Assembly (NCBI RefSeq): GCF_016026235.1
Contig: NZ_CP065613.1
Direction: 5' to 3' (one strand)
Source of the DNA: Escherichia coli
GTDB lineage: Bacteria; Pseudomonadota; Gammaproteobacteria; Enterobacterales; Enterobacteriaceae
Length of the DNA: 64,000 bases
Translations under genes and position numbers: made by a program
Shown: one piece after another, positions 1 to 64,000 of the stretch
Numbering within the stretch: position 1 is the stretch's first letter
Layout of the letters: each line of letters begins with the position of its first letter
Notes under the pieces: generated by a model
What the model saw: only the letters and a program-made list of their open reading frames with translations
What the model was told of the DNA's origin: nothing
Database searches by the model: none

Positions 1-12550: not shown

Positions 12551-12956
12551 TACCACCTCTTAAAAAAATGCCCACATAGTGTAGTGCGGAGCGCATGTTG
12601 GGTAAACAGAGTGTTAATGAGAAAATATTACAGAGGAGAATAATTTGTGTGTCAGGTATGTTTTTTGCATTCATAAAATGAATGCTCTATATGTTGAAAA
12701 AATGAATTTTAAAGCTAAATAGTTTTACATCAAAAAAATAATAATATCATTTCTTGATTACCATGTGCATTTTTTATCTTACGAATATGCTAGTTTTATC
12801 TTACTAAATAAACGATTTGGTGACATGGATGATAATGTTTCAGGCTAAATGTGTGCTTATTACTTGGGCCTTTATGGCACTGTATTTATTCATTAAATGG
12901 ATGTTTGGTGGTTAATTATTATGGAAATATATGACAGTGAGGACATAAAGGTATAA

Positions 12957-13892
12957 ATGTTAACTAAAAGAATATTATTTTCTTTAATGCTAATAGTTTC
13001 ACCAGGCGTGGTGGCAAGCGAGAAAGCGCATGAATTGTATGACAGCATATACGGTGGTAAACCTGCTCCCGATGTTATAAATACACTGCATAAAATGGCT
13101 GAATCGGGAGATATCGACGCGCAGAGCCTGTTAGGCTGGGAATATTATCAGCCTCGCTATGATACCAAACCTGATGTTCAGGAAGCGATTAAATGGTTCG
13201 AGTTAGCCGCTAAACAAGGTGACAGAGAAGCTCCGTTAGCGCTGGGGAGTATCTACTACGACGGTGAGCAGGTGCGGGTGGATTATGCCAAAGCGTATGC
13301 ACTATTTAATCAGGCCGCGCAATACGGTGTGAATTTAGCATGGTCCAGGTTGGGCATGATGTACGCCAATGGTCAGTATGTTGAGGTAGATTGTAAGAAA
13401 GCGAAGGAATATCTTGATAAAGGTGTCCACATTTATGGTGGCCCGGAAGACTTTCTGGCTACTTGTCGAAAAGACATGATTGACAGAAAAACGGTTGAGG
13501 ATATGTTACCCGTGATCACGGTTACCCGTTCTGGGATGCGGGATAATTTTTTAGATAAAGGTTTTTCCTGCATGGATAGCCACTTCGCCACCACCAATAA
13601 ATTAGGCGAAGTGGCCAATCTTCGCGTGACATTCAGCATTCGTCGCCCATCCGGTAAGGAGATTAACCAAACGGTTGGCTTCGCGCCTTTCGGTTTAAAC
13701 CGGCTGAATATTAGCTTTACTGATTACCTATTTGGTTCATTTACCAGTAATTCGTCTCTTATTCTTTATAAACCGGAATTTGAGCGAAAATCTTGTGCAA
13801 CTGTAAGGACCACAATCGTTGCCGCAACGGCAACCATTAACGGCAAGGATGTGGAGTTGCTGAAAGCGGGGGCAATTGAACAAAAGTGGTAA
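12957..13892 (+). CDS. secreted Sel1-like repeat (SLR/TPR-like) protein with unassigned C-terminal domain
   Basis: 311-aa ORF; N-terminal signal peptide MLTKRILFSLMLIVSPGVVAS; repeated AxxWFxxAAxQG/YANG motifs; SD AAGG upstream; sits in an insert absent from K-12 (memory). Confidence 0.75.
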   Translation: MLTKRILFSLMLIVSPGVVASEKAHELYDSIYGGKPAPDVINTLHKMAESGDIDAQSLLGWEYYQPRYDTKPDVQEAIKWFELAAKQGDREAPLALGSIYYDGEQVRVDYAKAYALFNQAAQYGVNLAWSRLGMMYANGQYVEVDCKKAKEYLDKGVHIYGGPEDFLATCRKDMIDRKTVEDMLPVITVTRSGMRDNFLDKGFSCMDSHFATTNKLGEVANLRVTFSIRRPSGKEINQTVGFAPFGLNRLNISFTDYLFGSFTSNSSLILYKPEFERKSCATVRTTIVAATATINGKDVELLKAGAIEQKW

Positions 13893-13947
13893 CGCTACTC
13901 AGCCCCCGGCTGAGGCAAGACTTGCCCTGGCGGGTGGCGATAATAAT

Positions 13948-14490
13948 CTAAGCCGCGAGAATATGCTGAATCGCCAAAAACATAGGTACAGCACCAAAAG
14001 CATTTGGTGTCGCTGAAAGCTGAACAAAGCCGAGACGAGCATAAAAGTTAATGGCGGCAGGGTCAGCATCAAGATAAACCCCTTTAATTGGTAATGCCTG
14101 GTGAATTATTTTTACATGTTCAAAAAAATCACATAGTAGGTCCTGACCAAAGCCCCGCTTTTGATACTTCCGCGCTATCCCCAACATGACTAATCTGACA
14201 ACACCAATTTCTGAAGGTTGTGAACCCTGAAGGACGCCAGAAACGCGTTGTTTTTCCAGCGAATATGCCGTAAAAGTACAGATGCCAATCAGTTCACCAC
14301 TTTGTCTGTCAATAAGTGCTTTAGCCGCACAGTCGCTATTACGCACACTTTTCTTTAGCGATGCGCGTACAAATTTATCGATAACAGGGTTACCGCAATC
14401 AAACTGTTTTTGCCCAGGATAAGTAATATCAGACTGATAATTACAGGAGAGGACTATGGGCAGAGTAATCTCTTCATGCTTGTCGACCAT
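13948..14490 (-). CDS. GNAT-family acetyltransferase toxin (TacT/ItaT/KacT-like type II toxin)
   Basis: 180-aa ORF with GNAT acetyl-CoA motif (RKYQKRGFGQDLL); overlaps upstream antitoxin stop by 17 nt. Confidence 0.8.
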   Translation of the reverse strand: MVDKHEEITLPIVLSCNYQSDITYPGQKQFDCGNPVIDKFVRASLKKSVRNSDCAAKALIDRQSGELIGICTFTAYSLEKQRVSGVLQGSQPSEIGVVRLVMLGIARKYQKRGFGQDLLCDFFEHVKIIHQALPIKGVYLDADPAAINFYARLGFVQLSATPNAFGAVPMFLAIQHILAA

Positions 14491-14785
14491 CGCTGTTTTT
14501 CCTTTTCATTAACGCCTTGAGGGCGAGCGTCGGTTGAGCAGGTTCAGCGATGAGTTGGTTCATCAGTTCCCAGCTTTGATTCGAAAGCTCACGGCGACGT
14601 TGGTTATCAAGCACACTTTCGGCGCGTTCCATAGCAGCGCTCAAAATAAAAGCGCTTAAATCTACCCCAACGGCTTGCGCAGCTTCACGAAGTTTGTTTT
14701 TGGCGTCGGGACTAGTTTTGAGTTCGACCCGCGCATTTTTCAGCGTTTTATCGACATCGTGTAGAGTGGCTGTTTTTCCAGGCAT
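14474..14785 (-). CDS. DUF1778 (RHH-type) antitoxin partner of the GNAT toxin
   Basis: Met at 14785 with SD AGAGG; about 103 aa; precedes and overlaps the toxin gene; the ORF extension to 14851 is likely artefactual. Confidence 0.75.
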   Translation of the reverse strand: MPGKTATLHDVDKTLKNARVELKTSPDAKNKLREAAQAVGVDLSAFILSAAMERAESVLDNQRRRELSNQSWELMNQLIAEPAQPTLALKALMKRKNSDGRQA

Positions 14786-14838
14786 TATGACCTCTTTGAT
14801 TAACTGAATGAAATCGTAGGGAGTCGATCTCATACATA

Positions 14839-14916
14839 ATACGGCTATCAACCGTATGATTAATTTATGTGCATCTGCTCACTCTGTCAAGAGATACGGT
14901 TATTAGCCGTATCTCT
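14839..14916. promoter_or_regulatory. two palindromic operator-like sites (ATACGG-N7-CCGTAT) upstream of the antitoxin gene
   Basis: 14839..14857 ATACGGctatcaaCCGTAT; 14890..14916 AGAGATACGGttattagCCGTATCTCT (10-bp perfect arms). Confidence 0.45.
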
Positions 14917-14926
14917 GATCTCAGAC

Positions 14927-14954
14927 AATAAAAAAGGTGCCGTAGCACCTTTTT
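14927..14954 (-). terminator. putative intrinsic terminator downstream of cyoE
   Basis: hairpin AAAAAGGTGC-cgta-GCACCTTTTT; on the minus strand it is followed by a U-run. Confidence 0.5.
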
Positions 14955-14969
14955 AATAGAGAGGTTTTG

Positions 14970-15860
14970 TTACCACACAGCAGCCAGCAGCGTATGCGAG
15001 TCCGGCACCATAAAATCAACGGACATCATCACCGAGAGGGCAGTGATGGCGATGATAGAGAAGCCGAACAGCTTGCGCGCCCAGATTCTGTCATCAGCAA
15101 CTTTATAACCGCGCAGAGCCATACCTAACCACCAGACGCTAACCGCCGCGGCGACCACCAGATATTTATACCCAGCGTAACCGCCAAGAGAGAGCATCAG
15201 CGTGGCAACGGCAAAGGCGATGATATACAGCGTGATGTGATTCTTCGCCACCGAAATGCCTTTTACCACTGGCAATACCGGAATGTTTGCCGCTTGGTAA
15301 TCCTTAAAGCGGAAAATGGCGATGGCATAGGAGTGAGGCATCTGCCACAGGCTGAAGATAGCCAGCAGGATCGCTGCGCCGCTATCGAACTCGCCGGTTA
15401 CTGCACAGTAGCCAATCACCGGCGGCGCAGCGCCGGAGAGCGAACCAATCAATGTGCCGTAGACTGAGTGGCGTTTCATGTACAGGCTATAAACGCCGAC
15501 ATAAACCACAAAGCCCATCACCCCCAGCCAGCAGGCCAGCGGATTCGCGCCAAACCACAGCAGCATAAAGCCAGCAATACCCAGCAAGGTGGCGTACACC
15601 AGCGAGACAGCAGGAGAGATCAGGCCTTTAACCAGCACCCGATTCTTCGTCCTTTCCATCTTTCTGTCGATATCCCTGTCGATGTAGTTGTTAAACACAC
15701 AACCCGACGCCACAACCAGTGACACCCCAACCAGCGTGTAGATAAACAGGGGATAATCAATGCTGCCCTTTGAGGCCAGCAGGAATCCCCCAATCACCGA
15801 GATCAGGTTGCCAAAGATGATGCCTGGTTTCGTTACTTGCAGGTATTGCTTAAACATCAT
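14970..15860 (-). CDS. cyoE: heme O synthase (protoheme IX farnesyltransferase)
   Basis: ORF 14970..15905; Met at 15860 gives [22 protein letters not shown]. Confidence 0.9.
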
Positions 15861-15871
15861 AACCGCCGCTC

Positions 15872-18808
<2,937 letters not shown>

Positions 18809-18817
18809 TCAACCCCT

Positions 18818-19765
<948 letters not shown>

Positions 19766-20224
19766 TTAACGACCTCAATTCCACGGGATCTGGTGGCGTT
19801 TAAAGTGTGTGGGCATTTTACGGGAAGGTTACATTACTGTAAACATGATTAAATTTCTGTTACTTAGATTTGGCTGCCAGGTCACATATGTTGCAAAACA
19901 TATCAGGTTGATTTTAAGAAGCTGTTGCAAAAGCGCGTTATAACAAAAGGGGAGTGCAGAAGGAGCCTGGGCGGGCAATTGGTATAACCAATGCGAAATA
20001 AAACAATTATTTAACAAATGATTATCATTGGAGTGACAACTGGGTGGTGAGAAAATAAAGACTCATTAGCTGAATCGTGTAAGAAAAATAGAATTTATAA
20101 ATGGCGCCAATAATTTCCAACCGCTAAGCCGCACAAAAGAACAAATATTAATAAGCGATGCTGATGTTTATTTAGCCGTAATAATTACGGCGAGTGATTA
20201 CTACAGCTAAATAATATTTACAGA

Positions 20225-21700
20225 TTACGTCAGATGCGTTTTTCGTAGCGCCAGATAATCCAGCAAACCACCAAGCACGACGCCAGAAAGGGCGACTAAA
20301 ACCCCGACTTCCAGCAGAGCAGGCAGGAAAGAGAAGTGCGTCAAATCCAGCGCGTCCATCGTCAACAGCAGTAACCACACGGCCAACAGGCTGACGCCCG
20401 CCGCCAGTGTCCACATGGCAAAGGCATAACCTGCCGGATATGCGGTACGGGAGATAAAGTTGTCATTTACTCGTGTATATTCAAGCGTCTGGCGGCAAAC
20501 CAGCAGCAAAATAAGCCCCGGTACGGCAGCGGCGACGGAGAATAGATAGAATGTCGACCAGCCGTGTGCTTCAACAAACCAACCCGCCACGGGGCCGACA
20601 TAAACTCGCCCTACAGCAGAAAGCGCTGAGAGCAGGGCAAATTGAGTAGCGGAAAATGACTTATTACATAGCGTCATTAACAGCGCGACAAAGGCTGATG
20701 TGCCCATCCCGCCACAGAGGTTTTCGAAAAAGACGGCTGCGCCCATGCTGTAGAGATGCTTATCAGTAATCGACAGCAGCCAGTAACCAGCGTTAGACGC
20801 ACCTTGTAAAATGCCGAAAATCAGCAGTGCCCGGAACAGTGACAGGCGCTGCATCAAAATCCCACCGTACAATGCGCCAACAATGGTCGCTAGTAAGCCA
20901 AGCGTTTTGTTTACCACGCCTACTTCACCCGCATCAAACCCGACGCCGCGAATCAAAAACGTGGTTGTCAGGCTCATGGCGAATGCGTCGCCCAGCTTAT
21001 ACAGCACGATAAGAAGCAAAATAAGCCAGGCATTATTGCGACCAAAGAAATCTCGCAGAGGTGCAACAACCGCTTGTTCCAGCGTTTTTGGCACAGGAAT
21101 GGTGTCGGTCGGTTCTGGTGCAAGCAACGTCGCGATAATACAGGGGATCAACAGCGCCGCCATCAACCAGTACATGCCCTGCCAGCCCAGCCATTTATCT
21201 GCCAGCCACAGGGCTAGGCCGCCGGAAACCAGCATCCCTAAACGGTAACCCAGCACGCTGATTGCCGCGCCCGCACCACGTTCTTCTGCCGGGAGCACAT
21301 CGGTTTTCCACGCATCGAAGACAATATCCTGGGAGGCAGAGCAAAAAGCGATCACCACCGCCAGCGCCGCCATCCAGCGGAGTTGGGTGCCAGGTTCGAG
21401 AAAACCCATCGCCGCAATGGCGACTAATAACAGGATTTGCGTGGCGAGCAGCCAACCGCGCCGCCGCCCAAAAAATGGGGGCGTGTAGCGGTCCATCAGC
21501 GGTGACCAGAGGAATTTAAAAACGTAAGCCTGGCCTACCAGAGAGAAGAAACCAATGGTTTTGAGATCAATATTCTCGACCGTCATCCAGGCCTGTAAGG
21601 TACCGGATGTCAGGGCGAGCGGTAGCCCGGAAGCAAAACCCAGGATCAGCAATATGGCTGAACGCGGCTGTTGAAAAATACGTAAATATTGACTGGACAT
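20225..21700 (-). CDS. ampG: muropeptide permease AmpG
   Basis: 491-aa multi-TM ORF; synteny with yajG. Confidence 0.95.
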   Translation of the reverse strand: MSSQYLRIFQQPRSAILLILGFASGLPLALTSGTLQAWMTVENIDLKTIGFFSLVGQAYVFKFLWSPLMDRYTPPFFGRRRGWLLATQILLLVAIAAMGFLEPGTQLRWMAALAVVIAFCSASQDIVFDAWKTDVLPAEERGAGAAISVLGYRLGMLVSGGLALWLADKWLGWQGMYWLMAALLIPCIIATLLAPEPTDTIPVPKTLEQAVVAPLRDFFGRNNAWLILLLIVLYKLGDAFAMSLTTTFLIRGVGFDAGEVGVVNKTLGLLATIVGALYGGILMQRLSLFRALLIFGILQGASNAGYWLLSITDKHLYSMGAAVFFENLCGGMGTSAFVALLMTLCNKSFSATQFALLSALSAVGRVYVGPVAGWFVEAHGWSTFYLFSVAAAVPGLILLLVCRQTLEYTRVNDNFISRTAYPAGYAFAMWTLAAGVSLLAVWLLLLTMDALDLTHFSFLPALLEVGVLVALSGVVLGGLLDYLALRKTHLT

Positions 21701-21743
21701 GGGCGTCTACAGGCCCGGCTTGCACCGGGCCAGAGGGCAGAAA

Positions 21744-22322
21744 TTAACGCGCGTTCTGCTTGATGAATTCGTGGATGCTGGTGTCCTGAGACATATCAGC
21801 GATGGTATCGGTCAGCACACTGTTAACCGCATCGGCGATATTTTTGTTGGAGGCCTGGAACGCACCTTCAACGTTGTAGCTGGCACGATAGTTTTTGGTC
21901 ATTTTGTTGCCATTCTGCGCGGTAGCGATGATGGCGATATCCGCTTTGGTAGCGATGTTATAGCGCACGTTGCCCTGGGACACGTCAGCATACAGTTGGC
22001 TAACGATGATTTGCAGATTAACCGGGCCATTCGGACCAACCATGTAACCACGCGCGGTCATCTGTTTTTCCAGCACTTCTTGCAGCAGGAAATGCAGATC
22101 GCGGGAGGCGGTCAGGGTAACGATTTGATTATCGCGGGTGACTTTTGCTAGCGCCTGATCGGTACGCTGATCGGCACCATTAATGCTTACGGTGACGCCC
22201 ATCAGGCTTGGATCCTGCTGTGGCAGTGTAATCGTCGGGGAAACTTCAATAGTTGTTGGCGGTTTTGCGCATCCTGCAAGCATAAACAGAGCAACTAACG
22301 GGAAGAGGATTTTTTTGAACAT
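21744..22322 (-). CDS. yajG: lipoprotein YajG
   Basis: Met at 22322 gives MFKKILFPLVALFMLAGC (lipobox); the longer ORF is an upstream extension. Confidence 0.9.
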   Translation of the reverse strand: MFKKILFPLVALFMLAGCAKPPTTIEVSPTITLPQQDPSLMGVTVSINGADQRTDQALAKVTRDNQIVTLTASRDLHFLLQEVLEKQMTARGYMVGPNGPVNLQIIVSQLYADVSQGNVRYNIATKADIAIIATAQNGNKMTKNYRASYNVEGAFQASNKNIADAVNSVLTDTIADMSQDTSIHEFIKQNAR

Positions 22323-22626
22323 GTTCGGGCTCTCAGAGACTCTTAAGCGTGTTTGGTAAAAATTCCCGCCATCATAACATTGCCAACGGCGAGGGGAAGT
22401 GGGTAAGGCATGTAAATTCATCATGTTGACGAAATAATCACCCCTGGTAAAAGAAACGCTGATGCGAGGCCTGTGTTTCAATCTTTAAATCAGTAAACTT
22501 CATACGCTTGACGGAAAAACCAGGACGAAACCTAAATATTTGTTGTTAAGCTGCAATGGAAACGGTAAAAGCGGCTAGTATTTAAAGGGATGGATGACAT
22601 CTCAGCGTTGTCGGAGGAGATATTTC

Positions 22627-22944
22627 ATGATGATACGTGAGCGGATAGAAGAAAAATTAAGGGCGGCGTTCCAACCCGTATTCCTCGAAGTAGTGGATGA
22701 AAGCTATCGTCACAATGTCCCAGCCGGCTCTGAAAGCCATTTTAAAGTTGTGCTGGTCAGCGATCGTTTTACGGGTGAACGTTTTCTGAATCGTCATCGA
22801 ATGATTTACAGTACTTTAGCGGAGGAACTCTCTACTACCGTTCATGCGCTGGCTCTGCATACTTACACTATTAAGGAGTGGGAAGGGTTGCAGGACACCG
22901 TCTTTGCCTCTCCTCCCTGTCGTGGAGCAGGAAGCATCGCGTAA
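22627..22944 (+). CDS. bolA: transcriptional regulator BolA
   Basis: Met at 22627 gives [15 protein letters not shown]; divergent from yajG. Confidence 0.9.
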
Positions 22945-23278
22945 AAACGCATTTGCAACTGTCGGCGCTTTTCCAGTATGTTGCTAAAGATTTTATGAAA
23001 AACGGCCTGCGGGCCGTTTTGTTTTGTCTGGATTTTGCGCTTTTTGCCCAGCATTCAGACGAAAATTGCCCGGGAATTGTGAAAAAATACGCGACAGCGC
23101 GCAATAACCGTTCTCGACTCATAAAAGTGATGCCGCTATAATGCCGCGTCCTATTTGAATGCTTTCGGGATGATTCTGGTAACAGGGAATGTGATTGATT
23201 ATAAGAACATCCCGGTTCCGCGAAGCCAACAACCTGTGCTTGCGGGGTAAGAGTTGACCGAGCACTGTGATTTTTTGA

Positions 23279-24586
<1,308 letters not shown>

Positions 24587-24619
24587 TTTACGCAGCATAA
24601 CGCGCTAAATTCGCACAAA

Positions 24620-24652
24620 GGCCCGTCACCGCCAGGTGGTGGGCTTTTTTTT
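24620..24652 (+). terminator. putative terminator downstream of tig
   Basis: GC-rich imperfect hairpin followed by T8. Confidence 0.5.
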
Positions 24653-24831
24653 GTCATGAATTTTGCATGGAACCGTGCGAAAAGCCTCTTTCGGTGTTAG
24701 CGTAACAACAAAAGATTGTTATGCTTGAAATATGGTGATGCCGTACCCATAACACAGGGACTAGCTGATAATCCGTCCATAAGGTTACAATCGGTACAGC
24801 AGGTTTTTTCAATTTTATCCAGGAGACGGAA

Positions 24832-25455
24832 ATGTCATACAGCGGCGAACGAGATAACTTTGCACCCCATATGGCGCTGGTGCCGATGGTCATTGAACAG
24901 ACCTCACGCGGTGAGCGCTCTTTTGATATCTATTCTCGTCTACTTAAGGAACGCGTCATTTTTCTGACTGGCCAGGTTGAAGACCACATGGCTAACCTGA
25001 TTGTGGCGCAGATGCTGTTCCTGGAAGCGGAAAACCCAGAAAAAGATATCTATCTGTACATTAACTCCCCAGGCGGGGTGATCACTGCCGGGATGTCTAT
25101 CTATGACACCATGCAGTTTATCAAGCCTGATGTCAGCACCATCTGTATGGGCCAGGCGGCCTCGATGGGCGCTTTCTTGTTGACCGCAGGGGCAAAAGGT
25201 AAACGTTTTTGCCTGCCGAATTCGCGCGTGATGATTCACCAACCGTTGGGCGGCTACCAGGGCCAGGCGACCGATATCGAAATTCATGCCCGTGAAATTC
25301 TGAAAGTTAAAGGGCGCATGAATGAACTTATGGCGCTTCATACGGGTCAATCATTAGAACAGATTGAACGTGATACCGAGCGCGATCGCTTCCTTTCCGC
25401 CCCTGAAGCGGTGGAATACGGTCTGGTCGATTCGATTCTGACCCATCGTAATTGA
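24832..25455 (+). CDS. clpP: ATP-dependent Clp protease proteolytic subunit
   Basis: 207-aa ORF; serine protease sequence (GQAASMGAF). Confidence 0.97.
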
Positions 25456-25580
25456 TGCCAGAGGCGCAACTGTGCCGCTATACTTATCCAGGGCGGCACA
25501 ACGCTGTAAGCGGCTTGCGCCTGAGAATGGCATTTGCGTCGTCGTGTGCGGCACAAAGAACAAAGAAGAGGTTTTGACCC

Positions 25581-26855
25581 ATGACAGATAAACGCAAAGA
25601 TGGCTCAGGCAAATTGCTGTATTGCTCTTTTTGCGGCAAAAGCCAGCATGAAGTGCGCAAGCTGATTGCCGGTCCATCCGTGTATATCTGCGACGAATGT
25701 GTTGATTTATGTAACGACATCATTCGCGAAGAGATTAAAGAAGTTGCACCGCATCGTGAACGCAGTGCGCTACCGACGCCGCATGAAATTCGCAACCACC
25801 TGGACGATTACGTTATCGGCCAGGAACAGGCGAAAAAAGTGCTGGCGGTCGCGGTATACAACCATTACAAACGTCTGCGCAACGGCGATACCAGCAATGG
25901 TGTCGAGTTGGGCAAAAGTAACATTCTGCTGATCGGTCCGACCGGTTCCGGTAAAACGCTGCTGGCTGAAACGCTGGCGCGCCTGCTGGACGTCCCGTTC
26001 ACCATGGCCGACGCAACCACGCTGACCGAAGCCGGTTATGTGGGCGAAGACGTTGAAAACATCATTCAGAAGCTGTTGCAGAAGTGCGATTACGACGTAC
26101 AGAAAGCGCAGCGCGGGATTGTCTACATCGATGAAATCGACAAGATTTCTCGTAAGTCAGACAACCCGTCCATTACCCGAGACGTTTCCGGTGAAGGCGT
26201 ACAGCAGGCACTGTTGAAACTGATCGAAGGTACGGTAGCTGCTGTTCCACCGCAAGGTGGGCGTAAACATCCGCAGCAGGAATTCTTGCAGGTTGATACC
26301 TCTAAGATCCTGTTTATTTGTGGCGGTGCGTTTGCCGGTCTGGATAAAGTGATTTCCCACCGTGTAGAAACCGGCTCCGGCATTGGTTTTGGCGCGACGG
26401 TAAAAGCGAAGTCCGACAAAGCAAGCGAAGGCGAGCTGCTGGCGCAGGTTGAACCGGAAGATCTGATCAAGTTTGGTCTTATCCCTGAGTTTATTGGTCG
26501 TCTGCCGGTTGTCGCAACGTTGAATGAACTGAGCGAAGAAGCTCTGATTCAGATCCTCAAAGAGCCGAAAAACGCCCTGACCAAGCAGTATCAGGCGCTG
26601 TTTAATCTGGAAGGCGTGGATCTGGAATTCCGTGACGAGGCGCTGGATGCTATCGCTAAGAAAGCGATGGCGCGTAAAACCGGTGCCCGTGGCCTGCGTT
26701 CCATCGTAGAAGCCGCACTGCTCGATACCATGTACGATCTGCCGTCCATGGAAGATGTCGAAAAAGTGGTTATCGACGAGTCGGTAATTGATGGTCAAAG
26801 CAAACCGTTGCTGATTTATGGCAAGCCGGAAGCGCAACAGGCATCTGGTGAATAA
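25581..26855 (+). CDS. clpX: ATP-dependent Clp protease ATP-binding subunit ClpX
   Basis: 424-aa ORF; zinc-finger CSFCGK...CDEC; Walker A GPTGSGKT. Confidence 0.97.
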
Positions 26856-26885
26856 TTAACCATTCCCATACAATTAGTTAACCAA

Positions 26886-26916
26886 AAAGGGGGGATTTTA
26901 TCTCCCCTTTAATTTT
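26886..26916 (+). terminator. putative terminator downstream of clpX
   Basis: hairpin AAGGGGGGAT/ATCTCCCCTT followed by a T-run. Confidence 0.5.
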
Positions 26917-27042
26917 TCCTCTATTCTCGGCGTTGAATGTGGGGGAAACATCCCCATATACTGACGTACATGTTAATAGATGGCGTGAAGCACAGTCGTG
27001 TCATCTGATTACCTGGCGGAAATTAAACTAAGAGAGAGCTCT

Positions 27043-29397
27043 ATGAATCCTGAGCGTTCTGAACGCATTGAAATCCCCGTATTGCCGCTGCGCGATGTGG
27101 TGGTTTATCCGCACATGGTCATCCCCTTATTTGTCGGGCGGGAAAAATCTATCCGTTGTCTGGAAGCGGCGATGGACCATGATAAAAAAATTATGCTGGT
27201 CGCGCAGAAAGAAGCTTCAACGGATGAGCCGGGTGTAAACGATCTTTTCACCGTCGGGACCGTGGCCTCTATATTGCAGATGCTGAAACTGCCTGACGGC
27301 ACCGTCAAAGTGCTGGTCGAGGGGTTACAGCGCGCGCGTATTTCTGCGCTCTCTGACAATGGCGAACACTTTTCTGCGAAGGCGGAGTATCTGGAGTCGC
27401 CGACCATTGATGAGCGAGAACAGGAAGTGCTGGTGCGTACTGCAATCAGCCAGTTCGAAGGCTACATCAAGCTGAACAAAAAAATCCCACCAGAAGTGCT
27501 GACGTCGCTGAATAGCATCGACGATCCGGCGCGTCTGGCGGATACCATTGCTGCACATATGCCGCTGAAACTGGCTGACAAACAGTCCGTTCTGGAGATG
27601 TCCGACGTTAACGAACGTCTGGAATATCTGATGGCAATGATGGAATCGGAAATCGATCTGCTGCAGGTTGAGAAACGCATTCGCAACCGCGTTAAAAAGC
27701 AGATGGAGAAATCCCAGCGTGAGTACTATCTGAACGAGCAAATGAAAGCTATTCAGAAAGAACTCGGTGAAATGGACGACGCGCCGGACGAAAACGAAGC
27801 CCTGAAGCGCAAAATCGACGCGGCGAAAATGCCGAAAGAGGCAAAAGAGAAAGCGGAAGCAGAGCTGCAGAAGCTGAAAATGATGTCTCCGATGTCGGCA
27901 GAAGCGACCGTAGTGCGTGGTTATATCGACTGGATGGTACAGGTACCGTGGAATGCGCGCAGCAAGGTCAAAAAAGACCTGCGTCAGGCGCAGGAAATCC
28001 TTGATACCGACCATTATGGTCTGGAGCGCGTGAAAGATCGAATCCTTGAGTATCTTGCGGTTCAAAGCCGTGTCAACAAAATCAAGGGACCGATCCTCTG
28101 CCTGGTAGGGCCGCCGGGGGTAGGTAAAACCTCCCTGGGTCAGTCCATCGCCAAAGCCACTGGGCGTAAATATGTCCGTATGGCGCTGGGCGGCGTGCGT
28201 GATGAAGCGGAAATCCGTGGTCACCGCCGTACTTACATCGGTTCTATGCCGGGTAAACTGATCCAGAAAATGGCGAAAGTGGGCGTGAAAAACCCGCTGT
28301 TCCTGCTCGATGAGATCGACAAAATGTCTTCTGACATGCGAGGCGATCCGGCCTCTGCACTGCTTGAAGTGCTGGATCCAGAGCAGAACGTAGCGTTCAG
28401 CGACCACTACCTGGAAGTGGATTACGATCTCAGCGACGTGATGTTTGTCGCGACGTCGAACTCCATGAACATTCCGGCACCGCTGCTGGATCGTATGGAA
28501 GTGATTCGCCTCTCCGGTTATACCGAAGATGAAAAACTGAACATCGCCAAACGTCACCTGCTGCCGAAGCAGATTGAACGTAATGCACTGAAAAAAGGTG
28601 AGCTGACCGTCGACGATAGCGCCATTATCGGCATTATTCGTTACTACACCCGTGAGGCGGGCGTGCGTGGTCTGGAGCGTGAAATCTCCAAGCTGTGTCG
28701 CAAAGCGGTTAAGCAGTTACTGCTCGATAAGTCATTAAAACATATCGAAATTAACGGCGATAACCTGCATGACTATCTCGGTGTTCAGCGTTTTGACTAT
28801 GGACGCGCGGATAACGAAAACCGTGTCGGTCAGGTAACCGGTCTGGCGTGGACTGAAGTGGGCGGTGACTTGCTGACCATTGAAACCGCATGTGTTCCGG
28901 GGAAAGGCAAACTGACCTATACCGGTTCGCTCGGCGAAGTGATGCAGGAGTCCATTCAGGCGGCGTTAACGGTGGTTCGTGCGCGTGCGGAAAAACTGGG
29001 GATCAACCCTGATTTTTACGAAAAACGCGACATCCACGTCCACGTACCGGAAGGTGCGACGCCGAAAGATGGTCCGAGTGCTGGTATTGCTATGTGCACC
29101 GCGCTGGTTTCTTGCCTGACCGGTAACCCGGTTCGTGCCGATGTGGCAATGACCGGTGAGATCACTCTGCGTGGTCAGGTACTGCCGATCGGTGGTTTGA
29201 AAGAAAAACTACTGGCAGCGCATCGGGGCGGGATTAAAACAGTGTTAATTCCGTTCGAAAATAAACGCGATCTGGAAGAGATTCCTGACAACGTAATTGC
29301 CGATCTGGACATTCATCCTGTGAAGCGCATTGAGGAAGTTCTGACTCTGGCGCTGCAAAATGAACCGTCTGGCATGCAGGTTGTGACTGCAAAATAG
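27043..29397 (+). CDS. lon: Lon protease
   Basis: Met at 27043 gives [26 protein letters not shown]; Walker [10 protein letters not shown]; 784 aa. Confidence 0.97.
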
Positions 29398-29429
29398 TGA
29401 CCTCGCGCAAAATGCACTAATAAAAACAG

Positions 29430-29466
29430 GGCTGGCAGGCTAATTCGGGCTTGCCAGCCTTTTTTT
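29430..29466 (+). terminator. putative terminator downstream of lon
   Basis: hairpin GGCTGGCAGGC...GCTTGCCAGCC followed by T7. Confidence 0.6.
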
Positions 29467-29605
29467 GTCTCGCTAAGTTAGATGGCGGATCGGGCTTGCC
29501 CTTATTAAGGGGTGTTGTAAGGGGATGGCTGGCCTGATATAACTGCTGCGCGTTCGTACCTTGAAGGATTCAAGTGCGATATAAATTATAAAGAGGAAGA
29601 GAAGA

Positions 29606-29878
29606 GTGAATAAATCTCAATTGATCGACAAGATTGCTGCAGGGGCTGATATCTCTAAAGCTGCGGCTGGCCGTGCGTTAGATGCTATTATTGCTTCCGT
29701 AACTGAATCTCTGAAAGAAGGGGATGATGTAGCACTGGTAGGTTTTGGTACTTTTGCCGTTAAAGAGCGTGCTGCCCGTACTGGCCGCAACCCGCAGACC
29801 GGTAAAGAGATCACCATCGCTGCCGCTAAAGTACCGAGCTTCCGTGCAGGTAAAGCACTGAAAGACGCGGTAAACTAA
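29606..29878 (+). CDS. hupB: DNA-binding protein HU-beta
   Basis: 90-aa [32 protein letters not shown]... Confidence 0.97.
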
Positions 29879-29911
29879 GCGTTGTCCCCAGTGGGGATGT
29901 GACGAAGTTCA

Positions 29912-29943
29912 AGGGCGCATCTACTGATGTGCCTTTTTTATTT
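29912..29943 (+). terminator. putative terminator downstream of hupB
   Basis: hairpin GGCGCATC...GATGTGCC followed by TTTTTTATTT. Confidence 0.55.
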
Positions 29944-30069
29944 GTATTCGGTGACTTTCTGTGTCTTGTGGGCTGACAATTGCCCCCGTTTCTTGTCACA
30001 ATAGGCCTTTGCGCGCATCGATACGTTGCGTGAGGTACACAGTCATCTACAGCGGAGTGTTGTTACACC

Positions 30070-32047
<1,978 letters not shown>

Positions 32048-32048
32048 C

Positions 32049-32515
<467 letters not shown>

Positions 32516-32556
32516 TGACCTCTGTACTTATAACAACAACGTAAGGTTATTGCGCT

Positions 32557-32955
32557 ATGCAAACACAAATCAAAGTTCGTGGATATCATCTCGACGTTTA
32601 CCAGCACGTCAACAACGCCCGCTACCTTGAATTTCTCGAAGAAGCCCGCTGGGATGGGTTGGAAAATAGCGACAGTTTTCAGTGGATGACGGCCCATAAC
32701 ATCGCCTTCGTCGTGGTCAATATCAATATTAACTATCGTCGCCCAGCGGTATTAAGCGACCTGTTAACTATTACCAGTCAGTTGCAGCAATTAAACGGTA
32801 AAAGCGGCATCTTAAGCCAGGTCATTACACTGGAGCCGGAAGGGCAGGTGGTAGCGGATGCGCTTATTACGTTTGTTTGTATTGATCTTAAAACGCAGAA
32901 AGCATTAGCTCTGGAAGGGGAATTGCGCGAAAAGCTGGAGCAGATGGTTAAGTAA
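32557..32955 (+). CDS. fadM: long-chain acyl-CoA thioesterase FadM (YbaW)
   Basis: 132-aa ORF; hotdog-fold thioesterase-like; synteny. Confidence 0.85.
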   Translation: MQTQIKVRGYHLDVYQHVNNARYLEFLEEARWDGLENSDSFQWMTAHNIAFVVVNININYRRPAVLSDLLTITSQLQQLNGKSGILSQVITLEPEGQVVADALITFVCIDLKTQKALALEGELREKLEQMVK

Positions 32956-32967
32956 ACGTTTTGTGGT

Positions 32968-32992
32968 GCCGGATGCTCAAGCCGCATCCGGC
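32968..32992. terminator. hairpin between convergent fadM and queC (possible bidirectional terminator or REP)
   Basis: perfect 9-bp stem GCCGGATGC/GCATCCGGC. Confidence 0.4.
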
Positions 32993-33006
32993 GACACCCG
33001 GAATAA

Positions 33007-33702
33007 TTACCTCAACCCGGTTTTCTGCTTCATCGCTGCCATCACCGTCGGTTTATCGGCCAGATAATGATTCAAACCGTTGGCGCGTAAATTACATGCC
33101 GCACAATGACCGCAACCGTCGCCTTTAATGCCGTTATAGCAGGTCAACGTTTCGTTACGGACTAAATCCAGTTTGCCGTAATAATCTGCCAGCGCCCAGG
33201 TTTCCGCTTTATCAATCCACATCAGCGGCGTTTCAAAACGAATATCTTTCGCCATGCCCAAACTGACGGCATGGTTTAGTGCTTTCACAAACTCATCGCG
33301 GCAATCCGGGTAGCCGGAGAAATCCGTTTCACAGACGCCGGTAATTACGGCTTCTGCTTTTACCTGATACGCATATATTGCCGCCAGCGTCAGGAACAAA
33401 ATATTACGCCCTGGGACAAACGTATTCGGGATGCCATCGGCTTCAGGTTCATAATCAGGCACCGGAATGCTGTCACGTGTCAGGCTGCTGACCGCCAGCT
33501 CGTTGAGCAGCGTTACATCAAGAACCTTATGCGCGCGTGCTCCCAGTTTCAGCGCCAGTTCGCGTGCCACGTCGATTTCTGCGCGATGTCGCTGACCGTA
33601 ATCGAACGTCACGCAATGGACTTCATCATATTGTTGTAATGCCTGCACCAGACAGGTGGTGGAATCCTGGCCTCCACTGAACACAACGACAGCACGTTTC
33701 AT
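33007..33702 (-). CDS. queC: 7-cyano-7-deazaguanine synthase
   Basis: 231-aa ORF; PP-loop SGGQDS; C-terminal Cys cluster. Confidence 0.92.
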
Positions 33703-33766
33703 AGATAATCCTGCTTGAACAATAAAAGCGTTATGGTAACGCCTGCGATTAACCCGGACCAGCTAT

Positions 33767-35467
33767 TCATTGCGACGGCGCGGGAAGCCAGGCTTCGGTA
33801 AATTCAAACCAGCCGCGCGGTGTCAGTCGCACACCGTTCACGCCGGGAGGGGCACTAATGCGATAGTGATAGTTGAACAGCGGCGTCAGCGTCGCGTCTG
33901 CCATTAACTGGCTAAAAACCGCTTTCAGGGCATTAAATCGGTTTTCCTCATCAGGCATTACTTGCACCGCGTCCAGTGTCGATTGCAAATGGGCATATGC
34001 TGGAGCGTCGAAAACATGTGGCCACAGTGGATCGCAACGTAGCCATTGCTCCAGAGTATATTCCGGTGCTTCGCCAATTAATCTGTCGCCCATCATGAGG
34101 TCTGCGTGTGCCAGTAGGGTCGTGTCGTCCCAGTTTTTTGCGTTATGAAAAATAATTGTGAGTTCACAGCCTTCCGCTGCCAGTGTCGCCTGTAAGCGTT
34201 CTGCCATGGTATGAAGTTCTATCGGTAGGTGATAAACCAGCGTCAAGGTTTTCGGTAGTTTGACTTCATCCGGTACGTGCCAATGCGGAATAGTCCAGCC
34301 TGGCAGTAATGCATGACTGGCGGTGATCAGGTTTTCTCCGACTTCTAACGTTTGTAATAAACCGGATTGATGAATAATGGAGATCACTTTTCGCGCCTGC
34401 CAGAGGGAGAGTCGGGGACTTTTGCGCAACGTTAAATAGCAAAAACCTAAACTGATGCCACTACTGACCTGGCTGACCCGTTGCAGCTCCTCCGGTTTGC
34501 CGATGGTGATTTGCACGGGATGCCGACAACTGGTTCCCAAATCTTTTTCGAAAAGCGGCGGAGTTATCCAGTACTCAACCGCTTTAAGCAGCGGATGACG
34601 TAAATGGTAATAATCATGGCTTTCCAGGCGCACCAGCTCCGCTGTGAATTGTGTTAAGCGAAAAGGACCCGTGCCGATCAGTGGGAATTGCGGATGCGCC
34701 AGATGGCTGCAATAGCTCGCCAGCCGGTGCGCAAGCCAGTAATCAGGGCGATGTAAAAAGAAGGTCAGACACTGCGGATGGGTGACCTCAATACGCTTCA
34801 CGCTAATAAATAATTGATCCAGTGCTGGCAGTTGTAACAGCATCAATAATCGCTGGTGTAAGTGTGAGGCTTTTACTGCATCGCCGTTATGCCAGTGTAG
34901 GGTTGAACGAAGATAAAAGTCCCAGCGTAACCCGTCAGCAGAGGTTTCCCAGTGATGCGCTAAATCGCCAATCGGGCGCTGGGTATTATTATCGAAGCGG
35001 GTCAGGCCGGAAAATATCTGTCCGGCGAGATGCTGCTCGGCACGGCCGGGCAAAAAGCCCGGTTGTAGCGGTTCGAGCGGGCGATAGTAGGGAATACGCA
35101 ACGTGGGCGTATCGTTTTGCCATTGTCCGCCCATAAACGGCTGTAACAGAGTGCGCAGCTCACCTGGGGCCAGTTGCGCCAGCTCCAGCACATCTTGCTG
35201 CTTTCCGGTTTCCAGTGCCTGTTCCATCATCGCATTGCGTAGCGATTCTGGCGTGACCAGAAAGCGTAATTGTCCGCGCTTTCCGCGTCCTGACTGCGCC
35301 TGCCACTCCAGCCATCCCGCCTCTTGTGCCTGACGCAACAGCGTACGAACATGGCGTTCGCTGCAAAAACAGCGTTCGGCCAGTTCGCTGACGGTGACGG
35401 TTTGCGGCTTTCCGGCGGAAGGTTGCCACAGACGTTGATACTGGTTAAGACGGTTGAGCAGTCGCAT
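33767..35467 (-). CDS. ybaE: uncharacterised substrate-binding-protein-like protein YbaE
   Basis: ORF 33767..35482; synteny; likely start at Met 35467. Confidence 0.8.
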   Translation of the reverse strand: MRLLNRLNQYQRLWQPSAGKPQTVTVSELAERCFCSERHVRTLLRQAQEAGWLEWQAQSGRGKRGQLRFLVTPESLRNAMMEQALETGKQQDVLELAQLAPGELRTLLQPFMGGQWQNDTPTLRIPYYRPLEPLQPGFLPGRAEQHLAGQIFSGLTRFDNNTQRPIGDLAHHWETSADGLRWDFYLRSTLHWHNGDAVKASHLHQRLLMLLQLPALDQLFISVKRIEVTHPQCLTFFLHRPDYWLAHRLASYCSHLAHPQFPLIGTGPFRLTQFTAELVRLESHDYYHLRHPLLKAVEYWITPPLFEKDLGTSCRHPVQITIGKPEELQRVSQVSSGISLGFCYLTLRKSPRLSLWQARKVISIIHQSGLLQTLEVGENLITASHALLPGWTIPHWHVPDEVKLPKTLTLVYHLPIELHTMAERLQATLAAEGCELTIIFHNAKNWDDTTLLAHADLMMGDRLIGEAPEYTLEQWLRCDPLWPHVFDAPAYAHLQSTLDAVQVMPDEENRFNALKAVFSQLMADATLTPLFNYHYRISAPPGVNGVRLTPRGWFEFTEAWLPAPSQ

Positions 35468-35566
35468 ATAAACCCGGAACAATATTATTTAACTATTCAC
35501 TATTACTTCCGTATATATCAGGTGATACTCAATCACCATTAACCGTGTCACAGAGTGGAGAAAGAA

Positions 35567-36385
35567 ATGGCTCGTCTGGCAGCATTTGATATGGATGGCA
35601 CTTTATTGATGCCTGACCATCATTTAGGTGAGAAAACCCTCTCTACTTTGGCGCGACTGCGTGAACGCGACATTACCCTCACTTTTGCCACGGGGCGTCA
35701 TGCGCTGGAGATGCAGCATATTCTCGGGGCGCTATCGCTGGATGCATATTTGATTACCGGCAACGGAACGCGCGTGCATTCTCTGGAAGGTGAACTTTTA
35801 CATCGTGATGATTTACCTGCGGATGTCGCGGAGCTGGTGCTGTATCAGCAATGGGATACCCGAGCCAGCATGCATATCTTCAATGACGATGGTTGGTTTA
35901 CCGGGAAAGAGATCCCTGCGTTGTTGCAGGCATTTGTCTATAGCGGTTTTCGTTATCAGATAATCGATGTCAAAAAAATGCCACTCGGCAGCGTCACCAA
36001 GATCTGCTTCTGTGGCGATCACGACGATCTTACACGCTTGCAGATCCAGCTATACGAAGCATTAGCCGAGCGTGCACATTTGTGTTTTTCCGCCACGGAT
36101 TGCCTCGAAGTGCTGCCGGTGGGCTGCAATAAAGGCGCTGCACTGACGGTGCTGACCCAACATTTAGGTTTATCGTTGCGCGATTGCATGGCCTTTGGTG
36201 ATGCGATGAACGATCGCGAAATGTTAGGCAGCGTCGGTAGCGGATTTATTATGGGCAATGCGATGCCGCAACTGCGCGCGGAGCTCCCGCATTTACCGGT
36301 GATTGGACATTGCCGAAATCAGGCTGTCTCTCACTATTTGACGCACTGGCTGGACTATCCACATCTACCTTATTCCCCCGAATAA
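35567..36385 (+). CDS. cof: HAD-family phosphatase Cof (HMP-PP phosphatase)
   Basis: Met at 35567 gives [14 protein letters not shown] (HAD motif I). Confidence 0.9.
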
Positions 36386-36537
36386 CGAGATCCCTTCCAG
36401 CACCGAGCAATTGCCCGGTTTTTTTTGCGTTGAATTTGTCATTTTGTGCCGTGGTGTTTAAACCGCACAGAATAAATTGTCGTGATTTCACCTTTAAAAT
36501 AAAATTAAAAGAGAAAAAAATTCTCTGTGGAAGGGCT

Positions 36538-36996
36538 ATGTTAGATAAAATTGACCGTAAGCTGCTGGCCTTACTGCAGCAGGATTGCACCCTCTCTTTG
36601 CAGGCACTGGCTGAAGCCGTTAATCTGACAACCACCCCTTGCTGGAAGCGCCTGAAACGGCTGGAGGACGACGGTATCCTTATCGGCAAAGTCGCCCTGC
36701 TGGATCCGGAAAAAATAGGCCTCGGCCTGACCGCCTTTGTGCTGATAAAAACGCAACATCACAGCAGCGAATGGTATTGCCGCTTTGTCACGGTGGTTAC
36801 CGAAATGCCAGAAGTGCTGGGGTTCTGGCGCATGGCTGGTGAATACGATTATCTGATGCGCGTCCAGGTTGCCGACATGAAACGCTACGACGAGTTTTAT
36901 AAGCGTCTGGTAAACAGCGTGCCGGGGCTGTCGGACGTCACTTCCAGCTTCGCGATGGAACAGATTAAATACACCACTTCTTTACCCATCGAATAA
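36538..36996 (+). CDS. decR: Lrp/AsnC-family transcriptional regulator YbaO (DecR)
   Basis: Met at 36538 gives [31 protein letters not shown] (HTH); the longer ORF is an extension. Confidence 0.88.
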
Positions 36997-37025
36997 ATAT
37001 CCAGAATCAGGTCAGGACACAACGC

Positions 37026-40572
<3,547 letters not shown>

Positions 40573-40684
40573 ATAGCGCAATATTTCATCGTTGGTGCAA
40601 AAATGTAACGCACTGTGCACTGTCATAGTGCGTTTTCATTTTCAATCTTCTTAACTTCCTGCTCTCTTTCTCGTTTTTCATTTC

Positions 40685-40700
40685 TGGCACACCGCTTGCA
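40685..40700 (+). promoter_or_regulatory. sigma-54 (-24/-12) promoter of glnK
   Basis: TGGCAC-N5-TTGCA exactly matches the sigma54 consensus, about 55 nt upstream of glnK. Confidence 0.7.
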
Positions 40701-40752
40701 ATACCTTCTTCGTGTAGCAGAACCATTACCGAATTCTGACCGGAGGGGATCT

Positions 40753-41091
40753 ATGAAGCTGGTGACCGTGATAATCAAACCATTCAAGCTGGAAGACGTT
40801 CGTGAAGCGTTATCTTCCATTGGTATTCAGGGCCTGACCGTCACCGAAGTGAAAGGTTTCGGGCGTCAGAAAGGGCATGCCGAGCTGTACCGGGGGGCGG
40901 AATACAGCGTCAACTTCCTGCCAAAAGTAAAAATTGATGTGGCGATTGCTGATGACCAACTCGATGAAGTGATCGATATCGTCAGTAAGGCGGCTTACAC
41001 CGGAAAAATTGGCGACGGCAAAATCTTCGTCGCTGAATTGCAACGCGTCATTCGTATTCGTACCGGCGAAGCCGACGAAGCGGCGCTGTAA
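40753..41091 (+). CDS. glnK: nitrogen regulatory protein PII-2
   Basis: Met at 40753 gives MKLVTVIIKPFKLEDVREALSSIGIQGLTVTEVKGFGRQKG; 112 aa. Confidence 0.95.
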   Translation: MKLVTVIIKPFKLEDVREALSSIGIQGLTVTEVKGFGRQKGHAELYRGAEYSVNFLPKVKIDVAIADDQLDEVIDIVSKAAYTGKIGDGKIFVAELQRVIRIRTGEADEAAL

Positions 41092-41274
41092 TCTCTGGCA
41101 CACAGCAACAGGAACGAAAAATGAAGATAGCGACGATAAAAACTGGGCTTGCTTCACTGGCGATGCTGCCGGGACTGGTAATGGCTGCACCTGCGGTGGC
41201 CGATAAAGCCGACAATGCGTTTATGATGATTTGTACTGCGCTGGTGCTGTTTATGACTATTCCGGGGATTGCCC

Positions 41275-42567
41275 CTGAGGGATCCCCAGAAAATTTAGTA
41301 AACCATTATCATATTGGTATACCGTTGCTGTAGAACTTTCAGCCCTGCGTCAAGTGACAGTGTGTTTAGTATGAGTGGAGAATGTCGAATCACATTCTCC
41401 GCCAGTTTTAATAACGAGATGACTCGCCTGTGCTTCACTGTATTTGCCTGATATTTATGATGTATCCCTTTGTTTTCCAGGCTGAAACCGCTTAACCACA
41501 TAATGATACTGGCTAATGTTGCGATCAGACTCAATACCGTGACCCGCCCGGATGAATGACTGGCACCAAACCGTAGTCCAAATCCCCAGCGAGGATTTTT
41601 TCATCCCTGAAATTTTGCTCAATTTGCATTCTACGGCTGTATAATTTCATTACCTGTTTTGGCGAGAACTCAGTACTGTTTGTGAAAATAAACCATGGTG
41701 ATTTCCCGGCAGTACGAGCTTTAGCCGTCACCGATGGTCTGGTTGCTCTTTCCTTCGAGCGTTTAAATCTACGACCTTTAGGCTTACTTTTATAAAGATA
41801 AAAATGCCCTTCATGTTGTGCATTTTTATCTCGACCCAGCAGGCCTTCACCTAAATAAATTGCTGTCGTTGATGCTTTTGTGCCTGAGTCCGACACCTTT
41901 TCCCAGCCATTACCAACATTGTAATAATGATTGCCCAGTACCCGGCAAATATAGGTCCAGCCACGGGAGCGGAGCTGTTGGAACCATCGCCCCTGAAAAC
42001 CGGCATCTGTAATAACAATGACATCAGTCCCGGGGGAAAAGCACTCAGCAAGCGATTCCAGAAAACGCTCATGTACATCTGCATTCGCTGTCTGTGATGA
42101 TGGAACGACACAACTCATCAACGGTAAAGAACGCCCGTCACATGCCAGGCTTGCCCGCAAAAGCTGAAAACGAGAGGCATGATAAGCACTCCAGTCAATG
42201 AGTATCACAACACGAGACATTCCCCGCGTAATCTTTTGGGTAATTCGCTGAAAAATGGTGGAAACCTCATTTTGCAAATGTCGATTCCCCAACAGTCGAT
42301 CCACCCGCTTTATTTTGTTTTTAACTGATGCCGTACCGGTTAAATGACGCCCGATACTGGTAAGTGTGAGGGAAGCGCCATTTATTACAGCATTAGTTGC
42401 GTCAATCAGTGATTTTTGACGGTAAAGATGCAAAGGGGCCAGTATGTTGTTAAGGAAATTTTGGCATAATGAACGTGCAGGCATAGTGGTGATCTCCTTG
42501 AAATTGTTAGCACAATCAATTAGATCACATCTCACTATGCCTGTCTTGTTTTCTGGGGATTCCTCAG
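41275..42567 (-). mobile_element. IS10-like (IS4 family) insertion sequence, about 1.29 kb
   Basis: terminal inverted repeats CTGAGGGATCCCCAGAAAA / CTGAGGAATCCCCAGAAAA; 9-bp direct repeat GGGATTGCC at 41265..41273 and 42568..42576; encodes an IS10-like transposase. Confidence 0.88.
41295..42484 (-). pseudogene. IS4-family DDE transposase, apparently frameshifted (two ORFs: 41531..42484 and 41295..41534)
   Basis: N-terminal part carries KIKRVDRLLGNRHL; C-terminal ORF carries HHKYQANTVKHRRVISLLKLAENVIRHS, both resembling IS10 transposase from memory; frames offset by 1 nt at ~41531. Confidence 0.7.
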
Positions 42568-43726
42568 GGGATTGCCCTGTTTTACGGTGGGTTGATTCGC
42601 GGCAAAAACGTGCTGTCGATGCTGACGCAGGTGACGGTGACATTTGCACTGGTCTGTATTCTCTGGGTGGTTTACGGTTACTCGCTGGCGTTTGGTGAGG
42701 GCAACAACTTCTTCGGCAACATTAACTGGTTGATGCTGAAAAACATCGAACTGACGGCGGTGATGGGCAGCATTTATCAGTATATCCACGTAGCGTTTCA
42801 GGGATCGTTTGCCTGCATTACCGTAGGCTTGATAGTTGGGGCGCTGGCGGAACGAATCCGCTTCTCAGCTGTGTTGATTTTCGTGGTGGTATGGCTGACG
42901 CTCTCTTACATTCCAATTGCGCATATGGTCTGGGGCGGTGGTTTGCTGGCTTCTCACGGTGCGCTGGATTTCGCGGGTGGCACGGTGGTGCACATTAACG
43001 CCGCAATCGCCGGTCTGGTGGGCGCGTATCTGATAGGAAAACGCGTGGGCTTCGGTAAAGAGGCGTTTAAACCGCACAACCTGCCGATGGTCTTCACCGG
43101 GACTGCCATTCTCTATATCGGTTGGTTTGGCTTTAACGCCGGGTCAGCGGGCACGGCGAATGAAATCGCGGCACTGGCATTTGTGAATACTGTGGTCGCA
43201 ACGGCGGCGGCAATTCTTGGCTGGATCTTCGGTGAATGGGCGCTGCGTGGTAAGCCTTCACTGCTGGGGGCGTGTTCTGGCGCGATTGCCGGTCTGGTCG
43301 GCGTGACGCCAGCCTGTGGCTACATTGGTGTTGGCGGCGCGTTGATTATCGGCGTGGTAGCTGGTCTGGCGGGCTTGTGGGGCGTTACCATGCTCAAACG
43401 CTTGCTGCGGGTGGATGATCCCTGCGATGTCTTCGGTGTGCACGGCGTTTGTGGCATTGTCGGCTGTATCATGACCGGGATTTTTGCCGCCAGCTCGCTG
43501 GGCGGCGTGGGCTTCGCTGAAGGTGTGACGATGGGCCATCAGTTGCTGGTACAGCTGGAAAGCATTGCCATTACGATCGTCTGGTCCGGTGTGGTGGCAT
43601 TTATTGGCTACAAACTGGCGGATCTGACGGTTGGCCTGCGTGTGCCGGAAGAACAAGAGCGAGAAGGGCTGGACGTCAACAGTCACGGCGAGAATGCCTA
43701 TAACGCGTAACAAGCACTGCAAAAAA

Positions 43727-43760
43727 CAGCCGGACGGTTTTCACCTCCGGCTATTTTTTT
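43727..43760. terminator. putative bidirectional terminator between amtB and tesB
   Basis: hairpin AGCCGGA...TCCGGCT flanked by A6 and T7. Confidence 0.6.
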
Positions 43761-44619
43761 AATTGTGATTACGCATCACCCCTTCCTGAACGGTCGAGGC
43801 AACCAGTACGCCGTCATGGGTATAAAACTCACCGCGCACAAAGCCACGTGCGCTGGACGCCGAGGTGCTCTCCACGCTATACAGCAGCCATTCATTCAAA
43901 TTAAACGGGCGATGGAACCACATGGAATGGTCAATGGTGGCAATCTGAATCCCCGGTTCGAGAAAACCGATGCCGTGCGGCTGTAGAGCTACCGGCAGGA
44001 AGTTAAGATCAGAAGCGTAACCGAGCAGATACTGATGAACGCGCAGGTCATCCGGCACGCTACCATTTGCGCGGATCCACACCTGACGATGTGGTTCTGC
44101 GACGTGACCTTTCAGTGGGTTATGAAACTCCACCGGACGGACTTCCAGCGGACGATCGCAGATGAATTTATCTTTCAGCACTGGCGGCAGCAGGTGCGCC
44201 AGCGACTGGGCGATTTGCGTTTCCGAAGGCAGGCCATCAGGCGCTGGCGCGGACGGCATTGTTTTTTGATGTTCGAAACCCGCTTCTGGTGCCTGGAAAG
44301 AGGCCGTCATATAAAAAATCGGTTTGCCGTTTTGAATAGCAGCAACCCGGCGGGCGCTGAAGCTGTTACCGTCACGCAGCGTTTCGACATCATAAATAAT
44401 CGGTTTCTTACTATCGCCTGGGCGAAGAAAGTAGCTGTGAAACGAATGTACCAGCCGCTCTTCCGGGACGGTCTCTTTTGCAGCATACAAGGCCTGACCC
44501 ACGACCTGGCCGCCAAACACCTGGCGTAAACCTAAATCTTCACTCTGGCCGCGAAAGAGTCCTTCCTCAATTTTTTCCAGATTTAACAATGTCAGTAAAT
44601 TTTTTAGCGCCTGACTCAT
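43759..44619 (-). CDS. tesB: acyl-CoA thioesterase II
   Basis: Met at 44619 gives [24 protein letters not shown]; 286 aa. Confidence 0.93.
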
Positions 44620-44836
44620 ATAACTCTCCAGTAACAAAGCTGCCGCAGCAAGCCAAAGTGAGTTGAGTATAACGCAAATTTGCCACTGGTCCGATGGGTA
44701 CAATAGTCTGAATTACGGGCTAATTACAGGCAGAAATGCGTGATGTGTGCCACACTTGTTGACGTTACTATTTTGTTAACCACTCTTCCGGCGAGGAAAG
44801 TTAGCCCGCTGGTGCATTGATAATAAGGAGAAATGA

Positions 44837-45409
44837 ATGAAACTCGTGCACATGGCCAGTGGTTTAGCGGTTGCGATTGCGTTGGCGGCTTGCGCAGATA
44901 AAAGCGCGGATATTCAGACGCCAGCCCCGGCTGCAAATACGTCTATTTCAGCAACACAACAACCTGCTATCCAGCAACCGAATGTCTCCGGTACCGTCTG
45001 GATCCGTCAGAAAGTCGCACTGCCGCCTGATGCTGTGCTGACCGTGACACTTTCTGACGCGTCGTTAGCCGATGCACCGTCAAAAGTGCTGGCGCAGAAA
45101 GCGGTGCGTACTGAAGGTAAACAGTCACCATTCAGCTTTGTTCTGCCATTTAACCCGGCAGATGTTCAGCCGAACGCGCGTATTCTGTTGAGTGCGGCGA
45201 TTACCGTGAATGACAAACTGGTATTTATCACCGATACCGTTCAGCCGGTGATCAACCAGGGCGGAACTAAAGCCGACCTGACATTGGTGCCGGTACAGCA
45301 AACCGCCGTGCCGGTTCAGGCCAGCGGTGGCGCAACGACTACCGTACCTTCGACTTCACCAACTCAGGTGAATCCGTCTTCGGCAGTTCCAGCTCCTACG
45401 CAATATTAA
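44837..45409 (+). CDS. ybaY: lipoprotein YbaY
   Basis: 190-aa ORF with lipobox LAAC and Pro/Thr-rich C-terminus. Confidence 0.85.
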   Translation: MKLVHMASGLAVAIALAACADKSADIQTPAPAANTSISATQQPAIQQPNVSGTVWIRQKVALPPDAVLTVTLSDASLADAPSKVLAQKAVRTEGKQSPFSFVLPFNPADVQPNARILLSAAITVNDKLVFITDTVQPVINQGGTKADLTLVPVQQTAVPVQASGGATTTVPSTSPTQVNPSSAVPAPTQY

Positions 45410-45439
45410 GCGACGTTAACCCTCTCCGCCCGGAGAGGG

Positions 45440-45829
45440 TTAGTAGTTCCAGCGATAACGCTGCAAGTCGATTTGCCCGCTTCCCGATACCATCACACCT
45501 TCTGCCAGTAATGCCTGTCGCTGACGCTGTAAATCCGGTCCGGTTAGCGAAATTGTGCCGTGGCGATTAACCACCCGGTGCCAGGGTAAGGTGCTGCCTT
45601 CAGGGAGACGCTTTAACACACCGCCCACCTGGCGCGCGGCGCGGGGCGATCCCGCCAGTTTCGCCACATCACCGTAAGTGGTGACATAGCCTTCGGGAAT
45701 AGCGGCGACGATTTGCCAGACGCGTTGGGGAAATGAATCTTCTTTTTCCATCTTTTCTTCCTGAGGTAATTTTTCAGCATAATCTGGAAAAACGCCCGAG
45801 TGAAGTCGCATTGCGCAAGAAACCAGCAT
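45440..45829 (-). CDS. atl: DNA base-flipping protein Atl (YbaZ), alkyltransferase-like
   Basis: ORF 45440..45904; 129-aa product from Met 45829; MGMT-like HTH region (PWHRVVN). Confidence 0.8.
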   Translation of the reverse strand: MLVSCAMRLHSGVFPDYAEKLPQEEKMEKEDSFPQRVWQIVAAIPEGYVTTYGDVAKLAGSPRAARQVGGVLKRLPEGSTLPWHRVVNRHGTISLTGPDLQRQRQALLAEGVMVSGSGQIDLQRYRWNY

Positions 45830-46129
45830 CTGGCACGCAATGGGTTGCAATTCGCCGGGGCAGCAGTGATAATGCGCCTGCGCGTTGGTTTTCAACGCTC
45901 TCAATGGGGGCTCTGTTGGTTCTCCCGCAACGCTACTCTGTTTACCAGGTCAGGTCCGGAAGGAAGCAGCCAAGGCAGATGACGCGTGTGCCGGGATGTA
46001 GCTGGCAGGGCCCCCACCCATTTCTGCCTCCCACCGTTTCGTCAAAAAATCCCAACATGGCTAAACTTTAACCACAACTGACGTCGCAAGAATTGTCTGG
46101 CTGCGCAGTACGCTTCGGAGGTATGTCTG

Positions 46130-46483
46130 ATGAAGTATGTTGATGGTTTTGTGGTTGCCGTTCCTGCCGATAAAAAGGATGCCTATCGGGAAATGGCCGC
46201 TAAGGCCGCGCCATTGTTTAAAGAGTTTGGCGCGCTTCGTATTGTCGAATGCTGGGCCAGCGATGTACCGGATGGCAAAGTGACCGATTTTCGTATGGCG
46301 GTGAAAGCGGAAGAGAATGAAGAGGTTGTCTTTAGCTGGATTGAATACCCTTCAAAAGAGGTCCGCGACGCAGCTAATCAAAAGATGATGTCGGACCCAC
46401 GGATGAAAGAGTTCGGCGAGTCCATGCCGTTTGACGGCAAGCGAATGATCTATGGCGGATTCGAGTCAATCATCGACGAATAG
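46130..46483 (+). CDS. ybaA: DUF1428 protein YbaA
   Basis: 117-aa ORF; synteny. Confidence 0.85.
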   Translation: MKYVDGFVVAVPADKKDAYREMAAKAAPLFKEFGALRIVECWASDVPDGKVTDFRMAVKAEENEEVVFSWIEYPSKEVRDAANQKMMSDPRMKEFGESMPFDGKRMIYGGFESIIDE

Positions 46484-46524
46484 GTAGCGTGACGGGCTGT
46501 GCGGCGTGCCGTCAGCCCAAAAAT

Positions 46525-48081
46525 TCACAAATGTTGCTCGGCCCAGCGTAAGAAATCTTCTTTCGGTAATGCCTTGCTGTAGAGCCAGCCCTGACCGTAG
46601 TGCACGCCATGCTGGCGTAGCCACTCTTCTTGTTTACTGGTTTCGATTCCCTCCGCTACCATTTTCAGTTTCAGTGTTTTTGCCATTTCGATGATATGCG
46701 GCGTGACATTTTTATATTCCAGCGCATCAACGAAAGATTTATCGATCTTCAGAATGTCGACATCCAGATCCTGTAAATAACTTAAACTTGAATACCCCGT
46801 ACCAAAATCATCAAGATAAATTTCATGGCCCGCCTCCCGGTAGCGAGAAATTATCGGGGCGCTGGTTTTCGGATCGGCAAACTCGCGTTCAGTGAGTTCA
46901 AGCGCGATCTGTCTGGGATTAACCTGATAGTGATTGATCATTTCACGCAGCAATTGCGGGATTTTTTCCGAGGTGAGCACGGTGGATTCAAGATTGATCG
47001 AAATATGCTGCTGTGGATGCTGACGCAAGCAGTCGCCCATATCTTCAAAGACGCTTCTTATAATCAGTAGCGTCAATGGCTCAGAAAGGCCCGTTTGCTG
47101 TGCCAGCGGAATAAAACTATCTGGTGACAACCAACTACCGTCTGTCTGCGGCCAGCGCGCCAGTGCCTCAGCACCGACAATTTTGCCATTGGCTAAGGAG
47201 ACAATCGGCTGATAGTGCACGCAAATATCACGATTTTCGATAGCATCCTGCAGCCGATGATGCGGTGACTGGATACGGCGCAAAATACGCAGCACAAACA
47301 TCGCTGCCAGCAGGCCAATCACCAACCCGAGCGGTAACCAAATAAAGACTTGCCGATGCCAGCCTTTCTGCAACATTTTCGTTGAAGCCCAGGTGATGAT
47401 CGAAATATTCATCTCCGGGAAGGGCAGGATATCGTAAATGATCCCATTATTTTCGATATGCTCACCGGGTGTTTTTTGTAGCCTGGTAATAATTCCCTGA
47501 GCAATTTCATCGCTGCTGGTTATGACAACGTTATGGGCATTGCCAATAATGGCGGCATCAATTTGCCATGAGCTATAGGGAATGACATCAATAAAGGAAG
47601 CGGGGTCGATCATGACGACATAATGTGCCGTTCCCATGGCGACCATGTAACGGATAATGCCTAAATCGTTATGCGATGTTAACCAGACACGATAACCATC
47701 TTTCGAAATTTTACCTGGCTCGGGAAAGGTATCGGGCGGACTTTCATGCTCCAGAGACGAACACTGGGGAACGTTGTTATCGATATAAACCACTTCCTGA
47801 ATATAGCGATAACTGTAAGATACCCGACGCATTTCCATGAGATGGGCTTCGCTACAGTCAGCGCCTTGCCATCTTTCCAGCTCTTGCAGCGCATCTTTCC
47901 CTTGTGTCGCCACCTTATTGGCCCGAATAGCGACGCGGGAGGAATAGGTATCCAGCTCTTCAATAAACGATGTTTCTACCTGCTGATGGGCCAGCCAGAT
48001 GCTTAAGCCGACAGGCAGCAATACTGAAAGAATCAGTACTCCCGAAATAAGGCCGACCAGATGTCGTGTTCTCACCAGCAT
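46525..48081 (-). CDS. pdeB: c-di-GMP phosphodiesterase PdeB (YlaB), CSS/EAL domain protein
   Basis: 518-aa ORF; N-terminal TM/periplasmic region and C-terminal EAL domain (EALARW...DDFGTGYSSL). Confidence 0.9.
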   Translation of the reverse strand: MLVRTRHLVGLISGVLILSVLLPVGLSIWLAHQQVETSFIEELDTYSSRVAIRANKVATQGKDALQELERWQGADCSEAHLMEMRRVSYSYRYIQEVVYIDNNVPQCSSLEHESPPDTFPEPGKISKDGYRVWLTSHNDLGIIRYMVAMGTAHYVVMIDPASFIDVIPYSSWQIDAAIIGNAHNVVITSSDEIAQGIITRLQKTPGEHIENNGIIYDILPFPEMNISIITWASTKMLQKGWHRQVFIWLPLGLVIGLLAAMFVLRILRRIQSPHHRLQDAIENRDICVHYQPIVSLANGKIVGAEALARWPQTDGSWLSPDSFIPLAQQTGLSEPLTLLIIRSVFEDMGDCLRQHPQQHISINLESTVLTSEKIPQLLREMINHYQVNPRQIALELTEREFADPKTSAPIISRYREAGHEIYLDDFGTGYSSLSYLQDLDVDILKIDKSFVDALEYKNVTPHIIEMAKTLKLKMVAEGIETSKQEEWLRQHGVHYGQGWLYSKALPKEDFLRWAEQHL

Positions 48082-48238
48082 ATCCTTATTAACACAGTGT
48101 AGGGAAAGTATATCTGATTGTGGAAAAAGGCTGGCAGGAGATAAGGAGGTAGAGCTGGTATTTCATGAAGTGATGGGTGGAAACGATCGTTGTCATTTGA
48201 CCAGGCGCAGAGCTTTACGCCTGGTATGTAATCCTAAC

Positions 48239-48709
48239 TTAAGATGTTGATTCGGCGCGAGCGAGGGTAAAAATATCGTAAAAAGACAGTTCACCTTTAC
48301 GGACGATCATTTTTTGCAGTTGTTCCTTATGAACATCCGCGACACGCGGAGAGTTCAAGATGGCTTCAACCAGCGCGGCAGGTACAAAGCGCGTGTTGTA
48401 CCATTCGCCGTTATAGCAAACGCGGAAATCCAGCACGTCGATATCTTCATAGCGGTAGCGTGGGTAAACATCGAAAAAGAAGAAACCATTAAGCAGGATA
48501 AATAATACAACCAGTAGCCAGACAGAGCCTGAAAGCGTTTCGGATTGCAACATCACCGCCAGGGTGGCAAAAAAAGCGACGTACATACCGATAAACAGCC
48601 CCGGATGTTTACGGATAAAACTGATACTAAAGCGGGGTTTGTTGTCGCGTTTTTCGCGGGTATTCAGAGACTCAATCGTTTCGGTCAGCAGGCGTTGTAT
48701 TTCGGTCAT
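48239..48709 (-). CDS. ylaC: inner membrane protein YlaC
   Basis: Met at 48709 gives [16 protein letters not shown]; two TM helices. Confidence 0.85.
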
Positions 48710-48824
48710 CGTTTGCCTTCGTGGTATCTGCAACTTTCCAGGGAACACCCTATTTTAACGTGGGAATAGTAGAGGGAAAGTAACAGATTTACCACAATTT
48801 TGCATAACAGTTGCGAAAAACCGA

Positions 48825-49376
48825 TTACAATTTTTTGATTATTCTGGCTGGATTACCGCCCACGACAACGTTGTCCGGGACATCTTTTGTGACAACTGCA
48901 CCTGAGGCTACCACGACGTTATCACCAATGGTCACACCAGGGTTAATGACCGCGCGTCCGCCAATCCAGACGTTATTACCGATGGTGACGGGTTTCCCCA
49001 GTTCAGCACCGCTATTACGTGCTACAGGGTCGATGGGATGTGTTGCCGTGTAGATATGAACGCCTGGTGCCAACATACAGTTATCACCGATGCGAATAGG
49101 GCAGACATCAAGCATCACGCAATCGAAGTTGGCGAAAAAATTATTACCGAGAAAAATGTTATAGCCATAGTCACAGCGAAACGTTGGCTCAATATAAGCC
49201 TCTGTCACCTGACCGAATAGATCAGCGAGAATTTGCTGGCGTAATGTGTGCTCTTCCGCCAGGGAATGATTGTATCGGTGAATAAGCTGACGAGCACGCA
49301 GGCGATCGCGAGATAACGTCTCATCTGCCGAGCGATACAACTCACCAGCAATCATCTTTTCTTTTTCTGTGCTCAT
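48825..49376 (-). CDS. maa: maltose O-acetyltransferase
   Basis: 183-aa ORF with hexapeptide-repeat acetyltransferase sequence. Confidence 0.9.
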
Positions 49377-49547
49377 TACTGACCTCCGGTTGCTGAAAAT
49401 GCGGCAACACAGTAAGACGAAAAGTCAGTGAAGAGAACGTTCCCATTACATCTGTGTGATAAAGATCACATAGGGTATGTCTTCATGGCGGAAAAGTATA
49501 AAATTCTTAATAAACAGCCAGTTATAGCTCCGAAAGCGAATTATTTA

Positions 49548-49766
49548 TTAGCGAATAAATTTCCATACTGAGGAAGGGATCTTGTCGTACAGTTTATTCA
49601 TGGTCAATTCGGCGAGGCGGTGATCTGCGGCTGAGTAAAATACCGCCAGTTCATTATCTGATAATTCGTATTTATTTTTCTCGATAACACGCTCCAGCGT
49701 GTCAATTGTCTGGCAACGACGTAAACGCATTAAATAATCGGTTTTCGTTAAAGGTTTTTCGGACAT
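49548..49766 (-). CDS. hha: hemolysin expression modulator Hha
   Basis: Met at 49766 gives [35 protein letters not shown]; 72 aa. Confidence 0.92.
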
Positions 49767-49791
49767 ACTTCTACCCATGGTTGTAATAATT

Positions 49792-50166
49792 CTAACAAGA
49801 TAAACTCGCAGGATTCTCTTTCGTCGCATTGACAAAACAACGGAATAGTCGATTACCTGATTTCCGCCATTTCTGAAGATCCTGCATATTAATACCATAA
49901 CTACTGAACAACATAAAGGTGTCATCCAGATATTCGTCGATCTGCTCAATGAGCTTATTGTCTTCATTATACTTAATTTTGTAATTAAGTGCGAAGGTCG
50001 CAATATGCTCAATCAGTTCATTCAACTGGAGGTTGATCGCCGAGGTTGGGTCGTTAACCCAGCCATGATTGCTTTCTTCAAGGTTTGCAAGGCAGTCATG
50101 ATACAGGGTTTCACAGAGAAACTTAAGCTGTGCGATATCATGTCTTTTGGGTGAGTATTCATCCAT
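49792..50166 (-). CDS. tomB: Hha toxicity modulator TomB (YbaJ)
   Basis: 124-aa ORF immediately upstream of hha. Confidence 0.9.
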
Positions 50167-50674
50167 AACGCGTCCCCTTCTTAGCGGTTGAACTAACGGA
50201 CACCTTTCGGGATGGAAAAAACTTACTGACCTGGACTTGCCCTCTCGTTTGTTAGCTTAACTATAAGCCACTCTTTGCAGGTTTTCATCGCATTATTACG
50301 AAAAATTACAATTAGGAAGGAATCGGGACAGGACTCACTTTTTCATACTAGCACTAACCCGCAGCAGGTAAAAGCAGTTTGCTCGAACTGTTCATAACAT
50401 TTCAGGATTATCGCCAGATGAAATTGGTGACACTAATACCAGGATTGCTCTGAATATGACGTAATAACCGAGGAATGAATAAAGAATTACCGCAAATAAT
50501 TAAGAATAGCCTCTAAATGATTATGGATTATTAAATCTATTAGCGCTACTTAATATAAATTAACTAACAATCAGTATTTTTTATGAATTTTATCCGTGGT
50601 TAATACTGGTTTTCGTATGAGATCCTGAGTTGGTGGTTCAATTACTCCTTAATGTTCGTAGGTTATGCATAAAA

Positions 50675-50694
50675 AAGGCCGCTTGCGCGGCCTT
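50675..50694 (-). terminator. putative intrinsic terminator downstream of acrB
   Basis: hairpin GGCCGC-ttgc-GCGGCC; on the minus strand it is followed by UUUUUUAU. Confidence 0.6.
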
Positions 50695-50711
50695 AGTGAT
50701 TACACGTTGTA

Positions 50712-53864
<3,153 letters not shown>

Positions 53865-53883
53865 TTAACGGCTCCTGTTTAAG

Positions 53884-55077
53884 TTAAGACTTGGACTGTT
53901 CAGGCTGAGCACCGCTTGCGGCTTGCTGGTTATTATCAGCGGTAACTTCTTGTGCTTTTACCTGGACACCAGGACGCACTTTCTGCAGCCCACTTATTAC
54001 TACGCGATCGCCTGCTTTCAGACCTTCTGTCACCAGCCACTTATCGCCAATAGCCTGGCTTGCAACGATCGGACGGGTTTCCACTTTGTCATCCGCGCCA
54101 ACCACCAGTACGGTGGCATCGCCACGCGGCGTACGGGTTACGCCCTGTTGCGGGACTAAAATAGCGTTTGGATTAAGCCCTTCTTCCAGACGTGCGCGCA
54201 CGAACATACCCGGCAGCAGAGTGTGATCCGGGTTCGGGAAGATAGCGCGTAGGGTGATAGACCCAGTGGTCTGATCAACGGTAACGTCAGAGAATTCCAG
54301 CGTACCGTCCTGCGGGAACTTAATGCCGTCACTGGTGATCAGCGACACTTTGGCTTTGCCGTTCTCTTGTTTCAGCGTGCCATTCGCCAGTTCCTGTTTC
54401 AGGCGCAGGAAGTCGTTGCTGGACTGGGTCACATCAACGTAGATCGGATCAAGTTGCTGCACGGTTGCCAGCGCAGTCGCCTGACCGTTCTGTACCAATG
54501 CGCCTTCCGTCACGTTCGACTTACCAATGCGACCGCTAATCGGAGAGGTGACTTTGGTGTAAGCCAGATTGATCCGCGCAGTTTCAACAGCAGCTTTCGC
54601 CGCAGTTACCGCAGCATTCGCCTGTTGCGCATCAGCCAGAGCCTGATCGTACTCTTGCTTACTGATGTACTGAGTACCGAGCAGTTTCTGATAACGATTC
54701 ACCGTCAATTGCGCGATATTGGCTGCAGCCTGGGCTTTCGCCAGATCACCTTTCGCACTGTCGTATGTCGCCTGATAGGTCGCAGGATCAATCTGATAGA
54801 GAGAGACACCTGCTTCGATGTCGCTACCTTCTTTGAAATTACGCTTCAGGATAATCCCGCTAACTTGAGGACGAACTTCTGCGATCCGGTAGGCACTGGT
54901 GCGACCCGGAAGCTCGGTTGTGATCTGCAGAGGTTCAGTTTTGACTGTTACTACGCCAACGGCGGGCATCTGCTGGCCACCTTGTTGGGCCTGTTTGTCG
55001 TCACATCCTGTTAGGGCTAAGCTGCCTGAGAGCATCAGAACGACCGCCAGAGGCGTAAACCCTCTGTTTTTGTTCAT
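53884..55077 (-). CDS. acrA: periplasmic adaptor (membrane fusion protein) AcrA
   Basis: Met at 55077 gives MNKNRGFTPLAVVLMLSGSLALTGC (lipobox); 397 aa. Confidence 0.95.
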   Translation of the reverse strand: MNKNRGFTPLAVVLMLSGSLALTGCDDKQAQQGGQQMPAVGVVTVKTEPLQITTELPGRTSAYRIAEVRPQVSGIILKRNFKEGSDIEAGVSLYQIDPATYQATYDSAKGDLAKAQAAANIAQLTVNRYQKLLGTQYISKQEYDQALADAQQANAAVTAAKAAVETARINLAYTKVTSPISGRIGKSNVTEGALVQNGQATALATVQQLDPIYVDVTQSSNDFLRLKQELANGTLKQENGKAKVSLITSDGIKFPQDGTLEFSDVTVDQTTGSITLRAIFPNPDHTLLPGMFVRARLEEGLNPNAILVPQQGVTRTPRGDATVLVVGADDKVETRPIVASQAIGDKWLVTEGLKAGDRVVISGLQKVRPGVQVKAQEVTADNNQQAASGAQPEQSKS

Positions 55078-55166
55078 ATGTAAACCTCGAGTGTCCGATT
55101 TCAAATTGGTCAATGGTCAAAAGTTAATAAACCCATTGCTGCGTTTATATTATCGTCGTGCTATGG

Positions 55167-55190
55167 TACATACATTCACAAATGTATGTA
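55167..55190. promoter_or_regulatory. AcrR operator: 24-bp palindrome in the acrAB-acrR divergent promoter
   Basis: TACATACATTCACAAATGTATGTA read directly; matches the AcrR binding inverted repeat as I recall it. Confidence 0.75.
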
Positions 55191-55218
55191 AATCTAACGC
55201 CTGTAAATTCACGAACAT

Positions 55219-55866
55219 ATGGCACGAAAAACCAAACAAGAAGCGCAAGAAACGCGCCAACACATCCTCGATGTGGCTCTACGTCTTTTCTCACAGCAGG
55301 GGGTATCATCCACCTCGCTGGGCGAGATTGCAAAAGCAGCTGGCGTTACGCGCGGTGCAATCTACTGGCATTTTAAAGACAAGTCGGATTTGTTCAGTGA
55401 GATCTGGGAACTGTCAGAATCCAATATTGGTGAACTAGAGCTTGAGTATCAGGCAAAATTCCCTGGCGATCCACTCTCAGTATTAAGAGAGATATTAATT
55501 CATGTTCTTGAATCCACGGTGACAGAAGAACGGCGTCGATTATTGATAGAGATTATATTCCACAAATGCGAATTTGTCGGAGAAATGGCTGTTGTGCAAC
55601 AGGCACAACGTAATCTCTGTCTGGAAAGTTATGACCGTATAGAACAAACGTTAAAACATTGTATTGAAGCGAAAATGTTGCCTGCGGATTTAATGACGCG
55701 TCGCGCAGCAATTATTATGCGCGGCTATATTTCCGGCCTGATGGAAAACTGGCTCTTTGCCCCGCAATCTTTTGATCTTAAAAAAGAAGCCCGCGATTAC
55801 GTTGCCATCTTACTGGAGATGTATCTCCTGTGCCCCACGCTTCGTAATCCTGCCATTACCGAATAA
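55219..55866 (+). CDS. acrR: TetR-family repressor AcrR
   Basis: 215-aa [55 protein letters not shown]. Confidence 0.95.
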
Positions 55867-55993
55867 CCCTGAATCTGACTCCAGGATTTTTCCTGGACAT
55901 TTTCGTCGTTGCTATTCTGGTTCACTGCGCCGTGATATTCTTGCGGTTTGACTTTTTCAGGTCGTTCTTCAGGTTCAGAAACCTTCATTCATC

Positions 55994-58900
55994 ATGACTA
56001 TGTTCCAGTATTACAAACGATCACGGCATTTTGTTTTTTCAGCATTTATTGCTTTTGTTTTTGTCTTGTTATGCCAGAACACGGCGTTTGCGCGGGCGTC
56101 ATCGAATGGTGATTTACCGACAAAAGCGGACCTGCAGGCGCAACTTGACTCACTAAATAAACAAAAAGATCTTTCTGCTCAGGACAAACTGGTGCAGCAG
56201 GATCTGACAGATACATTAGCCACCCTCGATAAAATCGATCGCGTAAAAGAAGAGACCGTTCAGCTACGGCAAAAAGTCGCTGAAGCGCCGGAAAAAATGC
56301 GCCAGGCGACCGCGGCGTTAACAGCACTTAGCGATGTCGATAACGACGAAGAAACGCGCAAAATTCTGAGCACGCTTTCGTTGCGCCAGCTGGAAACTCG
56401 CGTTGCCCAGGCGCTGGACGATTTGCAAAACGCACAAAACGATCTGGCGTCTTATAACAGCCAGCTGGTTTCGTTACAGACGCAGCCCGAACGCGTGCAA
56501 AATGCGATGTATAACGCTTCGCAGCAGCTGCAACAAATTCGCAGTCGTCTGGATGGGACTGATGTCGGCGAGACTGCCTTACGTCCCAGCCAGAAAGTGT
56601 TAATGCAGGCTCAGCAGGCGTTGCTGAATGCGGAGATTGACCAGCAACGTAAAAGCCTGGAAGGGAATACCGTCTTGCAGGATACCTTGCAAAAGCAACG
56701 TGATTACGTGACGGCGAACAGCGCCCGTCTGGAGCACCAGTTGCAGCTGTTGCAAGAAGCGGTAAACAGCAAGCGCCTGACTTTAACCGAAAAAACGGCG
56801 CAGGAAGCCGTCTCCCCGGATGAAGCCGCGCGTATTCAGGCTAATCCGCTGGTGAAGCAGGAACTGGAAATTAACCAGCAGTTGAGTCAGCGTCTGATTA
56901 CCGCGACTGAAAACGGTAATCAGTTGATGCAGCAAAACATTAAAGTCAAAAACTGGCTGGAGCGGGCGCTGCAATCGGAACGCAATATTAAAGAGCAGAT
57001 TGCCGTCTTGAAGGGCAGCCTGCTGTTATCTCGTATCCTTTACCAGCAACAACAAACGCTGCCCTCGGCGGATGAACTGGAAAACATGACCAACCGCATC
57101 GCGGATTTGCGTCTCGAACAGTTTGAAGTTAACCAGCAGCGTGATGCACTCTTCCAGAGCGATGCGTTCGTCAACAAACTGGAAGAAGGTCACACCAACG
57201 AAGTCAACAGCGAAGTTCACGATGCGTTATTGCAAGTGGTTGATATGCGTCGCAAATTGCTGGATCAACTCAACAAACAGTTGGGTAACCAGCTGATGAT
57301 GGCCATTAACCTGCAAATCAACCAGCAGCAGTTAATGAGCGTATCGAAAAACCTGAAATCCATCCTGACTCAGCAAATCTTTTGGGTGAACAGTAACCGT
57401 CCAATGGACTGGGACTGGATCAAAGCGTTCCCGCAAAGCCTGAAAGATGAATTTAAGTCGATGAAAATTACGGTGAACTGGGAAAAAGCCTGGCCCGCCG
57501 TTTTTATCGCTTTCCTCGCCGGTTTGCCGCTGCTGTTGATTGCCGGGCTGATCCACTGGCGTCTGGGCTGGCTGAAAGCGTATCAACAGAAACTGGCTTC
57601 CGCTGTGGGTTCCCTGCGTAACGACAGTCAGCTCAACACACCAAAAGCGATCCTTATCGACCTGATCCGTGCGCTGCCGGTGTGCCTGATTATTCTCGCG
57701 GTTGGCCTGATTCTGTTGACCATGCAGCTCAACATCAGCGAACTGCTATGGTCGTTCAGTAAAAAACTGGCGATTTTCTGGCTGGTGTTTGGCCTGTGCT
57801 GGAAGGTACTGGAGAAAAATGGCGTTGCCGTGCGTCACTTCGGCATGCCGGAGCAGCAGACCAGCCACTGGCGTCGGCAAATTGTCCGCATCAGTCTCGC
57901 GTTGCTGCCTATCCATTTCTGGTCTGTGGTGGCAGAACTTTCCCCGCTGCATCTGATGGATGATGTGCTGGGGCAGGCGATGATTTTCTTCAACCTGCTG
58001 CTGATTGCCTTCCTGGTATGGCCAATGTGCCGCGAAAGCTGGCGTGATAAAGAGTCGCACACCATGCGACTGGTCACCATTACCGTGCTGTCGATTATCC
58101 CGATTGCATTGATGGTGCTGACTGCCACGGGTTATTTCTACACCACGCTGCGCCTCTCCGGGCGTTGGATTGAAACCGTTTATCTGGTGATCATCTGGAA
58201 CTTGCTCTACCAGACGGTATTGCGCGGCTTAAGCGTAGCGGCGCGGCGTATCGCCTGGCGTCGTGCGCTGGCGCGTCGGCAGAATCTGGTGAAAGAGGGC
58301 GCAGAAGGTGCCGAACCGCCGGAAGAACCCACCATTGCACTGGAACAGGTTAACCAGCAGACGCTGCGTATTACCATGTTGCTGATGTTTGCGCTGTTCG
58401 GTGTCATGTTCTGGGCAATTTGGTCCGATTTGATCACCGTGTTCAGCTATCTCGACAGCATTACGCTGTGGCATTACAACGGTACTGAAGCTGGTGCTGC
58501 GGTGGTGAAAAACGTCACCATGGGTAGTCTGTTGTTTGCGATTATCGCCTCAATGGTGGCCTGGGCGTTGATTCGCAACCTGCCTGGTTTGCTGGAAGTG
58601 CTGGTGCTCTCGCGACTGAATATGCGCTAGGGCGCGTCGTATGCCATTACTACCATCCTTAACTACATCATTATTGCTGTTGGTGCGATGACGGTGTTCG
58701 GATCGCTGGGCGTCTCTTGGGATAAACTCCAGTGGCTGGCAGCAGCATTATCCGTAGGTCTTGGTTTTGGTTTACAAGAAATTTTCGGTAACTTCGTCTC
58801 CGGTTTGATCATTCTATTCGAACGTCCGGTGCGTATTGGCGATACGGTAACCATTGGTAGCTTCTCGGGGACGGTAAGTAAGATCCGTATTCGTGCGACA

Positions 58901-64000: not shown

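What the first reader, a model, noticed from the sequence alone, without database searches (positions are those of the whole stretch)
12557..14930. ~2.4 kb accessory insert between yajR and cyoE with two convergent cargo units and no mobility genes
From memory K-12 has yajR (b0427) immediately followed by cyoE (b0428). Here 2.4 kb separates them, containing a Sel1-repeat secreted protein (+) and a GNAT/DUF1778 toxin-antitoxin pair (-) transcribed towards each other. No integrase, transposase or obvious direct repeats bound the insert, so it may be an ancestral segment lost from K-12 rather than a recent insertion.
Basis: partly seen in the sequence, partly recalled or inferred. Interest (0 to 1): 0.55.

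Follow-up and report, generated by a model that had tools for sequence, protein, structure and literature searches.

The report
Old non-mobile ItaRT / Sel1 chromosomal islet
The 2.4 kb between yajR and cyoE is a real accessory islet carried by about a quarter of E. coli genomes, made of the already characterised ItaR-ItaT toxin-antitoxin pair plus an uncharacterised exported Sel1-repeat protein; it is old and ordinary, not a new kind of element.

Summary
In the window, 2,419 bp separate yajR from cyoE, against 148 bp in K-12. The interval holds a 311-aa Sel1-repeat gene (+) converging on a GNAT/DUF1778 pair (-). There is no integrase, transposase, tRNA or flanking repeat.

The pair is the published ItaR-ItaT system: ItaT matches PDB 7BYY at 178 of 180 residues. 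The same locus exists in BL21 and REL606.

The islet is accessory, present in 1,367-1,370 of 5,426 complete E. coli genomes, always once at this site.

It is also old. The Sel1 gene lies at the same junction in E. albertii, four unnamed Escherichia lineages and a Superficieibacter-like MAG. Its synonymous divergence roughly tracks the flanking genes.

K-12 shows no deletion scar. Its 95-bp spacer is a separate allele, 72% identical to the islet-side spacer, 94-98% identical to empty sites in E. whittamii and E1V33, and closer to Citrobacter. About 150 bp is the commonest spacing in the Enterobacteriaceae sampled. Flanking haplotypes do not follow presence or absence, which fits exchange by homologous recombination.

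The one unstudied part is the Sel1 protein, whose C-terminal β-sandwich resembles only IrmA among solved structures. Interest is low.

The parts
11186..12550 (-). yajR (MFS transporter), the left core flank
   Evidence: ORF list and RefSeq annotation of the 99.9%-identical FDAARGOS_943. It is 98.2% identical to K-12 yajR.
12561..12652 (.). Islet-type allele of the conserved yajR promoter spacer. It carries the motifs TAGTGTAnnGCGG, GGGTAAA, AAATATTAC and TTTGTG.
   Evidence: It aligns to K-12's 95-bp spacer with score 21 against 9.3 +/- 1.4 for shuffles. The same motifs occur in empty sites of many genera. The first 100 bp upstream of yajR are 72% identical between the two allele types. They are 97% identical to Escherichia sp. 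MOD1-EC7003, which also carries the Sel1 gene.
12653..12956 (+). AT-rich (27% GC) leader and putative promoter region upstream of the Sel1 gene, with a hairpin at 12667-12685
   Evidence: Composition. Several sigma-70-like hexamer pairs and the hairpin appear; the hairpin folds with z = -2.1. The region is homologous to the sequence upstream of the long Sel1 gene in the four-gene form (window 11000-12933 aligns to L088 1536-3493). No Rfam match. Promoter function is inferred.
12957..13892 (+). Gene for an exported Sel1-like-repeat protein (311 aa). It has an N-terminal signal-peptide-like segment, about nine helices with three Pfam Sel1 repeats (residues 54-155), and a C-terminal eight-strand β-sandwich (about 185-311). 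Four Cys are conserved (146, 170, 205, 280).
   Evidence: Pfam PF08238 matches three times, with nothing on residues 160-311. SLR structures match by sequence and by fold. The AF2 model has pLDDT 86.5. The C-terminal domain modelled alone matches IrmA 5ek5 at E = 4e-5, TM 0.59-0.68. Conserved Cys come from alignment A1. dN/dS is 0.21-0.27 between species. The signal peptide is read from the sequence; no predictor was run.
13893..13947 (.). 55-bp spacer between the two convergent stop codons
   Evidence: It contains a GC-rich hairpin without a T-run, folding no better than shuffles (z = -1.3 and -0.5). No convincing bidirectional terminator.
13948..14490 (-). itaT, the GNAT-family aminoacyl-tRNA N-acetyltransferase toxin
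   Evidence: 178 of 180 residues are identical to PDB 7BYY. That entry is ItaT carrying an engineered G115D change (PMC7367177). The window has wild-type G115, the KRGFG acetyl-CoA loop and Y150. It differs from BL21 ItaT at two residues, V105I and S144P.
14474..14785 (-). itaR, the DUF1778/TacA-type ribbon-helix-helix antitoxin, overlapping itaT by 17 nt
   Evidence: Matches KacA 5zgn (E = 4e-11) and AtaR 6ajm. The copies in other loci carry a precomputed Pfam TacA1 hit. One residue differs from BL21 ItaR. Coordinates follow the annotation.
14786..14926 (-). itaRT promoter region. It has a -35 TTGACA (14890-14885), a 17-nt spacer and a -10 TAAATT (14867-14862). Two 19-bp palindromes ATACGGYTATYARCCGTAT bracket it at 14894-14912 and 14839-14857 and are candidate ItaR-ItaT operators.
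   Evidence: Promoter scan scores 10 of 12. The palindromes are repeats I3 and I20. The layout is conserved in BL21, SMS-3-5, E4694, CP057686 and, apart from changes in the hexamers and the proximal palindrome, the Superficieibacter-like MAG; it is absent upstream of the Citrobacter plasmid homologue. Repression of this upstream region by the ItaR-ItaT complex is published (PMC6125619). The operator assignment is my inference.
14927..14969 (-). cyoE (cyoABCDE) intrinsic terminator, shared with K-12; this is the right junction
   Evidence: Homology with K-12 resumes at 14927. The terminator hairpin is at 14954-14931. The same hairpin abuts the spacer in empty sites of other genera.
14970..15860 (-). 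cyoE (heme o synthase), the right core flank
   Evidence: It is 99.0% identical to K-12.

Best explanation
The interval is a small, non-mobile chromosomal islet. It sits in the spacer between the cyoABCDE terminator and the yajR promoter and carries two independent units.

Unit 1 is the itaRT type II toxin-antitoxin operon. ItaT uses acetyl-CoA to acetylate the alpha-amino group of charged elongator tRNAs, chiefly Ile-tRNAIle, and this stalls translation elongation. ItaR binds and neutralises ItaT, and the ItaR-ItaT complex represses its own promoter. These steps are shown in the literature for proteins 98-99% identical to the window's. I infer that repression works through the two 19-bp palindromes that bracket the -35 and -10 elements.

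Unit 2 is a gene for a Sec-exported protein with Sel1-like repeats and an IrmA-like β-sandwich. It is probably a periplasmic or secreted protein-binding adaptor. This is inferred and no ligand is known.

The islet is an old resident of the genus Escherichia. A four-gene form (long Sel1 paralogue, short Sel1, itaT, itaR) occurs in two lineages outside E. coli. E. coli and E. albertii have the short Sel1 gene fused directly to the shared upstream region. Other lineages have lost or replaced the TA part.

In E. coli the islet segregates as one of two allele classes: islet-bearing and empty. I infer that these classes move between strain backgrounds by homologous recombination in the flanking core genes, not by any mobility function of the islet.
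For: Identity of the TA pair:
- ItaT matches PDB 7BYY at 178 of 180 residues, and 7BYY is ItaT.
- The ItaR fold family is confirmed, and the catalytic residues are intact.
- Mechanism comes from PMC6125619, PMC7367177 and PMC9177977.
- The promoter and palindromes are present and conserved.

The Sel1 protein. It is under purifying selection, with omega 0.21-0.27.

Age and site fidelity:
- The same left junction is seen in L005, L084, L088, L090 and L091. The same right junction (terminator, then palindrome) is seen in L088, L090 and L086.
- All E. coli alleles listed lie within about 1-3% of each other, and none exceeds 90.4% identity to the CP057686 allele.
- Between species, Sel1 dS is 0.30-0.49, against 0.18-0.33 for yajR and 0.08-0.26 for cyoE.

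Two allele classes exchanged by recombination:
- All 22 sampled empty genomes have the two flanks exactly 430 bp apart.
- All 6 empty sites fetched carry the K-12-type spacer with 0-2 SNPs.
- yajR of islet-bearing strain 09-00049 differs from islet-less K-12 by 2 SNPs. cyoE-cyoD differs by 0-4 SNPs among window, BL21 and O104:H4 (all islet-bearing) and O157:H7 (empty).

No mobility apparatus.
Against: - Recombination-mediated switching is inferred from 17 loci, not from a species-wide phylogeny. No recombination breakpoints were mapped.
- The Sel1 protein's export signal, location and function are predictions only.
- The operator role of the palindromes is untested.
- Sel1 dS is 1.2-6 times that of the flanking genes, depending on gene and species pair. 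Alleles older than the species, or some inter-species transfer, therefore remain possible.
- itaRT of Escherichia sp. E4694 is nearly identical to E. coli's (itaT dS 0.016 against 0.11-0.18 for the flanks). At least part of the islet does cross species boundaries.
Confidence: 0.8

Rival explanations
1. K-12 and the other islet-less E. coli lost an ancestral islet by simple deletion.
For: The islet is old and genus-wide at this site. Genes within it do decay: IS3 or IS1 insertions and a frameshift in the Sel1 gene, and a truncated itaT in L086. Loss is therefore plausible in principle.
Against: No deletion scar exists. The 95-bp spacer of empty strains is 72% identical to the islet-side spacer, yet 94-98% identical to empty sites in E. 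whittamii and E1V33, and closer to Citrobacter/Salmonella in 15 of 16 loci. All 6 empty sites examined carry that same allele, and all 22 sampled empty genomes have identical 430-bp spacing. A spacing of about 150 bp is the commonest state across the family.
Confidence: 0.1
2. The islet, together with its own version of the yajR promoter spacer, entered Escherichia from another enterobacterial genus. Entry was by homologous replacement using the yajR and cyo flanks, so the islet allele is foreign and not an in-situ insertion.
For: The islet-type spacer is more similar than the K-12 type to spacers of Kluyvera, Klebsiella, Enterobacter, Kosakonia and Silvania. It wins in 43 of 76 non-Escherichia loci, while the K-12 type wins mainly in Citrobacter and Salmonella. 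A Superficieibacter-like MAG has the same gene order and the same junctions. Inter-species exchange of the itaRT segment is visible for E4694.
Against: The signal rests on about 100 bp and identity differences of 5-10 points, among phylogenetically non-independent loci. No donor with a closely related islet was found: the MAG's Sel1 protein is only 60% identical and its flanks are equally diverged. The 28% divergence between spacer alleles is comparable to neutral divergence across the genus (dS about 0.27-0.39 to E. albertii). Long in-situ divergence also fits.
Confidence: 0.25
3. The segment is a recent insertion delivered by a mobile element (integrase, transposase or phage) that has since left or decayed.
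For: GC content is below the genome average (42.7% against 50.8%), with a 27% GC stretch. itaRT-like pairs occur on Citrobacter, Serratia and Rahnella plasmids. The site holds different cargo in other genera, so it behaves as a hotspot.
Against: There is no integrase, transposase, tRNA or target-site duplication. In E. coli the islet occurs once, always at this site, on the chromosome; the single plasmid-labelled place was not examined, and the full-length E. coli hits in PLSDB are megabase-sized records, evidently mislabelled chromosomes. Junctions are identical across species. Synonymous divergence tracks the flanking genes. The plasmid homologues are only 65-72% identical, lack the Sel1 gene and, in the one examined, have a different promoter.
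Confidence: 0.03

Closest known systems
ItaR-ItaT (itaRT) of E. coli HS and BL21(DE3) (Wilcox et al. 2018, PMC6125619; Zhang et al. 2020, PMC7367177, PDB 7BYY)
   Same: It is the same locus and the same genes. ItaT matches 7BYY at 178 of 180 residues, and one of the two differences is the engineered G115D. Two residues differ from BL21 ItaT and one from BL21 ItaR. BL21 carries the pair between the same Sel1 gene and cyoE.
   Different: The window carries a rare allele. The islet is about 1.5% diverged at nucleotide level from all other E. coli copies, and only FDAARGOS_943 shares it. It has ItaT V105I. The papers do not describe the genomic setting, the neighbouring Sel1 gene or the operator.
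Other GNAT/DUF1778 type II TA systems: AtaRT (E. coli O157:H7), KacAT (Klebsiella), TacAT (Salmonella)
   Same: The architecture is the same (an upstream RHH/DUF1778 antitoxin overlapping a GNAT toxin) and so is the chemistry, acetylation of aminoacyl-tRNA. Sequence matches to 5zgn, 6ajm, 6gts, 7ak8 and 5fvj have E = 1e-3 to 1e-6.
   Different: They are distant paralogues. ItaT lies in a different clade (clade B in PMC9177977) and prefers Ile-tRNA, not Gly-tRNA or a broad set of hydrophobic aminoacyl-tRNAs.
EsiB/c5321 and other bacterial Sel1-like-repeat (SLR) proteins (PDB 4bwr, 6ok3, 8sxq, HcpC 1ouv)
   Same: The N-terminal half (residues about 40-157) is an SLR solenoid. phmmer gives E = 8e-43 to 4bwr, and Foldseek gives E about 1e-6 to several SLR structures.
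   Different: It has only about 3-4 repeats. It also carries a C-terminal β-sandwich with four conserved Cys that these proteins lack. Nothing is known about its ligand.
IrmA (C1275) of uropathogenic E. coli, the interleukin-receptor mimic (PDB 5ek5; PMC4807369)
   Same: It is the only significant solved-structure match for the C-terminal domain (E = 4e-5, TM 0.59-0.68, about 130 aligned columns). Both proteins are exported.
   Different: Identity is 15%. IrmA is a free-standing domain-swapped dimer, whereas here the domain is fused to Sel1 repeats. Cytokine binding is untested. The comparison rests on a predicted model with pLDDT 81.6.
Integration hotspots without mobile elements in enterobacterial chromosomes (a general concept, recalled from my own knowledge of E. 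coli pangenome studies and not checked here)
   Same: One intergenic site between conserved core genes holds different small cargoes in different lineages. These are the Sel1/itaRT islet in Escherichia, an Hcp + STM2901-family module in Citrobacter, single ORFs in Salmonella arizonae/diarizonae and Yokenella, and a sugar-utilisation cluster in Superficieibacter. Turnover appears to go through flanking homology.
   Different: Nothing distinguishes it in kind. This particular site was not found described in the searchable literature.

Membership tests
ItaRT / GNAT-DUF1778 type II toxin-antitoxin | The toxin is a GNAT acetyltransferase with the acetyl-CoA loop (Q/RxxGxG/A) and the catalytic Tyr150 | tested here: met
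   178 of 180 residues match ItaT 7BYY. K111-R-G-F-G115 and Y150 are present. The roles of these residues are described in PMC7367177.
ItaRT / GNAT-DUF1778 type II toxin-antitoxin | A DUF1778/TacA ribbon-helix-helix antitoxin is encoded immediately upstream in the same operon | tested here: met
   itaR 14474-14785 overlaps itaT by 17 nt. It matches KacA and AtaR structures. The copies in other loci carry a Pfam TacA1 hit.
ItaRT / GNAT-DUF1778 type II toxin-antitoxin | The toxin arrests growth by acetylating aminoacyl-tRNA, and the antitoxin neutralises it | not testable with these tools
   This is shown experimentally for the HS alleles (PMC6125619, PMC7367177, PMC9177977). The window alleles differ from BL21, whose pair the 2018 paper calls virtually identical to HS, at 2 residues (ItaT) and 1 residue (ItaR), none of them at a described catalytic position.
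ItaRT / GNAT-DUF1778 type II toxin-antitoxin | The toxin-antitoxin complex autorepresses transcription at an operator in the promoter | tested here: inconclusive
   Repression of the 172-bp upstream fragment by ItaR-ItaT is published. Here I found two conserved 19-bp palindromes bracketing a 10-of-12 sigma-70 match. Binding was not tested, and the paper does not map an operator.
Sel1-like repeat (SLR) proteins | Tandem Sel1 repeats of about 36 residues (Pfam PF08238) forming an alpha-alpha solenoid | tested here: met
   Three PF08238 matches, the best at E = 4.5e-7. phmmer hits SLR structures. The AF2 model has 9 helices, and Foldseek matches SLR structures at E about 1e-6.
IrmA-like cytokine-receptor mimics | An IrmA-type β-sandwich that forms a domain-swapped dimer and binds cytokines | tested here: inconclusive
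   Only fold resemblance was tested: E = 4e-5, TM 0.59-0.68, 15% identity. Dimerisation and binding cannot be tested here. I do not file the protein as an IrmA family member.
Classical genomic island / integrative mobile element | An integrase, recombinase or transposase gene | tested here: not met
   The interval holds only the three genes. No other ORF of 70 aa or more lies outside them. The annotation agrees. IS elements appear only as secondary insertions in a few strains.
Classical genomic island / integrative mobile element | Insertion next to a tRNA/tmRNA gene, with flanking direct repeats | tested here: not met
   No tRNA lies in 8000-20000. No bounding direct repeat was found.
Classical genomic island / integrative mobile element | Base composition deviating from the host chromosome | tested here: met
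   42.7% GC against 50.8%, with a 27% GC leader.
   It is absent from K-12 and present in 1,367-1,370 of 5,426 genomes.

The most novel reading that the evidence does not exclude
The islet could be a long-lived presence/absence polymorphism maintained by selection across Escherichia species. Under this reading, the ItaRT addiction module protects the neighbouring gene from deletion. That gene would encode a new class of exported host- or envelope-interaction factor: an SLR solenoid like the IgA-binding EsiB, fused to an IrmA-like cytokine-receptor-mimic domain. The sharply bounded 28% divergence of the adjacent yajR promoter would then be the footprint of ancient balanced alleles, possibly with different yajR regulation.
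Probability: 0.1. Interest if true: 0.55.

Novelty: already known. Interest (0 to 1): 0.22.

Why it matters
It matters little as a discovery. The toxin-antitoxin pair is published with biochemistry and a crystal structure. The whole islet is annotated in more than 1,300 RefSeq genomes, including BL21 and REL606.

Three points are of modest use:
- ItaRT now has an evolutionary context. It is an old, non-mobile, genus-level islet at a cyoE-yajR hotspot, with a candidate two-palindrome operator.
- The case shows how to tell two old alleles exchanged by recombination from an insertion or a deletion. The diverged promoter spacer is the tell-tale.
- An uncharacterised, narrowly distributed family of exported Sel1 proteins with an IrmA-like β-sandwich is under purifying selection and has no known function.

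Tried and rejected
- A global alignment of the K-12 spacer to the whole interval with cheap gap extension gave meaningless scattered blocks. I replaced it with local alignment plus shuffles.
- I looked for remnants of the long Sel1 paralogue in the window's AT-rich leader by tblastn and found none.
- I searched all complete E. coli genomes for the long paralogue and found no match.
- I looked for a second, divergent islet allele class in E. coli using the CP057686 allele as query. None exists; the best identity is 90.4%.
- The odd partial hit in strain HH97 is 1.17 kb of homopolymer-ridden sequence. I treat it as assembly noise, not a third allele.
- Rfam at a permissive threshold gave no match in 12300-15200.
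- PADLOC defence models gave nothing meaningful.
- NCBIfam gave only sub-threshold repeat matches for the Sel1 protein and none for ItaT.
- The 55-bp convergent spacer is not a convincing terminator.
- Flank haplotypes showed no linkage with the islet, so I dropped the idea of an extended divergent haplotype.
- Literature searches for locus tags of the Sel1 gene and for yajR/cyoE/itaT together found nothing beyond the ItaT paper.
- The YajR scan of species representatives returned only 3 Escherichia loci among its best 80. The reference genomes of E. coli, E. fergusonii, E. marmotae and E. ruysiae were not examined through that route.
Full report
**What is there.**
Gene coordinates come from the ORF list and the RefSeq annotation of a 99.9%-identical genome, E. 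coli FDAARGOS_943.
- yajR lies at 11186-12550 (-).
- A 311-aa Sel1/TPR gene lies at 12957-13892 (+).
- A 180-aa GNAT gene lies at 13948-14490 (-).
- A 103-aa DUF1778 gene lies at 14474-14785 (-) and overlaps the GNAT gene by 17 nt.
- cyoE lies at 14970-15860 (-).

K-12 has yajR and cyoE 148 bp apart. Against K-12, near-identity ends at window 12560 and resumes at 14927, just before the cyoE terminator hairpin. The interval is compositionally distinct: 42.7% GC, with a 27% GC stretch at 12653-12956, against 50.8% for the window. It contains no integrase or transposase ORF. It has no tRNA, no Rfam match and no bounding direct repeats.

**The junctions, refined.**
K-12's 95 bp between the two homology blocks is not unrelated sequence. 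It aligns to window 12566-12636 with a local score of 21, against 9.3 +/- 1.4 for shuffles. Empty sites from a dozen genera share a conserved layout between the yajR start and the cyoE terminator. The layout reads TAGTGTAnnGCGG, then GGGTAAA, then AAATATTAC, then TTTGTG. The window keeps a full but diverged copy of this spacer at 12561-12652. The DNA with no counterpart is thus about 12653-14926. It lies between the yajR promoter spacer and the cyoE terminator.

**The toxin-antitoxin pair is ItaRT.**
The GNAT protein matches PDB 7BYY at 178 of 180 residues. That entry is ItaT(G115D). The window has wild-type G115, the KRGFG acetyl-CoA loop and Y150. It differs from BL21 ItaT at two residues and from BL21 ItaR at one. 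The antitoxin matches the KacA and AtaR structures.

The published work shows the following:
- ItaT is toxic, and ItaR neutralises it.
- The ItaR-ItaT complex represses the itaRT upstream region.
- ItaT acetylates Ile-tRNAIle. It also acetylates Val- and Met-tRNA, with Ile-tRNA(GAU) as the main physiological target.
- A virtually identical pair exists in BL21(DE3).

These points come from PMC6125619, PMC7367177 and PMC9177977. BL21 indeed carries the same three genes between yajR and cyoE.

Upstream of itaR I find a 10-of-12 sigma-70 match: TTGACA, 17 nt, TAAATT. Two 19-bp palindromes, ATACGGYTATYARCCGTAT, bracket it at 14894-14912 and 14839-14857. The arrangement is conserved in E. coli, two other Escherichia lineages and, with changes in the hexamers and the proximal palindrome, a Superficieibacter-like MAG. 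It is absent from the Citrobacter plasmid homologue. The 2018 paper does not map an operator, so this assignment is my inference.

**The Sel1 protein.**
Pfam finds three Sel1 repeats in residues 54-155 and nothing in 160-311. Sequence and fold searches match SLR proteins such as c5321/EsiB, Oxalobacter and Legionella SLR proteins and SEL1L. An AF2 model (pLDDT 86.5) has a disordered N-terminal 20 residues, which read as a Sec signal peptide ending VVA|SE. It then has nine helices and an eight-strand β-domain.

Modelled alone (pLDDT 81.6), the C-terminal domain has one significant solved-structure match. That match is IrmA, the secreted interleukin-receptor mimic of uropathogenic E. coli, at E = 4e-5, TM 0.59-0.68 and 15% identity (PMC4807369). 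In AFDB50, nearly all the significant matches with 26-37% identity are annotated Sel1 or TPR proteins. They come from Salmonella, Pectobacterium, Morganella, Affinibrenneria and E. fergusonii; a few, such as a Proteus entry, are short or unannotated. Four Cys are invariant or nearly so across the family. The function is unknown. An exported protein-binding adaptor is the most economical guess.

**Distribution in E. coli.**
The islet-only query hits 1,370 of 5,426 complete genomes, 1,367 of them over at least 80% of its length. Nearly every carrier has a single copy on the chromosome; one genome shows two places and one place is on a plasmid-labelled record.
- Carriers listed include BL21 and REL606, O104:H4, O26:H11, O111:H8 and SMS-3-5.
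- IAI39 also encodes the protein.
- K-12 and O157:H7 lack it.
- By my own knowledge of strain typing, carriers therefore span at least phylogroups A, B1 and F.
- All 22 sampled islet-less genomes have the two flanks exactly 430 bp apart.
- The window's allele is rare. Only FDAARGOS_943 is at least 99% identical; the bulk are about 98.5% and a minority about 96.7%.
- The Sel1 gene is disrupted in some strains, by IS3 or IS1 or by a frameshift, while itaRT stays annotated as intact.
- On true plasmids only distant itaRT-like pairs occur (65-72% nucleotide identity), without the Sel1 gene. The full-length E. coli hits in PLSDB are megabase-sized records, evidently mislabelled chromosomes.

**Beyond E. 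coli.**
A YajR-anchored scan of species representatives returned 80 loci. The cyoE-yajR spacing is about 150 bp in about 30 of them. These include Escherichia sp. E1V33, E. whittamii and many Citrobacter, Enterobacter, Kosakonia, Buttiauxella and Pluralibacter. Empty is thus the commonest state where both genes were found, and the islet is derived at family level.

The site is also a hotspot, holding different cargo in different lineages:
- Citrobacter species hold an orphan Hcp/TssD + STM2901-family + 107-aa module.
- Salmonella arizonae and diarizonae hold a 352-374-aa ORF.
- Yokenella holds a lipoprotein gene.
- Superficieibacter holds a sugar-utilisation cluster.

The Sel1 protein family is narrow, with 36 hits in 5.8 billion proteins. 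Every copy I traced with at least about 58% identity lies between yajR and cyoE. Five forms were seen:
- **Four-gene form:** long Sel1 paralogue of 499 aa, short Sel1, itaT, itaR. Found in Escherichia sp. E4694 and CP057686.
- **Long + short Sel1 only:** found in E4930.
- **Short Sel1 + a 325-aa ORF:** found in E. albertii. The ORF has an N-terminus that reads as a signal peptide and matches no NCBIfam family.
- **Short Sel1 + a truncated M20 amidohydrolase:** found in MOD1-EC7003.
- **Long + short Sel1 + a truncated itaT + intact itaR:** found in a MAG whose yajR is 96% identical to Superficieibacter sp..

The window form equals the four-gene form minus the long gene. Window 11000-12933 aligns to L088 1536-3493, and window 12957 onward aligns to L088 5001 onward. 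E. albertii shares this short-only junction. The long gene is absent from all complete E. coli genomes.

**How old, and how does it move?**
Between species, Sel1 dS is 0.30-0.49. This is of the same order as yajR (0.18-0.33) and cyoE (0.08-0.26). Its omega is 0.21-0.27, against 0.07 or less for the flanks. Within E. coli, Sel1 dS is 0.025-0.04. No E. coli allele is closer than 90.4% to the CP057686 allele. The islet has therefore largely co-diverged with its hosts and encodes a functional but less constrained protein.

One exception is clear. The itaT, itaR and promoter sequences of E4694 are 99-100% identical to the window (itaT dS 0.016), while its flanks have dS 0.11-0.18. This indicates a recent inter-species exchange of that segment.

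The two spacer alleles are 72% identical. The K-12 type is 94-98% identical in E1V33 and E. whittamii. It is closer than the islet type to 15 of 16 Citrobacter/Salmonella loci. The islet type is 97% identical in MOD1-EC7003 and tends to resemble spacers of more distant genera. All six empty E. coli sites I fetched carry the K-12-type spacer with 0-2 SNPs.

Flanking haplotypes do not follow the islet. yajR of islet-bearing strain 09-00049 differs from K-12 by 2 SNPs. The window's yajR is closest to islet-less O157:H7, at 11 SNPs. cyoE-cyoD differs by 0-4 SNPs among window, BL21, O104:H4 and O157:H7.

The simplest reading is two old allele classes that are swapped between backgrounds by homologous recombination, with crossovers right at the edges of the non-homologous block. 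I saw no deletion scar, so "lost from K-12 by deletion" is not supported. Loss by allelic replacement cannot be excluded. Whether the islet allele arose in situ in an early Escherichia or was imported with its own spacer from another genus remains open. I give the imported-origin reading about 0.25.

**Verdict.**
The segment is accessory, non-mobile and old, but K-12's empty site is an alternative ancient allele, not a deletion. The TA system is already known in detail, and the islet is present in BL21 and more than 1,300 RefSeq genomes. The only unstudied element is the Sel1 protein with its IrmA-like domain. Interest is low. The searchable literature does not describe the islet or the Sel1 gene. 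The evolutionary description and the candidate operator are small additions, not discoveries.

Noticed in passing
window 1383-2939 (-): An intact 518-aa ORF lies between pgpA and yajO. The same gene in FDAARGOS_943 is annotated as a frameshifted pentapeptide-repeat protein. It may be another small accessory insert relative to K-12. I did not check K-12.
   Followed up: no
L102 1-2608 (E. coli MS20645, NZ_CP082091.1 487693-491608): This strain is islet-less at yajR-cyoE. On the far side of yajR, two large SLR/TPR genes (a 717-aa SEL1-like protein and a TPR protein of about 570 aa) sit where yajQ and panE lie in other strains. They show only weak similarity to the window's Sel1 family.
   Followed up: partly
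L090 5992-7013 (Escherichia sp. E4694): itaT, itaR and their promoter are 99-100% identical to the window (itaT dS 0.016). The flanking cyoE and yajR have dS 0.107 and 0.182, and the adjacent Sel1 gene is only 89.6% identical. This points to a recent inter-species recombination tract covering just the TA segment.
   Followed up: partly
L106 3786-4959 (E. coli HH97): The yajR-cyoE interval is 1.17 kb of homopolymer-rich sequence with an 81%-identical fragment of the Sel1 gene and no annotated genes. It looks like a badly assembled islet, not a real degraded allele.
   Followed up: yes
L007, L008, L013, L016, L020 (Citrobacter spp.); L010, L012 (Salmonella arizonae/diarizonae); L084 6048-7025 (E. 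albertii): The same intergenic site holds other small cargo without mobility genes. Citrobacter has an orphan Hcp/TssD + STM2901-family + 107-aa ORF module. Salmonella has a 352-374-aa ORF with no NCBIfam match. E. albertii has a 325-aa ORF with a signal-peptide-like N-terminus and no family match.
   Followed up: partly
L099 1644-2484 (C. freundii plasmid pRHBSTW-00697_3): An itaRT-like pair (72% nucleotide identity, different promoter) sits next to a gene annotated 'baseplate protein' on a roughly 99-kb non-mobilizable plasmid. This may be a phage-plasmid.
   Followed up: no
L086 6991-7232 (Superficieibacter-like MAG): Only the N-terminal part of itaT survives here (window 14231-14490 aligns), while itaR is intact. 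The toxin is truncated and the antitoxin kept.
   Followed up: partly
window 26876-26971, 45914-46010, 62814-62878: These are ordinary core RNA features: the sraA sRNA, the SRP RNA (ffs) and the dnaX frameshift element. Over the 50 kb compared (about window 1-50000, thiL to acrB), gene order is as I recall it for K-12, apart from the islet and the ORF at 1383-2939.
   Followed up: no

What the first reader, a model, noticed from the sequence alone, without database searches (positions are those of the whole stretch)
12557..12956. Extremely AT-rich 400-bp leader upstream of the Sel1-repeat gene
The 400 bp between the yajR start and the Sel1 gene start is dominated by A/T tracts (TTTTTTGCATTCATAAAATGAATG..., AAAAAAATAATAATATCATTTCTTG...) with no ORF of 60 aa or more. 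This is typical of H-NS-silenced, horizontally acquired promoters and could also hold a small RNA or a small ORF below the cutoff. It doubles as the divergent promoter region for yajR.
Basis: seen in the sequence. Interest (0 to 1): 0.35.

Follow-up and report, generated by a model that had tools for sequence, protein, structure and literature searches.

The report
H-NS-bound AT-rich leader of Sel1 island
This is the AT-rich control region of a small accessory gene island (a Sel1-repeat protein plus the ItaRT toxin-antitoxin pair) between yajR and cyoE in E. coli; published data indicate that the silencing protein H-NS binds here, so it is an ordinary example of a known kind that also carries an unproven small ORF and two operator-like palindromes.

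Summary
Window 12557-12956 is 29.8% G+C against 50.8% for the window, the second most AT-rich stretch in 64 kb, and has no ORF of 60 aa or more.

The region is composite. Bases 12551-12620 are ancestral yajR upstream DNA, also present in island-free strains, and hold a conserved promoter-like -35/-10 for yajR. Bases 12621-12956 (27.4% G+C) are the left end of a 2.27-kb island (12621-14892) found in about 25% of complete E. coli genomes. The island carries a Sel1 protein gene and itaT/itaR.

Cryptic Escherichia clades have the same leader in front of two Sel1 genes (499 and 311 aa). Here the first coding sequence has been cleanly lost.

Published H-NS ChAP-seq (PMC4720273) lists yajR as H-NS-bound only in strain SE11, dependent on this same island. 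SE11's leader is about 98% identical to the window's. The H-NS reading is therefore supported, but silencing itself has not been shown.

No small RNA is supported. A 28-codon hydrophobic ORF (12829-12915) is the best-conserved block. It lacks a coding substitution signature and is broken in two of six lineages.

Two palindromes, ATTCAT-N3-ATGRAT, lie 219 bp apart (shuffle P about 0.003) and suggest an unidentified regulator.

Verdict: a new member of a known kind, of modest interest.

The parts
12551..12620 (-). Ancestral yajR upstream region (5' UTR plus core promoter). It is shared with island-free strains.
   Evidence: It is identical to O157:H7, which lacks the island, up to 12620. It is 97-100% identical in all Escherichia variants and recognisable in Pseudocitrobacter.
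12578..12606 (-). Promoter-like element for yajR: TTTACC (12606-12601), 17 nt spacer, TACACT (12583-12578). It predicts a 5' UTR of about 20 nt ahead of the SD GAGGTGG and the ATG at 12550.
   Evidence: The PWM scan finds it at the same place in every variant. The hexamers are invariant in the alignments, including the Pseudocitrobacter locus L009. This is a prediction; no transcription start data were available.
12621..14892 (.). Accessory island between yajR and cyoE: AT-rich leader, Sel1 gene (12957-13892 +), itaT (13948-14490 -) and itaR (14474-14785 -). It has no mobility genes. A 2-bp GA is ambiguous at the junctions.
   Evidence: The junctions come from alignment to the empty site in O157. 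Annotation comes and Pfam. ItaT matches PDB 7BYY at E=6e-118.
12621..12956 (+). Island-borne AT-rich leader of the Sel1 gene (27.4% G+C). It is orthologous to the leader of a two-gene Sel1 operon in other Escherichia, and is probably H-NS-bound.
   Evidence: G+C is. It is 75-77% identical to the 393-bp leader upstream of the 499-aa Sel1 gene in L013-L015. The H-NS ChAP-seq inference comes from SE11.
12621..12660 (-). Conserved left-end block of the island (GAAAATATTACAGAGGAG...GTGTCAGG). It contains a second promoter-like element facing yajR: CTGACA (12655-12650), 17 nt spacer, TGTAAT (12632-12627).
   Evidence: It is 75-97% identical across lineages, while the next 150 bp fall to about 50%. 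The AAATATTACA motif is kept even in Pseudocitrobacter. The PWM hit is conserved in the window, L013 and AST85 types but not in E. albertii or L016.
12667..12685 (.). Perfect palindrome GCATTCAT-AAA-ATGAATGC. Its core, O1, is ATTCAT-N3-ATGAAT at 12669-12683.
   Evidence: It is kept, with a loop change, in E. albertii, L016 and L105, and is degenerate in the L013/AST85 type.
12888..12902 (.). Second copy of the palindrome, O2: ATTCAT-TAA-ATGGAT. It lies 219 bp from O1, centre to centre, and sits inside the conserved ORF block.
   Evidence: O1 and O2 are the only two matches with at most 1 mismatch in 64 kb, against 0.29 expected. A perfect 6-3-6 palindrome plus a second copy occurs in 0.25% of dinucleotide shuffles, or 1.4% if any spacer from 0 to 8 is allowed. 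In O2 the half-sites are more conserved than the 3-nt spacer (TAA, TGG, GAA).
12763..12806 (+). Tandem 22-nt direct repeat (ATGTGCATTTTTTATCTTACGA / ATATGCTAGTTTTATCTTACTA). Each unit carries TTTT(T)ATC.
   Evidence: The two TTTTATC motifs, 21-22 bp apart, are retained in the otherwise diverged L013 type.
12829..12915 (+). Candidate small ORF of 28 codons, MIMFQAKCVLITWAFMALYLFIKWMFGG. An SD-like GGTGA lies at 12819-12823. The mechanical ORF starts at TTG 12817.
   Evidence: It is the best-conserved block of the island leader (83% against 46-55% in the flanks versus L013; 91% against 77-88% versus E. albertii). It is intact in 4 of 6 lineages. It shows no coding signature and has no homologues elsewhere.
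12939..12956 (+). Scar of the lost 499-aa Sel1 gene: its SD (GAGGA, 12939-12943) is fused to the spacer and SD (AAAGG, 12947-12951) of the 311-aa gene, which starts at 12957.
   Evidence: Comparison of window 12890-13000 with L013 1445-1560 and 2940-3045.

Best explanation
The 400 bp are a composite intergenic control region with two parts.

Ancestral part. The 64-70 bp next to yajR (12551-12620) are ancestral. They carry yajR's own short 5' UTR and a conserved sigma-70-like promoter (TTTACC-17-TACACT).

Island part. The remaining 336 bp (12621-12956, 27% G+C) are the left end of a 2.27-kb accessory island (Sel1 protein plus the ItaRT toxin-antitoxin). They are the upstream regulatory leader of the Sel1 gene.

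Origin of the leader. It originally preceded a two-gene operon (Sel1-499 then Sel1-311). In this genome the first coding sequence has been precisely deleted, so the old leader now sits directly in front of the 311-aa gene.

How it most likely works. Because of its base composition the leader is occupied by H-NS in vivo, and occupancy spreads into the 5' end of yajR. The most likely consequence is that Sel1 transcription is kept low until an unidentified DNA-binding regulator counteracts H-NS. The paired ATTCAT-N3-ATGRAT palindromes and the tandem TTTTATC repeats are candidate sites for such a regulator. Transcripts that start in the leader would run through a 28-codon upstream ORF into Sel1, because no terminator lies between them.

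Shown: the composition, the island boundaries, the orthology to the two-gene leader, the conservation pattern, and published island-dependent H-NS binding at yajR in SE11.

Inferred: repression, the position of the Sel1 promoter, the role of the palindromes, and translation of the small ORF.
For: Composition.

Island boundaries and presence or absence: (1372 of 5426 complete E. coli genomes; the empty site in O157 has a 145-bp yajR-cyoE spacer).

Two-gene version and clean loss of the 499-aa coding sequence.

Same site in E. albertii and in a Pseudocitrobacter-like contig.

H-NS: the methods text and S6 Table of PMC4720273 list yajR among 42 genes bound by H-NS only in strains that carry a neighbouring specific segment. 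For yajR that segment is SE11 ECSE_0450-0452, with none in K-12 or SE15. SE11 has the same three-gene island, and its leader differs from the window's at 9 substitutions and 1 indel in 406 bp.

Conserved yajR promoter-like element: with the alignments.

Excess of promoter-like sites: 7 found against 3.4 +/- 1.5 expected.

Repeated operator-like motifs.

No terminator between the small ORF and Sel1.
Against: The H-NS evidence is at table level. I did not see the binding profile or its coordinates, so which part of the island nucleates binding is inferred from composition. A perfect H-NS high-affinity motif lies in itaT (14372-14381) and none lies in the leader.

No expression data show repression or any regulated promoter.

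On the + strand no promoter-like element is conserved in position across the leader variants, so the Sel1 promoter is not located.

The Sel1 gene is a pseudogene in several E. coli lineages, so the locus may be decaying and parts of the leader may have no function.
Confidence: 0.7

Rival explanations
1. The conserved 87-nt block is a real gene for a 26-28-aa hydrophobic, single-helix small protein. It would be co-transcribed with the Sel1 gene or genes, and most of the 'leader' would be its promoter region. This is compatible with H-NS binding.
For: ATG start with an SD-like GGTGA (GGAGG in the L013 type) 5-8 nt upstream. In L105 a TAG sits immediately before the ATG, which fixes the start. 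The ORF is open with the stop at the same position (TAA, TGA or TAG) in the window type, E. albertii, L105 and the two-gene type. It is the best-conserved block and has no indels, while the flanks have many. Most replacements are hydrophobic for hydrophobic. Variants that lose the stop are rare. It ends 20 nt before the Sel1-499 start in the two-gene version.
Against: dN/dS is 0.8-1.0 in this frame and is lower in another frame. All six within-E. coli polymorphisms are nonsynonymous. Simulations show that keeping the frame open (P=0.27-0.59) and the BLOSUM score of the changes (P=0.25-0.9) are not unusual. The ORF is broken in L016/L018 (stop), in AST85/L104 (start loss, frameshift, stop) although L104's Sel1 is intact, and by IS1 in TUM17668. 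A profile search of 1.84 billion proteins found no homologue outside this locus.
Confidence: 0.3
2. The two palindromes O1 (12669-12683) and O2 (12888-12902) are operators for a dimeric transcription factor. Being 219 bp (about 21 helical turns) apart, they could loop the DNA around the Sel1 promoter. The conservation of the 'ORF block' would then reflect O2 rather than coding.
For: O1 and O2 are the only two matches in 64 kb, against 0.29 expected. Shuffle P=0.0025, or 0.014 with any spacer. In O2 the half-sites stay constant while the 3-nt spacer changes (TAA, TGG, GAA), including a radical Lys-to-Gly codon change in L105. This fits a protein-binding site better than a codon.
Against: The motif was derived from this sequence, so the test is post hoc. 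O1 is degenerate in the L013/AST85 type, with 2 mismatches, and O2 has 3 mismatches in L016. No regulator gene is in the island apart from itaR, whose likely operator (ATACGG-N7-CCGTAT) is different. I could not match the motif to any known E. coli regulator from memory, and the one literature search did not identify one.
Confidence: 0.25
3. The island part of the leader is mostly non-functional, drifting AT-rich spacer in a decaying accessory locus. Its motifs and the ORF are chance features that look conserved because of recent common ancestry and recombination.
For: The leader is the most diverged segment of the locus: about 50% identity in 12661-12816 between the window and L013 types, where Sel1 synonymous sites differ by only 25%. 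Sel1 is pseudogenised in several lineages. There is an IS1 insertion and a 9-bp duplication within the leader. There is no coding signal and no RNA-structure signal.
Against: The conservation is patchy rather than uniform. 12621-12660 and 12829-12915 stay at 80-91% while the sequence between them diverges. The ORF block is about three times less diverged from E. albertii (9%) than synonymous sites of the neighbouring genes (23-30%). Sel1 itself is under purifying selection where intact (dN/dS 0.22-0.32).
Confidence: 0.2
4. The leader encodes a small regulatory RNA or a structured cis-acting RNA element such as a riboswitch or thermosensor.
For: It is a long 5' region with a conserved 87-nt block. 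A 9-bp complementarity between 12866-12874 and the Sel1 SD region 12944-12952 is kept in all one-gene variants through one-sided changes.
Against: There is no Rfam match at E<=1 over 11000-15500. The fold z-score is -0.9. The alignment fold has a covariation term of -0.31 kcal/mol and only one pair with a change on both sides. No intrinsic terminator follows any candidate. The SD-pairing segment is absent from the two-gene version.
Confidence: 0.04
5. The small hydrophobic ORF is a type I toxin with an antisense RNA antitoxin hidden in the AT-rich DNA.
For: A 26-28-aa hydrophobic peptide in an accessory island next to another toxin-antitoxin pair.
Against: It has no terminator of its own and runs straight into the Sel1 gene 20-41 nt downstream, in every version. 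There is no conserved antisense promoter or terminator. It is single-copy with no paralogues.
Confidence: 0.03

Closest known systems
H-NS-bound (xenogeneically silenced) AT-rich regulatory regions of horizontally acquired genes in Enterobacteriaceae
   Same: G+C is about 23 points below the genome average. The DNA is strain-variable. Promoter-like sequences are in excess. Published H-NS occupancy spreads from the strain-specific segment into the neighbouring core gene yajR (PMC4720273). The bound regulatory DNA shows high sequence divergence, as that paper reports in general.
   Different: Repression and counter-silencing have not been demonstrated here. No high-affinity TCGATAAATT-like site lies in the leader. 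The island is tiny (2.27 kb), has no mobility genes, and sits at the same site in several Escherichia species and Pseudocitrobacter. It therefore looks like an old accessory locus that is repeatedly lost or exchanged, not a recent insertion.
Two-gene Sel1 locus of cryptic Escherichia clades (yajR - leader - Sel1-499 - Sel1-311 - itaTR - cyoE; loci L013-L015)
   Same: Same insertion site, same left-end block, same small ORF and same 311-aa gene. The leader can be aligned over its whole length.
   Different: In the window the 499-aa coding sequence is missing from just after its SD to just before its stop. The middle of the leader (12661-12816) is only about 50% identical.
Upstream small ORFs and small membrane proteins of E. 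coli (for example those found by ribosome profiling with retapamulin)
   Same: A 26-28 codon hydrophobic ORF with SD and ATG, immediately upstream of and co-oriented with a larger gene.
   Different: No translation evidence was accessible, there is no purifying-selection signature, it is confined to one locus in Escherichia, and it is broken in some lineages.
Paired operators that act by DNA looping (the principle of the gal, deo and ara operators)
   Same: Two copies of a 15-bp palindrome separated by an integral number of helical turns (219 bp) flank the presumed promoter region.
   Different: No cognate protein is known, the motif is partly degenerate in other lineages, and looping is pure inference.

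Membership tests
H-NS-bound xenogeneic regulatory region | AT content well above the genome average over a few hundred bp | tested here: met
   72.6% AT in 12621-12956 against 49% for the window; top 0.6% of windows.
H-NS-bound xenogeneic regulatory region | Belongs to strain-variable or acquired DNA | tested here: met
   Present in 1372 of 5426 complete E. coli genomes. O157 has a precise empty site, and SE15 and K-12 lack it.
H-NS-bound xenogeneic regulatory region | H-NS occupancy in vivo | tested here: met
   This comes from the literature, not from my own data. ChAP-seq in SE11 shows yajR bound only when ECSE_0450-0452 is adjacent. The SE11 island and leader match the window. The peak coordinates were not seen.
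H-NS-bound xenogeneic regulatory region | Derepression of the downstream gene in an hns mutant | not testable with these tools
   No expression data for ECSE_0450 / ECD_00376 were found.
H-NS-bound xenogeneic regulatory region | High-affinity nucleation motif TCGATAAATT (a supporting feature, not a strictly defining one) | tested here: not met
   No match with at most 2 mismatches in 12557-12956. The nearest perfect site is at 14372-14381 in itaT.
Small protein gene (sORF) | Start codon with a ribosome-binding site | tested here: met
   ATG at 12829 with GGTGA 5 nt upstream. The two-gene type has GGAGG 8 nt upstream of its ATG.
Small protein gene (sORF) | Reading frame kept open across diverged relatives | tested here: inconclusive
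   Open in 4 of 6 lineages. Simulated neutral substitutions keep it open in 27-59% of trials.
Small protein gene (sORF) | Purifying selection at the protein level | tested here: not met
   dN/dS is 0.8-1.0. The six within-species changes are all nonsynonymous. Differences by codon position are 8, 5 and 6.
Small protein gene (sORF) | Evidence of translation | not testable with these tools
   Ribo-RET Table S2 for BL21 is not held.
Small RNA / structured RNA element | Match to a known RNA family | tested here: not met
   No Rfam hit at E<=1.
Small RNA / structured RNA element | Stable structure supported by covariation, plus a terminator | tested here: not met
   z=-0.9, covariation term -0.31 kcal/mol, one compensatory pair, and no T-tailed hairpin on the + strand.
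Type I toxin-antitoxin | Independent toxin transcript with its own terminator and an overlapping antisense RNA | tested here: not met
   The ORF is followed after 20-41 nt by the Sel1 start with no terminator, and there is no conserved antisense promoter.
Divergent promoter region shared with yajR | The yajR promoter lies within the AT-rich stretch | tested here: inconclusive
   The conserved -35/-10 (12606-12578) lies in the ancestral 64-70 bp, which are 50% G+C-like and present without the island. A second, island-borne promoter-like site (12655-12627) is conserved in only some lineages. No transcription start data were available.
Transcription-factor operator pair | A repeated palindromic motif beyond chance | tested here: met
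   Two sites in 64 kb against 0.29 expected; shuffle P=0.0025 to 0.014.
Transcription-factor operator pair | A cognate DNA-binding protein | not testable with these tools
   No regulator is encoded nearby except ItaR, and the motif could not be assigned.

The most novel reading that the evidence does not exclude
The 87-nt conserved block encodes an Escherichia-restricted 26-28-residue membrane peptide (MIMFQAKCVLITWAFMALYLFIKWMFGG). It would be co-expressed with, and functionally tied to, the periplasmic Sel1-repeat proteins of the yajR-cyoE island. Alternatively, or in addition, the block together with the upstream palindrome forms a looping operator pair for a still unknown regulator that counteracts H-NS at this island.
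Probability: 0.3. Interest if true: 0.45.

Novelty: new member of a known kind. Interest (0 to 1): 0.28.

Why it matters
The practical value is mainly in annotation and in choosing what to test. The stretch should not be read as one 'leader'. It is an ancestral yajR promoter fused to island DNA that brings H-NS onto a core transporter gene. This is a concrete case of an accessory insertion changing the chromatin context of its neighbour, present in widely used strains (BL21, W, HS, SE11) and absent from K-12. The work also places the studied ItaRT toxin-antitoxin pair in its genomic setting, next to an uncharacterised secreted Sel1 protein. Finally, it gives two cheap, testable leads: the small ORF and the operator-like palindromes. 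None of this overturns current understanding.

Tried and rejected
- Rfam scan of 11000-15500 at E<=1: nothing.
- Single-sequence and alignment folding of 12800-12975: no significant structure or covariation.
- dN/dS in all three frames, codon-position counts and substitution simulations for the small ORF: no coding signature.
- Profile search of 1.84 billion proteins with the small-ORF alignment: only two variants from the same locus and one spurious repeat protein.
- tblastn of the small ORF against plasmids: only mislabelled chromosomes.
- H-NS consensus motif scan: no site in the leader.
- Search for a positionally conserved + strand sigma-70 promoter for Sel1: none.
- A sigma-54-like TGGCAC at 12873-12878 was rejected by eye. 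It has no GC at -12 and is not conserved in the other lineages (alignments).
- ArgR, Fur, Cra, NsrR, TorR, Fis and DnaA consensus sequences recalled from memory were compared by eye with the palindromes and repeats. None fits.
- Literature searches for yajR with Sel1, for the RefSeq protein accessions and for old locus tags returned nothing.
- The Ribo-RET BL21 supplementary table could not be obtained.
- A DNA curvature calculation was not run, because I could not reproduce the wedge parameters reliably. A-tract and TpA statistics were used instead.

Full report
**Observation.** Window 12557-12956 is 29.75% G+C, against 50.75% for the whole 64 kb. Only 0.8% of 400-bp windows are as low, and only one other stretch (1148-3156) is lower. 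The quoted A/T-rich strings are at 12661-12684 and 12732-12756. No ORF of 60 aa or more lies between the flanking ORFs 11186-12556 (-) and 12957-13892 (+). AT content, TpA steps, A/T tracts and W-runs are all in the top 0.3-3% of the window. RefSeq starts yajR at the ATG at 12550, so the true spacer is 12551-12956.

**Where the DNA comes from.**
- The window is E. coli: the stretch is 100% identical to strain FDAARGOS_943.
- It is present in 1372 of 5426 complete E. coli genomes, once per genome. These include BL21(DE3), KO11FL (W), O103:H2 and SE11.
- O157:H7 has only the first 64 bases, and in that strain yajR and cyoE are 145 bp apart.
- Alignment to that empty site puts the junctions at 12620/12621 and 14892/14893, with a 2-bp GA ambiguity.
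- The finding is therefore composite. 12557-12620 is ancestral yajR upstream DNA. 12621-12956 (27.4% G+C) is the left end of a 2,272-bp island.
- The island encodes a signal-peptide-bearing Sel1-repeat protein of 311 aa, a GNAT toxin and a TacA/DUF1778 antitoxin.
- The toxin is ItaT. It matches PDB 7BYY at E=6e-118, and that entry is ItaT. The ItaRT paper notes the same pair in BL21(DE3) as ECD_00377-00378.
- The island has no mobility genes.

**Relatives of the locus.**
- The Sel1 protein family is narrow: Escherichia at 80-97% identity, a Pseudocitrobacter-like group at about 60%, and a few proteins at 36-43%.
- In E. albertii the same leader and gene sit at the same site, with different downstream genes.
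- In cryptic Escherichia clades and some E. coli (L013-L015) the order is yajR, a 393-bp leader, Sel1 of 499 aa, a 10-bp gap, Sel1 of 311 aa, itaTR, cyoE.
- The window leader aligns with that 393-bp leader over its whole length, at 75-77% identity.
- The window lacks the 499-aa coding sequence from just after its SD (GAGGA retained at 12939-12943) to just before its stop.
- A Pseudocitrobacter-like contig also has two Sel1 paralogues at this site. It shares the left junction motif AAATATTACA but not the rest of the leader, which there is 46% G+C.
- The locus is therefore an old accessory locus that is repeatedly lost, trimmed and exchanged. Window against L013 gives itaT 99% and cyoE 97%, but Sel1 89.6% and the leader 77%.
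- Sel1 is a pseudogene in several E. coli lineages. One strain has IS1 inside the leader.

**H-NS.**
- The consensus high-affinity motif TCGATAAATT has no match with at most 2 mismatches in the leader. The nearest perfect copy is inside itaT at 14372-14381.
- There is, however, published experimental support. Higashi et al. 2016 (PMC4720273) mapped H-NS by ChAP-seq in K-12, SE11 and SE15.
[quoted passage not shown] For yajR the segment is SE11 ECSE_0450-ECSE_0452, with none in K-12 or SE15.
- I confirmed that SE11 carries exactly this island between yajR and cyoE. Its 407-bp leader differs from the window's by 9 substitutions and one 1-nt indel.
- The leader is the only sequence between yajR and ECSE_0450, and it is by far the most AT-rich part of the island (27% against 45% for the genes). 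An H-NS-bound region that reaches yajR from the island must therefore cover it.
- This supports binding. It does not show repression.
- The same paper's general finding, that H-NS-bound regulatory DNA diverges fast, fits the leader being the most diverged segment of the locus.

**yajR promoter.**
- On the yajR strand, TTTACC (12606-12601), a 17-nt spacer and TACACT (12583-12578) are found at the same place in every variant, including the Pseudocitrobacter-like locus. They lie wholly in the ancestral part.
- This predicts a start near 12571 and a 5' UTR of about 20 nt. The island therefore begins about 14 bp upstream of the -35, roughly at position -50.
- A second promoter-like site, CTGACA-17-TGTAAT (12655-12627), lies in the well-conserved left-end block of the island. 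Its -35 is lost in E. albertii and L016.

**Sel1 promoter and repeated motifs.**
- Promoter-like hexamer pairs are in excess: 7 found against 3.4 +/- 1.5 expected.
- None on the + strand is conserved in position across variants. The Sel1 promoter is not located.
- The leader holds a perfect palindrome GCATTCAT-AAA-ATGAATGC (12667-12685) and a second copy of its core, ATTCAT-TAA-ATGGAT (12888-12902), 219 bp away.
- These are the only two matches to ATTCAT-N3-ATGAAT with at most 1 mismatch in 64 kb, against 0.29 expected.
- A perfect 6-3-6 palindrome with a second near-copy occurs in 0.25% of dinucleotide shuffles, or 1.4% if any spacer is allowed.
- In the second site the half-sites stay constant across lineages while the spacer changes.
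- A tandem 22-nt repeat (12763-12806) carries two TTTTATC motifs whose 21-22-bp spacing survives in the diverged two-gene leader.
- These look like binding sites for an unidentified regulator. I could not assign them to a known one.

**Small ORF.**
- The + strand has a 28-codon ORF (ATG 12829 to TAA 12915; the mechanical ORF starts at TTG 12817). It encodes MIMFQAKCVLITWAFMALYLFIKWMFGG, and GGTGA lies 5 nt upstream.
- It is the best-conserved block of the island leader. Against L013 it is 83% identical where the flanks are 46-55%. Against E. albertii it is 91% where the flanks are 77-88%. It has no indels.
- Synonymous sites of Sel1 and yajR differ by 23-30% between the window and E. albertii.
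- It is open, with the stop at the same position, in four lineages: the window type, E. albertii, L105 and the two-gene type. In the two-gene type it has a GGAGG SD and ends 20 nt before the Sel1-499 start.
- Against coding: dN/dS is 0.8-1.0 in this frame. All six within-E. coli changes are nonsynonymous. Simulated neutral substitutions keep the frame open in 27-59% of trials and give similar BLOSUM scores.
- The ORF is broken in L016/L018, in AST85/L104 (where L104's Sel1 gene is intact) and by IS1 in one strain.
- No homologue exists outside the locus. Ribo-RET data for BL21 could not be reached.
- I rate a functional peptide at about 0.3.
- Part of the block's conservation may instead reflect the O2 palindrome inside it.

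**RNA.** There is no Rfam hit. The fold z-score is -0.9, and the alignment fold shows almost no covariation. No terminator-like hairpin with a T tail lies on the + strand within the leader. A 9-bp complementarity between 12866-12874 and the Sel1 SD region 12944-12952 is kept in one-gene variants only through one-sided changes. It is noted but not supported. A type I toxin reading fails because the ORF has no transcript end of its own.

**Verdict.** This is an ordinary, well-understood kind of feature: the AT-rich, H-NS-occupied regulatory end of a small accessory island, fused to the ancestral promoter of a core gene. The 'divergent promoter' and 'small RNA' ideas are respectively only partly supported and unsupported. 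What is new here is the dissection of the stretch: the boundaries, the lost upstream Sel1 gene, the operator-like palindromes and a candidate small ORF whose status remains open.

Noticed in passing
window 1148-3156 (ORF 1383-2939, - strand): This is the most AT-rich stretch of the window (G+C down to 24.5%). It holds a 518-aa ORF with pentapeptide repeats, inserted between pgpA and yajO. In SE11 those two genes are adjacent, 54 bp apart, so this is a second strain-variable AT-rich insert.
   Followed up: partly
window 14839-14857 and 14893-14913: Two similar palindromes lie 55 bp apart upstream of itaR: ATACGG-N7-CCGTAT inside the island, just downstream of the itaRT promoter-like TTGACA-17-TAAATT (14890-14862, - strand), and GATACGG-N7-CCGTATC just outside the island. 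The outer one is retained in island-free strains such as O157. This suggests the empty site may be a deletion product that kept an ItaR-operator-like sequence.
   Followed up: partly
window 14372-14381 (- strand), inside itaT: This is the only perfect match in the 64-kb window to the H-NS high-affinity consensus TCGATAAATT. It lies in the island but not in the AT-rich leader.
   Followed up: no
L002 (BL21(DE3)), corresponding to window about 12624-12633: B strains carry a 9-bp tandem duplication (ATATTACAG) exactly in the conserved left-end block of the island. That block overlaps the island-borne promoter-like -10 facing yajR.
   Followed up: no
L006 (strain TUM17668), corresponding to window about 12899-12907: An IS1A element with a 9-bp target duplication is inserted in the 3' end of the small ORF and the O2 palindrome. 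This is a natural knock-out that separates the leader from the intact Sel1 gene.
   Followed up: partly
window 12957-13892 and L013 1491-2990: The 311-aa and 499-aa Sel1 proteins share, after the Sel1 repeats, a C-terminal domain of about 140 aa with invariant cysteines. The domain has no Pfam or NCBIfam match. Full-length relatives are confined to Escherichia, Pseudocitrobacter, Affinibrenneria, Achromobacter and Stenotrophomonas.
   Followed up: partly
locus-wide, window against L013: Divergence along the locus is strongly mosaic: itaT 99.1%, itaR 98.7%, cyoE 97.4%, yajR 95.4%, Sel1 89.6%, leader about 77%, and its middle about 50%. This points to recombination breakpoints inside the island.
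   Followed up: partly
L098 (NZ_CP026085.1, labelled 'DH5alpha'): This 4.83-Mb record labelled DH5alpha carries the island, with a frameshifted Sel1 gene. K-12 lacks the island according to PMC4720273, so the record is probably mislabelled.
   Followed up: no

What the first reader, a model, noticed from the sequence alone, without database searches (positions are those of the whole stretch)
13948..14785. GNAT-toxin / DUF1778-antitoxin type II TA module
Two minus-strand ORFs overlap by 17 nt in antitoxin-first order. The upstream ~103-aa protein from Met 14785 looks like a DUF1778 RHH antitoxin (...RVELKTSPDAKNKLREAAQAVGVDLSAFILSAAMERAESVL...). The downstream 180-aa protein is a GNAT acetyltransferase (RKYQKRGFGQDLL acetyl-CoA motif). 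By established knowledge this family (TacAT, ItaRT, KacAT, AtaRT) acetylates aminoacyl-tRNAs to block translation. This is a known class, but the copy is absent from K-12 at this locus and its tRNA specificity is unknown.
Basis: partly seen in the sequence, partly recalled or inferred. Interest (0 to 1): 0.5.

Follow-up and report, generated by a model that had tools for sequence, protein, structure and literature searches.

The report
Known ItaR-ItaT toxin-antitoxin module
This gene pair is a near-identical copy of ItaR-ItaT, an E. coli toxin-antitoxin system already characterised by experiment, whose toxin stops protein synthesis by acetylating isoleucyl-tRNA, so the finding is correct but ordinary.

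Summary
Two minus-strand ORFs (103 aa, 14785..14474; 180 aa, 14490..13948) overlap by 17 nt in antitoxin-first order. The class assignment is also right: the toxin matches GNAT Pfam families and the antitoxin matches TacA1/DUF1778.

The pair is not an uncharacterised family member. It is ItaRT itself. The toxin is 179/180 identical to ItaT of E. coli HS (only V105I). The solved structure PDB 7BYY is ItaT(G115D). The antitoxin is 102/103 identical to ItaR (P9H). All residues shown experimentally to matter are kept: Y150, G115, V36, I37, F40 and M102.

For the HS allele, published work shows toxicity, neutralisation by ItaR, autorepression by the complex and target specificity. The main target is Ile-tRNAIle, with Val- and Met-tRNA also acetylated.

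The module lies in a ~2.3-kb low-GC island between yajR and cyoE, together with a Sel1-repeat gene. The island is present in 1367 of 5426 complete E. coli genomes, including HS and B, and is absent from K-12.

One small addition: a palindrome, ATACGG-N7-CCGTAT, flanks the predicted promoter in two copies and recurs upstream of diverged plasmid homologues. It is probably the ItaR operator.

Verdict: already known, low interest.

The parts
14474..14785 (-). itaR: antitoxin, 103 aa, with an N-terminal RHH/DUF1778 domain and a C-terminal toxin-binding region
   Evidence: ORF and sequence. Pfam PF08681 TacA1, E=1.1e-17, residues 19-96. Closest solved chains are KacA (E=3.6e-11) and AtaR-type DUF1778. 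102/103 identical to ItaR of E. coli HS, differing only by P9H. The exact sequence is on record on 192 public contigs.
13948..14490 (-). itaT: GNAT toxin, 180 aa, an aminoacyl-tRNA N-alpha-acetyltransferase
   Evidence: ORF. Pfam PF13508, PF13673 and PF00583, all above cut-off. E=5.9e-118 to PDB 7BYY, which is ItaT(G115D). 179/180 identical to wild-type HS ItaT, differing only by V105I. V36, I37, F40, M102, G115 and Y150 are all present. The exact sequence is on record on 166 public contigs.
14474..14490 (-). 17-nt overlap of the itaR 3' end with the itaT start. An AGGA lies 9 nt upstream of the itaT ATG, inside itaR. This arrangement suggests translational coupling.
   Evidence: Read directly from the sequence. 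The coupling itself is inferred.
14862..14890 (-). Predicted sigma-70 promoter of itaRT: TTGACA (14890..14885), 17-nt spacer, TAAATT (14867..14862)
   Evidence: Consensus scan, 10 of 12 matches, joint best score in the scanned 2.6 kb. Promoter activity and its repression by the ItaR-ItaT complex were shown for the HS upstream region (PMC6125619). The window differs from HS at 2 positions of the 178 nt compared, which run from the itaR start codon upstream. The exact hexamers are predicted, not mapped.
14890..14916 (-). Distal palindrome AGAGATACGG-N7-CCGTATCTCT (core ATACGG-N7-CCGTAT at 14894..14912), abutting the -35 hexamer. Probable ItaR operator.
   Evidence: The core occurs only twice in the 64-kb window against 0.01 expected. 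It is conserved in HS and in strain 2013C-4282.
14839..14857 (-). Proximal palindrome ATACGG-N7-CCGTAT, just downstream of the -10 hexamer and so around the expected transcription start. Probable ItaR operator.
   Evidence: The same palindrome lies upstream of the Citrobacter plasmid homologue, and a GTACGG-N7-CCGTAC variant lies just downstream of a TTGACT-17-TAATAT promoter-like site, read by eye from the printed sequence, in the Serratia plasmid homologue.
14791..14796 (-). Shine-Dalgarno AAGAGG of itaR, 5 nt upstream of ATG 14785
   Evidence: Read from the sequence.
12650..14925 (.). Low-GC insertion island of about 2.3 kb between yajR and the cyoE terminator. It carries a Sel1-repeat gene (12957..13892, +) plus itaT and itaR. 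The boundaries are approximate.
   Evidence: Alignment to the 148-bp K-12 yajR-cyoE intergenic region. GC is 42% against 50.8% for the whole window. Present in 1367 of 5426 complete E. coli genomes.

Best explanation
This is an allele of the itaRT type II toxin-antitoxin operon described in E. coli HS and BL21. The likely mechanism has four steps.

1. A sigma-70 promoter just downstream of the cyoE terminator drives a bicistronic mRNA, itaR followed by itaT, with a 17-nt overlap.
2. ItaR (RHH/DUF1778) binds ItaT tightly and neutralises it. The complex represses the operon, most likely through two ATACGG-N7-CCGTAT palindromes that bracket the promoter.
3. [quoted passage not shown] The Q110-K-R-G-F-G115 motif binds acetyl-CoA and Y150 acts as the general acid. 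The main target is Ile-tRNAIle, with Val- and Met-tRNA as lesser targets. A hydrophobic pocket (V36, I37, F40, M102) selects the side chain.
4. N-acetylated aa-tRNAs cannot take part in elongation, so ribosomes pause at Ile codons and growth stops. Peptidyl-tRNA hydrolase can reverse the damage.

Basis of each part: the biochemical steps were shown experimentally for the HS allele, not for this copy. The sequence identity, gene order and motifs were shown here. Applying the mechanism to this V105I/P9H allele, and the operator assignment, are inferences.
For: The toxin is 179/180 and the antitoxin 102/103 identical to the HS proteins, and computed masses of 19.8 and 11.4 kDa match the paper. 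PDB 7BYY is ItaT(G115D) and matches at E=5.9e-118. Pfam gives GNAT and TacA1/DUF1778. All functionally tested residues are kept (PMC7367177 and PMC6125619). Both I and V occur at position 105 in natural homologues: I in the Citrobacter plasmid protein, V in the Serratia one. P9H lies outside the Pfam-matched domain, which covers residues 19-96. Promoter and palindromes. Published experiments on the HS allele cover toxicity, rescue by ItaR, loss of toxicity in Y150A, complex formation, autorepression and Ile-tRNAIle acetylation (PMC6125619). They also cover Val and Met as additional substrates and the pocket mutants (PMC7367177), and Ile-codon pausing and Pth rescue (PMC9177977). The same locus, cyoE-itaR-itaT-TPR-yajR, is seen in HS.
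Against: Nothing substantive. This particular allele (ItaT I105, ItaR H9) has not itself been assayed. The operator role of the palindromes rests on position and conservation only. No clear intrinsic terminator follows itaT (z = -1.06). NCBIfam has no dedicated ItaT model, only weak sub-threshold GNAT hits, so RefSeq labels the gene generically.
Confidence: 0.96

Rival explanations
1. The copy is a functionally altered allele. V105I lies in strand beta-4 next to the acetyl-CoA motif and could change activity or aa-tRNA specificity. P9H in ItaR could weaken neutralisation or DNA binding.
For: These two substitutions are the only differences from the characterised proteins. The window alleles are the minority: 166 and 192 contigs, against at least 1000 each for the HS alleles.
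Against: V to I is conservative. Ile is the native residue at this position in the 79%-identical Citrobacter homologue. Position 105 is not among the pocket or catalytic residues identified by mutagenesis. Residue 9 of ItaR lies N-terminal to the Pfam-matched domain. Both alleles recur on many independent contigs, which is consistent with neutral polymorphism.
Confidence: 0.03
2. The GNAT protein is a housekeeping or detoxifying acetyltransferase rather than a toxin, and its pairing with a small RHH gene is incidental.
For: RefSeq labels it only 'GNAT family N-acetyltransferase'. The weak NCBIfam hits are to spermidine and mycothiol acetyltransferases.
Against: Those NCBIfam hits fall far below their cut-offs: 18.9 bits against 250, and 17.7 against 163. 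A protein differing by one residue is toxic, is neutralised by the upstream gene product and acetylates aa-tRNA (PMC6125619). The closest solved relatives are all TA toxins: ItaT, KacT, AtaT and TacT.
Confidence: 0.01

Closest known systems
ItaR-ItaT (itaRT) of E. coli HS (the paper prints the locus tags as EcHs_A0501-EcHs_A0501) and BL21(DE3) (ECD_00377-ECD_00378); Wilcox et al. 2018, NAR (PMC6125619); structure PDB 7BYY (Zhang et al. 2020, PMC7367177)
   Same: Same chromosomal locus between cyoE and yajR. Same gene order, lengths and 17-nt overlap. Toxin 179/180 and antitoxin 102/103 identical. The 838-nt module differs at 5 positions, and the 178 nt compared from the itaR start codon upstream differ at 2. 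All tested functional residues are kept.
   Different: ItaT V105I and ItaR P9H. One upstream change extends the distal palindrome from 6-bp arms to 10-bp arms, and another falls in the promoter spacer. No functional consequence is expected.
KacAT of Klebsiella pneumoniae (PDB 5ZGN, 5XUN)
   Same: GNAT toxin with a DUF1778 antitoxin, antitoxin-first operon. The antitoxin is the best non-self PDB match (E=3.6e-11). The toxin aligns over residues 29-159 (E=1.9e-6).
   Different: A distant paralogue with low sequence identity. It is a different clade and a different host.
AtaRT of E. coli O157:H7 (PDB 6AJM, 6AJN, 6GTS and related) and TacAT of Salmonella (PDB 5FVJ, 7AK8 and related)
   Same: Same fold, same acetyl-CoA motif, same catalytic Tyr and the same chemistry, N-alpha-acetylation of aa-tRNA.
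   Different: Weak sequence similarity (E of 1e-5 to 1e-3). Different preferred substrates: AtaT is biased to Gly and was originally reported on Met-tRNAfMet, while TacT prefers Gly. They also fall in different phylogenetic clades: AtaT in A, ItaT in B, TacT3 and AtaT2 in D (PMC9177977).
Plasmid-borne ItaRT homologues in Citrobacter freundii (pRHBSTW-00697_3) and Serratia marcescens
   Same: Toxins 79% and 62% identical. Same gene order, and in Citrobacter the same 17-nt overlap. The upstream ATACGG-N7-CCGTAT palindrome, or its GTACGG variant, is conserved.
   Different: They are on plasmids, and the Citrobacter copy lies near a 'baseplate protein' gene. There is no Sel1-repeat neighbour. They are uncharacterised.

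Membership tests
ItaRT (the specific system) | Near-identity of the toxin to experimentally characterised ItaT | tested here: met
   179/180 identical to HS ItaT. E=5.9e-118 to 7BYY, which carries the engineered G115D.
ItaRT (the specific system) | Near-identity of the antitoxin to ItaR, and the same chromosomal locus | tested here: met
   102/103 identical. Same cyoE / itaR / itaT / TPR / yajR arrangement as in HS.
ItaRT (the specific system) | Substrate-pocket residues V36, I37, F40 and M102, which set the Ile/Val/Met preference | tested here: met
   All four are present. Their role comes from mutagenesis and structure in PMC7367177.
GNAT/DUF1778 (TacAT-type) type II TA | Toxin has a GNAT fold with the acetyl-CoA motif Q/R-x-x-G-x-G/A | tested here: met
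   Pfam PF13508, PF13673 and PF00583 above cut-off. The motif is Q110-K-R-G-F-G115. G113 and G115 are invariant among the homologues aligned.
GNAT/DUF1778 (TacAT-type) type II TA | Catalytic general-acid tyrosine | tested here: met
   Y150 is present and invariant. The Y150A and Y150F mutants lose or reduce toxicity in the HS protein.
GNAT/DUF1778 (TacAT-type) type II TA | Antitoxin with an RHH DNA-binding domain of the DUF1778/TacA family | tested here: met
   PF08681 at E=1.1e-17 over residues 19-96. Secondary hits to the RHH families NikA, MobA and RelB. PDB matches to KacA and AtaR-type chains.
GNAT/DUF1778 (TacAT-type) type II TA | Antitoxin-first, overlapping two-gene operon | tested here: met
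   17-nt overlap, itaR upstream.
GNAT/DUF1778 (TacAT-type) type II TA | Autorepression of the operon by the antitoxin-toxin complex | not testable with these tools
   Shown for the HS promoter region (PMC6125619). Here only the sequence features can be seen: a promoter plus two flanking palindromes that are conserved in homologues.
GNAT/DUF1778 (TacAT-type) type II TA | Toxin arrests growth, the antitoxin neutralises it, and aa-tRNA is acetylated | not testable with these tools
   Published for the HS allele, which differs by one residue in each protein. Not assayed for this allele.

The most novel reading that the evidence does not exclude
The two ATACGG-N7-CCGTAT palindromes bracketing the promoter are the ItaR operator, which is not described in the main text of the original ItaRT paper. 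They are conserved across chromosomal and plasmid homologues. The I105/H9 allele or the co-inherited Sel1-repeat gene might give the island a role beyond a selfish TA, such as stabilising the island or aborting phage infection. None of this would change the kind of system.
Probability: 0.1. Interest if true: 0.25.

Novelty: already known. Interest (0 to 1): 0.08.

Why it matters
It matters little for discovery. The system, its structure, its targets and its regulation are published. The practical value is better annotation. RefSeq labels these genes only 'GNAT family N-acetyltransferase' and 'DUF1778 domain-containing protein' or 'TacA family antitoxin', yet they can be named itaT and itaR with confidence. 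About a quarter of complete E. coli genomes, including the B/BL21 laboratory lineage, carry the island at the yajR-cyoE junction. The conserved palindrome gives a concrete, testable candidate for the ItaR operator.

Tried and rejected
1. NCBIfam gave only sub-threshold generic hits and no dedicated ItaT or ItaR model.
2. PADLOC had no defence-system model matching ItaT or ItaR. The Sel1 protein gave a weak hit to PtuA with no stretch passing the threshold on its own, treated as noise.
3. Plasmid collection: the three 99% hits are 1.2-4.8-Mb records, which I take to be chromosomes or chromosome fragments filed as plasmids. The plasmid-sized homologues are only 65-72% identical at the DNA level.
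4. Phage collection: the two 99% hits are unannotated contigs of 2.3 and 6.5 kb. These are probably host DNA and give no evidence of phage carriage.
5. An intrinsic terminator after itaT: the fold is no better than shuffled sequence (z = -1.06), and the consensus scan lists none there.
6. The full-text search for 'itaRT' returned mostly unrelated acronyms. Only the two ItaT papers were relevant.
7. The TTG at 14851 as the itaR start (125 aa) was rejected in favour of ATG 14785. The reasons are the Shine-Dalgarno site, the RefSeq annotation, the published 11.4-kDa mass, and the fact that TTG 14851 lies inside the proximal palindrome.
8. Structure prediction and the large protein-database searches were not run. 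A solved structure and a 99% match made them unnecessary.

Full report
**Observation.**
The minus strand carries a 180-aa ORF (14490..13948, ATG start, TAG stop). Upstream of it is an ORF whose Met at 14785 gives a 103-aa protein ending at 14474. The two share 17 nt (14474..14490). An AAGAGG Shine-Dalgarno sits 5 nt before ATG 14785, and an AGGA lies 9 nt before the toxin ATG, inside the antitoxin gene. RefSeq annotates the same two CDSs in three E. coli genomes.

**What it is.**
- Pfam places the 103-aa protein in PF08681 (TacA1/DUF1778, E=1.1e-17, residues 19-96), with secondary ribbon-helix-helix hits.
- Pfam places the 180-aa protein in three GNAT families, all above their gathering cut-offs.
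- Against the PDB, the toxin matches chain 7BYY_A over its whole length at E=5.9e-118 with two differences.
- The paper that deposited 7BYY states that it is ItaT(G115D) from E. coli HS (PMC7367177). One of the two differences is therefore the engineered mutation.

I fetched the locus from an E. coli HS assembly and translated it. The window toxin differs from wild-type ItaT only by V105I. The antitoxin differs from ItaR only by P9H. The 838-nt module differs at 5 nucleotides. Computed masses of 19.82 and 11.40 kDa match the 19.8 and 11.4 kDa reported for ItaT and ItaR. The next-best solved relatives are far more distant: an unnamed N-acetyltransferase (9ILR, E=3e-9), KacT (E about 2e-6), AtaT (about 1e-5) and TacT (about 8e-4) for the toxin, and KacA (3.6e-11) and AtaR-type chains for the antitoxin. 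The pair is therefore ItaRT itself and not a new relative of it.

**Functional residues.**
The window protein keeps Y150, the general acid, whose Y150A mutant abolishes toxicity and whose Y150F mutant reduces it. It keeps G115 of the acetyl-CoA motif Q110-K-R-G-F-G115. It also keeps the hydrophobic pocket residues V36, I37, F40 and M102, which select the aminoacyl side chain (roles). Position 105 is Ile in the 79%-identical Citrobacter plasmid homologue and Val in the Serratia one, so both residues occur naturally there. Residue 9 of ItaR lies outside the Pfam-matched domain. Both window alleles already exist in public data, on 166 and 192 contigs. They are rarer than the HS alleles, which are each on at least 1000 contigs.

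**Mechanism.**
These steps were shown for the HS allele and are inferred for this one.
- ItaT expression arrests growth by blocking translation. ItaR co-expression rescues growth. The two proteins form a tight complex that represses the itaRT promoter. ItaT acetylates the amino group of Ile on Ile-tRNAIle (PMC6125619).
- Val-tRNAVal and Met-tRNAMet are also substrates in vivo and in vitro. Leu-, Ala- and Phe-tRNA are not significantly acetylated (PMC7367177).
- Ribosome profiling shows pausing at Ile codons (AUU and AUC more than AUA). Peptidyl-tRNA hydrolase counteracts toxicity, which places the block at elongation (PMC9177977).

**Regulatory anatomy.**
This is partly new detail and is inferred. 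The joint best-scoring promoter-like site in the scanned region is TTGACA-17-TAAATT at 14890..14862 on the minus strand, just downstream of the cyoE terminator hairpin at 14954..14931. Two copies of the palindrome ATACGG-N7-CCGTAT flank it.
- One abuts the -35 hexamer. In this strain it is extended to 10-bp arms (14890..14916).
- The other lies just after the -10 hexamer (14839..14857).

The core TACGG-N7-CCGTA occurs only at these two places in the 64-kb window, against 0.01 expected by chance. Both copies are kept in HS and in a 92%-identical variant island. The palindrome recurs upstream of the Citrobacter plasmid homologue. In the Serratia plasmid homologue it appears as GTACGG-N7-CCGTAC immediately after a TTGACT-17-TAATAT site that I read by eye from the printed sequence. 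The rest of those upstream regions looks unrelated by eye. This is the expected signature of an RHH-antitoxin operator. The words operator, palindrome and inverted repeat do not appear in the main text of the original ItaRT paper. I found no clear intrinsic terminator after itaT.

**Genomic context.**
K-12 has only a 148-bp yajR-cyoE intergenic region. The window has about 2.3 kb inserted there, roughly 12650..14925, with 42% GC against 50.8% for the whole window. The insert carries a 311-aa Sel1-repeat protein gene (12957..13892, +), convergent with itaT, plus itaRT. No mobility gene appears in the ORF list or in the RefSeq annotations of the island. The island covers at least 80% of the query in 1367 of 5426 complete E. 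coli genomes, including HS and B strains. The other matching genomes share only the cyoE end. Absence from K-12 is confirmed. The ItaRT paper itself notes the BL21(DE3) copy.

**Comparison and novelty.**
Every membership feature that can be tested by sequence is met, both for the GNAT/DUF1778 family and for ItaRT specifically. Toxicity, neutralisation, autorepression and target specificity cannot be tested with these tools, but they are published for proteins that differ by one residue each. Novelty is 'already known'. Interest is low at 0.08. The only additions are a better gene name than RefSeq currently gives and a candidate operator.

**Dead ends.**
- NCBIfam has no specific model for either protein.
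- PADLOC has no hit for ItaT or ItaR.
- The high-identity plasmid and phage hits are megabase-sized records filed as plasmids and tiny unannotated contigs.
- The terminator fold is not significant.

Noticed in passing
window 14839-14857 and 14890-14916; L005 and L006 upstream of the antitoxin genes: The palindrome ATACGG-N7-CCGTAT occurs twice, bracketing the predicted itaRT promoter, and nowhere else in the 64 kb (0.01 expected). It recurs upstream of homologues on plasmids with toxins 79% and 62% identical, where the surrounding sequence looks unrelated by eye. It is a likely ItaR operator and is not mentioned in the main text of the 2018 ItaRT paper.
   Followed up: partly
window 12957-13892 (+): A 311-aa Sel1-repeat protein, annotated as a tetratricopeptide repeat protein, with a hydrophobic N-terminal leader. 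It is convergent with itaT and inherited with it in the same low-GC island. The listed best Sel1 stretch covers residues 54-89, and no Pfam family was reported for roughly the C-terminal half. It is not linked to the ItaRT homologues on plasmids. Its function is unknown.
   Followed up: partly
window about 12557-12650: The first ~100 nt upstream of yajR are clearly diverged from K-12, at roughly 70% identity estimated by eye from the alignment. The yajR coding sequence and the cyoE side are nearly identical to K-12. The island boundary on the yajR side is therefore a diverged stretch and not a clean junction.
   Followed up: no
L005 (Citrobacter freundii plasmid pRHBSTW-00697_3), 1500-3144: The closest plasmid-borne ItaRT homologue lies about 300 bp from a gene annotated 'baseplate protein' on a ~99-kb non-mobilizable plasmid. 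This may be a phage-plasmid that uses the TA for maintenance.
   Followed up: no
L003 (E. coli FDAARGOS_943), itaT at 2849-3391: The best-matching genome (99.9% over 2.4 kb) carries a further ItaT variant, Q78 in place of L78. Together with the 857 distinct sequences in the 90% cluster, this points to many minor alleles of this toxin in E. coli and Shigella.
   Followed up: no

What the first reader, a model, noticed from the sequence alone, without database searches (positions are those of the whole stretch)
14839..14916. Twin palindromic operators with identical half-sites upstream of the antitoxin
Two inverted repeats share the same half-site and 7-bp spacing: ATACGG-ctatcaa-CCGTAT (14839..14857) and AGAGATACGG-ttattag-CCGTATCTCT (14890..14916, 10-bp perfect arms). 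They lie 54-130 bp upstream of the antitoxin start, where the promoter is expected. This is the arrangement expected for cooperative autorepression by an RHH antitoxin or the toxin-antitoxin complex. The distal site could instead be a junction scar of the insert.
Basis: seen in the sequence. Interest (0 to 1): 0.5.

Follow-up and report, generated by a model that had tools for sequence, protein, structure and literature searches.

The report
Twin ItaR–ItaT operators bracketing the promoter
The two palindromes are real and are almost certainly the binding sites through which the known E. coli ItaR–ItaT toxin–antitoxin complex shuts off its own promoter, one on each side of it; this is a tidy but expected piece of regulation.

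Summary
TACGG-N7-CCGTA occurs twice in 64 kb, both times here, against 0.01 expected by chance.

The genes downstream on the minus strand are the published toxin–antitoxin pair itaR/itaT. They lie in a 2.3-kb island between yajR and cyoE that about a quarter of complete E. coli genomes carry.

The half-site (A/G)TACGG with a 7-bp spacer matches the operator in the KacA–KacT/DNA crystal structure, where one toxin–antitoxin4–toxin hexamer covers one palindrome. ItaR keeps the base-reading residues (R19/E21/K23, equivalent to KacA R8/D10/R12).

In 13 ItaRT loci from about 10 genera, and in 47 distinct metagenomic promoters, the layout is the same: palindrome, 4–5 nt, TTGAC, a spacer of 16–18 nt (usually 17), TAnnnT, 3–12 nt, palindrome. 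In the 13-locus alignment only these elements are invariant.

So the distal site abuts the −35 and the proximal site covers the predicted transcription start. The distal site is part of the module, not an insertion scar.

Published reporter data show that ItaR plus ItaT, but not ItaR alone, represses this upstream region. No binding experiment has been done on these sites.

kacAT, ataRT and one Salmonella homologue have only the proximal site. Salmonella TacAT has two sites by gel shift.

Cooperativity between the two sites is untested, and their spacing (54–62 bp, continuous) is not helically phased. The finding is ordinary: an unmapped operator pair of a known system.

The parts
14890..14916 (-). 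Distal operator. The core TACGG-N7-CCGTA is 14895..14911; the extended 10-bp arms span 14890..14916. It ends 4 nt upstream of the −35, and the extended arm shares its last T with TTGACA.
   Evidence: The core is invariant in 13 twin loci. The same core is in the KacAT crystal DNA.
14885..14890 (-). Predicted −35 hexamer TTGACA.
   Evidence: Consensus scan, 10 of 12 matches. TTGAC is invariant at this position in 13 loci.
14862..14867 (-). Predicted −10 hexamer TAAATT, after a 17-nt spacer.
   Evidence: TAnnnT is conserved at 17 nt in all 13 loci, while the spacer sequence is not conserved. The −10 was also found, without being imposed by the search pattern, in the metagenomic promoters.
14839..14857 (-). 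Proximal operator ATACGG-N7-CCGTAT (core 14840..14856). It begins 4 nt downstream of the −10 (5 nt to the TACGG core) and covers the predicted transcription start at about 14855-14857.
   Evidence: The single palindromes of kacAT and ataRT sit in the same position. The transcription start is inferred, not mapped.
14791..14797 (-). Shine-Dalgarno sequence AAAGAGG of itaR.
   Evidence: Read from the sequence.
14474..14785 (-). itaR, a 103-aa DUF1778/TacA-family ribbon-helix-helix antitoxin. Its predicted DNA-reading strand is ARVELK (R19, E21, K23).
   Evidence: Pfam TacA1, E = 1e-17. KacA chain of PDB 5ZGN, E = 4e-11, with the alignment. The strand is invariant in 22 homologues.
13948..14490 (-). 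itaT, a 180-aa GNAT acetyltransferase toxin. It overlaps itaR by 17 nt.
   Evidence: 178 of 180 residues match PDB 7BYY, which is ItaT(G115D) of E. coli HS.
14931..14954 (-). Intrinsic terminator of cyoE. It belongs to the core genome. The island junction lies at about 14929/14930, just inside it.
   Evidence: Homology with island-free genomes starts here.

Best explanation
The two palindromes are the operators of the itaRT promoter.

By homology with the KacA–KacT and AtaR–AtaT DNA complexes, one ItaT–ItaR2–ItaR2–ItaT hexamer binds each palindrome. One ribbon-helix-helix dimer inserts its beta-sheet (R19, E21, K23) into the major groove at each (A/G)TACGG half-site. The toxin holds the two dimers at the 12-bp centre-to-centre distance, which is why ItaR alone does not repress.

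The sigma-70 promoter lies between the sites: TTGACA at 14890..14885, a 17-nt spacer, TAAATT at 14867..14862. The proximal hexamer covers the start site and blocks open-complex formation. The distal hexamer sits 4 nt upstream of the −35, where it would hinder sigma region 4 and alpha-CTD contacts. Together they clamp the core promoter and give tight autorepression. Derepression would follow when ItaR is degraded or the toxin-to-antitoxin ratio rises.

What is shown here: the sequence features, their conservation, and the protein homology. What is shown in the literature: the upstream region has promoter activity and is repressed only by ItaR plus ItaT. What is inferred: the stoichiometry, the exact contacts, the transcription start, the role of each site, and whether the cloned published fragment corresponds to 14796..14968 (its primers were not available to me).

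I think direct, face-specific contact between the two bound complexes is unlikely, because the spacing varies continuously.
For: Identity of the system: Pfam TacA1 and GNAT domains; ItaT matches 7BYY at 178 of 180 residues; ItaR aligns with the KacA chain of the DNA complex 5ZGN, R19/E21/K23 onto R8/D10/R12 (residues from PMC6698736).

Same operator grammar: the KacAT crystal DNA is AAATGTACGGTTATTAACCGTACATGA, and all base contacts fall within GTACGG.

Chance: 2 matches against 0.01 expected.

Phylogenetic footprint: in 13 loci from about 10 genera, with ItaR 62-88% and ItaT 67-90% identical, the only invariant columns are the two palindrome cores, TTGAC and TA...T. The flanking genes are unrelated in at least 11 contexts.

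Wider distribution: 47 distinct metagenomic promoters have the same layout, most of them upstream of a distant DUF1778+GNAT clade.

Protein–DNA covariation: with an R-x-D-x-R reading head the base 5' of TACGG is G in 118 of 122 half-sites; with R-x-E-x-K it is A in 71 and G in 40 of 112. In KacA, R12 contacts exactly that base.

Experiment: the 172-bp upstream region gives about 40-fold promoter activity and is repressed to background by ItaR+ItaT but not by ItaR alone (PMC6125619).
Against: No binding or footprint data exist for these sites, and the transcription start is unmapped.

The single-sequence promoter scan is not significant on its own: 1 site found against 0.8 expected.

The distal site is dispensable in some relatives. 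Xenorhabdus and Superficieibacter ItaRT loci, kacAT, ataRT and a Salmonella homologue have one site.

Spacing between the sites is 54-62 bp, with modes at 57 and 60, which is not an integral number of helical turns. This argues against a fixed contact between the two complexes.

Strain 702/18 carries a substitution in the proximal core (ACACGG), so the site tolerates some change.
Confidence: 0.85

Rival explanations
1. Only the proximal palindrome is a working operator. The distal one is a non-functional relic: a junction scar of the island, or a decaying duplicate.
For: It lies about 13 bp from the island junction. It survives alone in O157:H7 strain TR01 after loss of the island. The characterised relatives manage with one site.
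Against: Its core is invariant and sits 4-5 nt from the −35 in 13 genomic loci and 47 metagenomic promoters, while all surrounding bases have diverged. It occurs in at least 11 unrelated genomic contexts. A neutral relic would not stay perfect at 62-88% protein identity.
Confidence: 0.05
2. The palindromes act mainly as nucleic-acid hairpins rather than protein sites. The distal one would insulate itaRT from read-through out of cyoABCDE. The proximal one would form a 5'-terminal stem-loop that stabilises the itaRT mRNA.
For: Both fold as RNA: −15.2 kcal/mol (z = −5.6) and −7.6 kcal/mol (z = −3.4). The proximal site would sit at the extreme 5' end of the transcript. The distal flanks beyond the core are self-complementary, with different sequences in different genera (31 of 65 positions against 17 of 65 at the proximal site).
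Against: Any palindrome folds. The core never shows compensatory changes; it is invariant, as expected for sequence-specific protein reading. There is no U-tract after the distal stem. No Rfam family matches. The same core is seen bound by protein in a crystal. The base next to it covaries with the protein. A secondary RNA role for the proximal stem is not excluded.
Confidence: 0.05
3. The two sites are bound by one higher-order ItaR–ItaT assembly that bridges or wraps the core promoter. On this view there is true inter-site cooperativity, instead of two independent hexamers.
For: GNAT toxins of this family are active as dimers, and each hexamer ends in toxin monomers (review PMC8138530). The gap between the two 27-bp footprints is about 28-35 bp. 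Twin sites are widespread. Salmonella TacAT gives one-site and two-site shifts on its promoter (PMC5449658).
Against: The spacing varies continuously from 54 to 62 bp without helical periodicity. No structural or binding data exist for ItaRT.
Confidence: 0.15

Closest known systems
kacAT operator of Klebsiella pneumoniae (KacT–KacA4–KacT bound to 27-bp DNA, PDB 5ZGN; PMC6698736)
   Same: DUF1778 ribbon-helix-helix antitoxin plus GNAT toxin. Palindrome TGTACGG-N7-CCGTACA with the same TACGG core and the same 7-bp spacer. The reading residues R8/D10/R12 align with ItaR R19/E21/K23. The site lies just downstream of the −10 and spans the start site, like the proximal site here.
   Different: kacAT has a single palindrome, with none upstream of its −35. 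ItaR is only about 35-40% identical to KacA and has about 11 extra N-terminal residues. ItaT is 26-28% identical to KacT-type toxins. The base 5' of TACGG is G there and mostly A here.
ataRT operator of E. coli O157:H7 (AtaT–AtaR4–AtaT on DNA; Jurenas et al. 2019, cited in PMC6698736 and PMC8138530)
   Same: Same family and the same palindrome, ATGTACGG-N7-CCGTACAT. The toxin is needed to orient the antitoxin dimers for high-affinity binding.
   Different: There is one full palindrome, plus one extra half-site 5 nt downstream, and no distal site. I could not read the primary paper.
tacAT promoter of Salmonella enterica (VanDrisse et al. 2017, PMC5449658)
   Same: Two binding sites within 75 bp upstream of the start codon (−81..−46 and −46..−6), each bound once. 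Binding and repression need the toxin–antitoxin complex, not TacA alone. This is the closest precedent for a two-site layout in a GNAT/DUF1778 module.
   Different: The site sequences are not given in the text I could read, and I did not retrieve that locus. Whether it has the same palindrome/−35/−10/palindrome geometry is therefore unknown.
itaRT autoregulation as published (Wilcox et al. 2018, PMC6125619)
   Same: This is the same locus: between cyoE and the Sel1-repeat gene, with a near-identical toxin. A 172-bp upstream fragment carries the promoter and is repressed by ItaR+ItaT.
   Different: The words operator, palindrome, footprint and EMSA do not occur in that paper. As far as I could find, the sites themselves were not mapped.

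Membership tests
DUF1778(TacA)/GNAT type II toxin–antitoxin module (ItaRT) | Upstream gene encodes a DUF1778/TacA ribbon-helix-helix antitoxin | tested here: met
   Pfam PF08681 TacA1, E = 1.1e-17. KacA and AtaR chains in the PDB, E = 4e-11 and 9e-9.
DUF1778(TacA)/GNAT type II toxin–antitoxin module (ItaRT) | Downstream, overlapping gene encodes a GNAT acetyltransferase toxin; specifically ItaT | tested here: met
   GNAT Pfam domains. 178 of 180 residues identical to PDB 7BYY, ItaT(G115D) of E. coli HS. The genes overlap by 17 nt.
KacAT/AtaRT-type operator | Palindrome with TACGG half-sites separated by 7 bp | tested here: met
   Both sites match exactly. The reference sequence comes from PMC6698736 and from the native kacAT and ataRT promoters.
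KacAT/AtaRT-type operator | Antitoxin beta-strand carries the base-reading residues (KacA R8, D10, R12) | tested here: met
   ItaR R19, E21 and K23 align with them. The substitutions D to E and R to K are conservative. They are invariant in 22 ItaR homologues. The K/R difference goes with A versus G at the contacted base.
KacAT/AtaRT-type operator | Site overlaps the core promoter or the transcription start | tested here: inconclusive
   The predicted −35/−10 lies between the sites and is conserved in position in 13 loci. The start site has not been mapped experimentally.
KacAT/AtaRT-type operator | Bound by a toxin–antitoxin4–toxin heterohexamer, one per palindrome | not testable with these tools
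   Only indirect evidence: repression needs both ItaR and ItaT (PMC6125619).
KacAT/AtaRT-type operator | Single operator per promoter, as in the characterised members | tested here: not met
   There are two sites here and in 12 further ItaRT loci, against one each in kacAT, a KacA-88% family, ataRT and a Salmonella homologue. Salmonella TacAT has two sites by EMSA, so this is not a strict family character.
Intrinsic terminator / structured RNA | GC-rich stem followed by a U-tract, or a match to a curated RNA family | tested here: not met
   There is no U-tract after the distal stem on the transcribed strand. No Rfam match at E <= 1 in 12500..15100. The only real terminator is that of cyoE, at 14931..14954.

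The most novel reading that the evidence does not exclude
The two operator-bound hexamers are linked across the −35/−10 region by dimerisation of their inward-facing ItaT monomers. The promoter would then be closed by a toxin-bridged double hexamer. The toxin-to-antitoxin ratio would be sensed through formation or loss of this bridge. That would be a mechanism of conditional cooperativity not available to the single-operator systems (KacAT, AtaRT) on which current models rest. The wide occurrence of the twin layout in DUF1778/GNAT modules would make it the common mode.
Probability: 0.12. Interest if true: 0.55.

Novelty: new member of a known kind. Interest (0 to 1): 0.3.

Why it matters
It gives base-level positions for the operators and promoter of itaRT. 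This toxin–antitoxin system is carried by about a quarter of sequenced E. coli genomes, including strain W and a T7 Express expression strain. It has been studied for tRNA acetylation, but I found no mapping of its cis-elements.

It also shows that the palindrome/−35/−10/palindrome layout is common across DUF1778–GNAT modules, whereas the structural models come from single-site promoters. That gives a concrete and cheap system for asking what a second operator adds to ratio-dependent autoregulation. Beyond that it changes nothing fundamental.

Tried and rejected
Junction-scar idea for the distal site: rejected by conservation across unrelated contexts.

Terminator or structured-RNA idea: no U-tract, no Rfam hit, and no compensatory change in the core.

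Direct repeat GATCTCA(T/G)ACA at 14826-14836 and 14917-14927: my own estimate is that a 10-of-11 match is expected about 0.4 times in 300 bp. It is not conserved in relatives, so I treat it as chance.

Helical phasing of the two sites: looked for and not found. Spacing is 54-62 bp and continuous.

Attempts that failed: reading Jurenas et al. 2019 (not held); finding the primer sequences of the published reporter fragment (supplements not held); finding the Salmonella tacAT3 paper.

The 10 metagenomic L043-type hits match the search pattern but have no toxin–antitoxin genes downstream. I excluded them from the interpretation.

Full report
**The observation.** Reading 14400..15800 and the repeat finder confirm both palindromes at the stated coordinates. 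The proximal one is ATACGG-ctatcaa-CCGTAT at 14839..14857. The distal one is AGAGATACGG-ttattag-CCGTATCTCT at 14890..14916. The shared core TACGG-N7-CCGTA occurs exactly twice in the 64-kb window, both times here. Dinucleotide-preserving shuffles give a mean of 0.01, and none of 100 reaches two matches. With one mismatch allowed the pattern is no longer rare (1.08 expected), so the signal rests on the exact matches.

**The surroundings.** The window is E. coli. cyoE (14970..15905), cyoD, cyoC and cyoB lie to the right, and yajR (11186..12556) lies to the left, all on the minus strand. Between yajR and cyoE sits an island of about 2.3 kb with three genes:
- a Sel1-repeat protein gene (12957..13892, plus strand);
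- a 180-aa GNAT protein gene (13948..14490, minus strand);
- a 103-aa DUF1778/TacA-family protein gene (ATG at 14785, stop at 14474..14476, minus strand).

The GNAT protein matches PDB 7BYY at 178 of 180 residues. 7BYY is ItaT(G115D) of E. coli HS (PMC7367177), so one of the two differences is the engineered mutation. The pair is therefore the published itaR/itaT module.

The island is present in 1367 of 5426 complete E. coli genomes. In island-free genomes, homology resumes at window position 14927-14930, which is the start of the cyoE terminator hairpin at 14931..14954. The distal palindrome thus lies about 13 bp inside the island.

**The promoter.** On the minus strand the consensus scan finds a single sigma-70-like site: TTGACA (14890..14885), 17 nt, TAAATT (14867..14862). 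On its own this is not significant, since 0.8 such sites are expected. It gains weight from comparison with other genomes, described next.

**The comparison with other genomes.**
- ItaR homologues were collected and aligned. The strand KNARVELKTS is nearly invariant among them (N17 and L22 each vary in one sequence).
- The alignment was used to fetch 24 loci from reference genomes. Twenty-one of the 24 have an ItaT homologue (56-90% identical) immediately downstream, and in the 12 twin-site loci it is 67-90% identical.
- With the window locus this gives 22 enterobacterial loci, of which 13 carry two exact TACGG-N7-CCGTA sites. The start-to-start spacings are 55, 56, 57, 57, 54, 57, 57, 58, 57, 55, 60, 57 and 57 bp.
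- In the alignment of these 13 promoters the invariant columns are the distal core, TTGAC, TA...T of the −10, and the proximal core. TTGAC starts 4-5 nt after the distal core. The −10 follows a 17-nt spacer whose sequence is not conserved. The proximal core begins 4-10 nt after the −10. Every other column varies.
- The DNA upstream of the distal site is unrelated between loci, apart from two pairs: the window with Pseudocitrobacter, and Rahnella victoriana with R. laticis. That gives at least 11 independent contexts.

This is a clean phylogenetic footprint. The promoter is where the scan put it, and both palindromes belong to the mobile toxin–antitoxin module. The predicted transcription start, about 7 nt after the −10, falls on the first bases of the proximal palindrome (about 14855-14857). 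This is an inference.

**The link to solved structures.** ItaR aligns with KacA, the antitoxin chain of the DNA complex 5ZGN, at E = 4e-11. The DNA crystallised with KacA–KacT is AAATGTACGGTTATTAACCGTACATGA. One KacT–KacA2–KacA2–KacT hexamer covers it, with one ribbon-helix-helix dimer per arm. All base contacts (R8, D10, R12) fall within GTACGG (PMC6698736). ItaR has R19, E21 and K23 at those positions. The distal site in the window, GATACGGTTATTAGCCGTATC, shares the stretch TACGGTTATTA and the opposite arm CCGTA with that DNA.

**Protein–DNA covariation.** I tabulated the base immediately 5' of TACGG against the antitoxin's reading head, across all loci fetched. With R-x-D-x-R the base is G in 118 of 122 half-sites. 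With R-x-E-x-K it is A in 71 and G in 40 of 112. In KacA, R12 contacts that very base. The counts are not phylogenetically independent, but the direction is what direct reading by the antitoxin predicts.

**Published experiments on this locus.** Wilcox et al. 2018 (PMC6125619) cloned the 172-bp region upstream of itaRT in front of galK. It gave about 40-fold activity over a promoterless control. Co-expression of ItaR with ItaT, whether active or inactive, reduced it almost to background, whereas ItaR alone had no effect. The words operator, palindrome, EMSA and footprint do not occur in that paper. If its coordinates (−183 to −11) are counted from the start codon, the fragment is 14796..14968. 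That would be the whole cyoE–itaR intergenic region up to the ribosome-binding site, and it would contain both palindromes. This is my inference, because the primer table was not available.

**Single and double sites elsewhere.**
- Native promoters of kacAT (L027, L028), of an 88%-identical KacA family (L029-L031), of E. coli ataRT (L035) and of a Salmonella homologue (L036, L037) each have one TACGG-N7-CCGTA just after the −10 and none before the −35.
- Among ItaRT loci, Xenorhabdus and Superficieibacter also have one site. The Superficieibacter locus keeps a degraded right half of the distal site in front of its −35.
- Salmonella TacAT shows two complex-dependent binding sites within 75 bp by gel shift (PMC5449658).
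- A scan of metagenome contigs for the twin layout returned 65 loci and 47 distinct promoters. Roughly 35 loci lie upstream of a distant clade made of an 89-aa DUF1778 antitoxin (MATARFDMRLD...) and a 177-aa GNAT toxin. ItaR does not detect these antitoxins by tblastn. In these promoters a TAnnnT hexamer again sits 16-18 nt after the −35, although the search pattern did not demand it.

The two-site layout is therefore common in this superfamily and is not peculiar to E. coli.

**Mechanism.** The best-supported reading is that one ItaT–ItaR4–ItaT hexamer binds each palindrome. The proximal complex occludes the start site. The distal one sits directly against the −35. Repression needs the toxin because the toxin sets the geometry of the two antitoxin dimers.

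Whether the two complexes help each other is open. The spacing is 54-60 bp in genomes and 54-62 bp in metagenomes, continuous, with modes at 57 and 60. That is not what a fixed, face-specific contact would produce. A flexible bridge through toxin dimerisation is not excluded, and it is the most novel reading left.

**Variation within E. coli.** The 145-bp promoter region matches in 1369 genomes, of which 1339 are 95-99% identical and 30 are at least 99% identical. The common allele sampled (strain W) has two changes. One lies in the non-conserved −35/−10 spacer. The other turns the distal arm into CCGTATgTCT. The 6-bp half-site is the unit that is kept. Strain 702/18 has ACACGG in the proximal site.

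**Rivals.**
- A junction scar is excluded by the conservation described above.
- A hairpin function cannot be excluded for the proximal site as a 5'-terminal mRNA stem. As the main role it is unlikely: the core is invariant rather than covarying, no U-tract follows, no Rfam family matches, and the same sequence is seen bound by protein in a crystal.

**One oddity remains.** Beyond the core, the flanks of the distal site are self-complementary far more often than those of the proximal site (31 of 65 positions against 17 of 65), and the sequences differ between genera. Template-switch correction of quasi-palindromes, acting where the left flank is unconstrained, is one possible explanation. Selection for a longer symmetric site is another. 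I could not decide between them.

**Verdict.** The operator pair belongs to a known toxin–antitoxin system and uses a known operator grammar. The two-site geometry is shared widely but is absent from the crystallised relatives. Interest is modest.

Noticed in passing
L032 3001-3038 (E. coli O157:H7 strain TR01, NZ_CP033605.1 516774-516811): The island (Sel1 gene plus itaRT) is absent, but the distal palindrome core (…AGAGATACGGCTAATAACCGTATC) remains as a solo remnant next to the cyoE terminator. It is joined to the island-type yajR-proximal flank. This is the only such case among 5426 genomes and looks like a deletion with a 2-3-nt microhomology.
   Followed up: partly
window 14890-14916 compared with L033 (E. 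coli W): The common E. coli allele sampled has CCGTATgTCT in the distal right arm and one more change in the −35/−10 spacer. The perfect 10-bp arms of the window are a minority allele: 30 genomes at 99% or more, against 1339 at 95-99%.
   Followed up: yes
Distal operators of the window, L004, L005, L009, L010, L014, L015 and L022: The bases flanking the TACGG…CCGTA core are self-complementary, with different sequences in different genera (AGAGA/TCTCT, TCGGA/TCCGA, AATGG/CCATT, GTTGA/TCAAC). This happens much more often than at proximal sites. The cause is unknown: quasi-palindrome template switching, or selection.
   Followed up: partly
L004 1242-1468, L005 1245-1468, L012 1306-1495: Three ItaRT loci have leaders of 190-280 nt between the proximal operator and itaR. 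Each contains a tiny ORF (MKFTANVFNLNRFRCIF, MRNQSKALNFSRFIKLS, MSLKKIQNLNNFKGIPFTGKR) with a loosely shared N-L/F-N/S-x-F motif. This may be a leader peptide.
   Followed up: no
L040, L041, L044, L045, L047, L048, L057-L059, L071, L073, L077, L078, L085, L087, L091, L092, L096 and others (metagenome contigs): A large environmental clade pairs an 89-aa DUF1778 antitoxin (MATARFDMRLD…) with a 177-aa GNAT toxin. It carries the same twin layout, GTACGGAA-NNN-TCCGTAC around TTGACA-17-TAnnnT.
   Followed up: partly
L043, L046, L050, L055, L066, L076, L079, L086, L098, L102: Ten near-identical metagenomic stretches match the twin-operator pattern but are rich in reiterated TACGG/CCGTA and have no toxin–antitoxin ORFs downstream. 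Their nature is unknown.
   Followed up: no
L035 457-490 (E. coli ataRT promoter): ataRT has one full palindrome, ATGTACGG-N7-CCGTACAT, followed after 5 nt by a lone extra half-site, TATACGG, just before the ribosome-binding site.
   Followed up: no
window 12957-13892 (+) and L003: A Sel1/TPR-repeat protein with a signal-peptide-like N-terminus lies convergent with itaT and is part of the same island. Pseudocitrobacter has the same island next to cyoE (Sel1 59% and ItaT 90% identical).
   Followed up: partly
window 12557-12620 compared with L001 1393-1500: The yajR-proximal part of the intergenic region is only about 70% identical between island-bearing and island-free E. coli. The replaced segment is therefore larger than the three genes.
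   Followed up: no
window 14826-14836 and 14917-14927: A direct repeat, GATCTCATACA / GATCTCAGACA, flanks the two-operator region on the outside. It is not conserved in relatives and is probably chance.
   Followed up: yes

Follow-up and report, generated by a model that had tools for sequence, protein, structure and literature searches.

What interrupts amtB in this Escherichia coli chromosome, how did it get there and what has it left behind? The stretch of DNA analysed here (the window) is 64 kb of E. coli-type chromosome, collinear with K-12 between 435.9 and 494.5 kb at an identity of 96-99%. The gene order around the interrupted gene is mdlB-glnK-amtB-tesB. Elsewhere in the window the two remaining differences from K-12 are ordinary accessory genes, and no other IS copies or composite transposon were found within the 64 kb. 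The genes of the operon are arranged as follows.

40753..41091, plus strand: glnK (PII-2), an intact 112-aa ORF upstream in the same operon as amtB and unaffected by the insertion
41121..41273, plus strand: amtB 5′ fragment, codons 1-51, ending ...MTIPGIA
42568..43710, plus strand: amtB 3′ fragment, codons 49-428 and the stop codon (43708-43710), in frame and without the native start

The glnK ORF is collinear with K-12 glnK (b0450). As an earlier note on this DNA had described, amtB reads normally from its start for 51 codons and, beyond the intervening element, resumes in frame at 42568 and continues to its stop codon. If 1303 bp (the element and one of the two repeats) are taken out, an amtB of 1287 bp is recovered, and the 428-aa protein that it encodes matches K-12 AmtB (NP_414985.1) at 100% identity; the 18 nucleotide differences between the two genes are all synonymous. 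Since excision gives back an AmtB identical to that of K-12, the insertion is simple and without deletion, just as had been proposed. The flanks are likewise collinear with both K-12 and the E. coli genome FDAARGOS_943, with neither deletion nor rearrangement. amtB is a pseudogene here, its two fragments together making up the full orthologue with no other lesion.

The intervening element interrupts codon 52 of amtB and is oriented so that its transposase is encoded on the strand opposite to amtB. Its boundaries and the repeats around it are listed below.

41265..41274: target-site duplication, left copy, 10 bp, GGGATTGCCC
41275..42567, minus strand: ISEc60, an IS4-family IS, 1293 bp here versus 1294 bp in intact copies, with a 99.9% full-length match to annotated copies
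41275..41293, plus strand: terminal inverted repeat distal to the transposase start, CTGAGGGATCCCCAGAAAA, with GATC at positions 8-11
42549..42567, minus strand: terminal inverted repeat proximal to the transposase start, TTTTCTGGGGATTCCTCAG on the plus strand and CTGAGGAATCCCCAGAAAA on the minus strand
42568..42577: target-site duplication, right copy, 10 bp, GGGATTGCCC

The full-length match (1293/1294 bp) is to copies annotated as 'IS4-like element ISEc60 family transposase', and a 1-bp deletion is the sole difference between the amtB copy and a reference ISEc60 copy. This is the NCBI annotation of protein record WP_001111632.1, in which ISEc60 is the ISfinder name. The copy in amtB has the same 19-bp terminal repeats, 10-bp duplication and target preference as ISEc60 elsewhere. 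Its terminal repeats are complementary at 18/19 bases (one mismatch), and a search of the 64 kb with the inverted-repeat pattern returned just two matches, both of them ends of this element, where 0.05 would be expected by chance. Membership of the IS4 family is evident from the intact 396-aa transposase, which scores 360.5 bits against NCBIfam NF033591 (transpos_IS4_2; cut-off 152) over profile positions 1-339 of 340 and contains the Pfam domain DDE_Tnp_1 (PF01609, E = 2.8e-20). It also carries the YREK signature YSRRMQIEQNFRDEK (Y282, R285, E289 and K296), aligned to YAKRMQIEETFRDLK in IS10A, and in a three-way alignment of ISEc60, ISSfl1 and IS10A residues D97, D160 and E289 line up with the IS10A motifs. 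The element thus combines a DDE profile, a Y-(2)-R-(3)-E-(6)-K signature that includes the catalytic E, and short inverted repeats with a direct target duplication, all of which characterise the IS4 family.

Within that family the element is of the IS10 type, having CTGA...ATCCCC termini and a transposase collinear over its full length with that of IS10. The ends of IS10A, ISSfl1 and ISEc60 have CTGA..(G/A)ATCCCC in common, and IS10A, like ISEc60, consists of a single transposase ORF that fills the element. The transposases of IS10A / ISVsa5 and ISEc60 align end to end (93-100% of length) with matching DDE residues. However, the element is not IS10, because its transposase is only 36% identical to that of IS10A (over 93% of length), as it is to that of ISVsa5; moreover, its duplication is 10 bp, not 9. 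IS10 measures 1329 bp, as against 1294 bp for ISEc60, and duplicates 9 bp at NGCTNAGCN, as against 10 bp at GGGAwwtCCC-type targets. The earlier description of an IS10-like element at 41265-42576 is therefore correct as to type (IS4 family, shared ends, aligned DDE residues) but does not extend to IS10 itself; the element is the catalogued ISEc60.

The closest named relative is ISSfl1, an IS4-family element from a virulence-type plasmid of Shigella flexneri, with 52% aa identity between the transposases. Its terminal repeats (CTGAGGAATCCCCAGAAAAC.. and CTGAGGGATCCCCACAAAA) are almost identical to those of ISEc60, from which it is nevertheless distinct in its length of 1301 bp and its 9-bp duplication (one copy examined). 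GATC at positions 8-11 of the transposase-distal end, together with GATC sites upstream of the transposase start, is found alike in ISEc60, ISSfl1 and IS10A, and by analogy suggests IS10-style Dam control of ISEc60. A consensus scan of ISEc60 for a clear pOUT-like promoter found none. As to targets, ISEc60 resembles IS186, an IS4-family element of E. coli K-12 that inserts into G-rich...C-rich palindromes, GGGG(N6-7)CCCC, with duplications of about 10 bp or more; the termini of IS186 are, however, unrelated to those of ISEc60 and it belongs to a different subgroup.

The repeat GGGATTGCCC occurs once at the equivalent position of amtB in both K-12 and FDAARGOS_943. The earlier note had reported a clean 9-bp duplication, yet the termini named there assign the C at 41274 to neither element nor repeat. 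The amtB target starts with G and ends with C, so that one-base shifts of the boundary are undecidable from this copy alone, and other copies of ISEc60 were compared for that reason. With boundaries set at CTGAG...CTCAG the duplication is 10 bp at 23/23 distinct sites, a count of duplication-flanked copies that leaves aside a few further copies without matching flanks (e.g. tandem copies, or rearrangement between copies). Duplications of 8 bp and 9 bp were also considered and are excluded by sites such as AGATTGTCCC, GGGATAACCA and GGGATAACCT, some duplications starting with A or ending with A/T; the inverted repeat begins exactly CTGAG.

Across the 23 sites the target follows a palindromic consensus, cG-GGGAwwtCCC-Cg, of which GGGAwwtCCC is the duplicated 10 bp, and the amtB site (CCG-GGGATTGCCC-TG) conforms to it. 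The dnaJ/nhaA-hokC site is occupied by ISEc60 in opposite orientations in two genomes (L022 versus L047), and therefore the element reuses hot spots independently. With such a target, the same genes are predicted to be knocked out repeatedly and independently, and 10-bp duplications at a palindromic target separate ISEc60 from IS10. In the searchable literature we found ISEc60 only as an entry in mobile-element tables, and there appears to be no description there of its strict palindromic target or 10-bp duplication. The duplication length and the target preference, together with the recurrent transposase allele described below, are mildly new by-products of this analysis. The insertion itself is an ordinary one by a catalogued element, already known in that it is already present in public assemblies.

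The closest complete genome to the window is that of E. coli FDAARGOS_943 (99.9% identity over the first 25 kb, versus 98.6% for the next best). Over 38.4 kb around amtB the two differ by 21 SNPs and no indels (99.95% identical), but in FDAARGOS_943 amtB is intact and the site is empty, with a single GGGATTGCCC. Because so similar a genome has an empty site, and because the restored AmtB shows no amino-acid change, the insertion is, on sequence comparison, recent and lineage-specific; the earlier proposal of a recent, clean event is borne out. The chromosome of FDAARGOS_943 carries ISEc60 in at least 38 places, which fits with the element having multiplied in this lineage, the expansion being seen in this nearest relative. 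The same strain has an IS-laden, pINV-like plasmid with sepA, virK, capU, phoC and a fragment of an NEL-type E3 ligase gene, which are markers of the Shigella/EIEC invasion plasmid. Since its nearest relative carries such a plasmid, the lineage looks EIEC- or Shigella-like, and IS-rich. ISEc60 is also present on pINV plasmids of EIEC and on plasmids of S. dysenteriae and E. albertii.

None of 5,426 complete RefSeq E. coli genomes contains the amtB::ISEc60 insertion, FDAARGOS_943 having been checked directly and found to have an intact amtB. As it stands, the amtB 5′ ORF continues into the IS as far as 41333 and encodes 70 aa, the first 51 from AmtB and the remaining 19 from the IS; exactly this fusion peptide is also encoded by 10 public contigs. 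Among them are one of 4.56 Mb from GCA_900449985.1 (record prefix UGFA01) and, from drafts, shorter ones that break off within the IS; one of the 10 spans the whole of ISEc60 and encodes an intact transposase. Because the same junction recurs in these contigs, the insertion marks a natural clone and does not look like a laboratory accident. Because the site is empty in the nearest relative, the junction is a convenient marker for that clone. An exact look-up of the 363-aa AmtB fragment encoded downstream of the IS returned mostly unrelated frameshifted amtB alleles, that of the 372-aa ORF gave no record, and a search of the literature on amtB pseudogenes in Shigella found nothing relevant. The same contigs bear on whether amtB is interrupted at all. 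ISEc60 is multi-copy in related genomes and repeats commonly cause misassembly, so a copy might have been wrongly placed into amtB during assembly. Such an artefact would have had to supply a perfect 10-bp duplication at a site matching the ISEc60 target consensus, and to recur at the same junction on all 10 contigs, the 4.56-Mb one and the drafts that end inside the IS among them; we give it almost no credence.

Less straightforward is the state of the transposase gene, in which the earlier note had overlooked a 1-bp frameshift. The relevant features are as follows.

41531..42484, minus strand: truncated transposase ORF, start ATG at 42484 behind an AAGGAG, stop codon 41531-41533; D97, D160, E289 and Y-R-E-K are retained
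41596..41601: frameshift site, a T6 run (A6 on the coding strand) that is T7 in intact copies
41295..41597, minus strand: C-terminal 100 codons of the transposase in another frame, identical to residues 297-396 of the intact protein

Residues 1-296 of the truncated product are identical to the intact protein and are followed by 21 out-of-frame residues. Relative to reference ISEc60, therefore, the amtB copy is 1293 rather than 1294 bp long and, in place of a 396-aa transposase, encodes a 317-aa product, with the C-terminus left out of frame. The missing 100 residues are conserved in the three-way alignment of ISEc60, ISSfl1 and IS10A, and the truncated transposase is for that reason probably inactive and the amtB copy probably crippled and no longer autonomous. 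An autonomous ISEc60 has an intact 396-aa transposase; here the frame is lost after residue 296, although a sequencing error could have the same appearance. The earlier suggestion of an active element in this genome suits the lineage, given the copy number in its nearest relative, but is at odds with the amtB copy as read.

Is the missing T real? Among the 5,426 complete E. coli genomes a 34-mer specific to T6 has no match, against 96 places for a control 34-mer taken from close by. Only two of the 10 contigs with the amtB::ISEc60 junction reach the T run (L013 and L014, from independent assemblies), and both have T7; the 8.2-kb locus of GCA_900449985.1 is identical to the window except for T7 versus T6. 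Otherwise identical T6 copies do exist, at 7 sites in GCA_000188815.2 and 4 sites in GCA_900449095.1, and 10/11 of them are flanked by their own 10-bp duplication; the look-up behind these counts detects T6 copies only, a biased sampling that does not imply T6 dominance in those two genomes. By exact look-up the 317-aa product was found only at other loci of GCA_900449095.1.

The insertion could thus be genuine and the frameshift a homopolymer miscall, in which case the amtB copy would encode the intact 396-aa transposase and be autonomous. The two independent T7 assemblies of the same junction speak for a miscall, as does the finding that, in complete RefSeq E. coli genomes, at least 96 copies of ISEc60 all lack the T6 allele; the presence of T6 elsewhere in only two assemblies, with several copies each, could reflect a platform-specific undercall. 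However, the window is not generally error-prone: in the 38.4-kb flanks all 11 homopolymers of at least 7 nt and all 52 of at least 6 nt agree with FDAARGOS_943, with no indels. Reads mis-mapped from other copies during polishing would moreover have pushed the run towards T7, not T6. A miscall is therefore possible, but we lean against it, and consider a real deletion roughly twice as likely as an error.

A different reading accepts T6 and makes it a genuine, propagating variant of ISEc60 that inserted into amtB as such, full-length transposase coming in small amounts from -1 slippage of the ribosome or from transcriptional slippage on A6, or being provided in trans by T7 copies. The otherwise identical T6 copies at 11 sites in two genomes, nearly all within duplications of their own, are what such a variant would leave. 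A -1 slip of tRNA-Lys on GAA AAA ATC, as deduced from the sequence, would give ...DEK-NPRWG..., the exact wild-type protein. Yet T7 is present at the same amtB site in near-identical genomes, so that T6 most simply arose after insertion, and the apparent abundance of T6 copies comes from a look-up blind to T7, with not one among the 5,426 complete genomes. The hairpin downstream of the A6 run is moderate and unremarkable (z = -1.84), and we know of no description of programmed frameshifting for IS10-type elements. We regard propagation as T6 as improbable. We would call it equally a long shot that the A7/T7 tract, which directly follows the catalytic YREK motif, is an on/off switch prone to slippage or a site of -1 frameshifting at a low level, by which T6 copies would be reversibly silenced or throttled and still able to spread; were it so, the switch would explain the otherwise identical T6 copies at 11 sites in the two other genomes.

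We consider it very likely, then, that ISEc60 transposed once into amtB with a 10-bp duplication, recently and in an IS-rich EIEC/Shigella-like clone, and that AmtB was lost and the inserted copy is probably non-autonomous through loss of a T. A single copy, moving by cut-and-paste with its DDE transposase, would have entered amtB at a preferred palindromic target, where a staggered cut would yield the 10-bp duplication. amtB is thereby split behind codon 51, within the first transmembrane helix. The event is a recent one, in a clone of an IS-rich lineage that looks EIEC- or Shigella-like and in which ISEc60 has multiplied. One T would then have been lost from T7 after the insertion (or through an assembly error), truncating the transposase after residue 296; we infer this order of events.

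All that the cell could then make is the 70-aa stub from the 5′ fragment and, at most, a protein without the AmtB N-terminus. Residues 1-22 of E. coli AmtB are a cleaved signal peptide, and any product of the 3′ fragment would lack both this and helix 1. The longest internal ORFs of that fragment start at TTG 42592 (372 aa) and ATG 42619 (363 aa). At the IS end adjoining it a simple scan for consensus promoters detected none directed outward, although the 3′ fragment may still be expressed. Judging from the truncation, the AmtB ammonium channel is very probably non-functional, and GlnK, itself intact, would be without its membrane partner. If AmtB is lost, growth is expected to suffer only where ammonium is very scarce or the pH acidic, with GlnK no longer sequestered at the membrane. 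No other gene should be affected, because glnK lies upstream and amtB closes the operon, facing the convergent tesB. For annotation, amtB is best recorded as a disrupted gene and the element as ISEc60, one more IS-mediated pseudogene in an IS-rich lineage that resembles enteroinvasive E. coli or Shigella.

ISEc60 showed a strong preference for palindromic targets of the form cG-GGGAwwtCCC-Cg across loci L001-L047, the window site included, and at every one of the 23 distinct duplication-flanked ISEc60 sites among these loci the duplication was 10 bp long. At the amtB site the two copies of the target duplication are as follows:

41265-41274, first copy
42568-42577, second copy

Two genomes carry ISEc60 at the same dnaJ/nhaA-hokC site but in opposite orientations (L022 and L047), so this hot spot has been reused independently by the element. 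One ISEc60 copy in GCA_900449095.1 (L019) carries no duplication, being flanked by GGAGTCGCCC on one side and GGGTTATCCG on the other. As read from these flanks, the mismatch is the hallmark left when two ISEc60 copies recombine in an IS-mediated rearrangement or deletion.

A comparison that included L016 and L017 revealed GATC (Dam) sites conserved in ISEc60, ISSfl1 and IS10A: in the end distal to the transposase start, where GATC occupies positions 8-11, and upstream of the transposase start codon. At the proximal end GATC is replaced by GAATCC. In the window element the GATC sites lie at or within:

41282-41285
42500-42530, minus strand

Beyond the window (41596-41601), the T6 frameshift allele was found at seven sites in GCA_000188815.2 and four in GCA_900449095.1 (L012, L018-L027); none of the ISEc60 copies, at least 96 in number, from complete RefSeq E. 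coli genomes carried it. The T6 copies of these two assemblies are identical to T7 copies in all other sequence, and slippage by -1 within their A6 run would restore the exact wild-type transposase.

In the closest relative, FDAARGOS_943, the plasmid (NZ_CP065616.1; L048, L049) carries the invasion-plasmid markers sepA, virK, capU, phoC and a NEL E3-ligase fragment, surrounded by dozens of IS fragments; inspection for mxi-spa ran up to the last 55 kb of the plasmid. Based on these markers, the window lineage is therefore probably EIEC/Shigella-like.

Lastly, the window contains accessory genes that are absent from K-12:

1383-2939, minus strand, 518-aa pentapeptide-repeat gene between pgpA and yajO
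12957-14851, 2.4-kb island between yajR and cyoE
12957-13892, plus strand, TPR/Sel1-like secreted protein of this island
13948-14490 and 14474-14851, minus strand, GNAT toxin/DUF1778 antitoxin pair of this island

Annotations of other E. coli label the pentapeptide-repeat gene as the T3SS effector EspY3. It is intact in the window but frameshifted in the near-identical FDAARGOS_943, which accounts for the sole indel between the two across the first 25 kb. Moreover, a 138-bp intergenic segment between mscK and ybaM (59389-59526) is an inverted match, at 83%, to the yajD-tsx intergenic region of K-12; it probably belongs to the dispersed intergenic repeats of the ERIC/IRU type.

What the first reader, a model, noticed from the sequence alone, without database searches (positions are those of the whole stretch)
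42478..42543. 11-bp perfect fold-back repeat covering the transposase start codon, with GATC sites in the leader
CAGGCATAGTG (42478..42488, containing the transposase ATG on the minus strand) is perfectly complementary to CACTATGCCTG (42533..42543), 44 nt further out towards the IS end. Transcripts reading in from outside the element would pair across the start codon and block translation, while a promoter inside the loop would escape. Two GATC (Dam) sites at 42491..42494 and 42523..42526 sit in the RBS/promoter region. This mirrors the fold-back inhibition and Dam control described for IS10, implying the same multilayer control in this relative.
Basis: partly seen in the sequence, partly recalled or inferred. 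Interest (0 to 1): 0.45.

Follow-up and report, generated by a model that had tools for sequence, protein, structure and literature searches.

The report
IS10-type control hairpin in ISEc60
The repeat is real and is the outer part of a 66-nt hairpin at the start of the transposase gene of insertion sequence ISEc60; it is the counterpart of the well-known IS10 control region (antisense RNA, fold-back block of read-through transcripts, Dam methylation sites), so it is an ordinary, though previously undescribed, member of a textbook system.

Summary
Observation confirmed: CAGGCATAGTG (42478-42488) and CACTATGCCTG (42533-42543) are perfectly complementary, the inner arm holds the transposase ATG (42484-42482, minus strand), and both GATC sites are where stated. 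The 11-mer is only the base of a longer stem (11 bp, then 7 bp GUGAUCU/AGAUCAC, plus apical pairs), about -33 kcal/mol and z about -7 on either strand. The element (41275-42567) is ISEc60, an IS4-family/IS10-group IS inserted in amtB; its transposase is 36% identical to IS10's. Across about 50 relatives from Enterobacterales and Legionella the hairpin is kept with compensatory changes (92% paired versus 30-43% in slid controls; 0/500 shuffles). The geometry matches IS10 almost to the nucleotide: a GATC overlaps a TGnTCTAAT -10-like motif in the 5' arm, the predicted mRNA start lies at the hairpin apex, an extended -10-like motif on the opposite strand puts an antisense start at ATG+7, and GATC occurs at the inside end but not the outside end. 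It missed that the same repeat encodes an RNA-OUT-like antisense RNA with a U-rich tail, and missed the inside-end Dam site. All mechanistic steps are inferred; nothing was tested experimentally. New member of a known kind; low to moderate interest.

The parts
41275..42567 (-). ISEc60 insertion sequence (IS4 family, IS10 group), 1293 bp, inserted in amtB; outside end at 42567, inside end at 41275
   Evidence: 99.9% identical to RefSeq elements annotated 'IS4-like element ISEc60 family transposase'; terminal inverted repeats 41272-41293 / 42549-42570 (I1); ends defined by comparison with 46 relatives
41265..41274 (.). Left copy of the 10-bp target-site duplication GGGATTGCCC
   Evidence: Identical 10-mer on both flanks; 10 bp in 12/12 relatives with an intact duplication
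42568..42577 (.). Right copy of the 10-bp target-site duplication GGGATTGCCC
41295..42484 (-). Transposase gene (396 aa in intact copies), frameshifted in this copy by loss of one A from an A7 run (T-run at 41590-41595 on the + strand)
   Evidence: ORF list; intact protein from L001; single difference from L001 located at 41595; 36% identical to IS10 transposase, E 9e-75, with the YSRRMQIEQNFRDEK (Y-2-R-3-E-6-K) motif aligned; PF01609
42478..42543 (.). Complete hairpin: outer helix 42478-42488 / 42533-42543 (11 bp, the reported repeat), 4-nt asymmetric bulge, inner helix 42489-42495 / 42522-42528 (GTGATCT/AGATCAC, 7 bp), apical pairs, tetraloop 42508-42511
   Evidence: (I7, I8); covariation
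42494..42499 (-). Shine-Dalgarno AAGGAG, 9 nt upstream of the ATG, in the 3' half of the hairpin
   Evidence: sequence
42482..42484 (-). Transposase start codon ATG, inside the inner arm of the outer helix
42519..42527 (-). Putative pIN-like extended -10, TGATCTAAT (hexamer TCTAAT 42524..42519), overlapped by Dam site GATC 42523-42526; aligns with IS10 TGATCAAAT
   Evidence: alignment with IS10; TGATCnAnT in 48/58 relatives and GATC here in 53/58; inferred as a promoter by homology only
42542..42547 (-). Putative pIN-like -35, AAGACA, 17 nt upstream of TCTAAT
   Evidence: nnGACA with an exact 17-nt spacer in 45/48 relatives; inferred
42511..42513 (-). Predicted start of the native transposase mRNA (IS nt 55-57), at the apex of the hairpin
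   Evidence: Inferred from the 6-7 nt distance to the -10, as in IS10 (RNA-IN start nt 81, -10 ends nt 74); not shown experimentally
42462..42470 (+). Putative pOUT-like extended -10, TGGCATAAT, inside codons 5-8 of the transposase gene
   Evidence: TGnCAwAnT conserved at a fixed distance in nearly all relatives including Legionella; third positions of codons 5 and 6 are A in 81% and 87% versus a 20% background
42477..42554 (+). Predicted RNA-OUT-like antisense RNA (about 70-78 nt): 5' end at ATG+7, stem-loop, U-rich tail UCUUGUUUUCU (42544-42554)
   Evidence: Rfam RNA-OUT aligns end to end at 42477-42547 + (16.8 bits, below the gathering score of 41); clade model R1 90.5 bits here and its only hit in IS10 is the RNA-OUT locus; fold -31.6 kcal/mol, z -7.2; U-rich tail conserved
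42491..42494 (.). Second leader GATC, between SD and ATG; pairing partner of the promoter GATC within the inner helix
   Evidence: present in only 31/58 relatives and absent from IS10
41281..41284 (.). Dam site GATC at nt 7-10 of the inside end (CTGAGGGATCCCC); the outside end has GAATC instead
   Evidence: Inside end GATC in about 41/46 relatives, outside end without GATC in 42/46; IS10 itself has the same asymmetry (L008)

Best explanation
The repeat is the base of the regulatory hairpin of ISEc60, the counterpart of the IS10 RNA-IN/RNA-OUT region, and one piece of DNA serves several layers of transposase control. (1) On the + strand, a promoter inside the first codons of the transposase gene (TGGCATAAT, 42462-42470) makes a small antisense RNA of about 70-78 nt that starts at about 42477. 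It folds into the stable stem-loop and ends in the U-rich tail after the stem. Its 5' half is complementary to the SD and ATG region of the transposase mRNA, and its apical loop faces the mRNA 5' end, so it can block ribosome binding in cis and in trans (multicopy inhibition). (2) On the minus strand, the weak native promoter (AAGACA-17-TCTAAT) lies within the 5' arm, so the native mRNA starts at the hairpin apex (about 42512), lacks the outer arm and can be translated. Any transcript entering from flanking DNA carries both arms, folds back and buries the ATG. (3) The GATC overlapping the -10 of the native promoter, and the GATC at nt 7-10 of the inside end only, would couple expression and end use to passage of the replication fork, as in IS10. 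Shown here: the sequence, folding energies, conservation, covariation and positional identity with IS10. Inferred: both promoters, both transcript ends, antisense inhibition, and the Dam effect.
For: Hairpin stability: sense -33.7 (z -6.75), antisense -31.6 (z -7.2); a transcript starting inside the loop gives -8.9 (z 0). ATG P(unpaired) is 0.00 in read-through versus 0.34-0.53 in native-like transcripts; footprint 0.25-0.30 versus 0.58-0.60. IS10 behaves the same way under the same tools (sense -18.9, RNA-OUT -23.9, RNA-IN unstructured). The transposase is homologous to IS10's (36% identity, E 9e-75). Conservation: nearly all of 56 non-redundant leaders fold into the same hairpin with the ATG in the 3' arm. 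Covariation: 91-92% of cells paired versus 30-43% when slid, 8-10 pairs with two-sided changes, 0/500 shuffles on all five measures; the Legionella relative (32% identity) has different arm sequences that still pair. RNA rather than DNA: many G-U pairs; the antisense fold is more stable in 37/56 and the sense fold in 18/56, with 116 versus 66 G-U pairs. Reciprocal model hits at exactly the homologous place and strand: Rfam RNA-OUT on the window at 42477-42547 +; clade model R1 on IS10 at L008 1234-1316 minus, against true RNA-OUT at 1246-1315. Promoter geometry: TGATCnAnT in 48/58, nnGACA-17 nt in 45/48. Antisense TGnCAwAnT is conserved, with synonymous-site A at 81% and 87% versus 20%. Antisense start at ATG+7 in both ISEc60 and IS10. 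U-rich tail, mean 7.4 T in 12 nt. End asymmetry of GATC as in IS10. IS10 mechanism as described in PMC5006887 (RNA-IN/RNA-OUT, Dam site over the -10, RNA-OUT ends at nt 47), PMC13181058 (translation signals sequestered in secondary structure, citing Davis et al. 1985) and PMC3701705 (Dam acts through expression-dependent and -independent routes, citing Roberts et al. 1985).
Against: There are no expression data of any kind. The consensus promoter and terminator scan finds nothing in 42350-42650, although the same scan also misses IS10's experimentally proven pIN and pOUT, so it is uninformative. The Rfam RNA-OUT score (16.8 bits) is far below the gathering score (41), and the reciprocal hit is E about 0.2, so RNA-level homology is not established by score alone. 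Eight relatives have CATACC (no final T) in the putative antisense -10. A-rich codons just after a start codon are common for other reasons. The relatives are not phylogenetically independent, so the shuffle and Wilcoxon figures overstate significance. GATC is not enriched in the element overall. This copy's transposase is frameshifted, so the regulation has nothing functional to regulate here.
Confidence: 0.72

Rival explanations
1. Fold-back inhibition only. The hairpin exists solely to silence read-through transcripts, and no antisense RNA is made.
For: The sense fold is very stable and buries the ATG. Neither promoter is detected by the consensus scan.
Against: The antisense-strand fold is the more stable one in 37/56 relatives, with nearly twice as many G-U pairs. 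A conserved extended -10-like motif with constrained synonymous sites sits at the right distance on the antisense strand. A U-rich tail follows the stem only on the antisense strand. IS10, the homologue, makes RNA-OUT from exactly this position (PMC5006887).
Confidence: 0.1
2. Antisense RNA or outward terminator only. The hairpin is selected as the body and terminator of the antisense transcript (or as an insulator stopping transcription leaving the IS), and pairing in read-through sense RNA is an unselected by-product with little effect in vivo.
For: Strand asymmetry favours the antisense fold. There is a U-rich tail on the antisense strand. Translating ribosomes or helicases might open the sense hairpin.
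Against: The sense fold is still -27.5 kcal/mol on average across the clade and -33.7 here, and it fully pairs the ATG. In IS10, sequestration of translation signals in read-through transcripts is an experimentally described effect (Davis et al. 1985, as cited in PMC13181058). The two functions are not exclusive.
Confidence: 0.13
3. DNA-level palindrome: a binding site for a dimeric protein (host factor or transposase) or a cruciform near the outside end, unrelated to RNA.
For: It lies 25-90 nt from the IS end, where IS10 has host-factor (IHF) binding (my own knowledge, not tested here). The inner helix is built around the palindromic GATC.
Against: The arm sequences change while pairing is kept, including G-U pairs, which would be mismatches in DNA. 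The Legionella relative keeps the structure with different sequence. A 4-nt asymmetric bulge and a 66-nt span are atypical for a protein-binding site.
Confidence: 0.04
4. Chance inverted repeat with no function.
For: About 0.9 perfect 11-bp inverted repeats with a short spacer are expected per random 64 kb.
Against: z about -7 for the full stem; conservation and covariation across about 50 relatives; positional identity with IS10.
Confidence: 0.01

Closest known systems
IS10 / Tn10 transposase control region (pIN/RNA-IN, pOUT/RNA-OUT, fold-back inhibition, Dam sites)
   Same: Homologous transposase (36% identity). Hairpin with the ATG in the 3' arm and a GATC overlapping a TGATCnAAT -10 in the 5' arm. 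Predicted mRNA start at the apical loop. Antisense start at ATG+7, giving an overlap of about 35-36 nt. Antisense -10 at ATG+14..+19 versus +15..+20. Native mRNA unstructured, read-through folded. GATC at nt 7-10 of the inside end but GAATC at the outside end.
   Different: The leader is 24 nt shorter (ATG at nt 84 versus 108) and lacks the segment between the end and the hairpin. The hairpin is much more stable (-32 to -34 versus -19 to -24 kcal/mol). There is a good SD (AAGGAG), where IS10 has none. A U-rich terminator-like tail follows the antisense stem, where IS10's RNA-OUT 3' end at nt 47 has none. There is an extra GATC in the SD-ATG spacer. The target duplication is 10 bp rather than 9 bp. 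No stop codon lies in frame in the leader. The primary sequence of the arms is unrelated.
Rfam RF00240 (RNA-OUT)
   Same: The model aligns end to end (1-70) on the correct strand and in the correct register at 42477-42547.
   Different: 16.8 bits against a gathering score of 41; real IS10 scores 98.8 bits. The ISEc60-clade RNAs are not captured by the curated family. A model built from the clade scores 90.5 bits here and only 13.6 bits on IS10.
IS200 art200 antisense sRNA plus 5'UTR stem-loop (PMC4513863)
   Same: A cis-encoded antisense sRNA and an mRNA secondary structure that sequesters the ribosome-binding site both repress transposase translation.
   Different: Unrelated transposase family (IS200/IS605). 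In IS200 the two elements are described as acting independently, and the structure forms in the native mRNA, not only in read-through transcripts.
IS50 / Tn5 Dam control (my own knowledge)
   Same: IS4-family element with Dam sites in the transposase promoter and at the inside end.
   Different: No antisense RNA; uses an inhibitor protein. A different subgroup of the IS4 family.

Membership tests
IS4 family, IS10 subgroup (the element) | DDE transposase of the PF01609 type with the Y-(2)-R-(3)-E-(6)-K signature | tested here: met
   PF01609 precomputed for the clade proteins; YSRRMQIEQNFRDEK aligns with IS10 YSKRMQIEETFRDLK; motif definition from PMC2266710
IS4 family, IS10 subgroup (the element) | Significant full-length similarity to IS10 transposase | tested here: met
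   36% identity over 375 aa, E 9e-75
IS4 family, IS10 subgroup (the element) | Terminal inverted repeats starting CTGA and a target duplication of about 9-10 bp | tested here: met
   CTGAGGAATCCCC / CTGAGGGATCCCC against IS10 CTGATGAATCCCC / CTGAGAGATCCCC. The duplication is 10 bp here, where IS10 gives 9 bp (my own knowledge); PMC2266710 gives 'about 10 bp' for the family
Rfam RF00240 RNA-OUT | Score at or above the curated gathering threshold (41 bits) | tested here: not met
   16.8 bits, E 6.8; positive control IS10 98.8 bits
IS10-type antisense control (RNA-IN/RNA-OUT mechanism) | Stable stem-loop encoded opposite the transposase 5' end, with its 5' half complementary to the SD/ATG | tested here: met
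   Fold -31.6 kcal/mol, z -7.2; covariation; complementarity follows from being encoded on the opposite strand
IS10-type antisense control (RNA-IN/RNA-OUT mechanism) | An outward promoter in the first codons that produces the antisense RNA | tested here: inconclusive
   Conserved TGnCAwAnT with constrained synonymous sites, but no -35, the consensus scan is negative (its control is also negative on IS10), and there are no transcript data
IS10-type antisense control (RNA-IN/RNA-OUT mechanism) | The antisense RNA is expressed and inhibits transposase translation (multicopy inhibition) | not testable with these tools
   Needs Northern blot or dRNA-seq and trans-inhibition assays
IS10-type fold-back inhibition | Native mRNA starts inside the inverted repeat, and read-through transcripts contain both arms and sequester the start codon | tested here: inconclusive
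   Folding and accessibility support it, and the conserved -35/-10 geometry places the start at the apex. The transcription start itself is inferred, not observed
IS10-type Dam control | GATC overlapping the -10 of the transposase promoter | tested here: met
   GATC 42523-42526 overlaps TCTAAT in the same register as IS10 GATC/TCAAAT; 53/58 relatives. This rests on the promoter assignment being correct
IS10-type Dam control | GATC in the inside-end transposase-binding site, absent from the outside end | tested here: met
   41281-41284; clade statistics and IS10 control
IS10-type Dam control | Expression and transposition rise in dam- or hemimethylated state | not testable with these tools
   Requires dam+/dam- fusion and transposition assays

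The most novel reading that the evidence does not exclude
The ISEc60/ISSfl9/IS1330-like clade (hundreds of transposase clusters across Enterobacterales, with an outlier in Legionella) encodes its own family of RNA-OUT-like antisense sRNAs that current Rfam models do not recognise. Unlike IS10's RNA-OUT, these end in a canonical hairpin plus U-run terminator. In multi-copy genomes (up to about 38 copies in one E. coli strain) these sRNAs would act in trans and set copy-number limits. ISEc60 in particular has lost all in-frame stop codons from its leader, so in-frame insertions into expressed genes could make host-gene::transposase fusion proteins whose translating ribosomes melt the hairpin and escape both fold-back and antisense control.
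Probability: 0.4. Interest if true: 0.4.

Novelty: new member of a known kind. Interest (0 to 1): 0.25.

Why it matters
It shows that the multilayer IS10 control module is conserved almost nucleotide for nucleotide in geometry across a large IS10-group clade whose transposases are only about 36% identical to IS10's and whose hairpin arms have different sequences. That module comprises the antisense RNA, fold-back silencing of read-through transcripts, a Dam site over the promoter and a Dam site at one end only. This is good comparative support for the classical IS10 model, which rests on genetics in a single element. It also gives a ready alignment for a new or extended Rfam family. Practically, it predicts small antisense RNAs in many Enterobacterales genomes that annotation pipelines currently miss. 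It does not reveal a new mechanism.

Tried and rejected
1. The consensus promoter/terminator scan of 42350-42650 found nothing. I do not count this as evidence, because the same scan also misses IS10's proven pIN and pOUT.

2. An Rfam search of eight loci together did not report RNA-OUT for any ISEc60-clade locus at E <= 10. Only the narrower search of the window did. The RNA is therefore not a member of RF00240 by the curated threshold.

3. RNAalifold on the 42-sequence alignment recovered only the outer helix, because indels blur the inner one. I specified the full structure by hand for pair counting.

4. I considered whether the SD pairs with downstream codons 9-11 in the native mRNA (fourth fold; SD P(unpaired) 0.11 for a start at nt 56). 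I rejected it as significant: z is 0.02 and it depends on the start point.

5. GATC enrichment over the whole IS: none (5 versus 4.9 expected).

6. Searching for this amtB::ISEc60 junction in complete E. coli genomes found no match, so the source genome was not identified.

7. A literature search for ISEc60 found two papers that mention it only in passing. The IS4-family classification paper does not discuss antisense RNA or Dam.

8. The mir-970 and other weak Rfam hits are generic hairpin matches and were ignored.

Full report
**What is there**

The window carries glnK and amtB, and amtB is interrupted at 41275-42567 by a 1293-bp element with terminal inverted repeats (CTGAGGGATCCCCAG... at the left...CTGGGGATTCCTCAG at the right; I1). 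The element is flanked by a 10-bp direct repeat, GGGATTGCCC (41265-41274 and 42568-42577).

It is 99.9% identical to elements that RefSeq annotates as 'IS4-like element ISEc60 family transposase'. The transposase is on the minus strand with its ATG at 42484-42482, preceded by AAGGAG (42499-42494).

Intact copies encode 396 aa. The window copy lacks one A of an A7 run (T-run at 41590-41595), so it is frameshifted. The protein is 36% identical to IS10 transposase over 375 residues (E 9e-75), with the Y-2-R-3-E-6-K signature aligned. The element is therefore a member of the IS10 group of the IS4 family.

**Checking the observation**

The two GATC sites are at 42491-42494 and 42523-42526.

An 11-bp perfect inverted repeat with a short spacer is not rare in itself. 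About 0.9 are expected per random 64 kb, and the real window has eight.

This one is different because it is directly continued inward by a second helix (GTGATCT/AGATCAC, 42489-42495 with 42522-42528; I8) and by a few apical pairs. The whole 66-nt hairpin folds at -33.7 kcal/mol on the sense strand (z -6.75) and -31.6 kcal/mol on the antisense strand (z -7.2). None of 200 shuffles is as stable. The two GATC sites are base-pairing partners within the inner helix.

**Comparative evidence**

Blast with the end-plus-leader segment found diverged relatives in E. coli: 94% ISEc60 variants, ISSfl9-like at 85%, and unnamed IS4-family elements at 72-80%.

A protein search found a large clade of 395-405 aa transposases at 51-91% identity across Enterobacterales. 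A scan of one genome per species returned 79 loci, including a Legionella relative at 32% identity.

Of 56 non-redundant leaders, nearly all fold into the same hairpin with the ATG in the 3' arm. On a 42-sequence sense alignment that includes IS10:
- 91% of cells form standard pairs, against 31-42% when the partner is slid by 1-3 columns.
- Eight pairs show changes on both sides.
- None of 500 shuffles reaches the observed value on any of the five measures.

On a 49-sequence antisense alignment without IS10 the figures are 92% versus 30-43%, ten pairs, and 0/500. One pair alone occurs as A-U (30), C-G (10) and U-A (5). The Legionella element has unrelated arm sequences (GCAAGC.../...GCTTGC) that still pair across its ATG. 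The relatives are not independent, so these statistics overstate significance, but the slide control keeps relatedness and is unambiguous.

**Which strand?**

G-U pairs on one strand are A-C mismatches on the other, so the two strands can be told apart. Across the clade the antisense-strand fold is more stable in 37 of 56 leaders and the sense fold in 18. The means are -29.8 versus -27.5 kcal/mol, with 116 versus 66 G-U pairs. IS10 shows the same bias (RNA-OUT -23.9, sense -18.9).

This argues for RNA rather than DNA, and suggests that the antisense RNA is at least as strongly selected as the sense fold-back.

**Relation to IS10**

Rfam's RNA-OUT model scores 98.8 bits on IS10 at nt 46-115. 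It aligns end to end on the window at 42477-42547 on the + strand, but at only 16.8 bits, against a gathering score of 41.

A covariance model built only from the ISEc60 clade scores 90.5 bits on the window. Its only hit in the IS10 locus is L008 1234-1316 on the minus strand, which is the RNA-OUT gene, at 13.6 bits and E about 0.2. Homology of the RNAs is therefore not established by score. It rests on reciprocal best placement, the homologous transposases and the geometry below.

**Geometry, with IS nt 1 = 42567**

| Feature | ISEc60 | IS10 |
|---|---|---|
| Transposase ATG | nt 84 | nt 108 |
| Leader Dam site (GATC) | nt 42-45 | nt 67-70 |
| Sense -10-like motif | TGATCTAAT, nt 41-49 | TGATCAAAT |
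| Sense mRNA start | predicted nt 55-57, at the 3' edge of the apical tetraloop (42508-42511) | G81, facing the last base of RNA-OUT's apical loop |
| Antisense -10 | TGGCATAAT (42462-42470), at ATG+14..+19 | ATG+15..+20 |
| Antisense RNA start | predicted 42477, ATG+7 | nt 115, ATG+7 |

- The GATC overlaps the first two bases of the -10 hexamer in both elements. PMC5006887 states that the IS10 Dam site overlaps the pIN -10.
- The TGATCnAnT motif is present in 48/58 relatives, and the GATC in 53/58.
- nnGACA lies exactly 17 nt upstream in 45/48.
- The TGnCAwAnT motif on the antisense strand is conserved at a fixed distance in nearly all relatives.
- The two T residues of that motif depend on synonymous third positions of codons 5 and 6. 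These are A in 81% and 87% of loci, against 20% elsewhere in the gene.
- After the stem the antisense strand reads UCUUGUUUUCU. The clade averages 7.4 T in the 12 nt after the stem, so this looks like an intrinsic terminator. IS10 lacks such a tail.

**Fold-back**

With ViennaRNA partition functions, transcripts starting 40-100 nt outside the IS, or at nt 1, have ATG P(unpaired) = 0.00 and a mean accessibility of 0.25-0.27 over the -18..+15 footprint. Transcripts starting at nt 50-60 give 0.34-0.53 and 0.58-0.60.

It corresponds to the effect described for IS10 by Davis, Simons and Kleckner (1985), as cited in PMC13181058.

**Dam**

Besides the promoter GATC, the inside end carries GATC at nt 7-10 (41281-41284), whereas the outside end reads GAATC. 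This asymmetry holds in about 41/46 (inside) and 42/46 (outside) relatives, and in IS10 itself. It matches the expression-independent arm of IS10 Dam control (Roberts et al. 1985, as cited in PMC3701705).

I regard it as a by-product of pairing with the palindromic promoter GATC.

**Weak points**

- All promoters and transcript ends are inferred. The consensus scan finds none, but it also fails on IS10's proven promoters.
- There are no expression data.
- Some relatives lack the final T of the antisense -10.
- The copy in this window is a pseudogene.

**Conclusion**

The repeat is the base of an RNA-OUT-like antisense RNA gene whose mirror image gives fold-back inhibition. The IS10-like second Dam site is at the other end of the element. 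This is a new, well-supported member of a textbook control system, not a new kind of system. The literature library holds only two passing mentions of ISEc60 and no description of this region.

Noticed in passing
window 41590-41595: The window's ISEc60 copy has T6 where intact copies have T7 (an A7 run in the sense strand, ...GAT GAA AAA AAT...). This frameshifts the transposase after residue about 296. It is either a pseudogene or a homopolymer sequencing error.
   Followed up: yes
window 41265-41274 and 42568-42577; loci L001, L009, L016, L024, L028, L033, L038, L045, L050, L051, L058: The target-site duplication is 10 bp in 12 of 12 insertions with intact flanks, not the 9 bp known for IS10. 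Targets are short interrupted palindromes (GGGnnnnCCC, CCCnnnnGGG, CGCnnnnGCG), often at the tip of terminator-like hairpins such as AAAACCCGCttcgGCGGGGTTT.
   Followed up: partly
window 42485-42567 (minus strand); proteins P0001-P0008: The ISEc60 leader has no in-frame stop codon between the outside end and the ATG. This is true of only 3 of 55 clade members; IS10 has three stops. That explains database 'transposases' of 557-680 aa that are host-gene::transposase fusions (AldA, YdbC, TssG and others). In-frame insertions might be translated from outside.
   Followed up: partly
window 41100-41450 (amtB::ISEc60 junction): This insertion in amtB, downstream of glnK, is absent from all 5,426 complete E. 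coli RefSeq genomes, although the flanks are at least 99% E. coli-like. The source genome was not identified. amtB is inactivated.
   Followed up: partly
L005, L011, L012, L018, L030 and others, about 15-35 nt inside the outside end: Many relatives carry an extra segment TAATGGGCGGGTAAAAAAA between the outside end and the hairpin. On the antisense strand this gives a perfect U7 run right after the stem, followed by ACCCGCCC.
   Followed up: no
window 41796-41807 / 41820-41831: A 12-bp perfect inverted repeat (AGATAAAAATGC / GCATTTTTATCT, 12-nt spacer) lies inside the transposase coding region. It gave a weak, spurious-looking Rfam hit (SpF36). Its function, if any, was not examined.
   Followed up: no
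window 10442-10489: An 18-bp perfect inverted repeat with a 12-nt spacer, the longest in the window. It turned up in the chance-expectation scan and is unrelated to the finding.
   Followed up: no
L002 1223-1358: A group II intron D1-D4 domain match (69.9 bits) sits next to a decayed ISEc60 variant in E. coli strain D1, in a mosaic of IS remnants.
   Followed up: no

Follow-up and report, generated by a model that had tools for sequence, protein, structure and literature searches.

tomB-hha in a 64-kb stretch of an Escherichia coli chromosome: a known core operon encoding an H-NS co-regulator and its modulator

A type II toxin-antitoxin (TA) module is made up of two small, adjacent, cotranscribed genes in which the antitoxin usually comes first, and TA loci are typically patchy in distribution, accessory, or mobile. 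Systems whose antitoxin acts by chemical modification of the toxin are often called type VII. A pair that has been described in such terms is tomB-hha, whose representatives in Escherichia coli K-12, hha (b0460) and tomB (b0461), are annotated between maa and acrB. H-NS-Hha complexes silence horizontally acquired DNA tightly (PMC2686267). The two genes are cotranscribed (PMC2408971; PMC4191395), Hha occupies the promoter region of its own operon in vivo and represses that operon, and the toxicity of overproduced Hha is attenuated by coexpressed TomB (PMC2408971). With TomB or YmoB of Yersinia, both four-helix bundles, Cys18 of Hha is oxidized more readily to -SOxH species in a manner that depends on oxygen, by which Hha is destabilized, and YmoB is able to stand in for TomB against Hha in E. 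coli (PMC5155140). Loss of tomB leads to less biofilm formation (PMC8743551). The classical type II antitoxin sequesters its toxin, whereas TomB is reported to promote oxidation instead. The ymoB-ymoA locus of Yersinia encodes homologous proteins in the same modulator-first order; the cysteines of YmoB are C18 and C117, whereas those of TomB are C18, C25, C110, and C124. Cnu/YdgT and the plasmid-borne Hha paralogues are further H-NS-binding members of the Hha/YmoA family (PF05321; PDB 2JQT; a subthreshold match to NF007703) but are without a TomB-family partner, which the hha gene described below has.

The locus analyzed here lies in a 64,000-nt stretch of an E. coli chromosome (the window; contig NZ_CP065613.1), which is colinear with positions 435899..494542 of K-12 MG1655 except for three insertions. 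The hha stop codon and the tomB start codon are the exact ends of the interval 49548..50166, and the two genes are on the same strand and 25 nt apart (Table 1), as the preliminary description had read them. That description proposed an alignment with K-12 as a check and regarded the pair as a known, conserved module. Alignment with MG1655 showed both encoded proteins to be identical to their K-12 counterparts: hha differs from b0460 at 0 of 219 nt, and tomB differs from b0461 at 2 of 375 nt, both changes being synonymous (V37 and K102). The K-12 locus has the same acrB, tomB, hha, maa order, the same 25-nt intercistronic spacer, the same 545-nt upstream spacer, and the same promoter hexamers, and the window differs from it across the maa-acrB interval only by 8 single-base changes in 1,335 nt, the 2 synonymous tomB changes among them, with 0 indels. 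Together with the family profiles given below, this identity supports the reading as a known module: what lies here is the ordinary chromosomal tomB-hha operon that E. coli is already known to carry, a regulatory pair of the enterobacterial core.

Table 1. Positions of features at the tomB-hha locus and of the second TA-like gene pair in the window
Feature	Position	Strand	Details
GNAT acetyltransferase	13948..14490	minus	second TA-like pair
TacA/DUF1778 antitoxin	14474..14851	minus	PF08681, E=2e-17
hha CDS	49548..49766	minus	72 aa, ATG start, stop codon included; ORF list and sequence
tomB-hha intercistronic spacer	49767..49791	minus	25 nt, AATTATTACAACCATGGGTAGAAGT
tomB (ybaJ) CDS	49792..50166	minus	124 aa, ATG start, stop codon included; ORF list and sequence
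Promoter-like site inside tomB	49966..49995	minus	TTCGCA-18-TATAAT, 10/12 matches, ~200 nt upstream of hha start
Inferred tomB 5' UTR	50167..50255	minus	~89 nt; position from promoter and the -89 start of Clarke et al.
Shine-Dalgarno sequence	50173..50180	minus	GAAGGGGA; block 90% conserved across aligned spacers
Conserved CCAUCCC in tomB 5' UTR	~50208..50214	minus	nearly invariant in 17 genera
tomB-hha sigma-70 promoter	50260..50288	minus	-35 ATGAAA (50288..50283), 17-nt spacer, -10 TATAGT (50265..50260); consensus scan
AT-rich block just upstream of -35	50291..50314	minus	AATTGTAATTTTTCGTAATAAT; nearly all columns at least 90% identical, 74 sequences
AT-rich acrB-tomB spacer	50289..50674	.	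probably non-transcribed, down to 30% GC
PdhR-box-like palindrome	50423..50437	plus	ATTGGTGACACTAAT, 1 mismatch to ATTGGTNNNACCAAT
acrB intrinsic terminator hairpin	50675..50694	minus	AAGGCCGCGCAAGCGGCCTT then TTTTTT; part of acrAB, not tomB-hha

Both proteins are assigned to their families by wide margins. Hha matches Pfam HHA (PF05321; E=8e-40, 135 bits against a cut-off of 25) and the NCBIfam subfamily "hemolysin expression modulator Hha" (NF008191; 169 bits, cut-off 90), and TomB matches Pfam YbaJ (PF10757; E=1e-65, 220 bits, cut-off 25; residues 1-117 of 118) and the NCBIfam equivalog "Hha toxicity modulator TomB" (NF007948; 234 bits, cut-off 108). Among solved structures, Hha has a full-length match to the Hha chains 1JW2 and 2MW2 (E=1e-44), with 4ICG also among the closest and YmoA (2K5S) matching at 4e-34. 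For TomB, the closest structure is that of YmoB determined by NMR (2MN2; E=1e-49, residues 1-111), from which a four-helix-bundle fold may be inferred. The buried Cys18, its context, and the aromatic channel F108/F111 were defined by Marimon et al. 2016 (PMC5155140). Hha's only conserved cysteine, Cys18, in the loop between helices, is present in the window and in 80 of 80 loci collected across genera as described below. The window TomB carries K15, L17, C18, E19, C25, F108, C110, F111, and C124, and all of the TomB residues named by Marimon et al. (K/R15, L17, C18, E19, D24-C25-L26, N49, E53, A56, F84, F108, and F111) are present in it. Across the 80 loci, the residues that those authors named in TomB and Hha are invariant or nearly so; the TomB motif K/R15-x-L17-C18-E/D19 and the aromatic channel F108/F111 are invariant, except for K15R in 8 loci.

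The distribution of the pair was assessed at two scales. A megablast search with positions 49400..50800 found the locus in 5,424 of 5,426 complete E. coli genomes, with a median of one copy; the tomB-hha locus is part of the core genome. Beyond the species, a genome scan with TomB gave 299 confirmed relatives, the best 80 of which were used as loci; these come from Escherichia, Citrobacter, Salmonella, Enterobacter, Klebsiella, Raoultella, Kluyvera, Kosakonia, Leclercia, and other genera. Within these best 80 of 299, hha follows tomB without exception after a gap of 23 to 28 nt, maa comes next after hha in 73 of the 80, and acrB lies upstream of tomB, at a distance of 435 to 559 nt, in all 76 loci with enough flanking sequence. 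TomB and Hha are 89 to 100% identical across the genera of the 80 loci, with a single frameshifted hha as the sole exception, and the neighboring Maa is mostly 70 to 80% identical outside Escherichia. In Proteus mirabilis, a spacer of ~657 nt separates an RND-pump gene from tomB, which hha follows, and Providencia has kept tomB-hha behind a spacer of ~525 nt.

We regard it as very probable that the locus is best explained jointly by its identity as this operon, by a sigma-70-driven bicistronic mRNA, and by TomB acting as a post-translational attenuator of Hha. What was observed here is the identity of the genes and proteins, the conservation of the catalytic and target residues, the position and conservation of the promoter, the core distribution, and the synteny. 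The sigma-70 promoter (50288..50260) would drive a bicistronic mRNA made up of a 5' untranslated region (UTR) of ~89 nt, tomB, the 25-nt spacer, and hha. The 72-aa Hha would bind the N-terminal domain of H-NS, leading to stronger silencing of AT-rich, mostly horizontally acquired genes; both this binding and the co-repression of genes that are AT-rich or horizontally acquired are to be expected of the Hha of the window from its K-12 identity, its PDB matches, and the literature (PMC2686267). Overproduced Hha would be toxic, and lysis and biofilm dispersal have been reported. TomB, a predicted four-helix bundle, would make transient contact only with Hha, and such contact together with the oxidation of Cys18 would make TomB a post-translational, oxygen-dependent attenuator of Hha. 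Hha would repress its own operon, probably together with H-NS, by acting at the AT-rich region upstream of it, and the operon may receive an input from PdhR, both as reported. For H-NS binding, toxicity, the oxidation mechanism, and autoregulation, the proposal draws on the literature, with which the sequence of the locus is consistent.

The preliminary description had called the pair TA-like. As a hedged term with published precedent this was fair, but the label is contested, and the locus departs from TA modules in two features of distribution. The rival explanation that survives best is that tomB-hha is a classical type II TA system serving addiction or persistence, in which a labile TomB sequesters a stable Hha tightly and represses the operon at palindromes in the promoter, with degradation of TomB freeing the toxin. 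The type II layout is present, the genes being small, adjacent, and in antitoxin-first order in the ORF list and in the 80 loci, and they are cotranscribed; a list of TA-like features was drawn up by García-Contreras et al. (PMC2408971), and Jaiswal et al. reported for Salmonella the coprecipitation of the two proteins, the lability of TomB, and an electrophoretic mobility shift (EMSA) of the promoter by TomB (PMC5133643). However, a patchy or mobile distribution of the TA type is not what was found: the pair is core (5424/5426), the acrB-tomB-hha order is kept wherever it could be read (76/76) and is fixed in at least 20 genera, and conservation is high. Nor does a cognate antitoxin gene stand beside every homologue of the toxin. 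Hha homologues occur on at least 5,000 plasmid records, mostly conjugative, whereas the figure for TomB homologues is 14 "plasmid" records; of these, at least 5 are chromosome-sized (4 to 5 Mb), and most of the others have >90% identity to the chromosomal TomB of the window. Two plasmid contexts were inspected; in an IncI2 plasmid hha lies behind a topoisomerase gene, and in a Klebsiella IncF plasmid it lies behind an unrelated hydrophobic ORF of 122 aa, with no TomB-like gene in either context. The 122-aa ORF had been considered as a possible non-homologous counterpart of TomB and was rejected as a homologue, as neither BLASTP nor Pfam relates it to TomB and it resembles a hydrophobic membrane protein. 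In K-12, the chromosomal paralogue cnu likewise stands alone, without a TomB-like neighbor. A caveat to this argument is that chromosomal TomB might act in trans on plasmid-encoded Hha. Also against the type II explanation, NMR found transient contact only (PMC5155140), and deletion of tomB is not lethal (PMC5133643; PMC8743551). We consider that explanation unlikely.

The literature is itself split on the mechanism, with a stable Hha-TomB complex described by Jaiswal et al. (PMC5133643) and transient contact described by Marimon et al. (PMC5155140). In Yersinia, overexpressed YmoA is not toxic, deletion of ymoB is almost without phenotype, and an antitoxin role of YmoB is disputed (PMC11825884); with a nontoxic YmoA and a nearly silent ymoB deletion, the "toxin" side of the pair may therefore be an effect of overexpression. 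Oxygen-dependent neutralization of toxicity in vivo has been reported for E. coli TomB and YmoB (PMC5155140) but is disputed for the pair native to Yersinia (PMC11825884). The elements that a type VII-style mechanism calls for, namely, the target residue Cys18 of Hha and a conserved active-site environment in TomB, are present across the 80 loci. The locus is best described as a co-regulator of H-NS paired with its own post-translational modulator, and it may be called TA-like loosely and in the type VII sense only.

A second TA-like system had been noted in the same window, and it was confirmed as a GNAT/DUF1778 pair at 13948..14851 whose genes overlap by 17 nt. This TacT/TacA-like pair resembles tomB-hha in that both consist of small, adjacent, co-oriented genes with the antitoxin first and a downstream product that is toxic when overexpressed. 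It differs in its distribution, as the GNAT/DUF1778 genes lie in a 2.4-kb accessory island between yajR and cyoE, which K-12 is without and which was found in 1,372 of 5,426 E. coli genomes (25%), whereas tomB-hha is core and syntenic. One window thus holds two distributions, a core syntenic pair and an island pair present in 25% of genomes, which shows why the TA label for Hha and TomB is debated. A suitable annotation of the locus would be a core operon for Hha, an H-NS co-regulator, and TomB, an Hha modulator, with a 5' UTR of ~89 nt, and it should not be tallied beside GNAT/DUF1778 as a typical mobile TA module. The genes, structures, promoter, and proposed mechanism have all been published already, and the discovery value of the locus is accordingly small.

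Between the acrB stop codon and the tomB start codon lie 545 nt (50167..50711) with a GC content of 38%, compared with 50.8% for the window, and the lowest value within this spacer is 30%, at 50400..50599. Equally AT-rich stretches make up 3.7% of 545-nt windows, and 500-nt stretches of lower GC content occur only in strain-specific islands. The preliminary description had taken 50167..50700 as a long AT-rich leader; its AT richness holds, but most of it is not leader. A consensus scan found a sigma-70 promoter (50288..50260) whose ATGAAA/TATAGT pair is the constitutive RpoD promoter of tomB-hha according to Shimada 2014 (PMC3946193), and this promoter falls within the fragment from -198 to -1 that gave promoter activity with GFP in the hands of García-Contreras et al. 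(PMC2408971). The start-proximal candidate alone was active in Salmonella, and two upstream candidates were inactive (PMC5133643). Clarke et al. made a tomB/hha RNA fragment spanning -89 to +662 (PMC4191395), and because this fragment starts at -89, we place the 5' end at ~50255, 5 to 7 bases past the -10 hexamer. Given the position of the promoter, the activity of the -198 to -1 fragment, and the RNA start at -89, only ~89 nt is leader.

An alignment of 74 spacer sequences contained three conserved parts, namely, the acrB terminator, which is conserved across genera, the block 50314..50258, and the region of the Shine-Dalgarno sequence and start codon. The second of these, which joins the AT-rich element to the -35 and -10 hexamers, is the best-conserved part of the spacer across genera, and its upstream portion (50291..50314) may be an UP-element-like sequence or a site for a regulator or H-NS. 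The remaining ~350 nt is poorly conserved in sequence, with its length and AT content kept. The tomB/acrB spacer was flagged "HNS" (H-NS-bound) by Shimada et al. (PMC3946193).

A less probable explanation than the type II one is that the AT-rich region of ~545 nt is a true long leader after all or that it hides a regulatory RNA or small ORF, such as a thermosensor or an anti-Shine-Dalgarno switch, that controls tomB-hha. The unusual length of the spacer and its retention (435 to 559 nt in Enterobacteriaceae and about 525 to 660 nt in Providencia and Proteus) would suit such a role, as would a CCAUCCC motif ~45 nt upstream of the Shine-Dalgarno sequence that is nearly invariant in 17 genera and in most of them complementary to GGGAUG in the Shine-Dalgarno region. 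However, the active promoter maps no farther than 198 nt from the start codon (PMC2408971), the upstream candidate promoters are inactive in Salmonella (PMC5133643), and sequence conservation beyond the promoter on its upstream side is poor. Proteus and Providencia lack the motif, and in Escherichia the base on the Shine-Dalgarno side is C (GGGACG), giving an uncompensated A-C mismatch. Rfam scanning of the whole window at gathering thresholds returned only sraA, ffs, and the dnaX frameshift element, and a permissive scan of 49300..50800 at E<=1 returned zero matches. The 107-nt leader has no significant structure by comparison with shuffled sequences (minimum free energies of -22.9 kcal/mol for the leader and -23.3 for the shuffles; z=0.11), and RNAalifold on 17 genera gave 7 pairs with 0 compensatory changes. 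A structured leader or thermosensor was rejected as unsupported on these two results, and the Rfam, shuffled-fold, and 17-genus consensus-structure searches together found no hidden feature at the locus. The long-leader or hidden-RNA explanation has, in our view, a very slim chance of being correct. A related idea is given a slim chance: CCAUCCC might form a translational switch by pairing with GGGGAYG of the Shine-Dalgarno region (50173..50180), and the AT-rich spacer of ~500 nt, whose length is conserved, might serve as a nucleation platform for H-NS and Hha in autoregulation. Were it true, the ratio of TomB to Hha would be set by the switch, for instance in response to temperature, and the switch or the platform would each add one new point of regulation to a known operon rather than amount to a new system. 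The least tenable explanation, that the two frames are chance ORFs or decayed pseudogenes without function in this strain, is refuted by Pfam and NCBIfam scores far over the cut-offs and by the identity of both proteins to those of K-12, both frames being intact in a locus found in 5,424 of 5,426 genomes.

Within the operon as read here, a few further candidate sites were noted. Two sites with no more than 1 mismatch to the PdhR box occur in the 64 kb, the palindrome in the acrB-tomB spacer and a perfect box upstream of cyoA (19978..19992), and the tomB-hha and cyoA operons have both been reported to be direct targets of PdhR (PMC3265435). The palindrome is poorly conserved outside Escherichia in the 74-spacer alignment; owing to this low conservation it was rejected as a feature beyond Escherichia and retained for E. 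coli only. The promoter-like site inside tomB is possibly an internal hha promoter. Genomic SELEX peaks for RpoD and RpoS have been assigned to hha/tomB (PMC3946193; PMC5493296), and they coincide roughly with this site (49995..49966). In 60 of the 80 loci its -10 hexamer reads TATAAT or TACAAT; as a conserved element it was set aside as unproven, since the hexamers are largely kept but Tyr-Asn codons alone could explain this. RNase E cleaves the bicistronic RNA around tomB's 3' end and the 5' end of hha (PMC4191395). A scan of the minus strand found no intrinsic terminator after hha, and the region 49440..49560 folds no better than shuffled sequences (z=0.38). The palindrome that lies downstream of hha within this region resembles the CRP consensus site rather than a terminator.

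Several regulator-like sequences lie in and around the tomB-hha operon, and their positions are collected in the table together with those of the other features described here. Inside tomB, about 200 nt upstream of hha, is a strong sigma-70-like site (TTCGCA-18-TATAAT), and it could allow hha to be transcribed independently of TomB. Both RpoD and RpoS SELEX peaks have been reported for hha/tomB (PMC3946193, PMC5493296). The search for PdhR boxes with at most one mismatch returned only two matches in the 64 kb, one upstream of cyoA and the other upstream of tomB, and both of these operons are published PdhR targets (PMC3265435). Downstream, in the hha-maa spacer, is a palindrome that fits the CRP consensus perfectly, TGTGA-N6-TCACA (TGTGATCTTTATCACA). 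It precedes the start codon of maa (49376) by about 80 nt, and it was also scored in a scan as a weak terminator-like hairpin on the plus strand.

The 5' untranslated region of tomB carries a motif, CCAUCCC, that shows almost no variation among 17 genera and could base-pair, by complementarity, with the Shine-Dalgarno region (50173..50180). Neither covariation nor a thermodynamic signal was found for this pairing.

Relatives of the operon elsewhere included some irregular cases. The hha gene of Enterobacter sp. EA-1 (locus L068, 3397..3612) is apparently frameshifted, giving a 53-aa product, while the adjoining tomB is intact; the gene has either decayed into a pseudogene or been misread in sequencing. 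On a Klebsiella pneumoniae IncFIB/IncFII plasmid (locus L086, 2108..2476), a hydrophobic 122-aa open reading frame of TomB-like size lies 33 nt upstream of hha; sequence similarity to TomB was undetectable. Several of the tomB-carrying "plasmid" records in PLSDB are 4 to 5 Mb long, such as NZ_OL790811.1 (Proteus mirabilis, 4.08 Mb), and are evidently chromosomes misfiled as plasmids.

Selected features of the window
Feature	Location	Coordinates	Strand
Insert (~2 kb)	pgpA-yajO	1203..3169	
Pentapeptide-repeat protein, 518 aa	pgpA-yajO insert	1383..2939	minus
Island (2.4 kb)	yajR-cyoE	12561..14926	
Sel1/TPR-repeat protein	yajR-cyoE island	12957..13892	plus
GNAT/TacA-DUF1778 TA pair	yajR-cyoE island	13948..14851	minus
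PdhR-box match, perfect	upstream of cyoA	19978..19992	
ISEc60 interruption	within amtB	41275..42563	
ISEc60 transposase, split into two ORFs	within amtB	41531..42649 + 41295..41534	minus
CRP-consensus palindrome	hha-maa spacer	49455..49470	
Sigma-70-like site	inside tomB	49966..49995	
CCAUCCC motif	tomB 5' UTR	~50208..50214	
PdhR-box match, one mismatch	upstream of tomB	50423..50437	

Two intervals carry DNA that is absent from K-12. The yajR-cyoE island, present in 1,372 of the 5,426 E. coli genomes, has a very low GC content (30% at 12598..13097), and the pgpA-yajO insert is the GC minimum of the window (25%).

A third departure is an IS4-like element, ISEc60, which splits amtB. None of the 5,426 complete E. 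coli genomes matched a 1.9-kb segment spanning both ISEc60-amtB junctions at 80% coverage or more. The nearest strain for this query, FDAARGOS_943, had 36 matching places, presumably ISEc60 copies for the most part. The strain from which the window derives is probably AmtB deficient.
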